From assembly GCA_024679065.1 (NCBI GenBank), contig JAGIQG010000028.1, forward strand, positions 19,716,001-19,780,000: DNA of 64,000 nucleotides, given 5' to 3'. Below the pieces are notes generated by a model. The model did no database searches. It was not told the origin of the DNA and saw only the letters and a list, made by a program, of their open reading frames with translations. How positions within the stretch are numbered: position 1 is the first letter of the stretch; every line of letters begins with the position of its first letter. Made by a program: the position numbers and the translations under genes. Of this stretch, positions 1 through 64,000 are shown one piece after another. Source of the DNA: Sphyrna mokarran. Its lineage: Eukaryota.

Positions 1-136
1 GCGGCACCAAAGCACTTCGCCAGCAGATAAATGTAAAGTGATGAGTGCAGATGGCAAGACCAGTGAGGATGACAAGCCAAAGAAGAGTACTTTGTGTAAA
101 CAGATCGAGGGATGCAGGGAGGAGCTGCAATGCCAG
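1..136 (+). CDS. UBR4: UBR4 coding exon w1 (5'-partial)
   Basis: Frame from nt 2 reads RHQSTSPADKCKVMSADGKTSEDDKPKKSTLCKQIEGCREELQCQ, matching vertebrate UBR4 just after the UBR box. Donor is CAG|GTGGTG at 137, or GTG|GTGAGT at 140 (adds Val). Confidence 0.9.
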
Positions 137-1058
137 GTGGTGAGTACATTGTCCAAACGGAGAGACAAAGTCTGCTCAGGCAGTGTGCTATTTTGGAATC
201 GTTGGCCAATGAATTTGTAAGGCTTTTTGACATTGTCATAGTCTACTTCATTTTGAAGGATTTCAGAAGTAATCATTTTAGTTATATTAGCATCCAGGAA
301 CTCTTATCATTCTGCAAACTTTACACCAGAGGTCCCCTATGCCTTGTACAGTAACAGTAATAAGTTGTTGACATGCACAAATCAGGACTTGTTACATTTG
401 ATTTCTGGATCTATACTGTTTTTGCATTACCCGGGACAGCGCAGAAGACATATGAGATTAACAAAGGCTCTTGTTCTTGGTAGCTTCTGAGTGATACTAT
501 CTGGAAATTGCATGTGACCATGCGGAATAGCTTAGCAGCATCCAGTGTAAGGACAAATGGCCATTTGTATTTGACCCCCTTAAAATTTAGCTCTAACAAG
601 AGTCAATGACTTTTGGGAGGAAAAAAACTTAGTGGGGAAAATAAGATTATAGCACAGATAAAATTCCCTTCAATCCATAGTGCTTGTGCTAGTTCTGTGT
701 GGGTGTAATTATGTGACATTGTATTATGTGGCCTGGTGTGAGTGTATGTGTAGCTACGTGAAGTGGTTTTGTGTGTTTGGGGAAGTTATTCAACTTTAGT
801 TGCATGTTATTTTGTCACCTCAGTACTACTCCATGTGCGGTTGGATGTGTGGCAGTGCGGTTGAGATTTTTACTTGCCCTAACATATGTTCAATTGTCAG
901 TTTCACTTGAAAGCCAGAAGCCTTCACAAAGCCCCAGCAGTTGATTCCAGTAATAGGAAGTGTCCATCTCTCATCTTTTAGAGGGTGCAGTTCACTTTTT
1001 ATTGTGACTGAATATGTGTGTGTTTCAATGAGGCACTGGTTACTCTCTTTGCTGTCAA

Positions 1059-1261
1059 GATGCCGGCATTGGACTGGGGTAAACACAGTAAGAAGTCTGA
1101 CAACACCAGGTTTAAATCCAACCGATTTATTTGATAGTAAACTCACAAGCTTTTGACCCTCTGGTCTTTGTTCACCTGATGAAGACCACAGGGTCGAAAG
1201 CTTGTGAGCTTACTATCAAATAAATCAGTTGGATTTAAACCTGATGTTGTCAGACTTCTTA
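1059..1261. mobile_element. Penelope-type non-autonomous palindromic element
   Basis: About 80-bp inverted arms (1089-1168 vs 1181-1261) around a hammerhead core; related copy at 45569-45711. Confidence 0.75.
1170..1209 (+). ncRNA. Minimal type I hammerhead ribozyme motif
   Basis: Stem I GTTCAC/GTGAGC, core CTGATGA (1176-1182), stem II GACC-ACAG-GGTC, GAAA (1196-1199), palindromic stem III AAGCTT, predicted cleavage after CUU (1203). Confidence 0.65.
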
Positions 1262-1739
1262 TTTTTTCTGCTCTCATTGATCAATGCAGGGACACTGTGG
1301 AGAGGGGGAAATAGTTTAGAGGAGCAGTGTTTGCAAGTGATATGTCCAATGCTAATGCAGTTTTAAAATAATCTTAAGTTCTTTTAATTTTTTCAATGCT
1401 GAGAAACATTTTTGTTCTTTGCTTGATTTGAAATCAGTTTGTTGCCAGTTTCCGTTGCTGGTAGAGCTATGAAAATTTGGGTACCATTAACAAGTTTTGG
1501 CAATGTGTTTCCTGTTTTGTTGCTGTACTGACAACCTCTGAGCACTAACTAAACCTATTGAAAGGTGTTATCAAATTATTATTGGATCTTTAAAGGATAT
1601 TTGTATCTATGATGATTTGGGAATTCAAAGTGTGTCTAATATACAAATTTAATGTTTTAATAAGCTCGACTTAAATTCAGAGGGGAGAGTTAATGAATAA
1701 AAGTGGAAAGAATTGCAGATACACATGTGGCTAAGACTA

Positions 1740-2130
1740 AAGAACCATAGAATGCCTGCAACGCACATGTTTGCATCAACTCTCTGAAAGAGCATTCCAC
1801 TCGAGCTCTCCTTTCCGCCCTATCCTTCTAACACCAAGCATTTACCATGGTCAATCCTCTTAACCTGCATATCTTTGGATACTAAGAGCAGGAGTTTCTA
1901 GCCATGTTTGCCCATGACCGGAAAATCCTATCCAAGGTCTGCAGACCGTTGCGTGGTTTACGTCCTGCCCATTGTGATTCCCATGGTGGGCAAGACAGGA
2001 AAATTCTGCCCTAAGGGTCAATTTTGTGTGGTTAATCTGCTTAATTTGCACATCTTTGGATTGTGGGGGAAACTAGAGCATCCTGAGGAAACCCATGCTA
2101 ACACTGCAAGAATGAAAAACCCACGCATGT
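1740..2130 (-). mobile_element. HE1/V-SINE-type remnant (interrupted)
   Basis: catctttggattgtgggggaaactagagcatcctgaggaaacccatgc is the reverse complement of the V-SINE core; CR1-like tail near 1740. Confidence 0.55.
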
Positions 2131-2749
2131 AAAGACACATATTTCACACTACCAGACATTAGAATATATCATAGACATCTTGTGGTGTATGAGGATGGTC
2201 AGAGTGTAATTGCTATATATTGACTATTAACTGTAGAAAGTGTTTTTTTCCAATATAGTCTTGATGTGGTGCTCGTTAGGTGGTGTTCTGTGTCTTCACA
2301 TCAGATTACCTTGTCATTGAGACATTTGGGCAATGGGTGGATGTTAAGAGTACCTGAACTGCTCTGAGAAATATCAGTAGCACACCAGTAATATTGGCAT
2401 TGTCAGCTGGAATTGTACATGAATCAAGGAGCTCGTGTGGGAAAAATCAGTGTTTTTCTAATTTAGTTGGTTAAAATCATTGGAAGCTGTAGCTCAATAA
2501 TTGGTTTCCCCCCACCGCCCTCCAGTTGACATTTTCCCAGGAACGCTGCTGGTCATTGTGTTTACAAAAAGAGAAATATACACCTGACAAGATCAGCTTT
2601 CCTTTATGACCATACACGTGCAAGTCCTCTAATAATCTCCCTAGTAAATAAAGGAAAAGCCCCTTTTCATTTTTATAATGTGGATCAATGAGATAAAAGA
2701 TGGGAACACATCACTGGAACTTTTAGCATCAATAAATACATCAACATAC

Positions 2750-2870
2750 AGGGTCAACACAGAGTAAAGCTCCCTTTTATAGTGTTTCATCAATCATTCC
2801 CACAATAAGTACAGCATGGATTAAATGCAGAATCATGCATCCATCTGCACTGTCCCATCAAACACTTTTG
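2750..2870 (-). repeat. About 65-bp dispersed tandem repeat, two degenerate units
   Basis: agagtaaagctccc...ctgtcccatcaaacact; same family in opposite orientation at 45720-45830. Confidence 0.5.
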
Positions 2871-2879
2871 TGTCAAATC

Positions 2880-3185
2880 TAATCACTTAAAAACACCTCA
2901 TTTCAGTCATCCTTTAACCTTCTAAATTCAAATGAATATAAATGTAGTCTATGCAATCTGCCCCATGATTTACAGTCCAGTGAATCTGCTATGCACTCTT
3001 CCAATACCAGTGTGTCCTTCCTGAGTTCCAGTGCCCAGAATTGATAATGTACTACAGATAGGATCTGACCAGGGCTCTGTACAGTTGTAACTATAACTTG
3101 ACCCCTTTGTATTCCAGTCTCTTTGAGACAAAAAACAATGTTCCATTACTATTTTAAAATATTTTTTGCACCTGTCCACTTATGA
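2880..3185 (-). mobile_element. CR1 LINE fragment
   Basis: Degenerate RT C-terminus (LYRALVRSHL-YIINSGHWN-like). Confidence 0.6.
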
Positions 3186-3461
3186 TTTTTTTTTTTATAT
3201 ATGCTTGCTATACATCCATAGTTTTGAGCTTCTTGCACTTGGTCAGTGGCAGCTTGGTTGAGATTATGCAGGGTAATTTCACATCAGATTCTTAAAATCA
3301 ACAGAGACTTTCATCTCAGCAGCTTGGGTTGGATTCACCCCAGATTCCAAATGGGAAATAACCCATCTCTTAATCCATTGCATCAATTTCTTCATCTGCC
3401 TAAGTTAGGAGGACTTAGTTGTTGTCTATCTTCTAACTTTGTTCCTCTTCCCATTTCCCAG

Positions 3462-3632
3462 TCTGGTTGCTGTACTGCTGGGTTGGTCCTCGATATGCTC
3501 GTCTTCCTGATGGATGCTATCCAGACAAATTTCCAACAAGCCTCAGCAGTTGGCAGCAGCAGCCGGGCCCAGCAGGCACTTGATGATCTACATACAATGG
3601 AGAAGAACATGGAAATGACTGACCAGCTGATG
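3462..3632 (+). CDS. UBR4: UBR4 exon w2
   Basis: ttcccag| SGCCTAGLVLDML...AIQTNFQQASAVGSSSRAQQAL...EMTDQLM |gtacgc; 171 nt, phase 0-0. Confidence 0.95.
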
Positions 3633-4367
3633 GTACGCCCTGGAACTGGAAATGGAGTGTTAAGGGTTAGAAAGTGTTTGGTACAGTAATTAAATATGAT
3701 GAGTGATGTAATGCTGTGTAATATATGTGAACTGTGATATTCCTCTGTAACAAGCAGCAAAAAAATTCACTATCATACAAAGCTAAATCATATGGTGCAA
3801 ACCACTCCAATCATATAATTTGGTTGTTAGACATCATATTGTGCTAGCAGTAAACAGAAACCTGTGTGTAATTCATTTATACACCAATTGTTGCAAAGTA
3901 GTGACACGTTACAGGGTTGAATTAATGTCCTCCGTGAGGGCGAAGCTTGGCGAATTCTTCCACCTTTACTTTATCATGCAGCTCCCATTGCCTTACTGTT
4001 TGGTTCTGATTGTTTTCCTGGAAGTATAAAGAGATAGAGGAGAATGGCAGGAATAGATTGTGGTATTTATCTTGAGGGGCAAATTACATTACTAATAGTG
4101 TGTTGCAGGGCAGTCTGTGGTAGAGTAACTGCTGTTGGAGGAATTCTGACAGTTCTGCTCCTCACATTTAGAACAGTTTTGTTCATTGCACTTTTTTTTA
4201 ACCAAGTGGGGTGGGAATGTTTAAACGTCGTTTGTATTCTGTCTAATTTGAGCTATTGCTTGCTTCTCAGTTTTGTCTTGCTTCTTTTAAGATTTGTTTC
4301 CATGAGAATTATTCAAGTTGGGATCTTGGTGTTCTGATGCTTCTAACTGAATGTTTTGATCTTGTAG

Positions 4368-4550
4368 GTTCCAACCCTGGGTTCTCAGGAAGGGGCCTTT
4401 GAGAATGTGCGGATGAACTACAGTGGAGATCAAGGGCAGACAATCCGGCAGCTAATCAGTGCACATGTGCTGCGTCGTGTAGCAATGTGCGTCCTCTCAT
4501 CTCCACATGGCCGGCGACAGCACCTGGCTGTTAGCCACGAAAAGGGAAAG
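4368..4550 (+). CDS. UBR4: UBR4 exon w3
   Basis: ttgtag| [41 protein letters not shown]...LAVSHEKGK |gtacgt; not in the ORF track. Confidence 0.96.
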
Positions 4551-4904
4551 GTACGTTCCATTATCACATTTAGTTTTTGAATGTCCCCTGGAATGGAATT
4601 TACTGTAACTCACTTCTTGGACAATTTCTGTATGCTGTGAGTGACACTGACAAGGCCACACAACATTTAGAATTGACAACTGGGTAGTTTGCAAGGCAGC
4701 CACATATGGTACTGATGTCATGTATAGAACAGTCAAGACATTGACATTCTCCTAATGGATATTAATAAACTTGATTAGATTTTTTAAATAAACCTGGCAG
4801 GTGCTGTTCTACAAGTTGCTTGATCTATCAAATTCAGTTTCACAATTTGTTTGCATTTGGATTTGAACTAATGGCCAGAACAAATTGAGCTTGTCTAGTA
4901 CATA

Positions 4905-5110
4905 GGGACATACAAAATAAGAGCAGAAATAGTCCAGTCAGCTTGGTGAGCCTGCTTCGCTATTTAGTAAGATCGTGGCTGATCTGTTGGTGTTTTAAAT
5001 TCTATGTTGTCATCTGTTCCCAATAACCTTTGATTCTCTTGTCTAACAATAATCCTAACTACCTCCATCTTAAAAATATTAAATTATCCCACCTTTTGTG
5101 GCAGAGTACC
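4905..5110 (-). mobile_element. CR1 3' end fragment
   Basis: aaataagagcagaaatag...agatcgtggctgatctg matches the CR1 3'UTR also seen at 38880 and 51495. Confidence 0.55.
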
Positions 5111-5414
5111 GCTAATGTAGAAAGGCATAAGAAAAGAATGTGCTGAATGAGAAAATATATTTGGATGGATAAATGGGAACTAGATCAGATGTAAACTTTT
5201 GAGAAGACTTAAAATAGGAGAAATAGATGAAAAGGCAGAGTTTTACAGAGGGAATTCTAATGTTTGGTGTCTTAGGCTTTGAAGGACAGCTGTCAGCACT
5301 AGACAAAAGGAGGCTAGAATTGGAGGAGTAGAGAGTTTATGGTCATAATTGAATGGCTGAAGAGATTATAAGGCGAGACAATGAATGAATTTGAAAACAA
5401 TGATGAGAATTTCA

Positions 5415-5520
5415 AACAGCAGTATGGGTTGACTCTCAGCTGTCCTTGGGCAGTTAGGAGTAGGCAATAAATGCTGGCCAGTCAGTGACACCCACATCCC
5501 ATGATGAATTAAACAAAAAA
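5415..5520 (+). mobile_element. SINE 3' tail fragment (family of 24195-24535)
   Basis: gggcagttaggagtaggcaataaatgctggccagtcagtgacacccacatcccatga followed by an A-rich end. Confidence 0.6.
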
Positions 5521-5563
5521 GTTGGGAGACCAGGAAGCAGTGTAGAAACAGAAGATAGCAAGG

Positions 5564-8411
5564 ATAGAACATAGAACACTACAGCGCAGAACAGGCCCTT
5601 CGGCCTTCGATGTTGCGCCGACCAATTATGAAAAAAGCAATGACCCTCCAAACTAAACCATTCCCTTCTCTTCCATAAACTTATCAACTAACCTCTTAAA
5701 CGCCACCAAACTTGGCGCATCTACAACTGCCGCAGGCAGGGCATTCCACTCCCTAACTACCCTCTGGGTAAAGAACCTACCTCTGATATCCGTCCTATAA
5801 CTATCACCCCTTAATTTAAAGCTGTGTCCCCTCGTGCTAGCTTTCTCCATCCTAGGAAAAAGGCTATCACTGTCCACCCTATCTAAACCTCTAATCATCT
5901 TATATGTTTCAATAAGGTCCCCTCTTAGCCGCCTCCTTTCTAACGAAAACAACCTCAAATCCCTCAACCTCTCTTCATAAGACCTGCCCTCCATACCAGG
6001 CAACATCCTGGTAAACCTCCTCTGTACCCTCTCCAATGCCTCCACATCTTTCTTATAATGTGGGGACCAGAACTGCACACAATACTCCAAGTGCGGCCGC
6101 ACTAGAGTTTTGTACAGTTGCAACATGACGTTGCGGCTCCGAAATTCAATCCCCCTACCAATAAAAGCTAAGACTCCATATGCCTTCTTAACAACCTTAT
6201 CGACTTGACTGCCTACTTTCAGGGATCTATGCACAAATACACCAAGATCCCTCTGTTCATCAACACTATTAAGAATCCTACCATTAGCCCTATACTCTAC
6301 ACATTTATTATTCCTGCCAAAGTGCATTACCTCACACTTTTCCACATTAAACTCCATTTGCCACCTCTCGGCCCAGCTCTGCAACTTGTCCAAGTCTCTC
6401 TGCAAACTATAACACCCCTCTTCACTATCTACCACTCCACCGACTTTAGTGTCATCCGCAAATTTACTAATCCATCCTTCAATACCCTCATCCAGATCAT
6501 TTATAAAAATTACAAACAGCAGGGGCCCCAAAACAGACCCCTGAGGTACACCACTTGTCACCGAACTCCACGATGAATATCTCCCATCAACCACCACCCT
6601 CTGTCTTCTATCTGCTAGCCAATTCCTAATCCAATTAGCTAAATCACCCTCTATCCCATACATCTGCATTTTCTGCAGAAGCCTTCCATGGGATACCTTA
6701 TCGAATGCCTTACTAAAGTCCATATATACCACATCAACTGCCTTACCTCCATCCACCTGTTTGGTCACTTTTTCAAAAAACTCAATAAGATTAGTAAGGC
6801 ACGACCTACCCTTCACAAAACCATGCTGACTATCCCCAATCAATTCATTTCTCTCTAAATAACTATAAATCCTATCCCTAATAATTCTCTCCAATACTTT
6901 GCCCACAACAGAAGTAAGACTCACTGGCCTATAATTCCCTGGAAGGTCTCTCTTCCCCTTCTTGAACAATGGGACCACATTCGCTATCCTCCAGTCCTCC
7001 GGAACCACACCCGTAACCAACGACGACCTGAAGATCAGAGCCAGAGGCTCTGCAATCTCCTCTCTTGCCTCCCAGAGAATCCTAGGGTAAATCCCGTCCG
7101 GCCCAGGGGACTTATCCAACTTCAAACCCTCGAGAATATCTAGCACATCCTCTCTATCTACTTCAATACTTTCCAGTTTGCAACCCTGTACCTCAGTGTT
7201 CTCCATAACTACATTTACATCACCCTGCGTGAATACCGAAGAGAAATATTTATTCAGTGCCTCTCCAATCTCTTCAGGCTCCACGCACAACTTCCCACTG
7301 CTGTCTATGACTGGCCCTAATCTTGCCCTAACCAATCTTCTATTCTTAACATATCTAAAGAAAGCTTTAGGATTCTCCTTAATCCTATCAGCCAAAGTCT
7401 TCTCGTGTCCCCTCTTAGCTCTCCTCAACTCACTCTTTAGCTCCCTCCTGGCTAATCTATAGCTATCCATTGCACTAACTGAGCCTTCAAGCCTCATCCT
7501 GACATAAGCCTCCTTTTCCCTTTTAACCAGCGAATCAACTTTTTTCGTACACCAAGGTTCCCTTACTCGACCATTTCCTCCTTGCCTGACAGGGACATAC
7601 TTATCAAGGACTCGCAGTAGCTGCTCCTTGAATAAGCTCCACATTTCAGATGTTCCCAGACCCTGTAGTTTCCTAGTCCAACCTATGCACCCTAATTCTC
7701 TCCTTATTGCCTCATAATTACCCTTCCCCCAGCTATAACTACTGCTCCCAGCTTCATGCCTATCCCTATCCATCACTAAGGTGAATGTAACCGAATTGTG
7801 ATCACTATCACCAAAATGTTCACCATCTTCCAAGTCTAACACCTGGTCTGGCTCATTGCCCAGCACCAAATCCAATGTAGCCTCACCTCCAGTTGGCCTA
7901 TCTACATACTGAGTCAAAAAACCTTCCTGCACACTTTGTACGAAAACTGACCCCTCTAATGAGCTAGAGCTATAGCTATTCCAATCAATATTAGTAAAGT
8001 TAAAGTCCCCCATAACAATTACCCTATTACTTTCACTCCTGTCCAGGATCGACTTTGCAATCCTTTCCTCTACCTCTCTAGAACTTTTAGGAGGTCTATA
8101 AAAGACTCCAACAGGGTGACCTCTCCTCTCCTGTTTCTAATCTCAGCCCATACTACCTCAACAGACAAGTCCTCATCAAACTTCTTTTCTGTCACTGTGA
8201 TACAGTCTTTGACTAATAATGCCACTCCTCCCCCCCTTCTACCTCCTTCTCTACTCCGACTAAAGCATTTGAACCCCGGAACCTGCAACATCCATTCTTG
8301 TCCCTGCTCTACCCAAGTCTCTGAAATGGCCACAACATCGAAGTTCCAGGTACTGGTCCAAGCTGCAAGTTCCTCCATCTTATTGCGAATACTTCTTGCA
8401 TTAAAGTATGC
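5564..8411 (-). mobile_element. CR1 LINE, 5'-truncated at the ORF2 start, ORF2 nearly intact
   Basis: APE endonuclease motifs (YFNARSI, VAISETW, MGDFN, SDHN), RT motifs (YRPVSLTS, GVPQGSVLGP, FADDTK), CR1 C-terminus LVRPHLEYCVQFWSP, and a (GTTCTAT)n 3' tail. Confidence 0.97.
5653..8411 (-). pseudogene. CR1 ORF2 (endonuclease + reverse transcriptase) with one frameshift near 8108
   Basis: ORFs 8070-8378 and 5653-8013 join if one G is restored in VTLL(G)VFYRPP; no other stops. Confidence 0.9.
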
Positions 8412-8841
8412 AAGAAGTAAATGAGTAAATGAAATTAGATGTGGAATGATCTTAGTTCAACAGTAGTTTGGATGTGTTAATGTTTAAAGAGTTAGAAAGG
8501 AAGCCAAGTCAGGAGAACATTGGAAAACTTGTCAGAGCATTGATAAGGCATTCAGCAGCAGTTGGGTTGGAGCAGGGGCAGAGATGCACAGTGCTATGGA
8601 CGTGTTAGAGTTTTTTTTGTGATGAAGAGGATATAGAGTTGGAACCTCATCTCAGGGTCCAACTTGATGCCAGTGGTGTGAAGTCTAGTTTAATTTGAGA
8701 CCGTTCCCAAGGAAAGACATGGAATCAGAAACTTATCCAAGACTGTATATCAAACAGACAATCCATTGGAGGTCCAATTTTTGCAAAGAATGCAATCACA
8801 TCTTTATTCTGACTTGACACCGTTTTATTTCATTGTCATAG

Positions 8842-9000
8842 ATCACAGTACTCCAATTGTCAGCCTTACTCAAACAGGCTGACTCAAGCAAACGAAAACT
8901 GACATTGACTCGTCTAGCTTCAGCTCCAGTTCCTTTCACTGTTCTGAGTCTGACTGGAAACCCATGTAATGAGGATTACCTCGCTGTGTGTGGTCTCAAG
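8842..9000 (+). CDS. UBR4: UBR4 exon w4 (beta-propeller region)
   Basis: catag| [53 protein letters not shown] |gtaagt. Confidence 0.96.
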
Positions 9001-9134
9001 GTAAGTGAAGCCTGAAACCTTCAGAAAGCCAGATCTTTTGTTGAATTTGTTTAGATGAGATGGCGTCCCTGCCTCTAGATATACAATCCCATTTAGTTTA
9101 CAGACACAAATCGTTGAACAATTTGGCATGTCTG

Positions 9135-9555
9135 TTTTTGAAAGAAGGATGCAAATTCCTTGGCTTTATAAATACAGGCATAGAGTACAAAACCAAGAAA
9201 GCTATGTTAAACATTGAGAAATCACCATCGGCTCTCAGCTGGATTTGTGTGTCCAGTTCTGGGTTTTGCTTTTAAGGAGGATATAAAAACCTGAGAGAGG
9301 GTGCAGAGAATACTATCGAAGACGAGGGACTTCAGTTACAAGAGAAGCTGGGATTGCTTCTCTTAGAGTGGAAAAGTTAAGGGGGAGATTTAATAGTGGT
9401 GTTCAAAATTGAGGTGTTTCGATAGAGAAGTGTACCTACTGAGAATAGAGTTGGCAATCAGGGGATTCAGTTTTAATATAATTGATCAAATGTCAGAGAG
9501 AAATGGTTGTTTTTACATAGTGGGTTATTATAATCTGGAATGTATTGCCTGAAAC
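9135..9555 (+). mobile_element. Old CR1 fragment
   Basis: ggctttataaatacaggcatagagtacaaaa...cagctggatttgtgtgtccagttctggg (degenerate PHLEYCVQFW). Confidence 0.7.
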
Positions 9556-10156
9556 CTAGTTTTTTTTTTAGCCTTTGTATGCTTGAAGTTCACTCATTTC
9601 TTACCTTTTTGCTTCACTTTAAGTGCTGCCCTGTCACGTTTGTTGAAAATCACAAATTCAGAACATCTTGTTGGAAACAACATGATGCTGTGATGGAAAG
9701 CACAGTCTTCCGGAAAGATATCAGATGTCATCGCTGATTAGTACTCCCTCTAGTGATTATTTTGACATTTGAAGGAGGACAGGATCAGACTGGTTGTGTT
9801 GACTGCTCAGTGAATTAGTTGCTCAGCTTATGCCTAATTTCATGTGTGAATATGATTCTTTGGATAAGGGCCCAGATCATTACTGTTGACCATGGAGCCA
9901 CGCTCCAACATAAGTAAACATGTTGGGGAAGGATTTTTTAAACTGCTACCACTCTACCATTCAAAATTCCCTGGCTGACAGGGTAATATTGGTAACTAAC
10001 AAGCGATCTCAGTCACGTTCCAGATATTTCCTAGCAGACATATGTGGATCACTTGTTTTACTTCTCAGGATCATCTCATGAGCCATTCCATGTTTAACAT
10101 TTTAATATAAACTGATGGTTTCACAATGTTGTAATCTGTATGTACTCATTCTCCAG

Positions 10157-10309
10157 GACTGTCATGTTCTGACATTCAGCAATTCAGGATCAGTCTCCGA
10201 TCACCTTGTTCTCCATCCACAACTTGCCACTGGTAACTTTATCATTAAAGCAGTGTGGTTGCCCGGATCACAGACAGAGCTTGCAATTATAACAGCAGAT
10301 TTTGTTAAG
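10157..10309 (+). CDS. UBR4: UBR4 exon w5
   Basis: ctccag| [51 protein letters not shown] |gtaaga. Confidence 0.96.
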
Positions 10310-11102
10310 GTAAGACTGGGGTAGCAGAGTAAAATCTTTTTGCTGCTCTGCATTTCTCTTCCATCATGATCTTGTGCATTTCCATTTTGTAATGGAATGT
10401 ATGTTGCTGAAAAGGCATGTTCATTCCTATCTTGTATATGTTGGCCTTCGTTCTAGTGACTGGTGCCAAAGATGGAGAATAGAACTTTTCCTAATTGGGC
10501 CACCCTTTGTTGGCTTCAAGCACTCCTGGATCAAGCATAAAATACAATCAGGTTGATCTATTTTCTGTGCAGAAAAAGAACCCTAGCATGTCCCTGAATC
10601 TTTCTATGGTCTGCACAAACTTTCCTTATGTTGAATTAATGGAAAATTCATTTGCTGCAGACTATCCAAAAGCCGGGTTGTGACTCCTCAAACTCATTTA
10701 TTTCAGGACTATCGCAGCTTACAGTGAACGTATCTCTGCACTGTTATACAACCAAGTTCCTGGAGTAGCAAGTGCACTAGTTGCTATGCCATCTGGTACC
10801 CAAAGGAAGGAAGTTGAATATTGGTTGCCCCTTTTCTATATCCCTGAGTGGCAGCATGGTACCAAAACTGTATTATTCTGCAAAGTAATAATTTACCATG
10901 ATCTGAGACAAATACAATATTCGGAACATATGGCATATGGAAAAAAAAAGTTCCATTAAATACTTGTCAAAACACAAGTGTTGGCTTAGCTCTCCTTAAA
11001 TAATGAAATATTGCAACACAAACTGCTTCATCAAAAACACATGCATTTGTCAGATGCATTTTGAAGTTCCTTCACTAGTTGTAACTTCACCTCTGCTCGC
11101 AG

Positions 11103-11330
11103 GTTTATGACTTGTCCAGTGATGCTTTGAGTCCAATGTACTATTTCCTTTTGCCGAGCTCAAAGATCCGCGACACGACATTTTTGTTCAATGAAGAAGG
11201 GAAGAGTATCATTGTTATCATGTCTTCGGCTGGTTATATCTATACCCAAGTGATGGAAGAAGCAAGCAGTGCTCAGCACGGACCTTTCTACGTTACCAAT
11301 GTGCTTGAAATCACACACGAGGATCTGAAG
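11103..11330 (+). CDS. UBR4: UBR4 exon w6
   Basis: tcgcag| VYDLSSDALSPMYYFLLPSSKIRD...GPFYVTNVLEITHEDLK |gtttgt. Confidence 0.96.
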
Positions 11331-12544
11331 GTTTGTGAAGCATGTTTAAATAGAGTTTTGTACATTGTGCTTACTTTATGCAAATATAACATTTTCTGTT
11401 TTCTAGTTAGTGATGGCATCATGGAAATCTTGTTCAATCGAATATCACTGAACTGGAAAGTGATGAAACTCAAGTTGCTAGAATTACTCAGCTTGGAATT
11501 AGAATTGGGTTGTCTGAGATAGTAACTGAGGGCTGACAAGGGAAATAACTTGCTGTCCCTACCTGGTCACCTCTGTGTGACTCTCAAAGCTACTAGAAAT
11601 AAACAGTAAATATTGTTTTACCATTCTCACCCATATCCTAACAAATTCTAATGCCCTCCAGTATTTTGGTTGCTAGGTTACTAATGAAGCTATCATGAAC
11701 TTTGGCCTTAAAAAAATTTGAATTTATATGGTGCTTTTTATCACTTTGGAATGTCCCAAAGTCCTGTACAACTAATTAACTACCTTTTGAAGTGCAGCTG
11801 CTGTTGTAATGTGGGAAACATATAATATTGTCTGACTTCACAAACATCATAAACTTAGAATCATGTGTTGTATTTTCATAACCCAAATAAAAATATCAAA
11901 TTTGGAAAAGGAAGGTGCTGATCGTAAACCTCTTCAAATAATCTTAGTACATATTGATAGCAGTGACTATCAGTTGCATTAAACAGCTATGTCCTGTTTA
12001 ATGTAGAAATTATCTGGTGAGGCATCCTATTCTGAACATTCTTAGTTCATAGTTAGATAAGGACAGCTATCGCCTGAGAAACCTTTTGCTGCAAACTGTC
12101 TTTCAACCATTGAGCAAAAGTTCTAAACATAACTTCTGCTCCCCTTTTGTGTTAAGGATTGATCCATCAAGCTACCAAACCAAGCCCCTGCTTTATGTTG
12201 GTGCCACATTGTTGAGCTACTTAGTCTCAGATTATTGTTTCCAGTTAATTTGATGCACTAGTACATAAGGCCTTCCAAACAGCACTTTTATAAGTAAATA
12301 AGAGTAAAACATTGTTGTTGGAATATTATGTTTTTATGGCAAAGTGAATAACATACACGAGTGCAAATAAATATTTAGATGCAACAGTGAGCCTGTAGAT
12401 AACTAAGAACATTTAAGATAAGGAGATGGTGATGGAAAAGAGTATCTAGGTGCGCTTGTTAAACCAAACGGCCATTTCTGTTTTAATTTCAACACAAGTT
12501 TGTATAGTGGTGCTTAAGCTTACAAAAATGTTTATTTTCATTAT

Positions 12545-12790
12545 CGGGTTTGCCACAAAGGCCAACATTTGCCTTGTTGCCCTGAGAAGGTAGTGATTTA
12601 ACAGGTTTGCTGCGTTACTTCAGAGGGCAGATGAGAGTGAACAATATTGATGTGGGACTGGAGTCATATCATCTAATAGCCACATGTTCGCTCTTACTGA
12701 TATTAGTTTTTATATTTCCAGACTTTTCAAACTTGGATTTAAATTAACTTTCTCAGTATTGCTAGTCCTGGAACATAATCACTTTGCTTG
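12545..12790 (-). mobile_element. tRNA-derived SINE remnant (family of 24195-24535)
   Basis: ttcagagggcag...gggactggagtcatat is the reverse complement of the family core. Confidence 0.5.
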
Positions 12791-12932
12791 CTACCTGAAG
12801 TTGTTGTGATAGTGGCACCTTAAGTGCAATTAAAAAATATATTGTGCATTAACTCATCATTAAATCGTTGCTTTCATTGCATTCTGTTCCATGTATACAG
12901 CTGAACATGGTTCTTTTTCTCATTCTTTCCAG

Positions 12933-13090
12933 GACAGCAATGGACAGGTTGCTGGTGGTGGTGTTTCTGTTTATTATTCCCATGTTCTGCAGATGCTGTT
13001 TTTTAGTTACAGCCAGGGCAAATCCTTTGCTGCCATGTTAAGTCGCACGACACTGGAAGTACAACGCCTGTTTCCAATCAATCTGAAAAG
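12933..13090 (+). CDS. UBR4: UBR4 exon w7
   Basis: ttccag| DSNGQVAGGGVSVYYSHVLQMLFFSYSQGKSF...LFPINLK+AG |gtaagt. Confidence 0.96.
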
Positions 13091-13464
13091 GTAAGTGACA
13101 CCTTGGGACTGTGCCTTAGGAGATGAGGAACAGGTATTTCTTTTGTAAGCTTTGAGGAACCTGCTGAATTAATTTTACATTTTACATTTTCTAAATAATG
13201 TGATTGTTAATGATTAATTAGTCAAATACTAAGTGTCCCAACAGAAATTGGTTTACAGAATGGTGGCAAAAAGCAAAAAACAGGAAACTCAAGTCTGCCA
13301 GCGTCTGCACAGAGAACAGACAGGTTAAAGTTTCAGATACAAAACCTTGGCCAGAAATATCAACTTAAATGTTCTCTCCAGGGTTGCTTACAGCAATTAT
13401 ATTTTGGACCATTGAGAATTAATATGTAGTCAGCTGAGAGTGTCAGACAGTTTAAATCAACTCT

Positions 13465-13690
13465 ACCTATTCATATTTCTCTCTCTCTGGTTTAGCTTTG
13501 CCCTTTGCTTTTCTCTCTCTCTCCCTTCCTGCTTTCCCACATTTTCCATTAACCCTACTTTTCCTTACCCCTTTCTTACTTTCCTTCCCATTGCCCTCCT
13601 TTCCCATGATCTCCTCCCTGCTGTCCCTCCCATGGCTGCTACCTGCTCTCTCCTGCACCCTCCGTTTCCTGATATCTGTCTGCTTCCATG
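13465..13690. repeat. Pyrimidine-rich low-complexity tract
   Basis: CT-rich run (ctctctct, ttttcc); produces spurious ORFs on both strands. Confidence 0.7.
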
Positions 13691-13704
13691 ATGGTTGCAT
13701 CATT

Positions 13705-13990
13705 TTATTTAAAGTTTATTTATTAGTGTCAGAAATAGGCTTACATTAACACTGCAATGAAGTTACTGTGAAAATCCCCTCATTGCCACACTTGGATATT
13801 CTGAGGGAGAATTTAGCATGGCCAATGCACCTGACCAGCACATCTTTTAGACTGTGGGAGGAAACTGATACACCCCAAGGAAACACACTCTAACACTGGG
13901 AGAACATACAGACTCCACACATACAGTGACTCAATCCAGGAATTGAACCTGAAGATGTGAGGCAGCAGTGCTAACCACTGTGCCACTATC
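13705..13990 (-). mobile_element. HE1/V-SINE-type SINE with L2-like tail
   Basis: tRNA-like head (gtggcacagtggttagcactgctgcctcaca on minus), V core, tail ttcacagtaacttcattgcagtgttaatgtaag. Confidence 0.85.
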
Positions 13991-14055
13991 TTTTCAATCT
14001 GTGTTATACACCAAATATGCTTCATATTTGTCTCCCTTTATTTTCCCCTCTGCAG

Positions 14056-14230
14056 TTCAAATGGTGGCAGTGGGAAAACTGTTCCTGCCCTATGCCAGTG
14101 GTCAGAAGTGATGAACCATCCTGGCCTGGTCTGCTGTGTACAACAGACCACTGGAATTCCACTTGTCATCATGGTCAAACCGGACACCTTCCTCATCCAG
14201 GAAATCAAAACTCTACCAGCCAAAGCCAAG
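14056..14230 (+). CDS. UBR4: UBR4 exon w8
   Basis: ctgcag| SNGGSGKTVPALCQWSEVMNHPGLVCCVQQTTGIPLVIMVKPDTFLIQEIKTLPAKAK |gtcagt. Confidence 0.96.
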
Positions 14231-16194
14231 GTCAGTCACCATCTCGGGGAACACAGGCTTTTGACAAACTGATGCCTGAAAGGACAGAGATATGTATTCA
14301 ACCTTTTAAGTGTTACTAATTGTAGATTTATTCTGATATTTTTTGGATATATTAATATAATTTTCCTTCAGTAAAATACACAATCCTCTTTGCAATTTAG
14401 TGCAACTTATTTTCAGTTGGCTCAGTGGACATAACAGTATCAGAACCAAGTCATCCTAAGAGAAATGTAACATGTAACCTGGGAATGAGAGACAGAACTG
14501 CAGATATTGCTATGTGTATGAATGAATTTGGACCGTTGAGCACCAAATCCAAACATGGCATTGCTCAGCGATTACAATTTATTCAATTCCTATACGGGCT
14601 TCAGATTCAGCTTTCTCATCTGCTTTCATTGCCTTATTGACCATTGGAACTGGTGACTGAGGGGAGCGGCTGACCTGAAGATTGCAGCTGCTGTTTTCAC
14701 TGTGAAGGAGGAATATTTTAGTCCCTCTACAGCTGAGTAATTCAGCTGAATTACTCTGCAGATTTGCCTTCCCCAATCCTATATTCTTTCACTAAATTGA
14801 GAAGTAACAAAATAAAGTTAAAACAATAAATACTAGAAATACACCACTGGACAAAGGGAAGATAATATTTCAGATGGGCCATTTCATCAATATTAACATA
14901 GGCAAATAGGAGAAACCTTTTTATATGACTGCAGGAAAAGGGAGAATCATGATTAAAGGTCACAAGTGCAGAAATGCTAAGTCGTAAAGAGGAAACTGAT
15001 AGTAAAATAGCGGGAAACAGTTTTCTATACCCATTTTCAGCTCCAATGAAGGATTATTAACTGAATTATCAATCAGTTCTTTCAGGATTTCTCTTGGTGA
15101 TTCGTTTCATCCAGCGAATAGCTGAGCTATACAGAACGGAGAGGTATCAAGTTTGGTTCCTGCTGGGGTGTTTGAGTTTATTTGGTTTATATACAAGTTT
15201 ATCTGGATTAGAGAGCGTGTAATCAACCCAAATTCCTAATCCTGATCACTGTCCACTGAGTGGCCATTGCTGAATGTCAAGAAGGGACAGGATCATGATT
15301 GTCTCAAATGCTGCTGCAATGAAGCAGATTGTTAGCATTCAGTGGGACTGGCATGTGAAAGTTAATAATTTACCAGAAGGCAACTGGTGCCCAGGTTCAC
15401 ATTTGGAGAGGAGACCTTGCATTTCTATGAATAGCATATTATTATATGTACCAGTTGCCTCTTTTTGTAGTACTAGTTACATCCATGCTTTGACCACTAT
15501 TTGTGATTCTTCATTACTTTGGAGAGTCCTATAAAAAGGTTTCTTCTAGTTCAATTGCAAATGATTGATGCAAAGATAAAGAAAGCAAGGCATGAATTGC
15601 TTCAGGAGAGGTGGGAAAAATAGGGAGTGATCTACTTTGTATTTTTTAATTTTACCAAATTTTCAGTATTCCAGTTTTAATATGACTTCAAGTGCAGCCA
15701 GTGTTCTGGACAGGTCATTCAGCTGGTGGGTATATGAGCGTTGCCATAAAACAAAGAAATAAATATTGACATTCAAGCATAATTACAGCACTCGTGGCAT
15801 ATCTGTGTGTTACTTTGGAATAGATTGAAGACATTCTTAGAGAGTTGCACATTTCAGGGGTGGTCTGCGGAATCTTCACTATTCCCATTGTTGAGTGAGG
15901 GAGGTGATCTCAAATTTAGGAATTGCTAAATTGATGTCGAGGACCCAAGCAGAGTGATTTGTTATAAATGAAAGAAGATAAATTTGAATAGTAACATTTA
16001 CATTAGAATTAATAGTCATTTCCAGCAAGCATGTTTGGAATGTTCAACAGTAGAGAAATGGGAAAGATGAAAATGGTTAGATTAGCAAGTAAACAGAGTC
16101 TTCAGAGAAGCCATTTAAAAGAGGTTGGCTTATTCCTAGACTATGATGTTTTGTGTGCCCATCAACACCCTCCCAAAACCTCTCTGTATTTTAG

Positions 16195-16396
16195 ATCCAG
16201 GACATGGTTGCAATTCGCCACACAGCCAGCAATGACCAGCAAAGAACAACCATGATACTCTTGTGTGAGGATGGCAGCCTGCGAATCTACATGGCAAATG
16301 TCGAGAACACTTCCTATTGGCTACAGCCTTCGCTGCAACCCAGCAGTGTCATCAGCATCTTGAAACCAGTCCGCAAGCGCAAAGCTGTAGCTGCCA
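16195..16396 (+). CDS. UBR4: UBR4 exon w9
   Basis: ttttag| IQDMVAIRHTASNDQQRTTMILLCEDGSLRIYMANVENTSYWLQP...KPVRKRKAVAA+A |gtaagg. Confidence 0.95.
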
Positions 16397-17184
16397 GTAA
16401 GGTTCAACTCATAGAAATACCCTGCTTAGGTGAAAGAAGAGAGTAATAGTGAGAAAATGTATGTGTAGTGTATTTCGCATGGGAAATGTATCCTTGCTAA
16501 ATCATTCAGTCTGTTCTTCAGCATAAAGTGAGGGAGCTGGTCCACTCTTCAGGACCTTTTAAAGTAATTCTTAGGGATTGAACTTTTTTTGTGTTTTTTT
16601 TTTACTGTTGAGTTACCAAGTCCAGTAATGTGTGAGAACAAAATTGATAAACACAAGTGAAAAATTGGGAATGCACCTTTAGTTAATTATTGCGTCTGTC
16701 TACTGAAGTTGTTTCCATCCCCTGTGCACTGCCGTCTTCAAATCCTCTCAGTCAGTTTGCCTTGTATCACCTGAGGCAAGCAAGGCATAAGACATGTTAA
16801 GAATTTTTCTAATCTCATTTCAAATAGATGGTGGTGCTGGAACTTAAGCTCCACCGACATTTAGCAGCTGCTTCCTGTAATAAATCTTCGGAGGCAGACG
16901 TCCCTTCATCAGAATTTCTTCATTTACAATTCCAACAGCAGTACACAGAGTGCTATCCATCAGCAGTCTATTTTCGGGAATGCCAGAGGAGCTGACACTC
17001 CCAGTTAAATACAAGGGAAAAACACCCTGATCAGTCCATCAATTGACTTCTTAATCAGGGAGTTCATATTCCAATAGGCCAACCTCAATAGCTGATTGAA
17101 GTCATTACACTTCCTTTCCAGTCTTCTCTATTCTTGAAATTGGCTGTTATTACATACTATTGAGACCTTGTAATAAAAGACGAT

Positions 17185-17252
17185 GTTTATTTATTATCAC
17201 AAGTGCGCTTACATTCACACTGCAATGAAGTTACTGTGAAAATCCCCTAGTT
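17185..17252 (-). mobile_element. SINE tail fragment (same tail as 13705 and 18725 copies)
   Basis: cactgcaatgaagttactgtgaaaatcccctagt. Confidence 0.7.
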
Positions 17253-17874
17253 GCTACACTCCGGTGCCTGCAATATATTTGCAGTATTTTATCCCATGAT
17301 GTTTCCTCTTTACACATACACCTGCAACAGTCAGACTCCCTTTCAGATACTGGCAGAAATATACTGAAGGTCAATTAGTATCTGAAAGAGAGACTTAGCA
17401 TCATGTTTGAGGTCGTCTCCTTCAACTGATGGATTCTCATTAGAAACAGACAATTATTTCATAAAATGTGCATAAAAGTACTTCCGACAACATTAATCCC
17501 TTACAGTTAAGAATGTAATTTGTTTTGATTCAGAGATGCATATTTAGATATTTATAAACAAATACCGAACAATCCTACAAATCAGGTATATTTTGAAATG
17601 CATTTGCTTTACTTATGAATTTTTGGTTTTACAATTATTGTTTCAGAATCCAACAATCTTAGCCTCCAGTGATATGCAATGCGAGATAATTTTTGAACTG
17701 AATGCATTAATGTAGAGCCTATGCTTGGTAGTTTGAATTCTGAACAAAAAGATCAGATAAAAGTATTCTTTTTCTCAGTCGGAAACATTCATCGCATGAT
17801 AGAAGGTGCTTTTACTAGTATCCTGAATAACTGACTCACTACTGATGGGCTTCTTTTGGTACCTCTGTTCACAG

Positions 17875-18038
17875 CAACCCGTACATCCAGTCAGGTAACA
17901 TTTCCAATTGATTTCTTTGAACACAATCAGCAACTGACTGATGTTGAGTTTGGGGGAAACGATTTGCTCCAAGTGTACAACATGCAACAAATTAAACATC
18001 GACTGAACTCCACGGGCATGTATGTTGCCAGCACCAAG
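17875..18038 (+). CDS. UBR4: UBR4 exon w10
   Basis: tcacag| [54 protein letters not shown] |gtatga. Confidence 0.96.
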
Positions 18039-18724
18039 GTATGAGTCCATCAGTCAGCAATAGCACCAACTCTTAAAAAAGGTTTTGCTCATTTTTGATC
18101 TGTTGCTAACTATTTGGCAAACCTCATACATCCGTCCAATATTTCCATATTGCAGGAGGCATGAAAAGTGTAGACAGTGAATACTAGAGGGCACAGCACT
18201 TTGGTGACCAGTTGGTTCTTCAGATCTACAAAAGGGCTAATTAGTTTCACTCTCCTTTTCAAGTATATAACCAGTTCCCTATTAAAATTTGCCATTAAAT
18301 TTGGGTCGCCCTCCAGAATATCATAACCAGCTGCATAAAACAAAACAAAAATCTCCTCATTTTGCCTGTGGCAATTTGACAATTGTATTAAATCTGTATC
18401 TTCTGGTTCCTCGCTCTTCTGCCAGTGGAAATAACTTCTCAATACATTCTTTGAATTTTCTTTTGGCAATGTTTGGATTGCTTGGTGAGGGAGAAAATTT
18501 GTATGCTTATCAACTACCAACGGAATGTAATGTGCAAGTGCAGGCAGGTTTACTGAGGTTTGTAACATGTTGAGTATATTTGATGATAAATTGAAATGTT
18601 AATTTTACAAGGATAATTGCATCTGCAATTTTATTGCAATTTTGGACCTCTTTTCTAAAGGACATTGTTCTCTGAGCCCATATCAATATAAAAGATGGGA
18701 AATCTGAGACTTAACATCTTTTTC

Positions 18725-19002
18725 TTTAAGGTTTTATTTATTAGTTACAAGTAGTTTTACATTAACACTGAAATGAAGTTATCGTGAAAATCCCCTAGCT
18801 GCCACACTCCAACATAGGGGTTCGCACATTTACTTATCTGACCTGTACATCTTTGGACTGTAGTAGAAAACCGGAGTACCCAGAGGAAACCCACGCAGAC
18901 ACAGGGAGAATGTGCAAACTTCACAAAGACAGCGACCCAAACTGGGAATTGAATGCAGGCCCCTGGTGCTGTGAGACAGGAGTGCCAACCACTGTGCCAC
19001 CA
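18725..19002 (-). mobile_element. HE1/V-SINE-type SINE
   Basis: ccggagtacccagaggaaacccacgcagacacagggagaatgtgcaaact...ccactgtgccacc. Confidence 0.88.
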
Positions 19003-20322
19003 ATTTGTGTGCTTCTTGTGGAAGGTAGAAAGAGGACCCCATATGGATTTTTTAAATGTTCTTTAAAAATTAAGGCAATGTGTTTTGAATTAAGTTAGCT
19101 CCCGGAGCACAAGAACACAAGAATTGGAAATCTTAACCAACATGGTCTTATCAAGACTGATGATTGGGAAATATCAAATGCCAAATTCACATTCTAGACA
19201 TTTCACTGATTGCTATTAGTGATGTGAGGGGATGATGTTTACAGGTTTCTTGCTGTGTAACTGGAGCTACTATTCACTTAGCAACTTGGATTGGGCATAT
19301 TGCAGTTGGTAATCTGAGAATAACTGTAGTTGACATATATTGCTAGACATCTGTGTCCTTGCTATGTTGCTTGCTGCAACCACTTTTTATAAATCTTAAA
19401 AGTGCAACAGAAATACTGGGTCCTAATACACATGGTGTCAATGGCAGCAGTTGTTGAGGATGTGATGAGATGAACTAAGATTATCATAATATTCTTACTT
19501 ATTGCAGCAGTTTCAATAGCTGAGTATCCAGAAAACTGAAGGCTTTTCATATAAGCATTTATGCACCTATCATTTTGGCTTAGTTCATCTACTCAACTGC
19601 CACCTCAGGTAAAGTCTGGAGGGACCAAACATACATATACTAGTCTGAAGTTTCCTTCCCTCAAGTGACTTGAGTCGCTGATTTTTTTTTATCACTTCTC
19701 TCACATTTCTTGGTTGTTTCCTTGTTTCTGCTCCATGCCTTATCATCTCAGAAGTTGACTCACATGGCCTCCACAGTACATGTCTCTCAGAAGGATCTGT
19801 GCTTTGTATTCTTGCAAAATTCTACTGGCTCATCACTCAGCAAATTAATTTTAAAAATCTTTATCCTTGGTGATTTTTAGCCAGATATTTGTGCAAACAA
19901 TTCACGACCCCATTCTCGGTTCATTCCTTGTTCCAGAGCCCCTGTACCTCATCGTTATGGATATCTTTCATTCACTGTACCTCAAACTTGTCTAAACATT
20001 GCCTTCCTATTTTCAAAAGCTTCCTAAAATCTTTTCTTCTTGTTTATCTGATGTCTGCAGTGAAGTGGACCAGGTTTCAATGTAGAGTAGTATATAGCAG
20101 CAATAAGATTCTCATTTAGTTTGTTGCTGTCATTTTAAATGTGTTTGCTATGGGTTGTTATAAGAAGAATGGTTAATCCTCGGCTTACATATCTTCCCCA
20201 TTAAATGTCAATCTGTAACAGTGGACCAGAGGAAATTTAATAATTGGGCAATAGTAAGTAGATTTGCACTTGATTTGATCTGCTTTGGTTGGTATTCAAA
20301 TTCTCTACTTGGTTCTTTACAG

Positions 20323-20539
20323 CCAGGTGGATTTACAGTGGAAGGTGTCAACAACAATGCTACCATGGTAATGACAGGGATGCGGATCCAGGTTGGGACA
20401 CAGGCCATTGAGAGAGCACCATCGTACATTGAGATTTTTGGCCGCACAATGCAACTGAATTTGACAAGAGCTCGTTGGTTTGATTACCCTTTTACCCGTG
20501 AAGAAGCATTACAAGCTGATAAGAAACTAACTATTTTTG
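20323..20539 (+). CDS. UBR4: UBR4 exon w11 (DOC-like domain)
   Basis: ttacag| PGGFTVEGVNNNATMVMTGMRIQVGTQAIERAPSYIEIFGRT...ALQADKKLTIF+G |gtaagt. Confidence 0.96.
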
Positions 20540-20932
20540 GTAAGTATGAACTAGCCAGGAGAAATGCATGCAATCCCAAATTTATAGAATATGTTATCCT
20601 GTAGGAGTATCATAGCAATTTTTCTGCACTGACCAGTCATGACCCTGTTGAGATAGACCAGGGTTGTGTATTTCTGTATTAACGTCCTGTAACGGTTGCA
20701 TAATTGTTTAGCTCTCTTTCTCAGTTTTCTGAACTCAGCCTAGGAGTATGCAAGAAGTGTTAGATATTTCTGCTCTTTGGGAATAAGTACATCGCTGTTC
20801 TCCCTGTCTAGAGCTCTGGCAGAGATTTAGGACCAAACCACCTTTATTTCTTATGTGCTGGTGCATCTCTTTTGTTCTATTCAAGATCTCAATGTTATGT
20901 TTTCTCCTTTTTTTCCCCTCTGGTCCTTGCAG

Positions 20933-21149
20933 TTGGTGCTTCAGTTGATCCAGCTGGGGTCACAATGGTAGATTCAATAAAAATCTATGGGAAAACCAAG
21001 GAGCAGTTTGGTTGGCCCGATGAACCTCCAGAGGATTTCCCATCGGCTTCAGTAAATAATGTTGCCGTTCCAAGTGTCAGCCAGAGTAACAGCGCAGGAG
21101 AGGTGGACTCAGCCACTCCAACTTCCACCAGCGGCTCTGTTCTCGAGAG
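20933..21149 (+). CDS. UBR4: UBR4 exon w12
   Basis: ttgcag| VGASVDPAGVTMVDSIKIYGKTKEQFGWPDEPPEDF...SGSVLE+AG |gtaagc. Confidence 0.96.
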
Positions 21150-22199
21150 GTAAGCATAAGCTGAAACTGCTTGAAGTTATGTGAACTGCTTACTAACTTC
21201 TTGCTCTTCAGTTGGTAAGGAACAAATGAAGAATGATGTGCATAAAATTGACAGCATTGTAAATTAAGTTCCATTGAATAATAAATGTCAAAATACATTT
21301 TGCCCCAAGTTTTTGACTCCTAATGGAGAAAAATTTGACAAGGATAATGATACAAAACAATTGTTTATATGAGAAATGATCTCTTGTCCCTCTTGCAACA
21401 TTTGTTCTGTAACCAAAGTCTGGGCATTTTGGAGTTTCTTCTTGCTGATCCATGTGTGGCTGTTGTGTGAAAAGCTTTTCGTTACAGCATGATCTCAGAT
21501 TGTGTCCTGAGCTTGCCGTTTCTGCACAGGTGGATTCGTATGTTTCTCATGTTCCAAAATACAGTTGAATTGGGAAGTATTTAGATGTACAAAGATAACC
21601 ATTTCTTCCTACTCCTTTCATTTTTTTTCCTCTATTTTGTTTACAACCTTGGGCATGTCTGGCTTAATCTCTGCCATGAATGCTGTTTTTGAATTCCCTG
21701 AATCCATTCTTATGTATATATTGTGGCAATTATTCCAGATCAGAGTCCTTTTTTTTTGTTTTGCACCGTTCTCTCTATTTTTCTCTTTACCCCTTTCAGA
21801 CTTGTCTATCCTGTTTTCTTCTCCATCCTGTCATGTCACTTTATATTTGCTCCCCTAATTGATAATTTTCTCTGCTTCCCTACTCTTTTGCCTCTGCAGC
21901 AGACTTGAATCTTTGTTGAATAAACATTCAGCTACTCCCTATGCCTCTCTTGGCATCCTCAGAAGGGCCATTGCAGATTGCAGACAGCAATCCCAGCTGT
22001 CTCATTCTCTTAGAACAAAGAAAATTACAGCAAATTTGGCCTTCCAAGCCTCCACCGAACATGCTGCCGAACTCAATTTGCAACCTACTCACTCAATATG
22101 TTGGTTGGGTACTAACTTCACCCATCTCTCTGTTCTGCTCGCCTGTCGAGCATAGCCTCTTGAATTCTGTTAACACATCAACAACTACCAAAAACCATC

Positions 22200-22372
22200 C
22201 CTTATTTTGAATGTTTGCATTTGATATTATACTTTGAAATCTATCTCTACGTCCAAGCTATATTGTGCATCCTCTCATTTCCTTCTCTACATATAGTATG
22301 CTTTATCTGTACAGCACGCAAGAAACTATACTTTTCACTGTATACTAATACATGTGACAATAATAAATCAAA
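22200..22372 (+). mobile_element. LINE/SINE 3' tail (Rex1/Babar-like), shared with 51100-51300
   Basis: tatgctttatctgtacagcacgcaagaaactatacttttcactgtatactaatacatgtgacaataataaatcaaa. Confidence 0.55.
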
Positions 22373-22899
22373 AATTTGGTTTATTATTAACATCATCTTG
22401 CCTTTCATCAAACCCTCTGTGACTGACTATACTTTTTACCATCTCTGCTATCAGCAATTTAGCCCTTGTTACCAAGCCACAATCCACTTTTTTTAATCCG
22501 TCTGAGAACTTTTGTTTGGTAACTCCTCTCAACTGTCTCTTGCGCCACATCCCCGCTGAGCCCCATACCAAATTTCTTCACAAAGTATTCTCCCTTTCTT
22601 AGCCCCTGAGCATTTCCAAATCCTCTATGATTTAAATTTTCATCTCAACATCTTTTTCTCCTCTGTATTGTGACCACTGCTTTCCACATAAGCTTTTCTC
22701 CTCCTGTTTATACTCACTTAACCTTGTGGCCTCTCTGCTTGATCACTTGTAAGAATATGGTCAGAAATGTTCTCATATTCTTCACCTTACTCCCTTTCAA
22801 TCCTCAGTACCTTCTGCACCTGCTTCTGTAAAATAAACTACCCAAAATTACAGATGTGCTTACAAAGTCCCAGTTGCCAGACTTAGGATTTCCATTTGC

Positions 22900-24180
22900 C
22901 TTAATATTTCTGCAGCTGTTAGTTTGCTCAGCCATTCCCTCAACTCTGTCTTCTGATGCCATTGTGCCCAGAAAGCTGCCTCATCCTGGTCCATCCTCTT
23001 GTATAGTCCCATCTTGGCTCCCAAGAGCCGAATTTGTGCATATTTGGTGGCTAACTGCATTAGCAATCCATCCATTTAGCTAGACCAGATTTTCCACACT
23101 CGAATCTCTCAACTCTGCAGAGCACAGCAACAAAACAGACGAAATCAAATTGACAAATAATCTCTGTGACTGTCTATTTTACATTCTTGATCTGCCTGCA
23201 GTCACTGACATTGCTGACAACAGCAGTCTCCTTCAATGCCTCTTGACCCAAGTCCTTTCAGTGTCCTCTGTTCCCCTCCCCGACTTAGCTTCATTTATGA
23301 CTAGCTTAATGTTGCCAAAAGGTCTCCTACAAAGGTTGCTCTTTGCATTTTCTCAGTGTTTGCTCCAGTGTCCTCCAAGGAATGATCACTGATTTTTATC
23401 TACATGTTACCCCATCATTATATCATCCAACTATATTAGTGCTAACGATAGCCACCTCTATGTTTCTCAACCTCTTCACTGTTTTTCTATTATTGGACTG
23501 CTTGTCCAAAACCCAAATAGCTACAGTTTCCTCCAACAAAACATGGTAACCCAAAATCATGTCGATGGCAACACCACAAATTCCATATCCTTATCATTGA
23601 TTCCATCCTTCCTTCCTTCCTCACCACTATCTCTGGTTGGACTGTTTGCAGTCGTGACATCCTGTTTAACCCTGAGTTGATCATTTGATTCTCATCAAAA
23701 AAAAAACCACCTCTGCAATGTGCTTTCATCCACACCTAGCTCAAACCCTGTTATTCAAATCCTTATCCATTTCTTTGAACTATTGCCATTTGCTCTTGAT
23801 TAGCCTCCTACTCTCTACCCTCTACCCTCTGTAAATTCAGTCTGCACCAAGACTGCTCACCAATCTCTTGAAGGCCTGCTGATCTACGCTGGCCAATGCC
23901 TCAAAATTCTCAGCTACAAGTTTAAATCCCTGCAAGATTTTTACCTGTAATCGACTACAAACCTTCCCTTCACATCACTGCCCCTTCAACCCCAAAATCT
24001 GCTTTGACCTGGGCCTCATGTGCATCTACCCATCACCCTCCCTTTGGCTCACCTTGACATTTATGCTTTCGGGCATATACACCTAATGCCATGGAACTCC
24101 ATCCCTAAACTCTTTCATCTCTTCCCCCATTACAATCATTCCCAGAAAATCCCTGTTTTTTGCTTCACATTATCTCATCT
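22900..24180 (+). mobile_element. Decayed L2-like LINE
   Basis: C/T-rich decayed RT-like sequence (cttgatctgcctgcagtcactgacattgctgacaacagc, resembling LDLSAAFDTVDH); no long ORF. Confidence 0.5.
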
Positions 24181-24194
24181 TTTGGAATGGAGGT

Positions 24195-24535
24195 TAAATT
24201 GGTGGCATAGTGGGAATACCACTAAACAAGTCATCCAGAGGTCCAGACAAATGTTCTGGGGAAATGGGTTCAAATTCCATCACGACAGCTGGTGGAATTT
24301 AAAAATCAATTAATAAAATCTGAAATTGAAAGCCAGTTTCAGTAATGACCATGAAACTTGATTGTCATTGATGTCCTTTAGGGAAGAAGAGCTTCCATCC
24401 TTACCTGGTCTGGCTTACATGTGTCTCCAGGTCTACAATAATGTGCTTGTCTCTTAAATGCCCTCTGGAATGGTCTATTAAACCACTCAGTTGAAGGACT
24501 GGCCCACATCTTATGAAAGAATAGGGAGAAAAAAA
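24195..24535 (+). mobile_element. tRNA-derived SINE (SlmI-like core)
   Basis: Box A ggtggcatagtgg, box B gggttcaaattcc, core atgtcctttagggaag...ccttacctggtctggcttacatgtgtctccag; further copies near 31675, 40640, 49255. Confidence 0.75.
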
Positions 24536-25497
24536 TGACTGATTATAACTCTGCCCAACACTGCTGGTTTTTTACGTTTAAGACACCATAAAAATGCACT
24601 TTGTTGAATCAAGGAAAAAGACTGAGTGAACTTAAGGATAACAGGCATCTCTTACTTAAGACCCTGTAAGGTGTGTAAAATTATGCTTTTTTTATGTTGA
24701 GCTGATGGACTTTATGGTCTTGCTCAAAGCATTGATAGTTTAATGTCAATTCCAGATGTTTAAAGAAAACTGATCAATTTAAGATTTGAAAAGAAATTTA
24801 AAATGGCAAGTTTTGAATTACAAATAGTGTGTTTACACTTGGAGAACAGATGCAAGGAATTGGGGTTTAAGGAAAACCAGATCTTAAAATCTCGAGACTA
24901 GAGTGGAAGAAGGGAAAGTGAAGGGTAATCTGAAAGTTCAAGTTGTCAGTGGCAAGCACTCAGAGCAAATGGATATATTTGTTGAGTATTTTCAGCCTGT
25001 CAGGTGTTGCTGTCAGTGGTTGTGAATGTTCAGAGTTTTTCTGAATGGTAACAGGTTCTACACTAATCCTGTATGCTCGGACTGGAAACCAGATGATGCT
25101 TTTTAAAACCCCAATATGCTTCTCCATTCGAAATTGAAATCTCCCAAAGGATTTCCCCACAACCTGCTTATCTTGGTTGTGAACATGGTTGTGTGCTTAC
25201 TGACTCAGTTTCCACAATTGCAAGCAGTGCACTGAATGGGATCATGTAGGAATAAAATCTGAGAACTGCAAGTAATCCATCTCCACCAGGCTTGCTGTTC
25301 TTCTGTGAGAATTCTGTGCTGATGGCCAAATGTTCACAGCAATCTCATTGCATGACCCATCACATCCTCTGTGTGCAGGTTCTGCATGCCTGGCTGCTCA
25401 TCGTCTCTTTCAGTTTCTTTTTCTAAAGTGGTAAAAGGATTGTGTTTACTTTATTTAAAGTTCTCACGTGGTTTTCTTTTCTGTTGTTCCCTGAAAG

Positions 25498-25530
25498 TTG
25501 TGAGACTGAATCCCTAAGCTCCTTAGACCG
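25498..25530 (+). CDS. UBR4: UBR4 candidate alternative microexon (33 nt; S-CETESLSSLD-R)
   Basis: Polypyrimidine tract gttttcttttctgttgttccctgaaag| then |gttagt donor. Phase 2-2 matches the flanking exons, there is no stop codon, and four TGCATG plus a YCAY cluster lie nearby. Confidence 0.75.
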
Positions 25531-25914
25531 GTTAGTATCCCTCCTTTCTCTTTATCCTATTCTCTTTTACGTTTGTGTCTGTGTTTGCGGCATCTCACTA
25601 TTTAAAACGCAATAATCACTCACAATGTTGTCATTTGATCTGAAGACTCTTCAAAATAATACTGAAGCCAGGGCATATGTTTAAATCCATGAAATCATCT
25701 TAAGTCATCTCTCATCTTGCATGGATAGACCTCAAATTTCCCATCGATGTGGAAATATGAATAACTTGCTGGGCAATTGAATTCTATGACAATATCGCCA
25801 GATTGCATGTATTTGGTTTTTAAAGCTGTTAGTATTTTGGTTCTTTTATCTCTTGAGAGGTTATATTGGCAAGTGCTTTTAGGTAAATTAAGTAGGTGAG
25901 TTTATTCATCAACG

Positions 25915-26200
25915 GCAACTTGTATAACACCTTTAACATGATGAAATGTGCCATGGCATTTCACAGGATGGTGGTCAAACAAAATTTCACACTAAGCAGA
26001 TATTGAGCAAATGACCAAAAACCTGACCGAAGAGGTTGGTCTTAGTGGGTACCTTAAAGGAAGAAAGACGTAAGAGGTTGGGAAGGTTAGAGAGGGAATT
26101 CCGTAGTTTCGGGCCTTAGAAGATGGAAGACCCCAACAGTGGAGCAATTAACATTGGATCTGCGCAAAAGGCCAGATTAGAGATGTGCAGATAAAGTTTT
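25915..26200 (-). mobile_element. L2-like 3' fragment
   Basis: ccttaaaggaagaaagacg...agagggaattccgtagtttcgggcct; similar tracts at 5110-5410 and 59620-60100. Confidence 0.5.
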
Positions 26201-27520
26201 GCTTTTGATGTGAATTCAAAAGTGAAATCTTCATAACTTTGCACAGTGCCAGAATAAATGGAAGACCATGTAATGAGAGAGAACTCTATCAGATTCAGAA
26301 GGATTTTGACATTACAGTTAACTTAAGTTCGTAATGAGGGAGAGGACTTTAAATGTGGATAAGAATAAAATAAGAGAATAAGGATCCAAAGGGGGAAATT
26401 CTAAATGTAAGAGTGGGGCAGTGAGCTGATACAATTACAGTGACTCACTATATTAAACTGTCAGTACAGTCATTTGCTGCAGGAGTAGAAGGGTTTTGTA
26501 GAGAGATATTGATGTATATGGCATTAATTAGACTCCCATGTGAAATATTTGCGTTACCTGATCATCAGAATGCTTGTGTTGTCCTTTCAGCCATCAGGGA
26601 TGAATAACAAAGCTCATGTCCAGTTGATCTTGTTGAGATTTTGAAGATTGTGAATAGAACTGAATAATGTGGTACAGGGTCAGCATGGAAAACTTTCAGT
26701 GTGATAAAGGATTCAAGTACTATTTGAAGCAGTAATATAAATGGGGTTTGGGAACTTAGAAGGAATTGAAGGATATAGCATCAATGTGAATTATTGGACT
26801 TATCTTTCAGGCGTGGGTTTATAATTATTTTTGCTTTTGACTTTCATGCATCCATATCCCAATGTTGTCTGCTGGATTTCAAGTTTATAAAGCTTTGTCT
26901 GTAATCCTTCAGAACTGTTTCCATTCATTCAAAATCCATTTGCGTCCCTCCTTTGTCACTGTTGCAATTTTGTTTTACATTGGAAGTCATTGTCTGAAGC
27001 TCTGAATTATCCCTGACGGCTTAAGTTGTATAATGTTATGATAATATTCATTTAACTTTTCTAAGCGCTAATTTGCACTAATAATGTTCTTGTATACAGT
27101 TATGATTCTTTGTTCAAAAACAAAACTATTTATGACTTGTGCTTCATCTGCAAGCCAGCCTTTATTTTCCATAAGTTGAGTTTGAACTCAACAAAAATTT
27201 TCAACTGAAATGGCTTTTTAAATATGCTGTTAAGAAATGGTGTGCAGGCCCTTAGTTATCAGAAGTAAATTAACCATTTGAGTCTTGGACGAAAACATTT
27301 GTAATTCTGGTCTTAGGTATTGCATGTGTTCCAATTTTGGAGACGTTCTTCTTTCCATCTTCTGTGAGAGCAACCAAAGAATTGCATTATCCTAGAAATA
27401 TTACTTGTTGGTTTAGGAAGTATCAAAGCTCTTTTATGTGTATTTTATTAGCAAGAAACTCTCCTCCCTCTATCATTAATGAGTTCAGCAATTGAAAATC
27501 ATGTTTTCCTTTCTCTTTAG

Positions 27521-27584
27521 GCTGGTAGTGAGTTCAATGGAAGTGCTGGAAAGCTGCTTTGCTGTTGGATCCTCAACTGAAAAG
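27521..27584 (+). CDS. UBR4: UBR4 exon w13
   Basis: ctttag| (R)LVVSSMEVLESCFAVGSSTEK |gtaaac. Confidence 0.95.
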
Positions 27585-27812
27585 GTAAACTTATTTGCCT
27601 TTGGGATAGGGAGAAAGGGAGAGAAAGGGTTTGCACTTTTTACTTGCTTAGTAAGTAAAGAAGAAGGGCTGTTTGCTAGAAATTTCTTTTGATTTCTCAT
27701 TTTCCACTTGTTCTATTTGAGGATATGTAGAGAACGAGTTACTCAATGTAAAATCTGAGAACATATAAATTTACCTTTTAAATGTTTACTGACTATATCT
27801 GTTGTCTCACAG

Positions 27813-27947
27813 GAAAAGAATAAACAGACAGCATTGGAACTGGCCACCACGTTGCTGTCAATGCCAACTCCATCCACCGTTCAGCAGCAGACAAAGGGGC
27901 TGCTGGCGAGTCTGCACAGTAGCCGTGGCAGTTATCACAATCACAAG
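27813..27947 (+). CDS. UBR4: UBR4 exon w14
   Basis: tcacag| EKNKQTALELATTLLSMPTPSTVQQQTKGLLASLHSSRGSYHNHK |gtaagg. Confidence 0.95.
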
Positions 27948-28470
27948 GTAAGGTGTGTGCCTGATTGGTTCCACATAGTATGTGAAAAGCAATCTGTATT
28001 AATACTGGTGGTGTCTGCAAGGCTATGTATTTATTTATGGGGCTGAGAAGTGAAATTTCGCTGTTGCAGCTTCAGTGGTTTTGAAGAACACAAGCCAGAT
28101 ACTGGCTGGGCTGTAATATTTAATGCAGATGTACATTTACAGCATGCTCGGAGCAGTACCAGGCACACTAGGCTGGTCAGAAGCTGACTTACTTTCAGAT
28201 TGTTGATGGAATCAGCTAAGCTTTCATGCCAAAACCTGTTTTGGCTTTCTCATTTCATTCTTCAACTCAGCAAGAAAATACATGCCATCGTATAAAAGAA
28301 GATGCTGCAACAAGAGATACTTCATTCTGCATGTCTCTAGTGCTGTTTATAATACCAGAAAAGGATTGTGTGAAAGTATAGTAGGCATTCAACTGGTTTG
28401 TAATGTATGATTCACATAATTATACTATTGTCAGCAAGATGTGCTTAAATAGTTCTCTTTGTCTGATTAG

Positions 28471-28645
28471 GATCAAGCTCTGCTGAATAATGCTGTGCAG
28501 ATTCTGAATACTTGGAACAAGGATGGTCGTGACCTTGATCCAGAAGTATTCCAGCGGCTAATAATCACAGCACGTTCCATCGCAATGATGCGACCCAATA
28601 ACCTTGTGCACTTCACAGAGGTGAAAGCACCACAAACGGATAAAG
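28471..28645 (+). CDS. UBR4: UBR4 exon w15
   Basis: gattag| [58 protein letters not shown]+G |gtgagc. Confidence 0.95.
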
Positions 28646-28707
28646 GTGAGCAAATTCAGTAAATACTGGAAGTATTCCAACAGGCTGCCTTATCAATAAG
28701 AGAATGG

Positions 28708-29515
28708 ATGAACATAGAACAGTACAGGGCCTTTGGCCCTCGATGTTGTGCTGAGTTATGTCCAAACCCAAGATCAAGCTATCCACTCCCTATCATTCTG
28801 GTGTGCTCCATGTACCTATCCAGTAATCACTTGAAAGTTCCTAAAGTGTCTGACTCCACTATCGCAGCAGGTATCACAGAATGTACATCCCAATCACTCG
28901 CTGAGTAAAGAATCTACCTTGGACATCTCTCCTATATCTCCCATGATGAACCTTATAGTCATGCCCCCTAGTTACAGCTACATCCACCTGAAAAAATAGT
29001 CTCTGCACATCCACTGTATCTATCTCCCTCATCATCTTATAAACCTTTAAGTTGCCTCTCATCTTCCTCCACTCTAAAGAGAAAAGCCCCAACTCTCTCA
29101 ATCTTTCCTCATAAAACCTACCCTCCAAACCAAGCAGTATGCTGGTAAATCTCCTTTGTATGCTCTCCAAGTGCTTCCACATATTCCTTATATGTGTAAG
29201 GTGCGGTGACCAAAACTGCACACAGTATTCTAAATGTGGTCTCTTCAAGATCTGGTATAGTTGCAGCATAACCCCACAGTTTTTAAGCTCAAACCCCCTA
29301 TTAATAAATGCTATAGGCCTTCTTCACGACTCTATCCACTTGGGGTGGCAACCTTCAGGGATCTGTGGATATGAACCCCTAGATCTCTCTGTTCCTCCAT
29401 GTTCCTCAGAACCCTGCCGTTGAACCTATAATCCACATTCAAGTTTGTCCTACCAAAATGAATCACCTTGCACTTATCAGGGTTAAACTCCATCTGCCAC
29501 TTTTCTGCCCAGCAG
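28708..29515 (-). mobile_element. CR1 3' fragment
   Basis: ORF 28874-29269 RPHLEYCVQFWSPH...GRFFTQRV; tail aacatagaacagtacag. Confidence 0.9.
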
Positions 29516-29799
29516 AAAAGCTAGTGTTTTGAGTATAGGCACTGCATCAGGATTCGAAACAGGAAGCGAATAAAACAAGATAGTATTGTAGAAGAGGAAA
29601 GACAGAAGCAGATGTCAAAAACCAGAGGTGTTAAATGTCCAGCCAAATTGGTTTTGAAAAGGTGACGAGACCAAAAGCTAATGGGTCATATTCAGTCATT
29701 ATTCCAGTATTTGAGCGAAAAGATAGAGGACAAAATGGTAAGAACTTAACGAGAGAAGGGAAAAGTTTCTGAACTGAACATGTGCACGTATCCAGACCG

Positions 29800-30570
29800 A
29801 TATTCTGTTAGGTCTCAGCTGATTTATAATTCAACTCATTTACCCATCTTTGATCCATATCTTTTGATATCCTTGCAGAATAAAATCTGGCTAACTTAGT
29901 TTTGAAAATTTTAACAGGCCCAACATCCAGAGGCTTTGGGTTGTGAGTTTCAGACTTTTATTACTCCTTGTACGGGAGAGAGGTGCGGAAACCACTGATT
30001 TCACTCCAGAGTGCCTAGATGTAGTCTGAATACCTTAATTAGATATCTACTTAATTGTCTAAACGTAAGGGACTATTAACCAGGTTTTTGTAACATTTCG
30101 TCATATTTAACCCATCAAGACCTGGTACCGTTCTGGTAAATCTGTATCCAACCCAAGGCCAGTAAATCTTTGCTGAGGTTAGCAGCCCAAAGCAGGCACA
30201 ACTGAAGTATTCCAGCGGCTAATAATCACAGCACGTTCCATTGCAATGATGCGACCCAATAACCTTGTGCACTTCACAGAGGTGAAAGCACCACAAACGG
30301 GTAAAGGTGAGCAAATTCAGAAAATACTGGAAGTATTCCAACAGGCTGCTGTATCAATAAGAGAATGGATGAACATAGAACAGTACAGGGCCTTTGGCCC
30401 TCGATGTTGTGCTGAGTTATGTCCAAACCCAAGATCAAGCTATCCACTCCCTGAAGTACAACTGAAGTATTGCTGCCTGCAGCCCCCTGAAGTAAAAACC
30501 CAACATTTCAGCAGATTTGTTGATTCCCTTTTTATGCCCTGCACTAGCTTTTTGGTGAAATTCTCATGAA
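29800..30570 (-). mobile_element. Old CR1 fragment interrupted by an exon-derived insertion
   Basis: cctggtaccgttctggtaaatctg...gcccaaagcaggcacaac...ccccctgaagtaaaaacccaacattt is collinear with the CR1 3' region across the insert. Confidence 0.55.
30204..30452 (+). repeat. 249-bp local duplication of 28543-28791 (exon w15 3' part, donor and CR1 tail)
   Basis: Direct alignment with about 5 substitutions; flanked by the 14-bp direct repeat ACAACTGAAGTATT (30198-30211, 30458-30471). Confidence 0.95.
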
Positions 30571-31674
30571 CAGATTGCAGGAAGTACATAAGTTAATGTT
30601 TGTTAGGGAGGAAATGTTTTGGGCTTTGAACAGTGCTGTAGGAAGAGGTTAAGGAATAGATGTTCTCTGTCTTACTATTGCAATGACCATTGGGCTGGGA
30701 GTATGACCAAGTTTCCTTGAAGGGTAAACTATCTGGACAGGAGAATAAAAATGTGTTATTATGGGACTGTTACAGTTAATGGAGATGGTAGGAAGTGATG
30801 TAATGAGTGTAAAGGAGGTGAAGGTAAGAGGATGCCATAGTACAATAAATAATATGCTTAATCCTAGATTGTCATTGTCTTGTGTTAGCCAGTCTCACCA
30901 AATGCATGCAGATTTTGTATGTCTCTATTCCACTGTGGACCACTTACAATAGGACAGTAATGCTTTGTTCATGTCTGCTCTGCCCAAAGGCTGCCTGCTG
31001 ATGTTTTTTTTGACAGTTTTTGTCAGTGATGGTTTGTGAATACCTTCCACTTATAGGGACAGGTTAAGGAGACAGATCCTCAGTCTGCTGAAACAGGAAT
31101 TAAATCTGTATTGTTGATACTATTCTGAGCCACATTCCAGCCAATTAGCCAATTGAGCTGACAGATAATCAGGATATTTCAGCAAAATCCAGACACTTGA
31201 ATAAGCTACATGTACTATTCACCAGCTCAAATTGTTATCTTGGTTCCAGTAAAACTATATTCAAAATGAATGTTTGCCACTCATCCAGCAGCATCTGTTA
31301 ACCATTCTGAATCCACAGTAGCAAGATTGCTTAATGCTGACTGTTGGTAATGAATTTTTAATCTTTACAATGATGTAATAACTGCTACTGGGTGGCTGAA
31401 TAATCTGCCAAGACTGAAGTCTGGTCTTGTGTGTAGGTTAAACAAAAACAGATTTGATAAATCACTTTCAGCAAAGAAGTGTTCCTTATATTGACTGAAG
31501 GTTATTATGCATGGGGAGTTAAATAATCAGCATTGTGCAGTCAAGACCTGTTAGAGCATTACATCTTGTTGGAGTGCTGGGCAGTTAATCTGAGTACTTG
31601 TATGTTAATATTAGTGCAGATCAAGACAAATGACAGGGTATCATGTGAACATTTTCAACCAATAGCTGAATACA

Positions 31675-32135
31675 ATTCACAGTGGTTATGTTGTTGGACT
31701 TGTGATGCCAGAAGCCCGGACTAATAATCTAGAGACATGAGTTCACGTTCCACCATATTATTCTGTAATTTGAACTGTTTTTAAAAAATCTTAAAAGGCT
31801 AATATCAGTTTTGGTAACCATGAAGCTACTGGATTGATGTAAATATTCAACTGGTTCACAAATGCTGACCTTTATGTGGCTCCAAAGCAAGTGGATAAAA
31901 CTTAACTCCCCTCTGAAATGATCTAACAAGCCATTCTGTTGTAGCATACAGCTACAAAGAAGTATGATAAAACATAAATTGTCTACCTGACAGCACTTTG
32001 GGAGCACATTCACTACAACAACTTCAGCGATTCAAGAATGCAGCTCACCACCGCTTTCTCAAGGGCAATAGAGCTGCACAATAAATGTTGGCTTTGTTAG
32101 TTATGGCCACAACCTTTGAAGAAGTAACAAAAATA
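31675..32135 (+). mobile_element. tRNA-derived SINE, longer variant of the SlmI-like family
   Basis: gagttcacgttccacc box B; tggtaaccatgaagct; tail gcagctcaccaccgctttctcaagggcaatagagctgcacaataaatg. Confidence 0.65.
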
Positions 32136-32218
32136 GGGTGAGGCAGATACTCTGGAGTACCTGATTTAAAAAGTGTTGTATTCTACCTAAAGCCAATTAT
32201 CCTTTATCCTTCCTTTAG

Positions 32219-32359
32219 AAGGAGCAGATGAAAGAGATCAAACCCACAGGAATGCAGAAGTCGAAGGCTGCAGTTTTATTATGCAATTAGTCACTCATTT
32301 CTGGAGGCTCCACGCATCCAAACCTAAGAATGCATTCCTGGCTCCTGCCTGCCTGCCTG
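32219..32359 (+). CDS. UBR4: UBR4 exon w16
   Basis: ctttag| [47 protein letters not shown]+G |gtaaga; NAGNAG acceptor (tag/aag). Confidence 0.94.
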
Positions 32360-32873
32360 GTAAGATGAACAATTAACAGAATGACTGCATGTTTATTTAG
32401 TGCATCAGTAAAGTAACAGACACTAGAATTTGGACAAAATGTAATGAAGTAAGATCCTAGCTTCCAATCAAATATAAGTTTTAAAACTGGAGCCAGAATT
32501 CGAACTGAACGTAGTTATCTATGCTGTTTTTGTAAAGCAATATAAATGTTTTACATTGTCTAAATGATAAGAAAATTATTTGATTGTTTTAATTTGTAAG
32601 TAGTGACGTAAAGATGTCAAATATTTTCTCAGGAAAACAAATACTGTGATTAGCATTTTTACAGTGTGAGTGCTGAGTGTTAGCAACATAGAGAAGTAAC
32701 TTTCAAATACCTACAAAAACAAAATATTCTAAGGAATATCATAAAGCAATATTTTTCAATAAGTATCTATTCTGTATCTCACTGCTTCATCTGCTGATGA
32801 TTTTTAAAAAAGGTTTAGTTGAAGAAAATATCCTTCAGTAATGTTTTTGTTGGATCTTCAATCTTCTCTACAG

Positions 32874-32995
32874 GACTGACTCACATTGAGGCAACAGTGA
32901 ATGCACTAATTGACATTATTCATGGATATTGTACCTGTGAGTTGGACTACATTAACGCTGCTGCAAAAGTTTATATGCAGATGCTTCTATGTCCT
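32874..32995 (+). CDS. UBR4: UBR4 exon w17
   Basis: ctacag| [41 protein letters not shown] |gtaagt. Confidence 0.96.
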
Positions 32996-33250
32996 GTAAG
33001 TCCCTCTGTTTTAACAGAAGATTTTTTTTTACTGTGATCAATGTTATAACTACATTTTGTGACCAGTGAGCAACATTTTTAATAGTTAAGCAATGAGAGT
33101 CAGTGTGCGTATATACACTAGTGTTACGCAATTGTGAAATGGTTTTTATATTGGTGCTAGTTCCCTTTGTGAAGAGGTAGTATCTGTGTCTTCACTTGGC
33201 ACTCACTAGTGTGTTTGGATCTCAATAATTCTGAATTGTTTTTTCCTCAG

Positions 33251-33362
33251 GACCAGTCAGTGAGTTTTGCCTGTAAACAGGCACTAATTCGTGTATTGAG
33301 ACCACGGAGCAAGCGTAGACATGTAACACTGCCATCTCCTCCTCGCAGCAACACCCCAATGG
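33251..33362 (+). CDS. UBR4: UBR4 exon w18
   Basis: cctcag| [37 protein letters not shown]+G |gtaagg. Confidence 0.96.
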
Positions 33363-33784
33363 GTAAGGAATGAGAGATCTGAACAATGTTCAGCAAAATG
33401 CAGTGATGCATTATATTTTGAAATGTCTGTTTACAAATACTGTTAATGTTCACAAAAACAATGGATATACTGATTCCCTTTTACAAGCTTTGAAATCTGT
33501 ACAAAGTTGTACTGTTTAAAGGACAAAAATTACACCTTTTTGTGATAATTAAAAATGTATTTTTCATCTTCTGTCTTCCCTGCCTGAATAAAGGCAGTAG
33601 AGAACTATGCTTACAGTTCATCATTACATAAAACTGAATCGATCGCTGTTAGGAGTGGGAATTCTAATGCGTTGTGTATATGTTGTATCAGGTTTTCCTG
33701 TTTGCATGATTTTGCATTGAAGTGTAAGTGTTACTTGAACTCAAGCCCATACTGATTCCAAATCAGTAACCACAGAACATTAAA

Positions 33785-33967
33785 CAAAAAAAGAAAATGT
33801 TGGAAAATCTCAGCAGGTCTGGCAACATCTGTAAGGAGAGAAAAGAGTTGACATTTCAAGCCCAGATGACTCTCTGTCAAACTTTGATGCTGCCAGGCCT
33901 GCTGAGATTTTCCAGCATTTTCTCACTTGGTTTCAAATTCCAGCATGCGCAGTAATTTGCTTTCATC
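33785..33967. mobile_element. Penelope-type palindromic non-autonomous element (second family)
   Basis: 38-bp inverted repeats 33792-33829 / 33886-33923 (agaaaatgttggaaaatctcagcaggtctggcaacatc); relatives near 13270-13410, 34945-35020, 60285-60390. Confidence 0.7.
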
Positions 33968-34043
33968 CAGTTTTTTATCCCAGAATGTTAGTTTGCAGTA
34001 CAAATGATTTTAGTTTAAAGATCTATCGCCATTTGTTTCTCAG

Positions 34044-34174
34044 GTGATAAAGATGATGATGATGATGATGATGCTGAGGATAAAATGCAACCATCGGGAA
34101 TGGCAGGCAATGAAAATATCCGTCAAGAGAGTCAGGAACAAAGTGAAGTGGATCATGGAGACTTTGAGATGGTG
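34044..34174 (+). CDS. UBR4: UBR4 exon w19 (poly-Asp, (GAT)7 at 34052-34072)
   Basis: tctcag| GDKDDDDDDDAEDKMQPSGMAGNENIRQESQEQSEVDHGDFEMV |gtaagc. Confidence 0.95.
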
Positions 34175-34520
34175 GTAAGCACTTTGTAAAAATCAGTGTC
34201 TTGTTCACTGATTAAAAGATGAGAAGAAAAGGATAGATGTAGTTAGAGTTAATTCATAGAAACGTTTCATTGAATAGGGATTGAACGGGGATGGGGGAAG
34301 CTAAAATCATTTTACCATATCACACCGGTAATATCGTCATCATAATACATGTTACTGCAGTTCCTAGGTAGTGAAACTGAAGGTGGTGAGTTAAGTAGCC
34401 AAACTGTAAAATGTATTGATTAGTTTTGAACAGCAGCAGTTTTAGTAAAGTTTGCATTTGTAAATCTCCTGCTGTTTTTTTTTTTATCTGTTTATGACAC
34501 CATTTTCCCTTCTTTCCCAG

Positions 34521-34698
34521 TCGGAATCAATGGTTTTGGAGTCGGCTGAAAATGTAACAAATGGAAACCCTTCTCCTCTGGAGGCACTGTTGGCTGGAGC
34601 AGAGGGTTTCCCACCAATGTTGGACATTCCTCCAGATGCAGATGATGAGACGATGGTGGAACTGGCCATAGCCCTTAGCCTGCAGCAAGATCAGCAAG
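34521..34698 (+). CDS. UBR4: UBR4 exon w20 (UIM-like DDETMVELAIALSLQ)
   Basis: tcccag| SESMVLESAENVTNGNPSPLEALLAGAEGFPPMLDIPPDADDETMVELAIALSLQQDQQ+G |gtactg. Confidence 0.96.
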
Positions 34699-35356
34699 GT
34701 ACTGTACAATGTTTCTGATTCACCCAGATCTGCAGCATTATGAATTAGGGAGCATTAGGAAACTTGGGATCTGCACAGACAATTTTGACTGACTTGCAAA
34801 AAAACTGAAGAGAATGAAGAAAGATTCTGAAAATCCTTTTCTTTAGTAGTTTTTACAAAAAAAAATTCCAAGTGTTAGAAGCTAAAACAAGAAAAATGAG
34901 AAAAACTCCCTCAGCTCATCTATCTTGGTTAAAACCTGGATTTAGACTGGAAATACACAGAAGGCCTGTAAGAGAGAACAGATAGGTTAATGTTTCAGTG
35001 GTGACACTTTGTCAGAGTCAGGCAGCTCAGATTCAGCACGTGTCATTCGGGATTGTTACTTTGACTTAGTTTAAGAGTCAAAGTTACTTTGACAAGACTG
35101 AACTTGTAGTTTTGGTGAATTTGAAACCTATGAAATCATGACTTCACTGACTAGGTACAGCTAGTCTGGATTTTAGAGATGCTGTTCCAGCTATGTAATT
35201 GAATATTTTGTTGATTTTTGAAACATATTCTGGATTCTGTAAAGCAGGCAATGTGATTCTGCTGAAGTAAACACAAGCTCAGCAACTTGTTATTCTGTCT
35301 GCTGATTGAATGCAGGAGTCCTGAATCAGATTTCTGTTGATTTTTATCTTTAATAG

Positions 35357-35461
35357 GTAGTAGCAGCAGTGCGCTGGGTTTACAGAGCCTCGGACTATCT
35401 GGACAGGCACCCAGCTCCTCCTCATTGGATGCAGGAACGCTGTCTGATACCACAGCCTCAG
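35357..35461 (+). CDS. UBR4: UBR4 exon w21 (symmetric 105 nt, Ser-rich)
   Basis: taatag| GSSSSALGLQSLGLSGQAPSSSSLDAGTLSDTTAS+G |gtaact. Confidence 0.94.
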
Positions 35462-36344
35462 GTAACTATAATGGCTAAATCTGGTTTGGGTCTTTAGAAA
35501 GAAAATGTTTGTCTGATTGGCTCTTCATGGTATCAGTTGTTGTTGGATAGTGTTGATGATTCAGGGTGGGCATTTTAAGCTGGGTCTGTGGTGCCGTGGA
35601 GTTGTTGTTACAAACTGTATTGGGAATTAAATAAAATGAAGTTATAGTTGCAATTCAATACAGTTAAAGATATTGGGTGGAATTTTTCTGTGCTCCCCCT
35701 AAAATTGGAAAATTCTGCCTGAGGTCAACAGACCTTTTCATGGTCCATTCCCCGCCCACTACAATTCCTGGGAAGACTCCCCCATTGTGTTAATACCCTT
35801 TAGTCAGGGATATTGGATGTCAGCTCAGATAGCTGAGCATTGACTCTAATAAGAATTTTTAAGGTAAGCCATGGAGTCTTCACTTTAACTGCTTGTTTCA
35901 GCTAGCTCTTGAGTCAAAACAACATTTTCTATGTCTGTATGTGTAAAAGATGAAGTTCTAACAGTTTTCAATTTGGTCAGTGAAGATAAATTGTTCCCAA
36001 TTGATTTGCCACACTTGAATTAAATTTCATGAATTAGAATATTAATAGGTTGTAGATAACTCCATAGCTCAGATGATTGCATCTTCCTTTTGGCTCGAAG
36101 GTGATAATGTAGCATTAATAACCTACAGATGGAGACAGATACGGAAAGTGATAAAGAATCAGCCATGGAGAAATTAAAATTCTGACTTTACTATTTGGAC
36201 CCCTGCTTCATGAGAGGTGTTAAATAAACGTTGAATAAAATGAGAACCAAGCATTTAAACTAAACACAGTTGAATAATTATAGCTAGAATTGTTTTGCAA
36301 GTTGCAAAGTCATGTTTTTTTTTGGAGCGGGAGTGCCTTAACAA

Positions 36345-36770
36345 AATAATATGAATCTACACACAAGGAAACGTGCCATTTGCCCACCATAAGCAAATGT
36401 GAGTCTTGCATTTTGTCACCTTGCTCTTGTTTCCTGTCAACTCTTTTTAACCTATTTCTCCAGTCTAATCCTAAATGTCACAGTTGCTGCCTCAGCCAAA
36501 ACCCCACATGAAAATGTTTATCCTGCTGTCTGTTCAAAATGTCTTACGTTGTGGCTCCTCATTTTTATGAAATCAAATTAAATTTGTATAGGCTCCCTGC
36601 TACCTCATGACTTGTATAATGCACCTCTTGTGATAAAGCCGGGAATTTCATTAACTTCTTTTAAGGCTTATTCTACCTGAAGTGCAATCTTTAATTACCT
36701 GCAAACCTCTACCTCTCCTGCAAATTCCTCTGTTCTTCCACAAAATCTAGCCTGCATCTATACCTTACAG
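36345..36770 (-). mobile_element. Old CR1 fragment
   Basis: gaatctacacacaaggaaacgtgccatttgcccacc-type tail and a decayed RT C-terminus. Confidence 0.45.
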
Positions 36771-37322
36771 TATAGTCACTTGATGTTAATTATATAGTTA
36801 CAATCCCCAATAAATGAAATAGGCGGTTTTTGAAAACTAATCTGTTTTAATGAGGACTGAGTTTAAATCACTACTATGCTCACTGTGTAAATGGTTTGTA
36901 ATAGAGAGAGCTGAATGGAAATTAAATGCTTAAATGTGCTGAACAGCCTGTCTGTGTGACAAAGGGAAAAGTCAGTTTCGCAGAAAAATTAAAGAATTTC
37001 TTGGTCACCAAGCAAAACTCTCTGTTCCCAAGTTCCTTTTGCTTTTTCAGCAGTCATTAAATATATGTTCAAGTGTTGAAGAATAAAGCTTTCTTCTGTC
37101 TGTGGGTCTCATGTCTACGGGAGAAACTTTTTGTTATTTTATCGGCTGCTAGAAATTTTCTGTACCTATAATATCCTGCTTAATTGTTGCGATATTGAAA
37201 AGCTGCTGAAGGCTGTGCCAAGCCCATGGTCTGCAGCTATGTTTGTCTCAAACGTCTGTGCTTGTGCTCACGGTTTGTAAATATGGTGTTTTTACCTGTA
37301 ACAGCCGTTGCTATGCTTTTAG

Positions 37323-37460
37323 CTCCAGCCTCTGATGATGAAGGGAGCACAGCGGCAACAGATGGATCAACGCTGCGAACATCACCTGCAGAGCATGGTG
37401 GCAGTGTGGGGTCAGAGAGTGGGGGCAGTGCTGTTGACTCAGTTGCTGGAGAACACAGCG
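37323..37460 (+). CDS. UBR4: UBR4 exon w22
   Basis: ttttag| [46 protein letters not shown]+G |gtaagc. Confidence 0.94.
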
Positions 37461-38030
37461 GTAAGCAATTGACCTAAATATGCAGTAAGATGCTAACAGT
37501 TTAAAACTAAAATAGATGGAAGAGAAATTAGTTTAAAACTTTGCGTTTTTGTAACTGATCCCTAAGCGATAGCACACACAATCCCTTTTTATCTTTAGAG
37601 CTAAGGCATGAAGTGCCTTCTAGTTGATTTATATTTTAAGAATATTTTGAGGATTGGCATATATTCTTTCACAACAGATCTTCACTTCATTACCTGTGCC
37701 TTACATCCTCTGCAACCAGAGTTGCCTCAGCCATCTTACTGCAATTTCTGATATAGTGTTATTTCAAGGATGACACTAATGTAGAGACAACAGTATGCCA
37801 CAATCAGCTGAACAGAAATAGGGCCCGAGGAATAAACAGACTTGTTATTACCTTGCTGTTCTCAGGAAGAAGTTACTCACACAAAATATATAATTGTGCA
37901 GTCATCAGTGCATGTAGCCATAATAGCCCATAGAGGAGTATATATAAATACGCATCTGTGCAAATGATCTGTGTGTGTATATATGTAATTGAGCGAGATA
38001 CAGATTAACATTTTTAAAAAATCTACATAG

Positions 38031-38199
38031 TGTCTGGACGCAGTAGTGCATATGGCGATACTACAGTTGAGGGACATCCTGCAGGACCAGGCAGTGTCAG
38101 TTCCAGCACGGGAGCCATTAGTACCACAACTGGACAGCAAGAAGGAGAAGGGTCAGAAGGAGAAGGTGAAACAGAAGGTGACCTACATACAAGCAACAG
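38031..38199 (+). CDS. UBR4: UBR4 exon w23
   Basis: acatag| VSGRSSAYGDTTVEGHPAGPGSVSSSTGAISTTTGQQEGEGSEGEGETEGDLHTSN+AG |gtgaaa. Confidence 0.95.
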
Positions 38200-38360
38200 G
38201 TGAAAAAATGCATTTTAATCTCAAAATTGTAAAGTTATTCTTCCATTTCAGATGCAGTTTAAAACAGACTAGATTTCTTCATACCTTAACCAGAAGTTTA
38301 ATGAAAAATTGTGTTAAAGGCTTGGTGCTTGAATAATTTCCTTTACTCCTTATCTCACAG

Positions 38361-38457
38361 GCTGCACATGGTGCGTCTGATGCTACTCGAGAGACTTTTA
38401 CAGCATCTGCCACAACTCCGTCACGTTGGTGGAGTTCGAGCCATCCCCTACATGCAG
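38361..38457 (+). CDS. UBR4: UBR4 exon w24
   Basis: tcacag| (R)LHMVRLMLLERLLQHLPQLRHVGGVRAIPYMQ |gtgaaa. Confidence 0.96.
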
Positions 38458-38877
38458 GTGAAAATTGTTTGTCCCAGCAGACTTTATCTGACTTATTTTA
38501 CATTTCTAGGGTGATACAAAACATAGTTTTATGTTGGGTAAAAATTGGCATATTAGGTCCATTGGAGAGATAAGTGCTGAATGTATTGTGTTGTCATTTG
38601 GAGAAATTGCAGTGACACCAATGATCTGGAATGAAAAAATGCTAAGTGCTTCATGTCTAGGGCTTATTCTGGTTTTTGTTTCCTTCCGTTACAAAGCCAG
38701 TTCAAGGATGTGGATGCACTAAAACTGATGCAACCTGAGCTCATATCATTGTCATTTTGTAGCATTGAACCCTTCATAATTTTAAACACACTGCATTTCC
38801 TTGTACAACACTGATTAGTAATTTGTGTCTTGTACCTCTCATTTGCTCCATTTGGTCTTTGATCTCTTAAACATTAA

Positions 38878-39730
38878 TAAGAACATAAGAAATAGGAGCA
38901 GGAGTAGGCCATCTAGCCCTTCGAGTCTGCCCTGCCTTTCAACAAGATCATGGCTGATCTGAAGTAGATCATTTCCACTTTTCCACTTTCTCCCCATAAC
39001 TCTTAATTCCCTTGTCTATCAGAAACCTATCTACCTGTGACTTAAATATATTCGGCAAGGTAGCTTTCGCCATTTCAATGGGCAGAGAATTCCAGAAACT
39101 CACCACCCTTTGAATGAAGAAATTCCTTCTCAACTCTGGTCTAAACTGTTCCCTCCCCCCCCCCAATTTTGAGGCTGTGTCCTCTAGTTCTGCTTTACTT
39201 TCTAAGTGGGAAGAATCTCTCTACTCTACTCTATCTAGCCTCTTCATTATCTTATATCTCTTTATAAGATCCCCCCTCAACCTTCTAAACTTTGAGTACA
39301 GACTCAGTCTATTCAATCTCTCTTCATAGGCTAACCCCCTCATCTCCAGTATCAGGCTAGTGAACCTTCCCTGTACTGCCTCCAAGGCCAATATATCCAT
39401 TCGCAAATGCGGTGACCAAAACTGCACACAGCACTCCAGTTGTGGCCTCACCCTGTATAGTTACAGCAAGATCGCTCTGCTTTTATATTCTATCCCCCTC
39501 ACTAGAAAGGCCAACATTCCATTCGCCTTCTTGATCATCTACTGCACCTGCAGACTGGGTTTTTGCAATTCACGCGCAAGGACCCCCAGGTCCCTCTGCA
39601 CCGTAGCATGCTGCAGCTTTTTGCCCTTTAAATAATAATTCCTCCAACTATTATTTCTACCAAAGTGGATAACCTCACATTTGCTAATGTTATACTCCAT
39701 CTGCCAGGTCTATGTCCACTCATTCAACCA
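38878..39730 (-). mobile_element. CR1 3' fragment
   Basis: ORF 39221-39451 RPQLECCVQFWSPHLR...RRLRGDLI; tail taagaacataagaaataggagcaggagtaggcc. Confidence 0.92.
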
Positions 39731-40109
39731 AGTAGTACATCTAACTTGTAACACAGTGCAGTCCTTTCACATAAACCAGTTAAAAAATTTCAAAATGAAG
39801 CAACTCTTAAAATAGAACGAACTGTCTGGTGGAGTAGGTCAGGACTTGATCCTCCTTTGAGTTTAGGGAAAGCTTCCAGTTTTGGCACAATTTGACATCT
39901 CAGCTCCTTTTACAAGTATTAAAACATTATACAGGAACAAAATGAATAGCCATCATAAAGGAAAATTAACAATCATAAAGGAAATGCAGTTAACAAAAAA
40001 ATTGGGTACCAGTTTTTGTGCTGTTGATCAATTTGGAAATGTCTTTAATTTGTGCACAGGCTTCATGCGTTATCGACATTTTCTATGTAAATTTCCTGTC
40101 ATCCAAAAG

Positions 40110-40217
40110 GTAATCTTAATGCTGACTGCAGACCTGGATGGAGAAGATGAGAAAGATAAAGGAGCCTTGGACAACCTTCTGTCTCAACTCATTGCAGAAC
40201 TGTGTATGGACAAGAAG
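40110..40217 (+). CDS. UBR4: UBR4 exon w25
   Basis: ccaaaag| (weak AAG acceptor) VILMLTADLDGEDEKDKGALDNLLSQLIAELCMDKK |gtactg. Confidence 0.94.
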
Positions 40218-40639
40218 GTACTGGGCCCTCAGCAGTCAATCTTCGTGCACTTTTCGCCATTTAAAAGTACACCTTCTATTGATAAGCAGCTCCCAGGGCT
40301 GTTGTGAGGATCACATAGAGATATTATATAGCAATTTGGGCACTTGAATTCTCCCACCCACATTCACGGCCCATCAAGTCTACACCGACCACAATCCCAC
40401 CCCGGCCTTATCCCCATAAATTGAAGTGACAGAGCAGAGTTCGTGTAGTATATATCCTAATGATTATTCAGGCTTATCTGCATCAACTAGTCTCTGAGTA
40501 AAAATGCTGCTGTAGTCTGTTGTACTGAATGCTTTACACACATGTACTTGACACATAGTAAACCAAGCAGTTATGGGCAGATGAAGGGAATGGGTACCCA
40601 AACAGCACCTTTCTTCACATTGTACCTTGTAGTGGTTAT

Positions 40640-41070
40640 GATTCTGGACGAGCTCAGTGTTGTAGTTTCACAAAGGCAAGCTGTGAAATTGAATTCAAGA
40701 CATCTTTAAATTTGTGGACAGGCATCAACAGAATAACCATGAAAGCTACTAGATTGTCCTAAAAAATTTAGATGGTTCTTGATGCCATTCAAGGAATGGA
40801 GGCCAACCTTTTTGTCTGGTCTGGCCCTCACACAACTTCAATCCCACACTACCTGGTTGACTCTTAATGTCCCCTGACGTAACACAGCAAATCATCCACA
40901 GTAAACAAGTGCTTTTAAAGTTAAGTAACGAAGAAAATGGGGACTATTACCATCTGGACTGCAGTAATTTAAGAGGAAATCTACCAGCATTGCCTCAGGA
41001 TAATTAGTGGCTTCCGGTAATTATAAACTTGCTGGTTTTGCATATATCTCGAGAACCAATGAAGTTAAGG
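40640..41070 (+). mobile_element. Degenerate SlmI-like SINE
   Basis: aaccatgaaagctactagattgtcctaaaaa...tctggtctggccct...tggttgactcttaatgtcccctga. Confidence 0.55.
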
Positions 41071-41120
41071 AATTCAGAATCTCTCTTACTGAATTGACTG
41101 TTTATAATTGTGTTGCTCAG

Positions 41121-41234
41121 GATGTTTCTAAGAAGAATGACCGCAGCCCACTCAATGAAGTGCATTTGGTGATCATGAGGCTTCTCAGTGTTTTTATGTC
41201 CCGAACTAAATCAGGATCAAAATCTGCTTCTGAG
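41121..41234 (+). CDS. UBR4: UBR4 exon w26
   Basis: gctcag| DVSKKNDRSPLNEVHLVIMRLLSVFMSRTKSGSKSASE |gtaagt. Confidence 0.96.
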
Positions 41235-42505
41235 GTAAGTGGCTGATGAACAAACCTGTGCAAATCATTGCACGATTTCTGTTAGTGAAATAATTTTTAG
41301 CTGCTTTACTTATGGGGAGATTATAAAATCTGTTTGTTCTTAAACGAAGTGTAAGGACAGAGGAGTGAGAGAGAGAACGAAATCCTCAATGTCCTTTCCC
41401 TTCTAAGTGTAATCAATGTAATTTAATTTCTAAGGCTGCTGTGTGTCCCCAAACTGTTAGTCTGGGGTCAACAGCAGCAAACTTTCATAGATTTAAGCAA
41501 GGGGTATTATTTTTTCACTCACTGCCCTTGAAAGGTCTATTGCTATGTCAACTACAAGACATCCCAGGAATTATGTAATTAGAGACAGTCGTGGACTTCC
41601 ACAAATACTAAAACCAAACAAAATAGCTAGCAGTTTGGTATCTGAGAATATAGTGGAAGGAGGAGGGAGATCTTCCCAGTAGAATTGAAGTTCAGGTAGG
41701 TTCAGATGGCTGGGATCAAACCAGAAGGCTTCATTCAAAGTGAAGACAATTCTGCCGACTGCATAGACAGGTGCTAATGGCTATTAACCAAAGGTCCTAT
41801 TTTTTTACAGGTGACCTAGGAACTGTTCAAAAACTGGTTGAAGGAGGCTTTTAAAGAACTTTAAGCCCCTCTGGCTTTAGAAAGCAAAATGACATGGCCA
41901 TTCTTTGCCATTGTGGTGTGATTAATACTGCATTACAAACTGCCCAGTCTCCTCCTGTTTTGTGGATAAAAAGATTTCAACGTCAGCGAACAGTTCCATT
42001 CAAATGAATGGTCATTAATACACAATGGAAGACAAATGGTGATCTTTCATTGTGTTGAAGGATTTTCACATGATTAAAAACCATTGATGTGCATGAGAAG
42101 GTAGATAGTGGTCTTGAGCACTTCATTGTTGATAATCAATCTCAATAGCTATCCTTTACCTGGCAGATCCAGAGTCAGAAAATCGGCAAGTTTATTTTCC
42201 TTGTGTTTTGGAATAAACCTTGACATAGCAGACATGAGATTCCACCAAAGAGTGCTATTTAAATGTGTCCATTCAAGACAGCCCTCTGCCCATTATCATC
42301 AAATTTGGAACTTTGCAGTAAGCTTCCTAGGCTGTTTAAGTTGCAAAAGTCAGATGATTCTTTGGCCACCACCTTAATAGCTCATTTGGGTCCATTTCAA
42401 AAGGAACAGTTTTTTAAAAATGTAACATTTCATGCCTGGACTGCTATGACAAAAGGAGTATAGATTTCCTGGAAGTTGCAGAAATAATTATTATATTCCT
42501 TGCAG

Positions 42506-42715
42506 GCTTCCTCATTAATCTCCAATGCCACAGCCACTGCTTTGTTAAGTTCAGGAGCCATTGACTATTGCCTCCATGTTCTTAAATCACTGCTGGATTA
42601 TTGGAAAACACAACAGGGTGAAGAAGAAGCTGTGGTAACAAGTCAGCTCCTGAAACCACACACTTCTTCATCGCCTCCAGACATGAGCCCATTCTTCCTG
42701 CGACAATATGTGAAG
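42506..42715 (+). CDS. UBR4: UBR4 exon w27
   Basis: ttgcag| ASSLISNATATALLSSGAIDYCLHVLKSLLDYWK...PPDMSPFFLRQYVK |gtaagg. Confidence 0.96.
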
Positions 42716-43085
42716 GTAAGGCTTTGTAATTAATTATAAGGCTCTGAAGTCGAGTATCAATAAAAAGACTGACATTAAGCTTAGAGTATGAGAAATAAAC
42801 TATTAGTTATGGATTTGCGACATGTTTGAAGAGTAAGAAAATATATATGTTTAAAACATAAAAATAATATAATTTATGTATAAAATTATATAATTATATC
42901 TATTTATAATCTATATATAAAAGATAGAGTTCATGTGAATATGGGGAGGGAAGAATACACATTTTTGCATAAAGTTAGATTTTGCAGCTAACAGATATGT
43001 TAATTTTTATTGTCTTTGGTTCAATAGCACAAGTATGTACGATTTTAATTTTTAAAATCCTTTCTTAATATTTGCTGATTTTCAG

Positions 43086-43235
43086 GGTCATGCTGCAGAT
43101 GTATTCGAGGCGTACTCACAGCTCTTGACTGAAATGGTGCTGAGATTACCATACCAAATAAAGAAGATTGCTGATGCTAACTCTCGGGTTCCACCACCTA
43201 TCTTTGACCATTCTTGGTTCTATTTCCTGTCAGAA
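43086..43235 (+). CDS. UBR4: UBR4 exon w28
   Basis: tttcag| GHAADVFEAYSQLLTEMVLRLPYQIKKIADANSRVPPPIFDHSWFYFLSE |gtgagt. Confidence 0.96.
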
Positions 43236-43341
43236 GTGAGTGCCTGATTCAGTGTTGCACTGCAGTAGCACCAGTTTGTTAGCATGTATGTTTGTGCAGT
43301 TACTGTGTTCCTTTAATAGTGAAAACTTGCTCTTGTTCCAG

Positions 43342-43569
43342 TACCTAATGATTCAGCAGACTCCCTTTGTTCGTCGTCAAGTTCGCAAGCTCTTGCTATT
43401 CATTTGCGGATCAAAGGAGAAGTACCGTCAGCTGCGGGATCTACACACACTTGATTCACATGTACGAGGTATTAAAAAACTGCTGGAGGAGCAGGGAATC
43501 CATTTGCGTGGTGGTGTGGTCACAGCTTCCTCAGGATCTGCTTTGCAATATGACACACTCATTAGCTTG
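43342..43569 (+). CDS. UBR4: UBR4 exon w29
   Basis: ttccag| YLMIQQTPFVRRQVRKLLLFICGSKEKYRQLRDLHTLD...ALQYDTLISL |gtaagt. Confidence 0.96.
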
Positions 43570-43905
43570 GTAAGTTGATGCTTACTGCACATAATCAGGG
43601 TTCTGAAATTTCTGCCTCACAGCAGACCATTAAGTCCTCAAAATTAGTCTGCAATTGTAAAAGTGTTTGTATTATTGAATATTGAATAATAATTCAATAT
43701 TATTTGCAAAATTAAATTAAGGGGCCCTTTTAGGTTTTTTTGTCTTAAACAGTGCTAAATGCAAGTTCACAATTTAATGTACACTGTATCTTTCATCAAT
43801 TTTATATATTTCAACACTCAATTTTCATTATATCAGTGCATGTTTGTTAGTCTTTGCTCTATTCAAAGTGATTAAATGTTAGTTTGATCTCTTTACCTCT
43901 TTCAG

Positions 43906-43984
43906 ATGGAGCATCTAAAGGCCTGTGCAGAGATTGCCAGCCAACGGACAGTAAACTGGCAGAAATTCTGCCTCAAGGATGATT
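43906..43984 (+). CDS. UBR4: UBR4 exon w30
   Basis: tttcag| MEHLKACAEIASQRTVNWQKFCLKDD+T |gtaagt. Confidence 0.95.
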
Positions 43985-44640
43985 GTAAGTCTAACGTTCG
44001 CTAACTTCTCCAAGTTGCAAAGTTGGTGTGCACACACAATTCATTGAACTTCAGTCATAGATAGACCTGCCTTTGTGTTCTGCTGCAGTTTCAAGATCAA
44101 CTAAATTAAAAAAAAAATGCAGCATTTTTCTTCTCATATATCCCAGATTCAAAGAAAACATAAATTTGGACTTGGCTGACCTATCACATTCCTTCAAGCT
44201 AATGTAAAGACTGTGAGATAACTGCATCCCGATTATAATTGAATGGAACAGGACATGGACCGTGCACCAAATCTGTGCCAGTCCTTTGCCATATAAGCCA
44301 TCTTGTTTAATCCATCTATCTCATAACCGTCAGTATTTTTTCAGGCAACTAATTTTCTTCTAAAACTATAAAGTTTTAGATCTGCTACAAAGATTTATGC
44401 ACAAAATCCCATTCAAAGCACTCACAATTTAACAATAAATGAATTTTAAATGAATTATAACATTCCCTCCACTAAGTGCATATTGATTACCTTTTAGAAA
44501 ACAGCCACAAAACATTCTCATCATTTCAGCAGAAGAAATGTTTTGAACTTTGCTGGGATTAAGGTTTGTATTTATGCTGTAAATCAAGTAAACTTTTTAT
44601 CTATGTTTGCCTCTTTCTTTCTTCTCCTCCTCCCCTCCAG

Positions 44641-44877
44641 CTGTTTTATATTTCCTGCTGCAGATTAGTTTCCTTGTGGATGAAGGAGTCTCCCCGGTTC
44701 TCCTTCAGCTGCTTTCATGTGCACTCTGTGGCAGTAAAGTGCTCTCGACAACATCGTCCAGCAGTACAGGGGGCACTGGGACAACTGCAACCTCCTCCAG
44801 CTCAGGGCAGACCGGGTCTCAGTCCAAATCCTCCAGCAAAAAGAGCAAGAAAGAGGAGCGAGAGAAGGAGAAAGATG
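44641..44877 (+). CDS. UBR4: UBR4 exon w31
   Basis: ctccag| SVLYFLLQISFLVDEGVSPVLLQLLSCALCGSKVL...SKKSKKEEREKEKD+G |gtatgc. Confidence 0.96.
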
Positions 44878-45568
44878 GTATGCTAAAAGAACATTGTTGG
44901 AGTACAAACCGTTGTTGGGAGAATTTTATTCTATATGTACATTCGCATATAAAATTAATTTTATAATAAAATAGAAATATTGTTTAAAATAACTGTTAAA
45001 ACAAATAAAAATGGAATATAGATACTTAGGTCTAAGAAAAAAATCTACAGACTTGAACCTCAACTGGTAGGTGGATTACTTACGGCTGCAGATAATCCCA
45101 TGCATGAATTCTAGATTTTCTTTCAATATCACTGATCTTAGAATTCTTTTTAAAGAATGTGATATTAAACAGCTAATATTTACATTTTTCTCCTAATGAC
45201 AATCTGTTAAATAAAAATGTGACTGTGCAGTGGGTGAATTTGCTATCCTTTCAGTTTCTGAACCTGGGGTCAAAGCCAAATTCTAACTGTAGGGGGCTGG
45301 ATTGTTTCTGCTGACAGTGCTGCATGAAATTCTGAAGTCTGGTGCACTTTGATTTGTTTTGTAGTTATTACAGGTCCACAAAGCAATGGTTGTCATGATT
45401 TAACAAAATTGGCAACGATGCTGTAAGAATTCCGGTTGACTGGTATAGGAAATGGAAGCATTTACATTGGAAAACAATCAAAGTTCTTCCTAAGGCTCAG
45501 AACTTTGTTAAAAGAGACACATGATATCTTCTTGACAACGCTGCAATTGACCCGGAAATGCTTGATGG

Positions 45569-45711
45569 CAGTAAGAAGTCTGACAACACCAGGTTTAAGT
45601 CCAACCGATTTATTTGATAGCAACTCACGATCAAATAAATAGGACTTAAACCTGGTGTTGTCGTGCTTCTTTACTACGTTCACCCCAGTCCAACGCTGGC
45701 ATCTTCACATC
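45569..45711. mobile_element. Penelope-type palindrome (centre deleted) with 12-bp TSD
   Basis: Near-identical to the arms of 1059-1261; AATGCTTGATGG at 45557-45568 and 45712-45723. Confidence 0.8.
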
Positions 45712-45723
45712 AATGCTTGATGG

Positions 45724-45835
45724 AACAGAGCTTTACTCTATATCTAATCTCTTTTGTAACTATCCTGGTAATAGTTTATGGGACAGTGTTGCAAGTGCTT
45801 TATTCTATTTCTAACCCATGTTGAATCTATCTGGA
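45724..45835 (+). repeat. About 65-bp dispersed tandem repeat, two degenerate units
   Basis: gagctttactctatatctaatc...atgggacagtgttgcaagtgctttattctatttctaacccatg. Confidence 0.5.
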
Positions 45836-46204
45836 AAAGTTGCCATCTCTGAAGTACCCTGACTTGTCACCCTGTAAAGTATCCTAGCAAGATACAAAAC
45901 TACATAAAATATTCCTATTATACTAATGGGAGAAAAACTAAATCAGACTAAATCAATGACTGCAGCAGCATCTCAGGCCAAGATGAGTATATATCATTAT
46001 TCTTTGTTGTCCTTTGGTCAAAACCTTGGAATTGCTTGTATTTTGGATAAATGTACATGATAGAATCAGCACCACCACAAAGAAGGAGGTGCATTGACTC
46101 AGCCCATCTAGGGGTGGGCAATTTAAGTTCCTGTCATTCTGAACAGTAGGAATGCCATGCTCTCTCATATTAGCTGATAACATTTTCTCCGTTGTTTTTG
46201 ACAG

Positions 46205-46370
46205 AGAATACAAGCAGTCAGGAAGATCAACTCTGCACAGCTTTGGTCAATCAGTTGAATAAATTTGCTGACAAAGAAACTTTGATTCAGTTTTTGCGAT
46301 GTTTCCTATTGGAATCAAACTCCTCATCTGTGCGTTGGCAGGCTCACTGCCTTACTCTACATATCTATAG
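46205..46370 (+). CDS. UBR4: UBR4 exon w32
   Basis: tgacag| ENTSSQEDQLCTALVNQLNKFADKETLIQFLRCFLLESNSSSVRWQAHCLTLHIY+AG |gtaagt. Confidence 0.95.
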
Positions 46371-46824
46371 GTAAGTCAAGGGTCCTCCATTTCATTTAAA
46401 AGGGGATAAATACCAACATGCTCTGCTTAGGGCTGCTGGCCTGTTAATGTCGCAATCTGAATGCAATCTGAATGGTCTAAGCAATGCATGGCTGAACTTA
46501 GAGCCCTGTGTAGGAAGCTACAATAACAACAGCTGAGAGAAGTCAATTGTGGAGGTGTTTCTGGGTTTATAGCCAATTAGACACAATTCAATTTCAGTGT
46601 GACAAAGTTATAGCAGTATTTTAAGACAGAACTCCAGTTATCTTCCACAGAAGGCTTGAAAAAAATATATGTATAGAAATTAACAACAAATACTAGGAAG
46701 TTTTCTAACATCACTATGTTGGATATTGCAGTGGCATAAATGGGACCAGAAAATTGCAAATGAACATTAACTGAGTGAGCAAAATTGGATGATGGAATTC
46801 AATGTCGGGAAGTATTTTTTTTAT

Positions 46825-48440
46825 CGTTACTGACAATGCCAGCATTTGTTCCCTATCCCTAATTGTCCTTGAGAATACAGTGGTGAACCTAAATCATTTG
46901 CAATCCATCTGGTATGGTAACCACACGATGTTTTAGGGAATGAGTTCCAGGATTTTAACCCAATAACAATGAAAGAGTATTGATATATTTCCAAGTCAGG
47001 CTGGTGAGTGGCTTGGAGGGGAATTTTCAGGTGGTGATGTTCCTCTGCCTTTCTTGTCCTTGTCCTTCTAGACTGCAGATATAAAAACTGATGCTGAAGA
47101 ACTGTTGGTGAGTTGCTGCACTGCATCTCGTATATAGTGTACATATCTATCCATGTATGTCAGTGAATGAATGTTCATTCATTGGAAGTGTTGTTGGATG
47201 TGATGCTCATCCAGCCTCCAACAACCTCAATCATATTGCTTTGTGATAGGTATGACTGCAACCAGTGGTGAGTTTTCCCCTTGATGTCAAGAGCAGTTAC
47301 CCTCGTCTCCATTTTATCCTGGACGTGTTGAGCCTCTTGAATGTTGATGGAGTAGCGCTCTCAAGGCAAGTAGAGAGTAATCCATCATGTTCTTGACTTG
47401 AGCCTTGTAGATGGTGGGCAAGCTTTGAGAATCAGGAGATAAGTTATTTGCATCAGAAATCCCAATCTCTGACCTGCTTTTGTAGTTGCAATGTTTATAT
47501 GGCTGAACTAGTTCAGTTTTTGGCCAATGATAATCCCTCTGCACCCCACCTTGGGGTGCTAAGGGTGGGTGATCCAGTAATGGTATTGGCATTGAACGTC
47601 AAAGTGCAATGGTTAGATTCTTTCTTGTTGGAGATGATCATTGCCTGGCACTTGTTTTGCATAAATGTTGCTTGTCATTTATCAGCCCATGCCTGAATCT
47701 TGTACAGGCCTTGCTGCATACAGACATGGACTACTTCAATATCTGAAGAGTTGTAAGCAGTTCTGAACATTGTGCAAATATCAGTTATCTCATAATGGAG
47801 TGAAGGTTCATTGATGAAGCAACTGAATGGTTAGGCCTGGAACACTACCTTGAGGAACATCTGTACTTCTCACAGTCCCGGGGCTGAAATGATTGGCCTC
47901 CAATAACTACAATCATTTTCCTTTGTGATAGGTATGACTACAACCAGTGTTGAGTTTTCCCCTTGATGTCAAGGACAGTCACTCTCATCTTCCTTCTTGA
48001 GTTTCAGCTGTTTTGTCTGTGTTTGGGCCAATGTTGCAAAGAAGTCGGGAGCTGATTGGCGCTGTCGGAACTCAAACATCATCAGCATGCAGGTTATTTG
48101 GTGCACGAGTGTCATTTGATTGCACTGTCACTGACACTTTTCATTATTTTGCTGGTGATTGAGATGAACCTAATGGGTTATGTATGGCCAGATTGGGTTT
48201 GTACTTTTTTTTTTGTGGATAGGAAATCCTAAGCAATTTTTCACATGATCAGATCGTACTAGTATTGGAGCGAGACTGGAATAGTATGTCCAGCTACAAT
48301 AGTTGTTTAATTGTCTTCTACCATTTATGACTCAATGTACCAAGACTACAGAGCTTTGATCTGATCCATTGGCTATGGGATTGCTGAATTCTGTCTGTCA
48401 CATACTGCTTCCAGTGTTTGGAAAGTATGAAGTCATGTTG
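46825..48440 (-). mobile_element. Decayed LINE sharing its 3' tail with the SlmI-like SINE
   Basis: gccagcatttgttccctatccctaattgtccttgagaa is the reverse complement of the SINE tail; decayed RT C-terminus (TIYKAQVKNMMDYSLLA; SFIVIGLKSWNSFP). Confidence 0.75.
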
Positions 48441-48854
48441 TAGGTGCTGACATGTAAGTTGATTGTTGGAAATGGGGTTTTGGTGGTTCCTGAATTTGAA
48501 CTTAATGAACTACTTGTATGCTGTACATAAAATGTGAATGCCAGTGTGCATGGGTGGCTGCCATTTTGAAACATTAAAAAATATAAAACTGATAATTTAT
48601 ATTAAAGTAATTGTTAACAAATGCCTTTAACCACAATGAAAGTATTTGAAAACCAATAAAATTCATTGGCTTTGGCATCCGATAAAAAGAACTCATGGAA
48701 CTCCTTGAGACTTTTTAGCTATGGAGTCATCAGATACATCCCACTTGGATCAAATGTGGTGCTTTCAGTTTTAGGATCATCTGTCCACAACAAATCGTCT
48801 CTCATTCATCCATTGAATTGGATATTCTGCACCGTTTGAGTGCTCTGATGACAG

Positions 48855-49075
48855 TTAGAACATAGAACACTACAGCACAAACAGGCCCTTCGATCCACAA
48901 GTTGTGCCGATCATATCTATACTTACCAGGCCATTGAAGTATCTGTAACTCCCAATCCCATTAAATCCCATGTACTCATCCAGAAGTCTCTTAAAAGACC
49001 CCAGCGAGTTCGCCTCTACCACCACTGATGGCAACCGATTCCTTTCACTCATCACCCTCTGAGTGAAAAACTTAT
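48855..49075 (-). mobile_element. CR1 3' end
   Basis: tagaacatagaacactacagcacaaacaggcccttcg, same tail as the 5564 copy; FFTQRVMSERNRLPSVVVEA. Confidence 0.85.
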
Positions 49076-49254
49076 CTGAGTTGTGCATTAATGTCCCATT
49101 AGTTGATGACAAAACCTCACAAAACATCAAGCATTTGTATTTCCAATCTTTATGAAGGCTTATCCTCTCTCTCACAATTGGGAGGAGGATTAACTTAACA
49201 GCCTGGATTTCTCTTCTCCGTATCCATCCATAAACAGACAGGTTTTTATACGAA

Positions 49255-49600
49255 GATGATGTAGTAGCACTATCATCAGACTAGTAATCCAGAGGTCCAG
49301 GCTATGCACCAAGGAATGGCTGGTGGAATTTAAGTTCAATTAATAAAATCTGGAGTTGAAAGCTAATCGCAGTAATGGTGACCATGAAACAATGGTGACT
49401 TTCTGGTTTACTAATGTCCTTTCGGAAAGGATATATGCCGGCCTTACCTGGCATGTGACTCCAGAATGACAGCATTGTGCTTGACTCTGACTGCCCTCTG
49501 AAATGGCCTAGTGAGCCACTTAGTTCAAGGACAATTGAGGATGAGCAACAACTGCTGTTCTTTCCAGTGATGCCCACATTTCGTGAAAGAATTTTTAAAA
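49255..49600 (+). mobile_element. tRNA-derived SINE (SlmI-like)
   Basis: gactagtaatccagaggtccaggct...ctaatgtccttcggaagga...ctgccctctgaaatggcctagtgagccact...tgcccacatttcgtgaaagaa. Confidence 0.8.
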
Positions 49601-51099
49601 GCTGGTGGCGTATTTTTCCCAATGCTTAAGTTTGGAATGATCCAATCGCCTATTAGTAAACCAACAGCAAATCTGAGGTAAGATAAGATGAGGTTGGTTT
49701 ATATTATACACGTGCGCACACACACGCACGTAAGCAAAATGCAAGAAGAAGTTTTGCAACATCAGTTCCTTTTGCACTTGGACATTAAAAGTGGGATAAG
49801 GGAAAGAGAAAGGATACAGGGCAAGACCACGATAAATGTCCCTTGAGTTCACAATCACAAGTCCAATGGTGTTTCCCTTTAGAGGTTAGCAGGCTGAAAC
49901 TTGCAGGGTGATCAGTCTTCCCAGAGTGGGTACTTCCATGATGGAAGAAGGCATGCAGAGATGAATTTAATTTTGCAACCATTGATACAGGAATTCTGAT
50001 GTTTCCAGTACAGTGTGTAGATGAGGGCCAGGCAATTTACCTGGACAAAACTGATATTAGTTCCATACAGCAATATCACGTCGAACAACTTGGAGATGGT
50101 CATGTGACATACCTCCCATCAGTTCATCTGAGCTTTGGACAAAGGATGTATTTTTTTAGGTCTGGAATCTCAGGATATTTAATATAGGAGTCGGCATCCC
50201 TTTTGTCCTTGTTGGCATACCATCTCTACGGCCAGAGTTCCTCTTTTGAAATGTAAAAGGTATTGGTGCATTTCTTTGGAATTTGATTTGCTGCTTTCAT
50301 AAAGGGCATTAGTGCCTCTTTAAAGGTAAAGAGGTCTCTGCTGATTTCTGAAAGCAAGAAGTTTTGCAGTTTTAGTCAGGCAGGTCAGTTTGTCATTTTA
50401 AATATAAGATTTTATAAAGTAGTCAGTTTGACACATTTTTTCCTTCCCGTCTTTTGGACAGGGCATCTCCATCAGCCATCTGTATATTCCTTTTGGCTTG
50501 AACATAAATGATTTGTTGAGATATGCTTTCAAAGGTTAAACTATTGATTTTAGAACCGCTGGGTTTACTGCAATTTTGGTGTTAACTCTCAGACAAATCT
50601 TGATCTCCTGTTTATATGGAATCCAAAATGTGATCACATGGCACCTTTTCCACATTATCAACTTATAATTTCACTCTGTCATCAACCATCCAATCATTGT
50701 CATGGGCGTGCTTTAAAGTTCCTGTAGGAACTTGATTTTTGGTGTGGTTTTGCTTTTTAAAGTTACCATAGGTACTAATTTTGTTCTGTTGGCCATACAG
50801 TTTAATACTACTGTGAATTTCATCATCAAATACCCTGTGGTTTTCACTAGAACTGTTTTCAAACATTCCCATTGCATAGTTCAGTAGCTGGACACATCAA
50901 AATTCATTGGCATTTCTCCGTGTTATGCATGTGGCATAATGGGTACTTGTGTCATTATTGCTGATCAGATGAGAAACTGGAATCTGATCATTTTAGCATT
51001 ACGATGTTGCACTGTCTCTAAGTGATCTTGGTCTGATAGTACCAGAGCATCATGACTCTTGCAAGCTACTCCCAGTATAACCCTCTAATTTCATCTTTG

Positions 51100-51300
51100 A
51101 CTCCACTTCTGCACTTTTAAAACTGAACTCTAACTCTTCTAAACTGTCCTGCAAAATTATGTATAGATATATATCTCTCTCTTTATATTCTTTTCTCCCC
51201 TACATACCTTATGAACAGTATGTTTTGCCTGTATAGCATGCAAGAAACAATATCTTTCACTACATCCCAATACACAAGGTGATAATAACTCAAATCAAAT
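51100..51300 (+). mobile_element. LINE/SINE 3' tail (Rex1/Babar-like)
   Basis: gtatagcatgcaagaaacaatatctttcactac...ataataactcaaatcaaat. Confidence 0.55.
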
Positions 51301-51494
51301 TTTGATTCCATAAAGCAGCTACACAATTAGCTTTTGCGCTGAAATCTCTGCCAGGTCAAGGTTTACTTTGACTTGCTTAAGAGGGTATATCCATGTTGCA
51401 TTTCTAGTGACGATGAAACCTTTCTGACAATTTTCGAGGACCAATTTCATTACATGCTTCTCATAATCAGGCCAGTATCTGGTCTCTTTTCTTA

Positions 51495-51862
51495 TAAGAA
51501 ACAGGAGCAGAATTAGGCCATTCGGTCTATGAGATCTGCTCTGCCATTCAATCATGACTGATATTTTTCTCATCCCTATTCTCCTGCCTTAACCCCTGAT
51601 CTCATTATTCAAGAACCTATCTATCTCTGCCTTAAAGATACTCAGTGACCTAGCCTCCATAGCCTTCTGCAGCAAAGAATTCCACAGATTCACCACTCAC
51701 GGGCTGAAGAAATTCCTCTTCATCCCTATTTTAAAGGATCGTCCCTTTAGCCTGAGGTTGTGCCTTCTGGTTCTAATTTTTACTAATAGAAACATCCTCT
51801 CATGTCCACTCTATCCAAGGCCTCGCAATATCCTGTAAGTTTCAATAAGATCCCTCCTCATG
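51495..51862 (-). mobile_element. CR1 3' fragment
   Basis: taagaaacaggagcagaattaggccattcgg...gaattccacagattcaccact. Confidence 0.88.
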
Positions 51863-52877
51863 GCGCATTTGGTCATGCAAATCTTCAAGGCAGGTTCCTC
51901 CTCCTGTCCTTGCAGTTTTTTTTAAACACCAGATTTTCTTACTGCCGCACAATCACTTGATGAGTTATCAAATGTTGTAACTTTTAGCTTCATACTACTT
52001 GTGTTTTGTTGGAAGACTCATTATTATTTGTTGCTTGCAACGTGGGATCTGATCTGAGTGGGTGTACCTTGAAACCCCACTCACCTTTGCAACCCATTCT
52101 GTATTGCTTGCTGGATCCTTTGCATCCAGTGAGTAAAACTTGCATTTTAGGGACCAAAAGTTAAGGCTGATCACCAGTATACATTTATCATGTTGTAGCT
52201 GAGAGTATGCATAAAATGGATTTTTTTTAGGGTTTGGGGAAAATGGGATCATCTTTTATCCCACAGTTTATGGTTATTGTTGCATTGCCCAGCACCATTT
52301 ATGACTGGATGTGACAGGATTAGAGTTTTTACCTGATCCGTGTTTGTAAAATTGCTTGACTCTGTTACATGCTGTTATCCTCTCTGGCAAATCTAAAGTC
52401 ATCTACTTTAGACCCACAGCAGATAGATTAGAGTATTTTGTAAATGGCAAGAAAGATTTAGAATCCAAGTACAGAAATTACTAAATATTAGTGGGCAGAT
52501 AGGAAAAAAAAACTCAGCAAGTTTAAATGGTATGTTGGACTTTGCCTTGTGGGTGCTACAATACAATGAGGTGAAAGGTGTGCTTAGCTGTGCAGCCCTT
52601 GGTGAAGCCCAAAGGCTTCACAGATGTTGCAGGAACTCTTCATGTGTGGATCATGTGTGGAGTCAGCAGCAACAGGAAAGCGGGGAATTGTGTGGAGAGT
52701 CAGATCAGTAGCTGGTTAGTGGGAATGGGGGGGGCATTGCAATGGAGGTACTGAGGAGGTTGAGAACAGGGGACATGAAGTAGATGTGATGTCAGGTATG
52801 CCATGGGAACCCACTACCTCATGGTGGTGATTTGATTCATTGCCCATACCTATTTTTTTTTGATTTGTTGTGATTAG

Positions 52878-53022
52878 GAGCTCTGGCAAATCACAGCAAG
52901 AGCTGTTGCTGGACCTGATGTGGTCAATTTGGCCGGAGCTTCCAGCTTATGGACGGAAGGCTGCACAATTTGTTGATCTGCTGGGATATTTCTCGCTCAA
53001 GACTCCACAGACTGAAAAAAAG
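52878..53022 (+). CDS. UBR4: UBR4 exon w33
   Basis: gattag| (R)SSGKSQQELLLDLMWSIWPELPAYGRKAAQFVDLLGYFSLKTPQTEKK |gtaaga. Confidence 0.96.
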
Positions 53023-53149
53023 GTAAGAAAAGTTCAATAAACTGTGGCTGACTGACGTTTGTTATATGATAACTGTTGTAGAGATTTTGGTTGCTTTGCA
53101 AGTTCCGATTGGTGCTGAATACAACTTGTCACCTTTATTCTTGTCCTAG

Positions 53150-53235
53150 TTGAAAGAATATTCACACAAAGCAGTCGAGATTCTTCGTACTCAGAACCAT
53201 ATTCTCACCAACCACCCCAACTCCAATATTTATAA
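53150..53235 (+). CDS. UBR4: UBR4 exon w34
   Basis: tcctag| LKEYSHKAVEILRTQNHILTNHPNSNIY+AA |gtgagt. Confidence 0.96.
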
Positions 53236-53386
53236 GTGAGTAATATTTATTTAAACGTCTGTCCTTTGATATAAGTGAGCGTATCATATGTCCATCTGGA
53301 ACTGTTGAAGAGATGCTGCAGTGTACTTTTATGCTGCTTACATAATTCATAATGTTCCTATTTTTTCTGCTTTCATTTTGTTCCAG

Positions 53387-53474
53387 CATGCTGTCTGGTC
53401 TAGTTGAGTTTGATGGCTATTACCTAGAAAGTGATCCATGTCTTGTCTGTAATAACCCCGAGGTACCATTCACT
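53387..53474 (+). CDS. UBR4: UBR4 exon w35
   Basis: ttccag| (N)MLSGLVEFDGYYLESDPCLVCNNPEVPFT |gtaagt. Confidence 0.96.
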
Positions 53475-53948
53475 GTAAGTATAGAAGTACACCTGCCTCA
53501 GTATGTGCCTGACATTGCAATAAGCTCTACCATTAAGTTTTATCCTTTCCTCTGGAAAGTTGTTCCTTGAGGGTGTAAAGACTTGTGGCCCTCTCTGTCA
53601 TTGTTAGCAGTTTTTACCACAAGTAATATTGTTTCGTCATCTGCTCAGTTACTTCTCAGGTGGTTTTGAAAGAAACCAATTGTATAGCTTTCTGTTGATA
53701 TGGTCACTAACAGTTAAATCAGCATGTCAACAATACCATTTCACAGAAACCTTCCACTTCCTGATGATTGAGTGACGTTCCTTTTGGGTAAAGCGGCTTC
53801 CCAGAATAATGTTTTCATTAGAGAGATCAATAATTGAAACTGGCCAATGGAATAAATCTCACACTGAACTGTTAGTTGCCTTGGTACTTTTGTTTTCTCG
53901 TGTACTTTATCCATGTAAATTAAGACTACCAAAATTTTATTTCTTCAG

Positions 53949-54142
53949 AATATTAAACTTTCATCAATCAAGGTAGACACACGCTACACGACCACGCAGC
54001 AAGTGGTGAAACTGATTGGCAGTCACACCATCAGCAAAGTGACTGTGAAGATTGGAGATCTAAAACGCACTAAGATGGTTCGTACCATCAACTTGTACTA
54101 CAACAACAGAACCGTGCAAGCTATTGTAGAACTAAAAAATAA
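53949..54142 (+). CDS. UBR4: UBR4 exon w36 (second DOC-like domain)
   Basis: cttcag| [64 protein letters not shown]+AA |gtgagt. Confidence 0.96.
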
Positions 54143-54329
54143 GTGAGTATCTGGCAATGACATTAAAGTCCTTGTAAACAATGAGGGATGAATATTTAGT
54201 CTTATCCTCTCCATAAGCAGTCTGTGCAGTTTGCGCATTGATTCTGACTGAATTATTGTGTGCTCGGGCTTTTTTAATAAATATCATCTTGCCACTCTTT
54301 ATACTTTGAGGTGAAAGTTTTTTTTACAT

Positions 54330-54760
54330 GACTGTCAGCTTTGATTTGGTGGTAGCGCTCTCACCTCTGAGTTCAGAGGTTGCAGACCCCATTCCACAGA
54401 TTGAGCACATTATCTGGGCTGACGCTCTAGTACAGTACTGAGAGAATGTGGGCTATTAGAAATGCTTTCTTCCGATGAGACGTGAAACCATCTGCTCTGT
54501 CATGTGGACGTACAGGATCCCATAACACTATTCAGAAAAGATCATAGGAGCTTTCCTATTGTCCTGGCCAATGTTTATCCCTTAGTCCACATCACTAAGT
54601 CAAATGCCTGGCCATTTATTTCATTGTTGTTTGGGGGTTTTGTCATGCATACATTGGATACAGCATTTCCCCAGCAGTGACTACACTTCATAATTGGCTG
54701 TGAAGTGCTTTGAAACATTGAGTCGCAAAAGGCCGTCATAATTACAAATTCTTTCTTGAA
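54330..54760 (+). mobile_element. Deu-domain SINE (SacSINE1/AmnSINE-like)
   Basis: tRNA-like head tggtagcgctctcacctctgagt; Deu-like core gtcctggccaatgtttatcccttag; tail tgtgaagtgctttgaaac. Confidence 0.7.
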
Positions 54761-54927
54761 TGGGAAACACAGCCAGAAGACAGTATTTGCCTTTTCTGCT
54801 TGATCATTTTAGGTGATTTTAATAGCAACAGGATAATCAGATACTTTAAATTTTACAGTTTATAACGTGACCTGAAGTCAAAAGTTGTGATTTTTGTCTC
54901 ACCAACTAACTGACCGTCTCTCCTTAG

Positions 54928-55167
54928 GCCTGCTCGTTGGCACAAAGCTAAAAAAGTCCAATTAACACCAGGTCAGACTGAAGTGAAGATCGACCTCCCG
55001 CTCCCCATTGTAGCATCAAACCTCATGATTGAGTTTGCAGACTTTTATGAGAATTACCAGGCATCAACAGAAACCTTGCAATGTCCACGCTGCAGTGCGT
55101 CTGTCCCTGCCAATCCAGGTGTTTGCGGTAACTGTGGGGAGAACGTGTATCAGTGTCACAAATGCAG
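54928..55167 (+). CDS. UBR4: UBR4 exon w37 (Cys-rich Zn-binding region)
   Basis: ccttag| (K)[41 protein letters not shown]...[28 protein letters not shown]+AG |gtgagt. Confidence 0.97.
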
Positions 55168-55375
55168 GTGAGTAGGGATTGTGGACAGTTGATGCTATGA
55201 TAAAATGACACGAAACAGTAACAGAACAAAACTACGCTTTATTGTAGAGTTTAGAGATTTCTCTCAGAGAGTGCTCTGTATATATGACATTTGAATGGTA
55301 TTAATGTATTTTACTGGCTATCAATCACTGTTCTGTGATTTGTAACAAATCTCCCTTCGTGGTCCTTCTAAATTG

Positions 55376-55683
55376 GGGCAACACGATGGCACAGTGGTTA
55401 ATACTGCTGTCTCACAGTGCCAGGAACCTGGGTTTAATTCCCAGCTTGGGTCACTGTCTGTGAGGGGTCGACATTTTCTCTGACTGAGTGGGTGTTTCCT
55501 CCCCCAGTCCGAAAGATGTGTTGGTTAGGTGATTGGCTATGCTAAATGTGCCTTAGTGTCAGGGGGATTAGCAGGATAAATACATGGGGTTACATGATTA
55601 GGGTGTGGGTGGGATTATTACCAATGCACGCTTCATGGGCGGAACACATTCCTTGCCCACTGTAGGGGTTCTAGGATTCTATG
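55376..55683 (+). mobile_element. HE1/V-SINE-type SINE
   Basis: gatggcacagtggttaatactgctgtctcacagtgccaggaacctgggtttaattccc...cagtccgaaagatgtg...ctgtaggggttctaggattctatga. Confidence 0.85.
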
Positions 55684-56049
55684 AAATTACATAACTCCCA
55701 ATCCAGTAGTTAAGTTTCTTCAATATTGTTGGAGCATATTCCTCCAGGCAAGTGTATCACACTGGGTTAACAGCGAATTGCTAACCTCAGATCTCCCAAC
55801 CTCTGATCTGCTTTTTAGTCACAGTGATTATGTAGCTAACTCAGTTCAGATTTTGGTCTGTAGTAACCCTAAGGGACACTGTCTTTATTTGTGTTGAGAT
55901 GACTTGATTTGACTCCGAAGTTTGTTGAAAAACTGAATTCTGGCTCAAGAATGATCTTGCTTTCATTTGTCGTCAAGTCTTTTGACTTGCAAGGCAAACA
56001 TCTTGAGCAAATTCTGTTCGTTGAGAGTAATTCGGCTTTGTCTTTCCAG

Positions 56050-56188
56050 GTCTATTAACTATGATGAAAAAGATCCATTTCTGTGTAATGCCTGTGGATT
56101 CTGCAAATACGCCCGGTTCGATTTCATGTTGCATGCCAAGCCATGTTGTGCAGTGGATCCAATTGAAAATGAAGAGGACAGAAAGAAG
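56050..56188 (+). CDS. UBR4: UBR4 exon w38
   Basis: ttccag| (R)[46 protein letters not shown] |gtgaaa. Confidence 0.97.
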
Positions 56189-56391
56189 GTGAAATTGCCT
56201 GGGGAAATATTCTCATTCAGTTTCTGACTTTTCCAGTAACTAATGTCCTTTCGCTTTGATGTACGAAATTTTGGGAACATCTGGTTAAGAACTCAGTGGA
56301 CTCCAGCCCTCTTGATACATTTCTTCTTTCTGTTGTTTAAATTGCTATGTTGTCATTTTTCTAACATTTGTGTTTTGGTTTTTTCCTGCAG

Positions 56392-56517
56392 GCAGTCACA
56401 AACATAAACACTTTGTTGGATAAAGCTGATCGTGTTTATCATCAGCTAATGGGACACAGGCCACAGCTTGAAACTTTGTTGGTGAAAGTCAGTGAAGCAG
56501 CTCCTGAGAAACCACAG
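56392..56517 (+). CDS. UBR4: UBR4 exon w39
   Basis: ctgcag| AVTNINTLLDKADRVYHQLMGHRPQLETLLVKVSEAAPEKPQ |gtaaaa. Confidence 0.96.
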
Positions 56518-56959
56518 GTAAAAGGGTGTGTTGCTCTGGTTGGGTAACCCGCCCATTTATATCCCTTCAGTCATGAATAGAATCTCAGCCACACGTCACA
56601 GAAATGTTAAGAGAAGCAGACACAACAAAGTGGCAACTAAAAACTGTACTGAATAGCTGCGATTAAAGATTACTTTTAAAGGAAGAGAAGAATAGATGGA
56701 CAAAGAAATCCAGGGAGGGAGCAACGGAGTTTCAATGTTAGAAATATTTCCCTAGAATAAGAATGTGAAACAAGCTGTGCCTGGAATGTCTAGCAATTAT
56801 TGTGTCTATTCTGTGATTAAATGGTGAAAATTTATTTACCCCATTCAATTCGTTACATTTGACAGCTACAATTTTGAGTTAATTTACGTTCACTGTTTGA
56901 CATATGCCTGGGATTCTGATTCTTCAGAATTATATTTTCAAGTCTGTTGTGTTCAGTTT

Positions 56960-57540
56960 TTGATTCCATTTCACAGCATGGCCCAGTATAGAAGGAGGCT
57001 ATTTAGCCCATTGTCACAATGCCAACTCTTCAAAAGTTTTCTGTCTAATTAATCTGAATTCACTGCTCTTTCCCCATACTCTGCAAATGATTTGTATATA
57101 TCCAGTTCCCTTTGTATGGTCCATTTGAATCTTCCAGTCAGTGTATTCCAGATCTCGCCAATTCATTGTGTAACAGAAAATTCTGCTTATTTGTATTTGG
57201 AGCTTTTTGCCTATCTGTGTGCTCTGGTTATCAACATCCTATCAGGAGAAACAGTTTCTCCCCATCTACTTTTAACAAATTCCAGTGCTGTATGGAACAC
57301 TTGAACTTTCTTTGCTTTAAGAACATGCCCAGACTCTCCATGTGTAACTTAAATCCCTCAATCCTGGTACCACTCGAGTAAATCTCCACTGCACATTGCC
57401 CTTGATATCTTCCTAAAGTGTGCTCAGAATTGGCCACAATACTCCACTGGGACTAAACTAATGACTTTTAATGGTTCAATATAACTCCTTTGTACTTTAT
57501 ATTCTGTTTATAAATCCATGCATCCTATCTTTCTTTTTAG
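56960..57540 (-). mobile_element. Old CR1 fragment
   Basis: cagaattggccacaatactcca (reverse of LEYCGQF); tail cagtatagaaggaggctatttagccca. Confidence 0.7.
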
Positions 57541-57612
57541 TAGCTGTGGGAACGGGTTGCATTTTGAAGAACAAAAAATTATCCTTAGTCATTGTTCTCT
57601 CCTATTTCTCAG

Positions 57613-57741
57613 GATGATACCAGTGGTGTTGCTGGAATCAGTTCAACAGCAGCAAGTGTGAATCGCTACATCCAACAGCTGGCTCAGGAATATTGTGGAG
57701 ATTGTAAGACATCCTTCGATGAGTTGTCCAAAATCATTCAG
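57613..57741 (+). CDS. UBR4: UBR4 exon w40
   Basis: tctcag| DDTSGVAGISSTAASVNRYIQQLAQEYCGDCKTSFDELSKIIQ |gtagaa. Confidence 0.96.
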
Positions 57742-57963
57742 GTAGAAAAATCTGAAGAAATATAAAGTTTGTCCAATGTATGTAAAACTTAACAAGCATA
57801 ACATAACTGGAAGCTGTGGACAGGATGAATGTAGTTAAGATAATTTTTTTTGTTATTGTGTTGGTTGAATGTCTGGGTGTAAAAGCGTGCATTTTTTTGA
57901 ACTTTTAATTAAATAAGAGATTAATTGGGTTGTGTGACTCTGAACATTTTATTTATTTTGCAG

Positions 57964-58307
57964 AAAGTCTTGGCTTCACGGAAGGAACTGCTAGAATATG
58001 ATCTTCATCAACGAGAAGCTGCAACAAAGTCATCACGGTCGTCAGCTCAGCCCACATTCACAGCCAGTCAGTATCGAGCTCTGTCTGTCCTAGGCTGTGG
58101 GCATACCTCTTCAACAAAGTGTTATGGCTGTGCATCAGCTGTTACTGAGCACTGTATAACATTGCTTCGTGCCCTTGCCACCAACAGCACTATCCGACAA
58201 ATCCTTGTTTCTCAGGGCCTTATCCGAGAGCTGTTCGATTATAACCTGCGGCGTGGTACTGCCTCAATGAGAGAGGAAGTTAGACAACTGATGTGCTTGC
58301 TGACTAG
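57964..58307 (+). CDS. UBR4: UBR4 exon w41
   Basis: ttgcag| KVLASRKELLEYDLHQREAATK...CYGCASAVTEHCITLLRALA...REEVRQLMCLLT+AG |gtatgt. Confidence 0.97.
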
Positions 58308-60139
58308 GTATGTAGTGGGGAGGGTCAACTTCTTGACTAATATTAAAGGGCAGTATTTCTGCAATCAATATATGAAATCAATAGTTTGTGTTTTCTGTGT
58401 CTGAGTTGTATCTGTTAGAATATTTAACAATCTTTTCTGGAACTATAATTTCAGAAGGCAGACAGAGTGTGGTGCTGCATCCAGACCAAATCTGCATCTA
58501 AAATAGGCTGACTTTCCTTTTTCTCCTTGCCCATTCTGTCTCTCTTTCTCTGTTACTCTCCCTATCAGATGCATTTGATTATGCTGCAGATTGAACCCAG
58601 CTCTTAGTAGCCTACAGTACAGGGTTGATATCAAATCAGAAGACTGGAGTGATTGAAGAGTCATTGTGAGGGTTAAGACTTGCAGTAGCAACATTCTTTA
58701 TGTTATTGGTTCTTCTCATTAGTCGTTGTACGCAGAATATCTAATTCCAAAAAATGTTCGGAGAATGCTGCAAACACCATCTAGAAATAGGAATGTCTAA
58801 ATCTGCACCCTGTTGCTGCCATGTATGTAAAGTACTGTGTATCAATGTACGGAGACAGCAGAATTAGCTAATGCAAGGCTGGAGACAGACAGGAGGCAAC
58901 TGCATCCATTGCTGTGCTTTGCATCTTGTCGTCTCTATGTAAGGCATCAAAACGTAGCCATCAGCTTCATTTTAATGAGGTGAATCTTGAGGATGAACAT
59001 CAGAGTTTTCTTTAAAAATGATCTGAAAGATAATCATGGCCAGCCTCCAAAGTAATGCAAACCCTGGAATTTAAAGATGTATTACTTAAAACAAAGAGCT
59101 TAACTCGGTGCTGCCCTGTCCCTCTTGCATTTCCATCAGTGATATTTTATATGCTGTCTACCTCGAGCCTGAAGGGGATGAAGAATCTGCTGCTGTAAGT
59201 TTAATGAATTTTGCTCAGCCTTGCTCCTCCCCCATTCGGGGCATATCCCCAGAGAAAGCATAGGTATATTCAACAACAGCCTTCAGTAGTCTAAGATCTC
59301 AGCCAGAAGAAGTTGACTTTTAAATCCAAATTTTTCATTTTTGAAGTTAGTTGAGTTCAAAGGCTCAGGAACAGCTCCAGATTGTGAGCCTGTGAAATCA
59401 TTGGAATGTTCTTTTTAAAACATTTTATCATTTCAGTTTGATTAGTTACTGTACTCGAGCAGTGTATCAGAGAGAAATCCTGTCATTATTGAACTTGTAT
59501 GGAAATTGTATTCTCACTGGAGAACGTTGCTTTGTAGCTTGCCTGATCTAAATCTAAGTACAACAGAAGGTGGACAAAGCAGAATCAACTAGGATTTGTT
59601 GTCAGACTAACATTTCACATGGTAGCATTTTCTACATTTGTTAACATTTAAATGAAAGCTTTAAAAGAACAAATTTTAACATAGTAAAGGATGTAGAATG
59701 CTTCACGGCAGCATTACCAAATAAAATTTGACTATTAATGCAGGTGACTAAAAGCTTGGTCAAAGGGGTAGGTTTTTAAGAAGTATCTTAAAGGAGGAGA
59801 GGCAGAGAAGCCTGTAGATCAGGCAACTACAAAAATGCTTACCAATTGTAAGACAAGTGGGAATTGGGATTATGTACGCAATCAAATTTGGAGCAGAGCG
59901 GAAATATCTGAAGGCTGGAGAAGGTTTCAGGGATTGGGAAGTTGGGGATGAGGCCAAGGAAGGATTTGAATACACAGGTGAAACTTCTGAATTCCAGGCT
60001 TTGTTGGACCTGGAGCCATGCTAGAGCAGATAGTACAGGGGTGATAGTTAAGAGGAACTTGGTGTGAGTAATAATATGGGAATAGGAAATTAAGGTTGCA
60101 ATCAGTTTAACTCAGCTCCAGACAGTGGCCAGAGAGGAG

Positions 60140-60670
60140 GAGGATGTTGCACCTTATATGTGCTCAGCATATTCCAAAGCTCTTCACAAACAATAAAGTA
60201 CATTTGAAGTGTAGTTGCAATTGTTATGCTAAACAAACACTGCAGCTAATTTGGACAGAGCAAATTCCAACCAGTGACCAACTGAAATTAAAACATAAAT
60301 GCTGGAAATACTCAGGTCAGATAGAGTATGTGGAGAAATAAACAGAATTAATGTTTTCTGTTGATGACACTTGAGCTGACCTTGTCAGAAGTAACCAATT
60401 TATCTGATTTTGTTATGTTGAGTGCTTGTTGCATGGAGGCAAGATCACCAAAATCATTTGTTGCTGCTCCTTAAACAGTGCTGGTGTTTTATGTCTATCT
60501 ACCTTGTTAGGCTAATAGCCTTATTTATCTTAGTGTAAAACAGTGACATGGCATTACTCCTTCACTGCTGGACTGATACACCAGCCAAGATTATGGACTA
60601 AAGTCCTGGTTTGGGATTTGAACCCCACAATCTTTCAATTCTATGGCAAGAGTGCTATCAGCTGAGCCAA
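60140..60670 (-). mobile_element. Deu-domain SINE remnant with nested Penelope-type fragment (60285-60390)
   Basis: gggatttgaaccccacaatc...caagagtgctatcagctgagcc is a reversed tRNA head; ccaaagctcttcaca is the reversed tail. Confidence 0.55.
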
Positions 60671-60768
60671 GCTGATGTTTAGTGCATTTGCTGGAGGCTG
60701 TTAACTTGCTTAGTTATTGGATTGTTACTCCATTTATATAACCATCATACTTTGCTCTTTACTTACAG

Positions 60769-60859
60769 AGACAACCCAGAGGCAACACAACAAATGAACG
60801 ACCTAATTATTGCCAAGGTTTCAACTGCACTGAAAGGACATTGGGCCAATCCTGACCTG
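60769..60859 (+). CDS. UBR4: UBR4 exon w42 (last in window; gene continues)
   Basis: ttacag| (R)DNPEATQQMNDLIIAKVSTALKGHWANPDL |gtgagt. Confidence 0.96.
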
Positions 60860-61863
60860 GTGAGTATAAGGGTTTGGGCCTGCAGTTGAAGATGAAGAAA
60901 TAGTGCTTGCCATTGTTCTCAAAAAGCTGCCTGCAAAGTTTTATCGTGCTTTAAAACACAATGTCATTTTAACCTGTGTTCCCTACATAAGATCTATGAC
61001 ATCCAGCATTGATCTGCTAGCCGGGTTGAAGAATTCAAAGAATAGGAAAGCAGGGACTATAAATCACATTTAAATCATTGTAGAGAAATAAAGACTGAGG
61101 CATACATATTGCTTTAAAGGAGAAATGTAAATATTAGAGTCTAAACTTTATCATTTTTTAAACATTTCCAATTTTTAAATATACATAGCAAAAGATTTAA
61201 TTCATTTTTCAAGGCTGGAGAGCAGAAACAATAATTGTAGCCTAGTCCCTAGTTCCCTCTTAATTTGCTGTGTGTGAACTGTTTATTTCAATGCATGGTA
61301 CGTTTATATATTACAAAATATATATATTATATATTAAAATACTGCATACATGCAGTATTTTACAGGCAATAACATTGAGCAGAGTGTGTGATACCTTTCT
61401 GGCTGTGCATGCGGCCATGCAACAAAGCTTAAGCTTAAAAACTCAACTTGCTCCTGGCTTAAGTTTTCATTGGGCTTACAATGAAAATAGTGTTTAAATT
61501 TATTGAAGATTACAACACATAAGTAGTTGATAATTAATTCCATCTGTAAAGAGTAGCAATGCAGCCAGTGGGGGAGAAGGGCATCACTGATAGCAACTTT
61601 CAGATGTCTGCATTTAACTGTGCTTATGTCAGATGATGCTGTCAGTATTGGGAGTTGCAAATTCCAAGCCAGTGAGTTTCCACTTTTGGCTTAATCACCG
61701 ATTTCTATGCTTTGAGAAGTTCTTCTGTGATTTGCTGAAAATAATTTGCATATCACAATGTAAAATCTGCAACATGAAACTAGGCAATTAGGGAGTGTTT
61801 TAAAACATAATTTAACTTTTTTTTTCAAAATATTACTTGACATTTTGAAGAGTGGAATTTGAT

Positions 61864-62040
61864 GCCGGACACAGTGGCACGCGCCTGTTATCCGGCTACT
61901 CAGAGGCTGAAGCTACCGGATCGCTTGCAGTCAGGGGTTCTGGGCTACCAGTGGACTGTGCCCATCAGGCAGACTCATTAAGTTCAGCATCTGTATGGTG
62001 CTATGGGGGAACCTTGGATCACCAGGTGGAATAAAGAGGG
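61864..62040 (+). pseudogene. 3'-truncated 7SL (SRP) RNA retrocopy
   Basis: GCCGGACACAGTGGCACGCGCCTGT...GGATCGCTTG...GGGTTCTGGGCT...TAAGTTCAGCATC.GTATGGTG...CACCAGGT...AAGAGGG is collinear with roughly the first 180 nt of vertebrate 7SL. Confidence 0.88.
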
Positions 62041-62859
62041 ATAGTTTGATTAATACACCTGGAAATTAGTATTGAATAAGAAGTATTTTAGTCAGTGTTG
62101 GTCTACAACCTATAAGAACCTAATTTTAAATTACTTTTAAAAAAATATGAAGAGCTATTTGGTTGTTGTATTAGAGTACTTGTGGTCAGCTTCTTTGTAG
62201 ATTTGTTTAAAAAAAATATACATTCAAAGCTCTAAAACATTCTTGTCTGTGTTCTTGAACCTCAAAGGACTAGCTTAACTTGAGCAAGTGCTGTTATGGG
62301 AACCGAGGGGATTAATTAATTCAGTTAGGTGATATGGGTAGTTTTTTAGGGAAGGTTGTTGTCTTTTGGTGTCTTTTTTTTCTTCAATTGTTCAAATGAT
62401 TGTGGAAACCTGAAGCTAATATGTGACTGAATTCTGCAATTTTTGCTTGGGTTACACTGATTTCAGGCAAAATGCACCAAGAAAAACAGCACAGTTGAGA
62501 GGAAACTATATCTCCATTGTAAACCAGCTGGTAACTACCTGTGACACCCAGACAATGTGACTTACGGTATTGTGCAATATAATTCCTTGAGGTTTCACAT
62601 TTGATGCCATGTTCAGTGCTGAAATGACTGATCACAACTGGAGTAAAAAAGTTTATTTAATCTTTATATAGCTACTAAGGGAGGAGACTAAGAGGGGATT
62701 TTGATTCCTTATTGCTGTTCCATAACCCTGCTAAGAAGTGCAGGGGAGAAAATGTAAGGCTTTAATGTTGATGCAGATGATGCAACACATTAGCACAGAA
62801 TTGGAATTATCCGGTGTTCTGGAGGCTCCACTTAAAGAACACTGGTCCAATCTGATCAA

Positions 62860-63770
62860 CTTAAAGGTTGAGTGAGTGGGTAAGAACATGGCAAACAAAG
62901 ATATTATAGGGGAGTGTGAAGTTAATCGCTTGTTGGAAAAAACAGAAGCAGAGTCCATTTTAATCGTGAGAAAATGGGAAATGGTACTCAGAAGAATCCT
63001 ATGTTCAGGTACAGTAAAGAATTAGAAAAGCAAATAGTATGTTGGCCTTTATTACAAAAGGATTGGATATCCTACTATAATAATATAGCAATTTGGTGAG
63101 AACACACCTGGAATACTGAGTACAAATTTAATTTCCTTACCCAAGGAAAGATTTATTTGCCATGGGAGGAGCCCTAGAAGGGTCACTGGACAGATTCCTG
63201 GGATCAAAGGATTCTCTTAGGAGAAATTGAATAGGCTGGACCTATATTTCTTAGAATTTGAAAGAATGAGAAGCAGTCTTGTTGAAACATGTAAAATTCT
63301 TCAAGAACTTGAAAGGATGGATACTACAAGGATGTTTCCCCTGGTTGGGCAGTCCAGAAGTAATTTCTGGATTGTCCGGCTCTGTGACTCTTTTTAAAAA
63401 AACTTCTGTAGAGTTACATGAGTAGAGTGATTTTAAAAAAAGACAAAATGGACAAGTTGAACCAAAGGACTGTTTCCTTGCTGTAAACCTCTATGATCCT
63501 GTAAGTAGGGTTCATCTTAGAATAAGATCATGATCATTTAGGAATGAGATGAGAAATTTCTTCAATTTCTTCAAATTTTCTACTCCAGTGAGCAGCAGAT
63601 GCTCCGTATGTTCAAAACCAAGATTGATAGTTTTTTGGGTACAAAAAGAATTAAGGGATATGGAAAAACTGTGGGAAGTGGAATTGAGATTTGATGAGCA
63701 GAGCAGGTTTGAGGAATGAATGGCCTATTTCTGCTCCCATTCCTAATGTTTCTTCTATTCCAAAGTGACT
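62860..63770 (+). mobile_element. CR1 3' fragment (sense)
   Basis: ggtgagaacacacctggaatactgag (VRTHLEY), 3'UTR gaatgaatggcctatttctgctcccattcctaatgtttct. Confidence 0.8.
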
Positions 63771-64000
63771 TTTTAAAAATAGACAACCACTTTCTATATT
63801 GGGGTACAGTAGTTAGATTCTTAGCAAATTGACAAAGTAGCATTCAAAGGTTTTTAAGAAGTACCTAAAAGAAACAGCTTAACTTTCAGTGCCTCTTCCA
63901 TGGCTGCACACACAAGCAATCAGCAGATCCTCTCTGTGGCAATTAGTTCAGTCTGGGAGTGAAGTCAGTCTGTCTTTCTGTGGGCACTTGGCAAAGACAG

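What the first reader, a model, noticed from the sequence alone, without database searches (positions are those of the whole stretch)
25340..25810. Hidden 33-nt frame-preserving UBR4 microexon with an RBFOX/NOVA regulatory signature
Seen: in the 6.4-kb intron between w12 and w13, a clean pyrimidine tract and AAG acceptor precede TTGTGAGACTGAATCCCTAAGCTCCTTAGACCG, followed by the donor GTTAGT. Phase 2-2 turns LE-R-LVVSS into LE-SCETESLSSLDR-LVVSS. TGCATG (RBFOX site) occurs at 25349, 25383, 25718 and 25804, and four YCAY (NOVA) motifs cluster at about 25687-25715. Established: downstream RBFOX and NOVA sites promote neural or muscle exon inclusion. I recall a similar SETESL-like insert in predicted mammalian UBR4 isoforms (unverified), which would make it conserved across jawed vertebrates.
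Basis: partly seen in the sequence, partly recalled or inferred. Interest (0 to 1): 0.7.

Follow-up and report, generated by a model that had tools for sequence, protein, structure and literature searches.

The report
Ancient optional mini-exon in UBR4
A 33-base optional exon in the gene for the giant protein-disposal enzyme UBR4 is real and kept from sharks to apes; it is already in gene databases, but it adds 11 amino acids in frame rather than a stop signal, and seems to lengthen the tether of the enzyme's substrate-catching module.

Summary
The exon (25498-25530) is real, frame-preserving and conserved across jawed vertebrates, but already annotated. Of 274 stored vertebrate UBR4 records, 138 carry the 11-residue insert (sharks to chimpanzee) and 129 lack it. 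Bird-like and teleost-like genomic contigs keep the exon with the same AAAG/GTTAGTA ends. A spliced contig matching this window shows skipping; inclusion was not seen in this species. A Parkinson's preprint RT-PCR-validated a microexon in the same human intron, included in midbrain neuron cultures, but calls it stop-containing, which ape in-frame isoforms contradict. RBFOX motifs are enriched and recur in all three genomic sequences; the YCAY (NOVA) cluster is background-level and unconserved. No regulator was tested directly. Not found in my ten literature searches: the peptide ends the disordered linker between a DOC domain and the armadillo scaffold, swaps in at the helix start (both models overlay cryo-EM residues 2470-2594), carries the ancestral invertebrate L-[TS]-x-x-D motif that the skip form lacks, and parasitoid wasps have their own optional insert at the same site. 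The scan had not noted this before.

The parts
20934..21149 (+). Upstream UBR4 exon: end of the DOC domain and the disordered Ser/Thr-rich linker, ending ...SGSVLE-R in phase 2 (human residues 2406-2476)
25349..25354 (+). TGCATG (RBFOX motif) at -149; the teleost-like locus L002 has one at -141
25383..25388 (+). TGCATG at -115; L002 has one at -112; none within 300 nt upstream in the bird-like L001
25459..25460 (+). Second AG 37 nt upstream of the exon. A Chiloscyllium isoform extends the exon 12 residues into this tract in frame; here the 70-nt form would hit a stop
25461..25497 (+). Pyrimidine tract and AAAG acceptor; TGT at -13 where L001 has TGC (L002 has TGC at -24)
25498..25530 (+). 33-nt phase 2-2 cassette exon encoding (S)CETESLSSLD(R); 26/33 identical to L001 and 25/33 to L002
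25531..25537 (+). Donor GTTAGTA, identical in L001 and L002, followed by a pyrimidine-rich stretch
25687..25715 (+). Four YCAY; background-level and not conserved
25718..25723 (+). TGCATG at +188 (L001 has one at +131, L002 at +41)
25804..25809 (+). TGCATG at +274
27521..27585 (+). Downstream exon, (R)LVVSSMEVLESCF..., first helix of the armadillo scaffold after the DOC domain (human 2478-2498)

Best explanation
This is an ancient, frame-preserving, regulated cassette microexon of UBR4, the scaffold of the SIFI ubiquitin ligase. SHOWN: it exists, is in frame, is conserved from sharks to apes and occurs in both skipped and included forms. INFERRED, splicing: short length and an AAG acceptor make skipping the default; in neurons RBFOX on the downstream UGCAUG sites, probably with SRRM3/4 or relief from PTBP1, raises inclusion. 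MODELLED, protein: inclusion does not change the fold. The last residues of the peptide (E-S-L-S-S-L-D-R) take over the start of the first armadillo helix after the DOC domain, pushing the former start (T-S-G-S-V-L-E) into the disordered linker, which grows from 45 to 56 residues and gains three acidic residues. INFERRED, function: neurons get a UBR4 with a longer tether for the DOC1-UBR box-KCMF1 substrate module and the ancestral helix-start motif, which fine-tunes substrate reach instead of switching the enzyme off. My odds: real, in frame and conserved 0.97; neuron-enriched 0.75; RBFOX contributes 0.6; measurable effect on SIFI activity 0.35.
For: Of 274 vertebrate-type records of 2,500 aa or more, 138 carry the insert, 129 lack it, 3 carry a longer insert ending in the same peptide and 4 are unclassifiable. 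The identical SCETESLSSLD is in 7 shark and ray records. Both forms occur within single species, e.g. Mobula birostris, Polypterus, sterlet, Xenopus tropicalis, Sorex and three marsupials. Genomic L001 and L002 keep the exon, its AAAG/GTTAGTA ends and downstream TGCATG. A 13,941-nt contig with no mismatch in its four listed pieces joins 21149 to 27521, so the exon is not constitutive here. Human RT-PCR primers lie in the orthologous flanking exons; the labelled 172-bp band equals the computed skip product and the inclusion label sits near 200 bp (205 expected). Inclusion is predominant in control midbrain neuron cultures and falls with DOCK3 (27 nt) and CAMTA2 (21 nt) exons in GBA1 mutants. 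TGCATG is the one motif enriched downstream of alternative micro-exons (PMC4317164). AlphaFold2: disordered 153-197 with helix from 203 (included); disordered 158-188 with helix from 192 (skipped). Both models overlay 9qwz_B 2470-2594 over 125 residues at 1.5 A. The KCMF1 module is flexibly attached (PMC12286842).
Against: Inclusion was not observed in this species. The inclusion records are gene-model predictions whose reads I did not see. No tissue panel, CLIP or knockdown data were found: no UBR4 row in the five microexon or regulator supplements I could search, some only partly readable. Two window TGCATG sites are upstream, downstream positions differ between species (+188/+274, +131, +41), and one site within 300 nt has about 0.11 chance. 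Only skip records were seen for Callorhinchus (3), Latimeria (3), echidna (3) and the snake Erythrolamprus (7). The latest preprint version calls the human exon stop-containing. Both structure models share 41 non-vertebrate-type alignment rows, which may bias the helix start. Eleven residues added to an already disordered 45-residue linker may do little.
Confidence: 0.62

Rival explanations
1. It is part of the SRRM3/4 neural microexon programme, with RBFOX secondary: a UGC enhancer just before the 3' splice site drives neuronal inclusion.
For: TGC at -13 in L001 and -24 in L002, in the same TTG[CT]TCCC context, with a long pyrimidine tract and AAG acceptor in all three sequences. It shifts together with 27- and 21-nt DOCK3 and CAMTA2 exons. 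SRRM4 acts through UGC in this region (PMC12871342).
Against: The window has TGT at that place and its nearest upstream TGC is at -103. 33 nt exceeds the 3-27 nt class. No Ubr4 hit in the searchable supplements of two Srrm papers. Non-UGC microexons also rise in neurons.
Confidence: 0.3
2. It is a poison exon that lowers UBR4 levels through a premature stop and nonsense-mediated decay, as the 2026 preprint version states.
For: The preprint text. A larger 'cryptic' RT-PCR band exists. Use of the AG at 25459-60 would give a 70-nt form with a stop in this species.
Against: The 33-nt exon is open in phase 2 in the window, L001 and L002. Chimpanzee, orangutan, macaque and mangabey records carry the in-frame peptide. 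L is kept in 20 of 20 and D in 20 of 20 distinct peptide variants, as expected under protein-level selection. Read from its first base the exon gives two TGA stops in all three sequences, a likely source of the stop call (inference). I could not see the human exon sequence or the preprint's figure S15.
Confidence: 0.05
3. NOVA-driven exon.
For: Four YCAY at +157 to +182 downstream of the exon.
Against: Same density as background (10 such clusters on the + strand, 12 on the - strand), and no three-YCAY cluster near the exon in L001 or in the 135 nt available downstream in L002.
Confidence: 0.12
4. Broadly and variably included, functionally near-neutral linker variant kept only because it is harmless.
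For: It falls in a disordered linker whose length varies from 38 to 54 residues in invertebrates. The helix is the same length in both models. Most single microexon deletions in zebrafish have minimal effect (title and abstract start of PMC12626420).
Against: Peptide and splice-site conservation from sharks to apes, retention of the ancestral helix-start motif, and an independent optional insert at the same site in wasps.
Confidence: 0.2

Closest known systems
UBR4 'exon 50 of 108' microexon, chr1:19148626-19150575 (bioRxiv 10.1101/2024.02.28.582420; earlier version PMC12424998)
   Same: Same intron by primer position and 172-bp skip product; included in human midbrain neuron cultures and skipped more in Parkinson's mutant lines.
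   Different: The preprint calls it stop-containing and reads skipping as more protein; all evidence here points to an in-frame 11-residue insert. The passages read give no conservation or structural context.
RefSeq/GenBank predicted UBR4 isoforms, e.g. XP_062888964.1 (Mobula hypostoma X1), XP_073794957.1 (zebrafish X9), XP_054535998.2 (chimpanzee X10)
   Same: Same 11-residue insert at the same place; identical peptide in several sharks and rays.
   Different: Database models only, without function, tissue or regulator.
RBFOX/PTBP1-regulated alternative micro-exons of 51 nt or less (Li et al. 2015, PMC4317164)
   Same: Size, frame, pyrimidine-rich upstream flank, downstream TGCATG.
   Different: Also has upstream TGCATG in shark and teleost; UBR4 was not found in the searchable supplements; binding untested.
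SRRM3/4-dependent neural microexons (3-27 nt)
   Same: Deep vertebrate conservation, in frame, UGC before the acceptor in the bird-like and teleost-like loci.
   Different: 33 nt; UGU instead of UGC in the window.
Human SIFI / UBR4-KCMF1-calmodulin cryo-EM structures (9qwz, 9d9z; PMC12286842, PMC7618180)
   Same: Same DOC-linker-armadillo anatomy; helix region overlays at 1.5 A.
   Different: All 4 distinct PDB UBR4 sequences matched are the skip form; neither paper's main text contains 'isoform' or 'splic'.

Membership tests
Alternatively spliced micro-exon (<=51 nt) | Length of 51 nt or less with canonical AG/GT ends | tested here: met
   33 nt, AAAG / GTTAGT
Alternatively spliced micro-exon (<=51 nt) | Both skipped and included transcripts exist | tested here: met
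   Skip junction in run X1; both forms annotated within single species; human RT-PCR. Inclusion not seen in the window's own species
Alternatively spliced micro-exon (<=51 nt) | Frame-preserving and conserved | tested here: met
   Phase 2-2; 138 of 274 records; L001 and L002
RBFOX-activated exon | UGCAUG in the downstream intron across species | tested here: met
   +188/+274, +131 and +41 in 3 of 3 genomic sequences; positions not aligned
RBFOX-activated exon | RBFOX binding and loss of inclusion on RBFOX depletion | not testable with these tools
   No CLIP or knockout data reachable; paper searches and a supplement search gave nothing on this exon
NOVA-regulated exon | Conserved YCAY cluster above background | tested here: not met
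   10 and 12 equal clusters on the two strands; no cluster near the exon in L001 or L002
SRRM3/4 neural microexon | Length 3-27 nt | tested here: not met
   33 nt
SRRM3/4 neural microexon | UGC between pyrimidine tract and 3' splice site | tested here: inconclusive
   Present in L001 (-13) and L002 (-24); TGT in the window
SRRM3/4 neural microexon | Neuron-specific inclusion dependent on SRRM3/4 | not testable with these tools
   Only the preprint's statement of predominant inclusion in midbrain cultures
Poison (NMD) exon | In-phase stop or frameshift on inclusion | tested here: not met
   Open in phase in the window, L001 and L002; in-frame ape records; human DNA not seen

The most novel reading that the evidence does not exclude
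The intron at the start of UBR4's first post-DOC armadillo helix is a splicing rheostat used twice in evolution. In jawed vertebrates the optional exon holds the ancestral helix-start motif (L-[TS]-x-x-D-R) while the constitutive exon ends in a degenerate stand-in. In parasitoid wasps the constitutive part keeps the motif and an unrelated optional 10-11-residue piece supplies the stand-in. Either way inclusion lengthens the tether of the KCMF1 substrate module by about ten residues, giving neurons their own SIFI geometry. The skipping reported in Parkinson's models would then be a switch from neuronal to non-neuronal SIFI, not a gain of protein.
Probability: 0.3. Interest if true: 0.62.

Novelty: already known. 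Interest (0 to 1): 0.38.

Why it matters
UBR4/SIFI silences the integrated stress response and is mutated in ataxia and early-onset dementia (PMC10881396), yet every solved UBR4 sequence matched here is the skip form. If neurons mainly make the +11 form, the disease-relevant enzyme has not been studied. The in-frame reading also reverses the interpretation that a Parkinson's preprint gives to this splicing change. The exon itself is not a discovery; the structural placement, the ancestral motif and the wasp parallel give a cheap, testable hypothesis.

Tried and rejected
No whole genome was held for the window. Sequencing runs: no RNA holder listed; one run of guessed type. Its contigs gave no cover over the microexon; contigs drop rare variants and the tissue is unknown, so this is no evidence against inclusion. 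Supplement searches for UBR4 were negative in PMC12626424 (12 files), PMC4387716 (one file not searchable), PMC12868881 (1 file), PMC12626420 (one file not searched) and PMC4317164 (one file not searchable); PMC10987577's files could not be read. Several of these papers use size cut-offs below 33 nt, and the unseen files, the bioRxiv supplements (figure S15) and VastDB may list the event. UBR4 mentions in PMC6429586 and PMC5538435 were only reference titles; PMC12397408 discusses other UBR4 isoforms. The scan's notes held nothing on this locus. The metagenome scan gave only 2 informative vertebrate loci of 3, so motif conservation rests on three sequences. My first insert tally mis-scored N-starting and extended inserts as skips and was replaced. 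One search used a downstream start one base too far; 27521 is confirmed by the printed sequence. Origin by tandem duplication of the upstream exon's last 33 nt was considered: by eye about 8 of 33 bases match, i.e. chance, so duplication versus intron gain is unresolved. No lamprey record was listed; one hagfish record ends SPTTSLD-R with a 53-residue linker (counted by hand) and cannot show an exon. No complex prediction was run.

Full report
Observation. The window holds part of a UBR4 gene; its exons match the houndshark Mustelus asterias protein mostly at 90-100% identity, so it is very likely a shark (inference). The described exon is there: AAAG acceptor, 25498-25530, donor GTTAGT, between exons ending at 21149 and starting at 27521. 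It is phase 2-2 and inserts SCETESLSSLD between human-equivalent E2476 and R2477. The four TGCATG and four YCAY are at the stated places. The TGCATG cluster is the densest in the window (25 sites in all; P about 1e-4 for a fixed site, 0.017 as a scan). The YCAY cluster is ordinary, with 10 equal clusters on the + strand and 12 on the - strand.

Is it an exon? Yes. Of 274 stored vertebrate-type UBR4 proteins of 2,500 aa or more, 138 carry an 11-residue insert at this site, 129 lack it, 3 carry a longer insert ending in the same peptide and 4 could not be classified. These are isoform records, not inclusion levels, and only up to 15 members per cluster were listed. The insert occurs in sharks and rays (SCETESLSSLD in 7 records), bichir, sturgeons, gar, teleosts, frogs, salamanders, a caecilian, turtles, an alligator, birds, some snakes, marsupials and placentals including chimpanzee. 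Among 20 distinct variants, L at position 7 and D at position 11 are invariant. Only skip records were seen for Callorhinchus, Latimeria, echidna and Erythrolamprus. Two genomic contigs, L001 (bird-like) and L002 (teleost-like), hold the exon in the same intron with the same AAAG and GTTAGTA ends and 26 and 25 of 33 bases identical to the window. One public run gave a 13,941-nt spliced contig, with no mismatch in its four listed pieces, that joins 21149 to 27521, so skipping occurs in this organism; inclusion was not seen there.

What is in print. A Parkinson's preprint reports a UBR4 microexon, 'exon 50 of 108', predominantly included in control midbrain neuron cultures and skipped more in mutant lines (bioRxiv 10.1101/2024.02.28.582420: passages and section 13 read). 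Supplementary figure S10 of its earlier version (PMC12424998: passages and one supplement part read) gives primers that translate to PSASVSN and VGPIIE, the two flanking exons. The labelled 172-bp band equals the computed skip product (57 codons plus 1 base), and the inclusion label lies near 200 bp (205 expected). So it is the same intron and almost surely the same exon. The latest version says the exon holds a premature stop. That conflicts with in-frame ape records. Read from its first base, ignoring phase 2, the exon gives two TGA stops in all three genomic sequences, which may explain the claim (inference; human DNA and figure S15 not seen). Ten literature searches (listings only unless stated) found no paper on the function, regulator or structure of this exon.

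Regulation. TGCATG lies at -149, -115, +188 and +274 in the window, at -141, -112 and +41 in L002 (all 3 sites of its 1,496 nt), and at +131 in L001 (1 of 6 sites in 18,213 nt). Downstream TGCATG is the hallmark of alternative micro-exons (PMC4317164, passages), so RBFOX activation is likely. The upstream pair shared by shark and teleost would usually repress (recalled), so the signature is mixed. NOVA is unsupported. No binding or knockdown data could be reached.

Protein context. I folded related shark and ray proteins with and without the insert (50-row alignments). The N-terminal part is a DOC fold (APC10 Z 12.1, rmsd 3.4 A, 131 aligned; HERC2 DOC Z 11.9, rmsd 2.6 A, 123 aligned); that it is the DOC1 of the SIFI papers is inferred from its position. 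DOC1 binds the UBR box and KCMF1 in a module that is flexibly attached to the armadillo ring (PMC12286842, first part of section 5 and passages). A disordered linker follows (pLDDT under 50 at 153-197 with the insert, 158-188 without), then a helix that starts three residues before the junction arginine in both models. Both overlay chain 9qwz_B residues 2470-2594 over 125 residues at 1.5 A. The microexon's last residues therefore occupy the place of human 2470-2477, and the displaced residues join the linker. The shared alignment rows may bias this.

Evolution. Of 57 non-vertebrate or unnamed sequences, 54 parsed: L/M/I at -5 in 52, T/S at -4 in 51 and D at -1 in 49 before the helix; the 3 missed also carry the motif. 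Many of these are related, so they are not independent. Against this profile the microexon ends score +8.0 to +11.3 bits in six vertebrate lineages and the skip ends -1.2 to -4.6. Linker length runs the other way: invertebrate median 43, skip 45, inclusion 56. The optional exon thus carries the ancestral sequence and the skip form the ancestral length. Amphioxus (PEETLSTTDR) shows no variation at this site in the 12 listed records that cover it. In Hymenoptera 11 of 28 records carry a different 10-11-residue insert at exactly this site, with both forms in Fopius, Diachasmimorpha, Venturia, Nasonia and Microctonus. There the constitutive part keeps the motif and the insert ends in I/V-E-R, the mirror image of vertebrates. 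Whether the wasp insert is a cassette exon or a shifted splice site cannot be told from proteins.

Verdict. The RBFOX reading is plausible, the NOVA reading is not supported. What adds interest is the in-frame correction, the placement at the tether of the KCMF1 module, the ancestral motif and the wasp parallel, all untested at the bench. Interest 0.38; already known.

Noticed in passing
window 30204-30452: A 249-nt, 98% identical copy of 28543-28791 (3' part of exon 28472-28645, its donor and the start of a repeat), without the exon's acceptor; a recent local duplication or an assembly artefact.
   Followed up: partly
window 3633-3665: Alternative donor 33 nt downstream adds VRPGTGNGVLR, present in 9 of 15 aligned shark and ray isoforms.
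   Followed up: partly
window 16397-16429: Second possible donor about 33 nt downstream adds KVQL(I/M)EIPCL just before the DOC domain; seen in 1 of 15 isoforms (Mustelus X5).
   Followed up: partly
window 37305, 37323, 37329: Three tandem in-frame acceptors give [10 protein letters not shown] or no extension in shark isoforms.
   Followed up: partly
window 25459-25460: An upstream AG matching a Chiloscyllium isoform's in-frame extension would give a 70-nt, stop-containing exon here; Xenopus laevis also has a longer form, and the human gel shows a 'cryptic' band.
   Followed up: partly
proteins P0276, P0476, P0483, P0494, P0529, P0281: Parasitoid wasps have an independent optional 10-11-residue insert at the same site of UBR4/poe.
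   Followed up: partly
window 25860-25895: A second open-frame AG..GT candidate of 36 nt in the same intron; no matching insert appeared in the 15 aligned shark and ray proteins, so probably chance.
   Followed up: no
window 22000-24400 and 28800-29500: C-rich, strand-skewed and high-copy stretches that many contigs of run X1 match; they look like mobile-element remnants.
   Followed up: no

Follow-up and report, generated by a model that had tools for sequence, protein, structure and literature searches.

Passer (PS, DD35D) elements are cut-and-paste transposons of the pogo superfamily whose transposase carries, in this order, a Brinker-type domain (Brk), an HTH_Tnp_Tc5 domain, DDE_1 and an acidic tail; their terminal inverted repeats are short (<30 bp) and start with CCGTA, and their target is TA (PMC7386202, PMC9976928). 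Table S1 of PMC9976928 lists Passer for six chondrichthyans, namely Leucoraja erinacea, Chiloscyllium punctatum, C. plagiosum, Hydrolagus affinis, Amblyraja radiata and Pristis pectinata, and gives the Amblyraja element as 1817 bp with CCGTA ends, with which our locus is compared by description. The genes POGK and POGZ were domesticated from Passer (PMC7386202) and show that it can fuse with a host domain (KRAB, zinc fingers).

The window, 64,000 nucleotides of Sphyrna mokarran DNA, holds a fossil that is very probably a member of this family: judged from its sequence, the whole fossil would be a Passer transposon of ~1.8 kb lying antisense in one intron of a gene that, by its exon matches, is vertebrate UBR4 (Table 1). 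It resembles the described Passers in the order of its domains, in a catalytic core that is 31-38% identical to invertebrate-type references, in a length of ~1.8 kb without inserts and, weakly, in candidate 25-nt CCGTA-type ends. In contrast to them, the window copy is long dead: damage affects its catalytic positions and has removed the second-Asp region, it contains stops and at least four frameshifts, five later inserts interrupt it, and it has no intact TA duplication. It shares transposase ancestry with POGK and POGZ as well, yet whereas these are intact, under purifying selection and carry their added domain N-terminally, here the catalytic domain is split by a foreign segment and no open frame is left.

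The transposase remains

A phmmer search with the main frame of the preliminary description, which had reported a fossil DNA transposon with Sola-like catalytic motifs joined to a homeodomain, gave a sole library match, the DDE_1 fragment P0001 (E 3e-4). From P0001, 61 metagenome loci were reached, and 33 of 48 long open reading frames from these loci matched the window, all inside 51474-50467. The reference transposases, picked via P0001, are all Passers, and monophyly with Passer against Tigger, pogoR, Fot, Lemi and Mover is presumed; DDE_1 and HTH_Tnp_Tc5 were found in all eight references scanned, and BrkDBD exceeded its cut-off in six of them.

Aligned to these references with frameshifts allowed, four of the six expected transposase segments scored above all 300 nulls and in the correct order, while two were without significance (151/300 and 80/300 nulls as high). 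The DDE_1 core matched the 17-sequence Passer profile (hmmsearch iE 1.9e-19), and the element scored 188, compared with at most 33 for the best 5-kb block elsewhere in the window. The remains are collinear, from the Brinker-type domain (52002-51913, aligned to profile positions 9-38) through the Tc5 HTH (60% identity across 25 residues by tblastn) and DDE_1 to the acidic C-terminus. Two of these pieces, 52002-51913 and 48852-48761, had been overlooked in the preliminary description.

All three catalytic sites of DDE_1 are affected: the codon of the first Asp is short by one base (~50918), the region of the second is deleted (~50650) and the third reads Lys. A base at 50920 is present in three of three other runs and gives N-M, as in the N-M-D of the references. 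The DD35D spacing, 35 in the reference Passers, is not countable in the window copy because the second-Asp region is lost; the NT…PL(D) spacing is retained.

Pfam gave no DDE_1, HTH or Brk match in the window's own frames (six whole frames and pieces), and a word-based homolog search with the true Passer frame found none among 285 candidates, which shows its low sensitivity here; with the minus frame starting at 51119 it found none among 932. P0001 had no match in the PDB, positions 46000-55000 had none in Rfam, and a viral-contig scan returned 0 loci.

Table 1. Features of the Passer fossil, its inserts and the neighbouring exons, in window coordinates
Feature	Position	Strand	Evidence
UBR4 exon upstream of the intron, human residues 3386-3436	46216..46368	+	phmmer vs PDB UBR4 chains, E ~1e-28
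Candidate 3' terminal inverted repeat, heavily decayed	48438..48462	+	rank 3 of 127,948 sites; best of 660 in zone; weak
Transposase C-terminus (…ISNSMDE / DDLLW…)	48650..48852	-	score 57.8, 0/300 nulls; tblastn 5/17 references, best E 0.28; 48852-48761 program-aligned, remainder to ~48650 by eye
Young LINE 3' end, presumably CR1-type	48853..49078	-	X2, X6 and X10 contigs join 48852 to 49079; bin depth 2.6 million in X1
Decayed putative Passer piece, end of DDE_1	49079..49248	-	by eye and position only; not significant, 80/300 nulls
Presumed SINE (orientation likewise presumed)	49254..49598	+	ends by eye; bin depth 13,000-28,000 in X1; orthologous contigs enter; common to three other runs
Nested insert of ~906 bp, splits DDE_1	49599..50504	.	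no Passer match (34/100 nulls as high); no family match
QICCWFTNRR, homeodomain helix-3-like motif inside the insert	49646..49675	-	Pfam Homeobox_KN E 0.06, 13.6 bits vs cut-off 24, 12 residues; HoxB1 E 1.6
CxCx4Hx4C knuckle-like string, in a frame different from the helix-3 motif	49821..49859	-	chance level, 0.51 expected per 64 kb
DDE_1 core, three frameshifts	50506..50951	-	hmmsearch iE 1.9e-19; tblastn 17/17 references, best E 4.7e-16; score 196.9, 0/300 nulls
Linker, HTH to DDE_1	50952..51094	-	alone not significant, 151/300 nulls; 3/17 references reach 51006, in another frame
High-copy tail, presumably LINE-type	51095..51298	.	ends by eye; depth ~178,000 in bin 51201-51381; loose ends at 51210; common to other runs
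HTH_Tnp_Tc5 DNA-binding region (WPDYEK…IVTRN)	51299..51493	-	score 43.2, 0/300 nulls; tblastn E 5e-5; 51474-51397 program-aligned; recognised via references, no direct Pfam match
LINE 3' fragment, presumably CR1-type	51494..51862	-	depth >100,000; X2 and X6 contigs enter; common to other runs
N-terminal Brinker-type DNA-binding region	51913..52002	-	score 38.4, 0/300 nulls; tblastn E 0.037; no direct Pfam match
Candidate 5' terminal inverted repeat	52249..52273	-	rank 27 of 127,948; best of 790 in zone; weak
Next UBR4 exon, human residues 3439-3485	52882..53022	+	phmmer E ~1e-25

Ends, later inserts and proposed history

The preliminary description had found no terminal inverted repeats. Ranking all sites by a CpG-aged profile built from 16 reference Passer ends yields a weak candidate on either side; the two arms are identical at 12 of 25 positions, with 8 further transitions, and are flanked by TG (3') and AA (5'), each one change from TA. 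The profile scores highest at 46353, where a chance site, the UBR4 splice donor, outranks both candidates, and a free alignment of the two element ends was non-discriminating, its scoring being lenient (null mean 115). A direct repeat (48303-51 / 52277-325), which looks like two LINE fragments, was rejected as the element ends: its copies share one orientation and lie in high-copy bins. With the five inserts removed, the length is 1786 bp, most boundaries being set by eye; this is a normal length for the family, in which intact Passers range from 1.6 to 4.0 kb.

The younger CR1, SINE and tail inserts of the preliminary description are real. In their bins, summed contig depth, which is no copy number, exceeds the local single-copy level by factors that range from hundreds to >100,000. 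Three other runs (X2, X6, X10) hold the orthologous fossil together with the ~906-bp insert at 7-9% divergence; all three skip the CR1 at 48853-49078, which is specific to the window's lineage.

We propose that a Passer transposon of ~1.8 kb inserted antisense into the UBR4 intron. By analogy with its family, the live transposase would have bound short terminal repeats starting with CCGTA through two DNA-binding motifs, and its DD35D triad would have excised the element and inserted it at TA (PMC7386202, PMC9976928). The copy would later have taken up the unrelated ~906-bp insert, the SINE, the LINE tail and the CR1 fragment, all common to the three other runs, and the final event would be the CR1 present only in the window's lineage.

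The nested insert and its homeodomain-like motif

The supposed homeodomain that had been described as joined to the transposase lies inside the ~906-bp insert that interrupts DDE_1, and so does the Cys/His-rich segment that had been counted as part of the protein. Insert and SINE together are bounded by TA (50506-50505 and 49248-49247), and the transposase resumes past the insert, at 48852-48761. The insert is apparently repeated elsewhere in the genome: its summed depth is 64-263, compared with ~14-16 for the locus's own contigs (run X1; depth is no copy number). No family was matched by it in the Pfam searches, nor in NCBIfam with six frames. In the ESM Atlas, an 81-residue plus-strand frame gave no more than leads of 0.75-0.76.

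As part of the nested insert and not of the transposase, the motif is most likely a product of chance or a functionless relic. It shares with homeodomains (TALE/Homeobox_KN, Hox helix 3) the string QIxxWFxNRR, and the WFxNxR signature of helix 3 is present at 49675-49646; unlike in them, helices 1-2 are unsupported, scores stay far under the cut-off and the motif sits in a nested insert. What is seen is a helix-3-like motif and no whole domain: no homeodomain of ~60 residues reached the family threshold, and the PDB gave no match with 76 residues and E 1.6 with 40. The helix-3 frame had no match in the word-based homolog search (12 candidates) and no usable one in the ESM Atlas. AlphaFold2 returned pLDDT 57 and pTM 0.34 for the homeodomain-like frame, where a single long helix replaces helices 1-2 (a weak, single-sequence model), and Foldseek found no match to that model. 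The WFTN codons match the SINE in inverted orientation over 12 nt and no further, probably by chance. Among the best literature matches, as far as titles and the start of abstracts go, none describes an animal DNA transposon with a homeodomain, a weak negative.

An ordinary Passer could nevertheless have received part of a different repeated element, or a piece captured from a gene, that truly encoded a homeodomain, which we consider unlikely. The motif is rare, as Q[IV]xxWFxNxR was absent from all 150 simulated windows of 64 kb and [IV]xxWFxNxR averaged 0.04 per window, and the best Pfam and PDB matches, though weak, are both homeodomains. A pyrimidine-rich run ending in CAG precedes QICCWFTNRR and could be a splice acceptor; presumably, such a site before I-x-x-W-F-x-N-R-R marks a common homeobox intron position. 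All four runs suggest that the insert is repeated; among the joints listed, 50047-50134 is carried by 2-4 contigs in each of them. However, the motif was picked after the fact, a full phmmer search of its frame found no match for the insert, the 95-residue open frame around it is ordinary (P 0.41), and the low pTM and the empty Foldseek search, both from a single-sequence model, speak weakly against it. Over ~49500-50050, which includes a CA/GT-rich tract at 49709-49732, the orthologous contigs fall short by 22-23 nt, and their divergence there, ~7%, is similar to that of the flanks. That the insert is part of an old, uncatalogued repeat family of this vertebrate lineage which carried a genuine homeodomain, perhaps as a captured homeobox exon whose splice acceptor still precedes helix 3, is likewise unlikely.

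It is improbable that a non-autonomous Passer subfamily was amplified as a composite, with the insert as cargo. Passer pieces and insert both exceed single-copy depth and both are present in all orthologs, yet the bin at their junction (50477-50657) is near single-copy in four of four runs with higher neighbours: 20.8 vs 15.9, 20.5 vs 18.1, 2.5 vs 2.0 and 10.9 vs 9.3, bearing in mind that this bin also includes a private deletion, that depth does not measure copy number, and that joints were judged among those listed. The TA on both sides also fits a local insertion.

Other assignments of the transposase, and significance

Given that the reference set consists of Passers only, the fossil might belong to another pogo family, be it Tigger, pogoR or Fot, or be a pseudogene of the POGK/POGZ type; POGK has the same layout of Brk, HTH and DDE, and POGZ pseudogenes are reported from cartilaginous fish (PMC7386202). 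We regard this as very improbable: the Brinker-type segment matches with 0/300 nulls as high, while BrkDBD is given only for Passer and POGK, and POGK is described as mammalian (PMC7386202); its candidate ends look like Passer repeats, and it has the length of a Passer.

The reading as a Sola-like DDD transposase with a fused homeodomain, forming an undescribed family, is largely refuted and has almost no likelihood left, although a decayed cut-and-paste DDD transposon is indeed present. Passer itself is already on record in the shark lineage that the preliminary description suspected, through the six chondrichthyans listed (PMC9976928). Sola1/2/3 share the DDD cut-and-paste mechanism, and that is their one likeness to the window element, in which no Sola motif is in frame and DDE_1 accounts for the DNA. 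The quoted peptides, which may resemble Sola catalytic motifs, do exist on the minus strand in the order described (WPDYEKHVMK 51474-51445, HLISNNDTSTHY 50971-50936, CGKGAM 50654-50637, VPCDHILDSI 50644-50615, QEIKICLR 50610-50587, PSPSC 50099-50085), but they are scattered over all three frames, and Passer aligns with this DNA in other frames (E 1e-19). The first of the quoted pieces, WPDYEK…IVTRN, is the Passer HTH; most of HLISNNDTSTHY is contained, off-frame, in the linker. The D-N-x-x-x-(H/Y) motif is at chance level (DxNxxx[HY] 6 vs 10.2 expected; the looser [DN]Nxxx[HY] 29 vs 26), and SNNDTSTHY sits in a frame not used by Passer. Since G[KQ]GxCD is absent from every single frame of the window, GKG(P)CD must be a join of two frames, made across the second-Asp deletion. 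The transposase C-terminus, finally, lies beyond the supposed homeodomain (48852-48761). The silence of Pfam does not by itself exclude Sola because it had no Sola model as of 2017 (PMC5751038); the 4-bp AWWT target of Sola1 (PMC3845634) is not seen at the window's candidate ends, which are decayed.

In summary, the Passer fossil at UBR4 is ordinary, a further dead copy of the family within an intron of a vertebrate, and of little significance. Greater importance would arise only if the nested insert were a repeat family with a true homeobox; such a repeat would have spread homeobox sequence genome-wide, landing here at a Passer-internal TA. The locus illustrates that a frameshifted pogo transposase, when read off-frame, can imitate the motifs of a different superfamily. 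For the lineage itself, the fossil may serve as a shared-insertion marker: the fossil and four of its inserts are older than the split from the three other sampled runs, whereas one CR1 is younger.

Identification of the transposase

The element region lies inside one intron of the vertebrate UBR4 gene, which is encoded on the plus strand. Pfam gave no match in the six frames of the window, the Passer domains included. A phmmer search against 1.84 billion proteins, using the frame with SNNDTSTHY, CDHILDSI and the helix-3 motif QICCWFTNRR, returned a single match (E 3e-4), P0001, a database protein whose DDE_1 fragment stands at the family cut-off. Residues 20-66, in its N-terminal part, seem to be a Passer transposase read out of frame, and they matched window sequence misread in the same way.

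Using P0001, 61 metagenome loci were retrieved. They contain 48 plus-strand ORFs of at least 200 residues, of which 33 match the window, all inside 51474-50467. A domain scan of eight long ORFs found DDE_1 and HTH_Tnp_Tc5 in all eight, with BrkDBD above the cut-off in six, below it in one and absent in one; the reference ORF alignment shows DD35D. This domain set is the Passer layout, as described in PMC7386202 and PMC9976928.

A profile built from 17 of the 48 ORFs, leaving out short ones and near-duplicates, matched the window at 51000-50503 (iE 1.9e-19). In an alignment that allows frameshifts, the element reached a score of 188, while no other 5-kb block, nor the plus strand, exceeded 33. 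The segments, each compared with 300 random window segments scored by the same alignment, are collected in the table together with the UBR4 exons.

Transposase remains and neighbouring UBR4 exons in the window
Feature	Position	Strand	Evidence
UBR4 exon	46216-46368	+	matches human UBR4 residues 3386-3436
Transposase C-terminus	48852-48761	minus	0/300 nulls as high
Passer piece	49079-49256	minus	not significant, 80/300 nulls; placed by position and eye
DDE_1 core	50951-50506	minus	0/300 nulls as high
Linker	50940-51120	minus	not significant, 151/300 nulls; placed by position and eye
HTH	51474-51397	minus	0/300 nulls as high
Brinker region	52002-51913	minus	0/300 nulls as high
UBR4 exon	52882-53022	+	matches human UBR4 residues 3439-3485
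Later UBR4 exon	53952-54143	+	64/64 residues identical

The preliminary description had tentatively read Sola-like catalytic motifs here (Sola profiles are published as PMC5751038 File S1; other literature consulted comprises bioRxiv 2021.09.26.461848 and PMC3845634). The peptides that it quoted were all found on the minus strand, roughly where it had placed them and spread over three frames. The Sola reading of them is not supported. The Passer HTH accounts for WPDYEK…IVTRN (60% identity across 25 residues), HLISNNDTSTHY lies in a frame that differs from the one used by the Passer alignment at the same place, and GKG(P)CD joins two frames at a gap of ~9-11 reference residues, the second-Asp region being included in the loss. 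The true first-Asp motif, with one base missing, is found downstream of HLISNNDTSTHY at ~50924-50896, where the base at 50920 giving N-M (N-M-D in the references) is present in all three other sequencing runs. The third-Asp position is Lys in the window copy. A six-frame search of the window found G[KQ]GxCD in no single frame, and DxNxxx[HY] strings occur at chance level (6 observed versus 10.2 expected).

The nested insert and its helix-3-like motif

The transposase core ends at 50506, and further transposase sequence is recognised near 49248 by eye and near 48852 by score; between them lie a SINE and an insert of ~906 bp, with TA on either side of the two together. The class names SINE, CR1 and LINE tail are presumed here or follow the preliminary description. 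The ~906-bp insert did not resemble Passer (nulls as high in 34 of 100) and contains, in two frames, PSPSC, the Cys/His strings and QICCWFTNRR. Of the homeodomain proposed to be joined to the transposase, the helix-3-like motif is present; its joining to the transposase is not supported, as the motif sits in the insert.

That the insert carries a true homeobox is, in our view, improbable. In favour of a homeodomain, the strict motif had 0 occurrences in 150 simulated windows, its best matches are Homeobox_KN in Pfam (E 0.06, 12 residues) and HoxB1 in PDB (E 1.6), and a pyrimidine run and CAG stand directly ahead of QICCWFTNRR; many homeobox genes have an intron at the corresponding position. 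However, the motif was picked after the fact, and homeodomain support was absent from PDB (76 aa), full phmmer, ESM Atlas, a word-based homolog search and NCBIfam (the insert's six frames). The open frame of 95 codons is unremarkable (P 0.41), the knuckle-like Cys/His string is at chance level (0.51 expected per window), and the single-sequence structure model is poor, with no fold match. The available part of PMC10027918 makes no mention of homeodomains.

In run X1, summed depth, which is not copy number, is 64-263 across the insert, while the contigs of the locus itself stand at 14-16, and the joint 50047-50134 recurs in 2-4 contigs of each run among the joints listed, a minority of all; the insert therefore seems to have relatives elsewhere in the genome. 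The Passer/insert junction bin is near single-copy depth in 4/4 runs.

Orthologous copies and candidate element ends

Genome comparison covered four of 13 runs (X1, X2, X6 and X10), X1 containing the window locus itself and perhaps being where it came from. The other three hold the orthologous fossil at ~7-9% divergence, with insert, SINE, tail and the 51494 CR1 all in place and the young CR1 (48853-49078) missing from each. Across ~49500-50050, divergence is ~7%, similar to the flanks (5-9%), and relative to the window the contigs of the three runs lack 22, 23 and 23 nt; our guess is that the missing bases are a CA/GT-rich tract of 24 nt within the proposed homeodomain. X2 and X6 also have ~29 additional bases at 50051-50052, within the nested insert, that the window lacks. 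In these same two runs, two contigs share the 17 bases 52303-52319 and then diverge, which suggests that those genomes carry another insertion, accompanied by a duplication of 17 nt.

An end profile from 16 reference Passer ends, with CpG decay modelled in, gave 48436(+) and 52275(-) as best sites in the zones beside the coding remains (ranks 3 and 27 among 127,948). The 25-nt candidate arms share 12 identical bases plus 8 transitions, and bases 48444 and 48445 in X2 and X6 add two matches to the right arm. The terminal-repeat evidence is weak: the top-ranking site is a splice donor at 46353, and TA is absent from both flanks. Without the five inserts, ortholog-derived ends being available for one, the span 48438-52273 comes to 1786 bp, within the size range of intact Passers (1.6-4.0 kb, several ~1.7-1.8 kb; PMC9976928).

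Elsewhere in the window, 33775-33940 is a 55-nt inverted repeat (82%, 56-nt spacer) resembling, by eye, the start of the 'Passer' sequence given for Chiloscyllium plagiosum in Table S1 of PMC9976928. The CTGCC ends listed for that entry may accordingly be those of another small element. Two related near-palindromes, 1049-1261 (arms 80 nt, 94%) and 45569-45713 (39 nt, 82%), have 55 nt in common at 96% and look like small hairpin-type non-autonomous DNA elements. A 249-nt direct repeat (28543-28791 and 30204-30452, 98% identity, 1661 nt apart) may stem from a local duplication of recent date, from short terminal repeats or from an error of assembly, and a 100-nt one in the element's UBR4 intron (47214-47313 and 47896-47995, 86%) probably represents two pieces of one LINE.

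Proposed history of the element

The Passer insertion would have come first; the ~906-bp insert, SINE, tail and first CR1 would have arrived before the sampled lineages split, and the young CR1 last. When live, the element would have moved like other Passers, by end binding, excision and insertion at TA (PMC7386202 and PMC9976928). Given its damage and neutral-looking divergence, it is most likely inactive today. Passer is listed for at least six chondrichthyans in PMC9976928 Table S1, and the window element, previously put forward as a candidate undescribed shark family, is very probably a newly found dead copy of this already known family.
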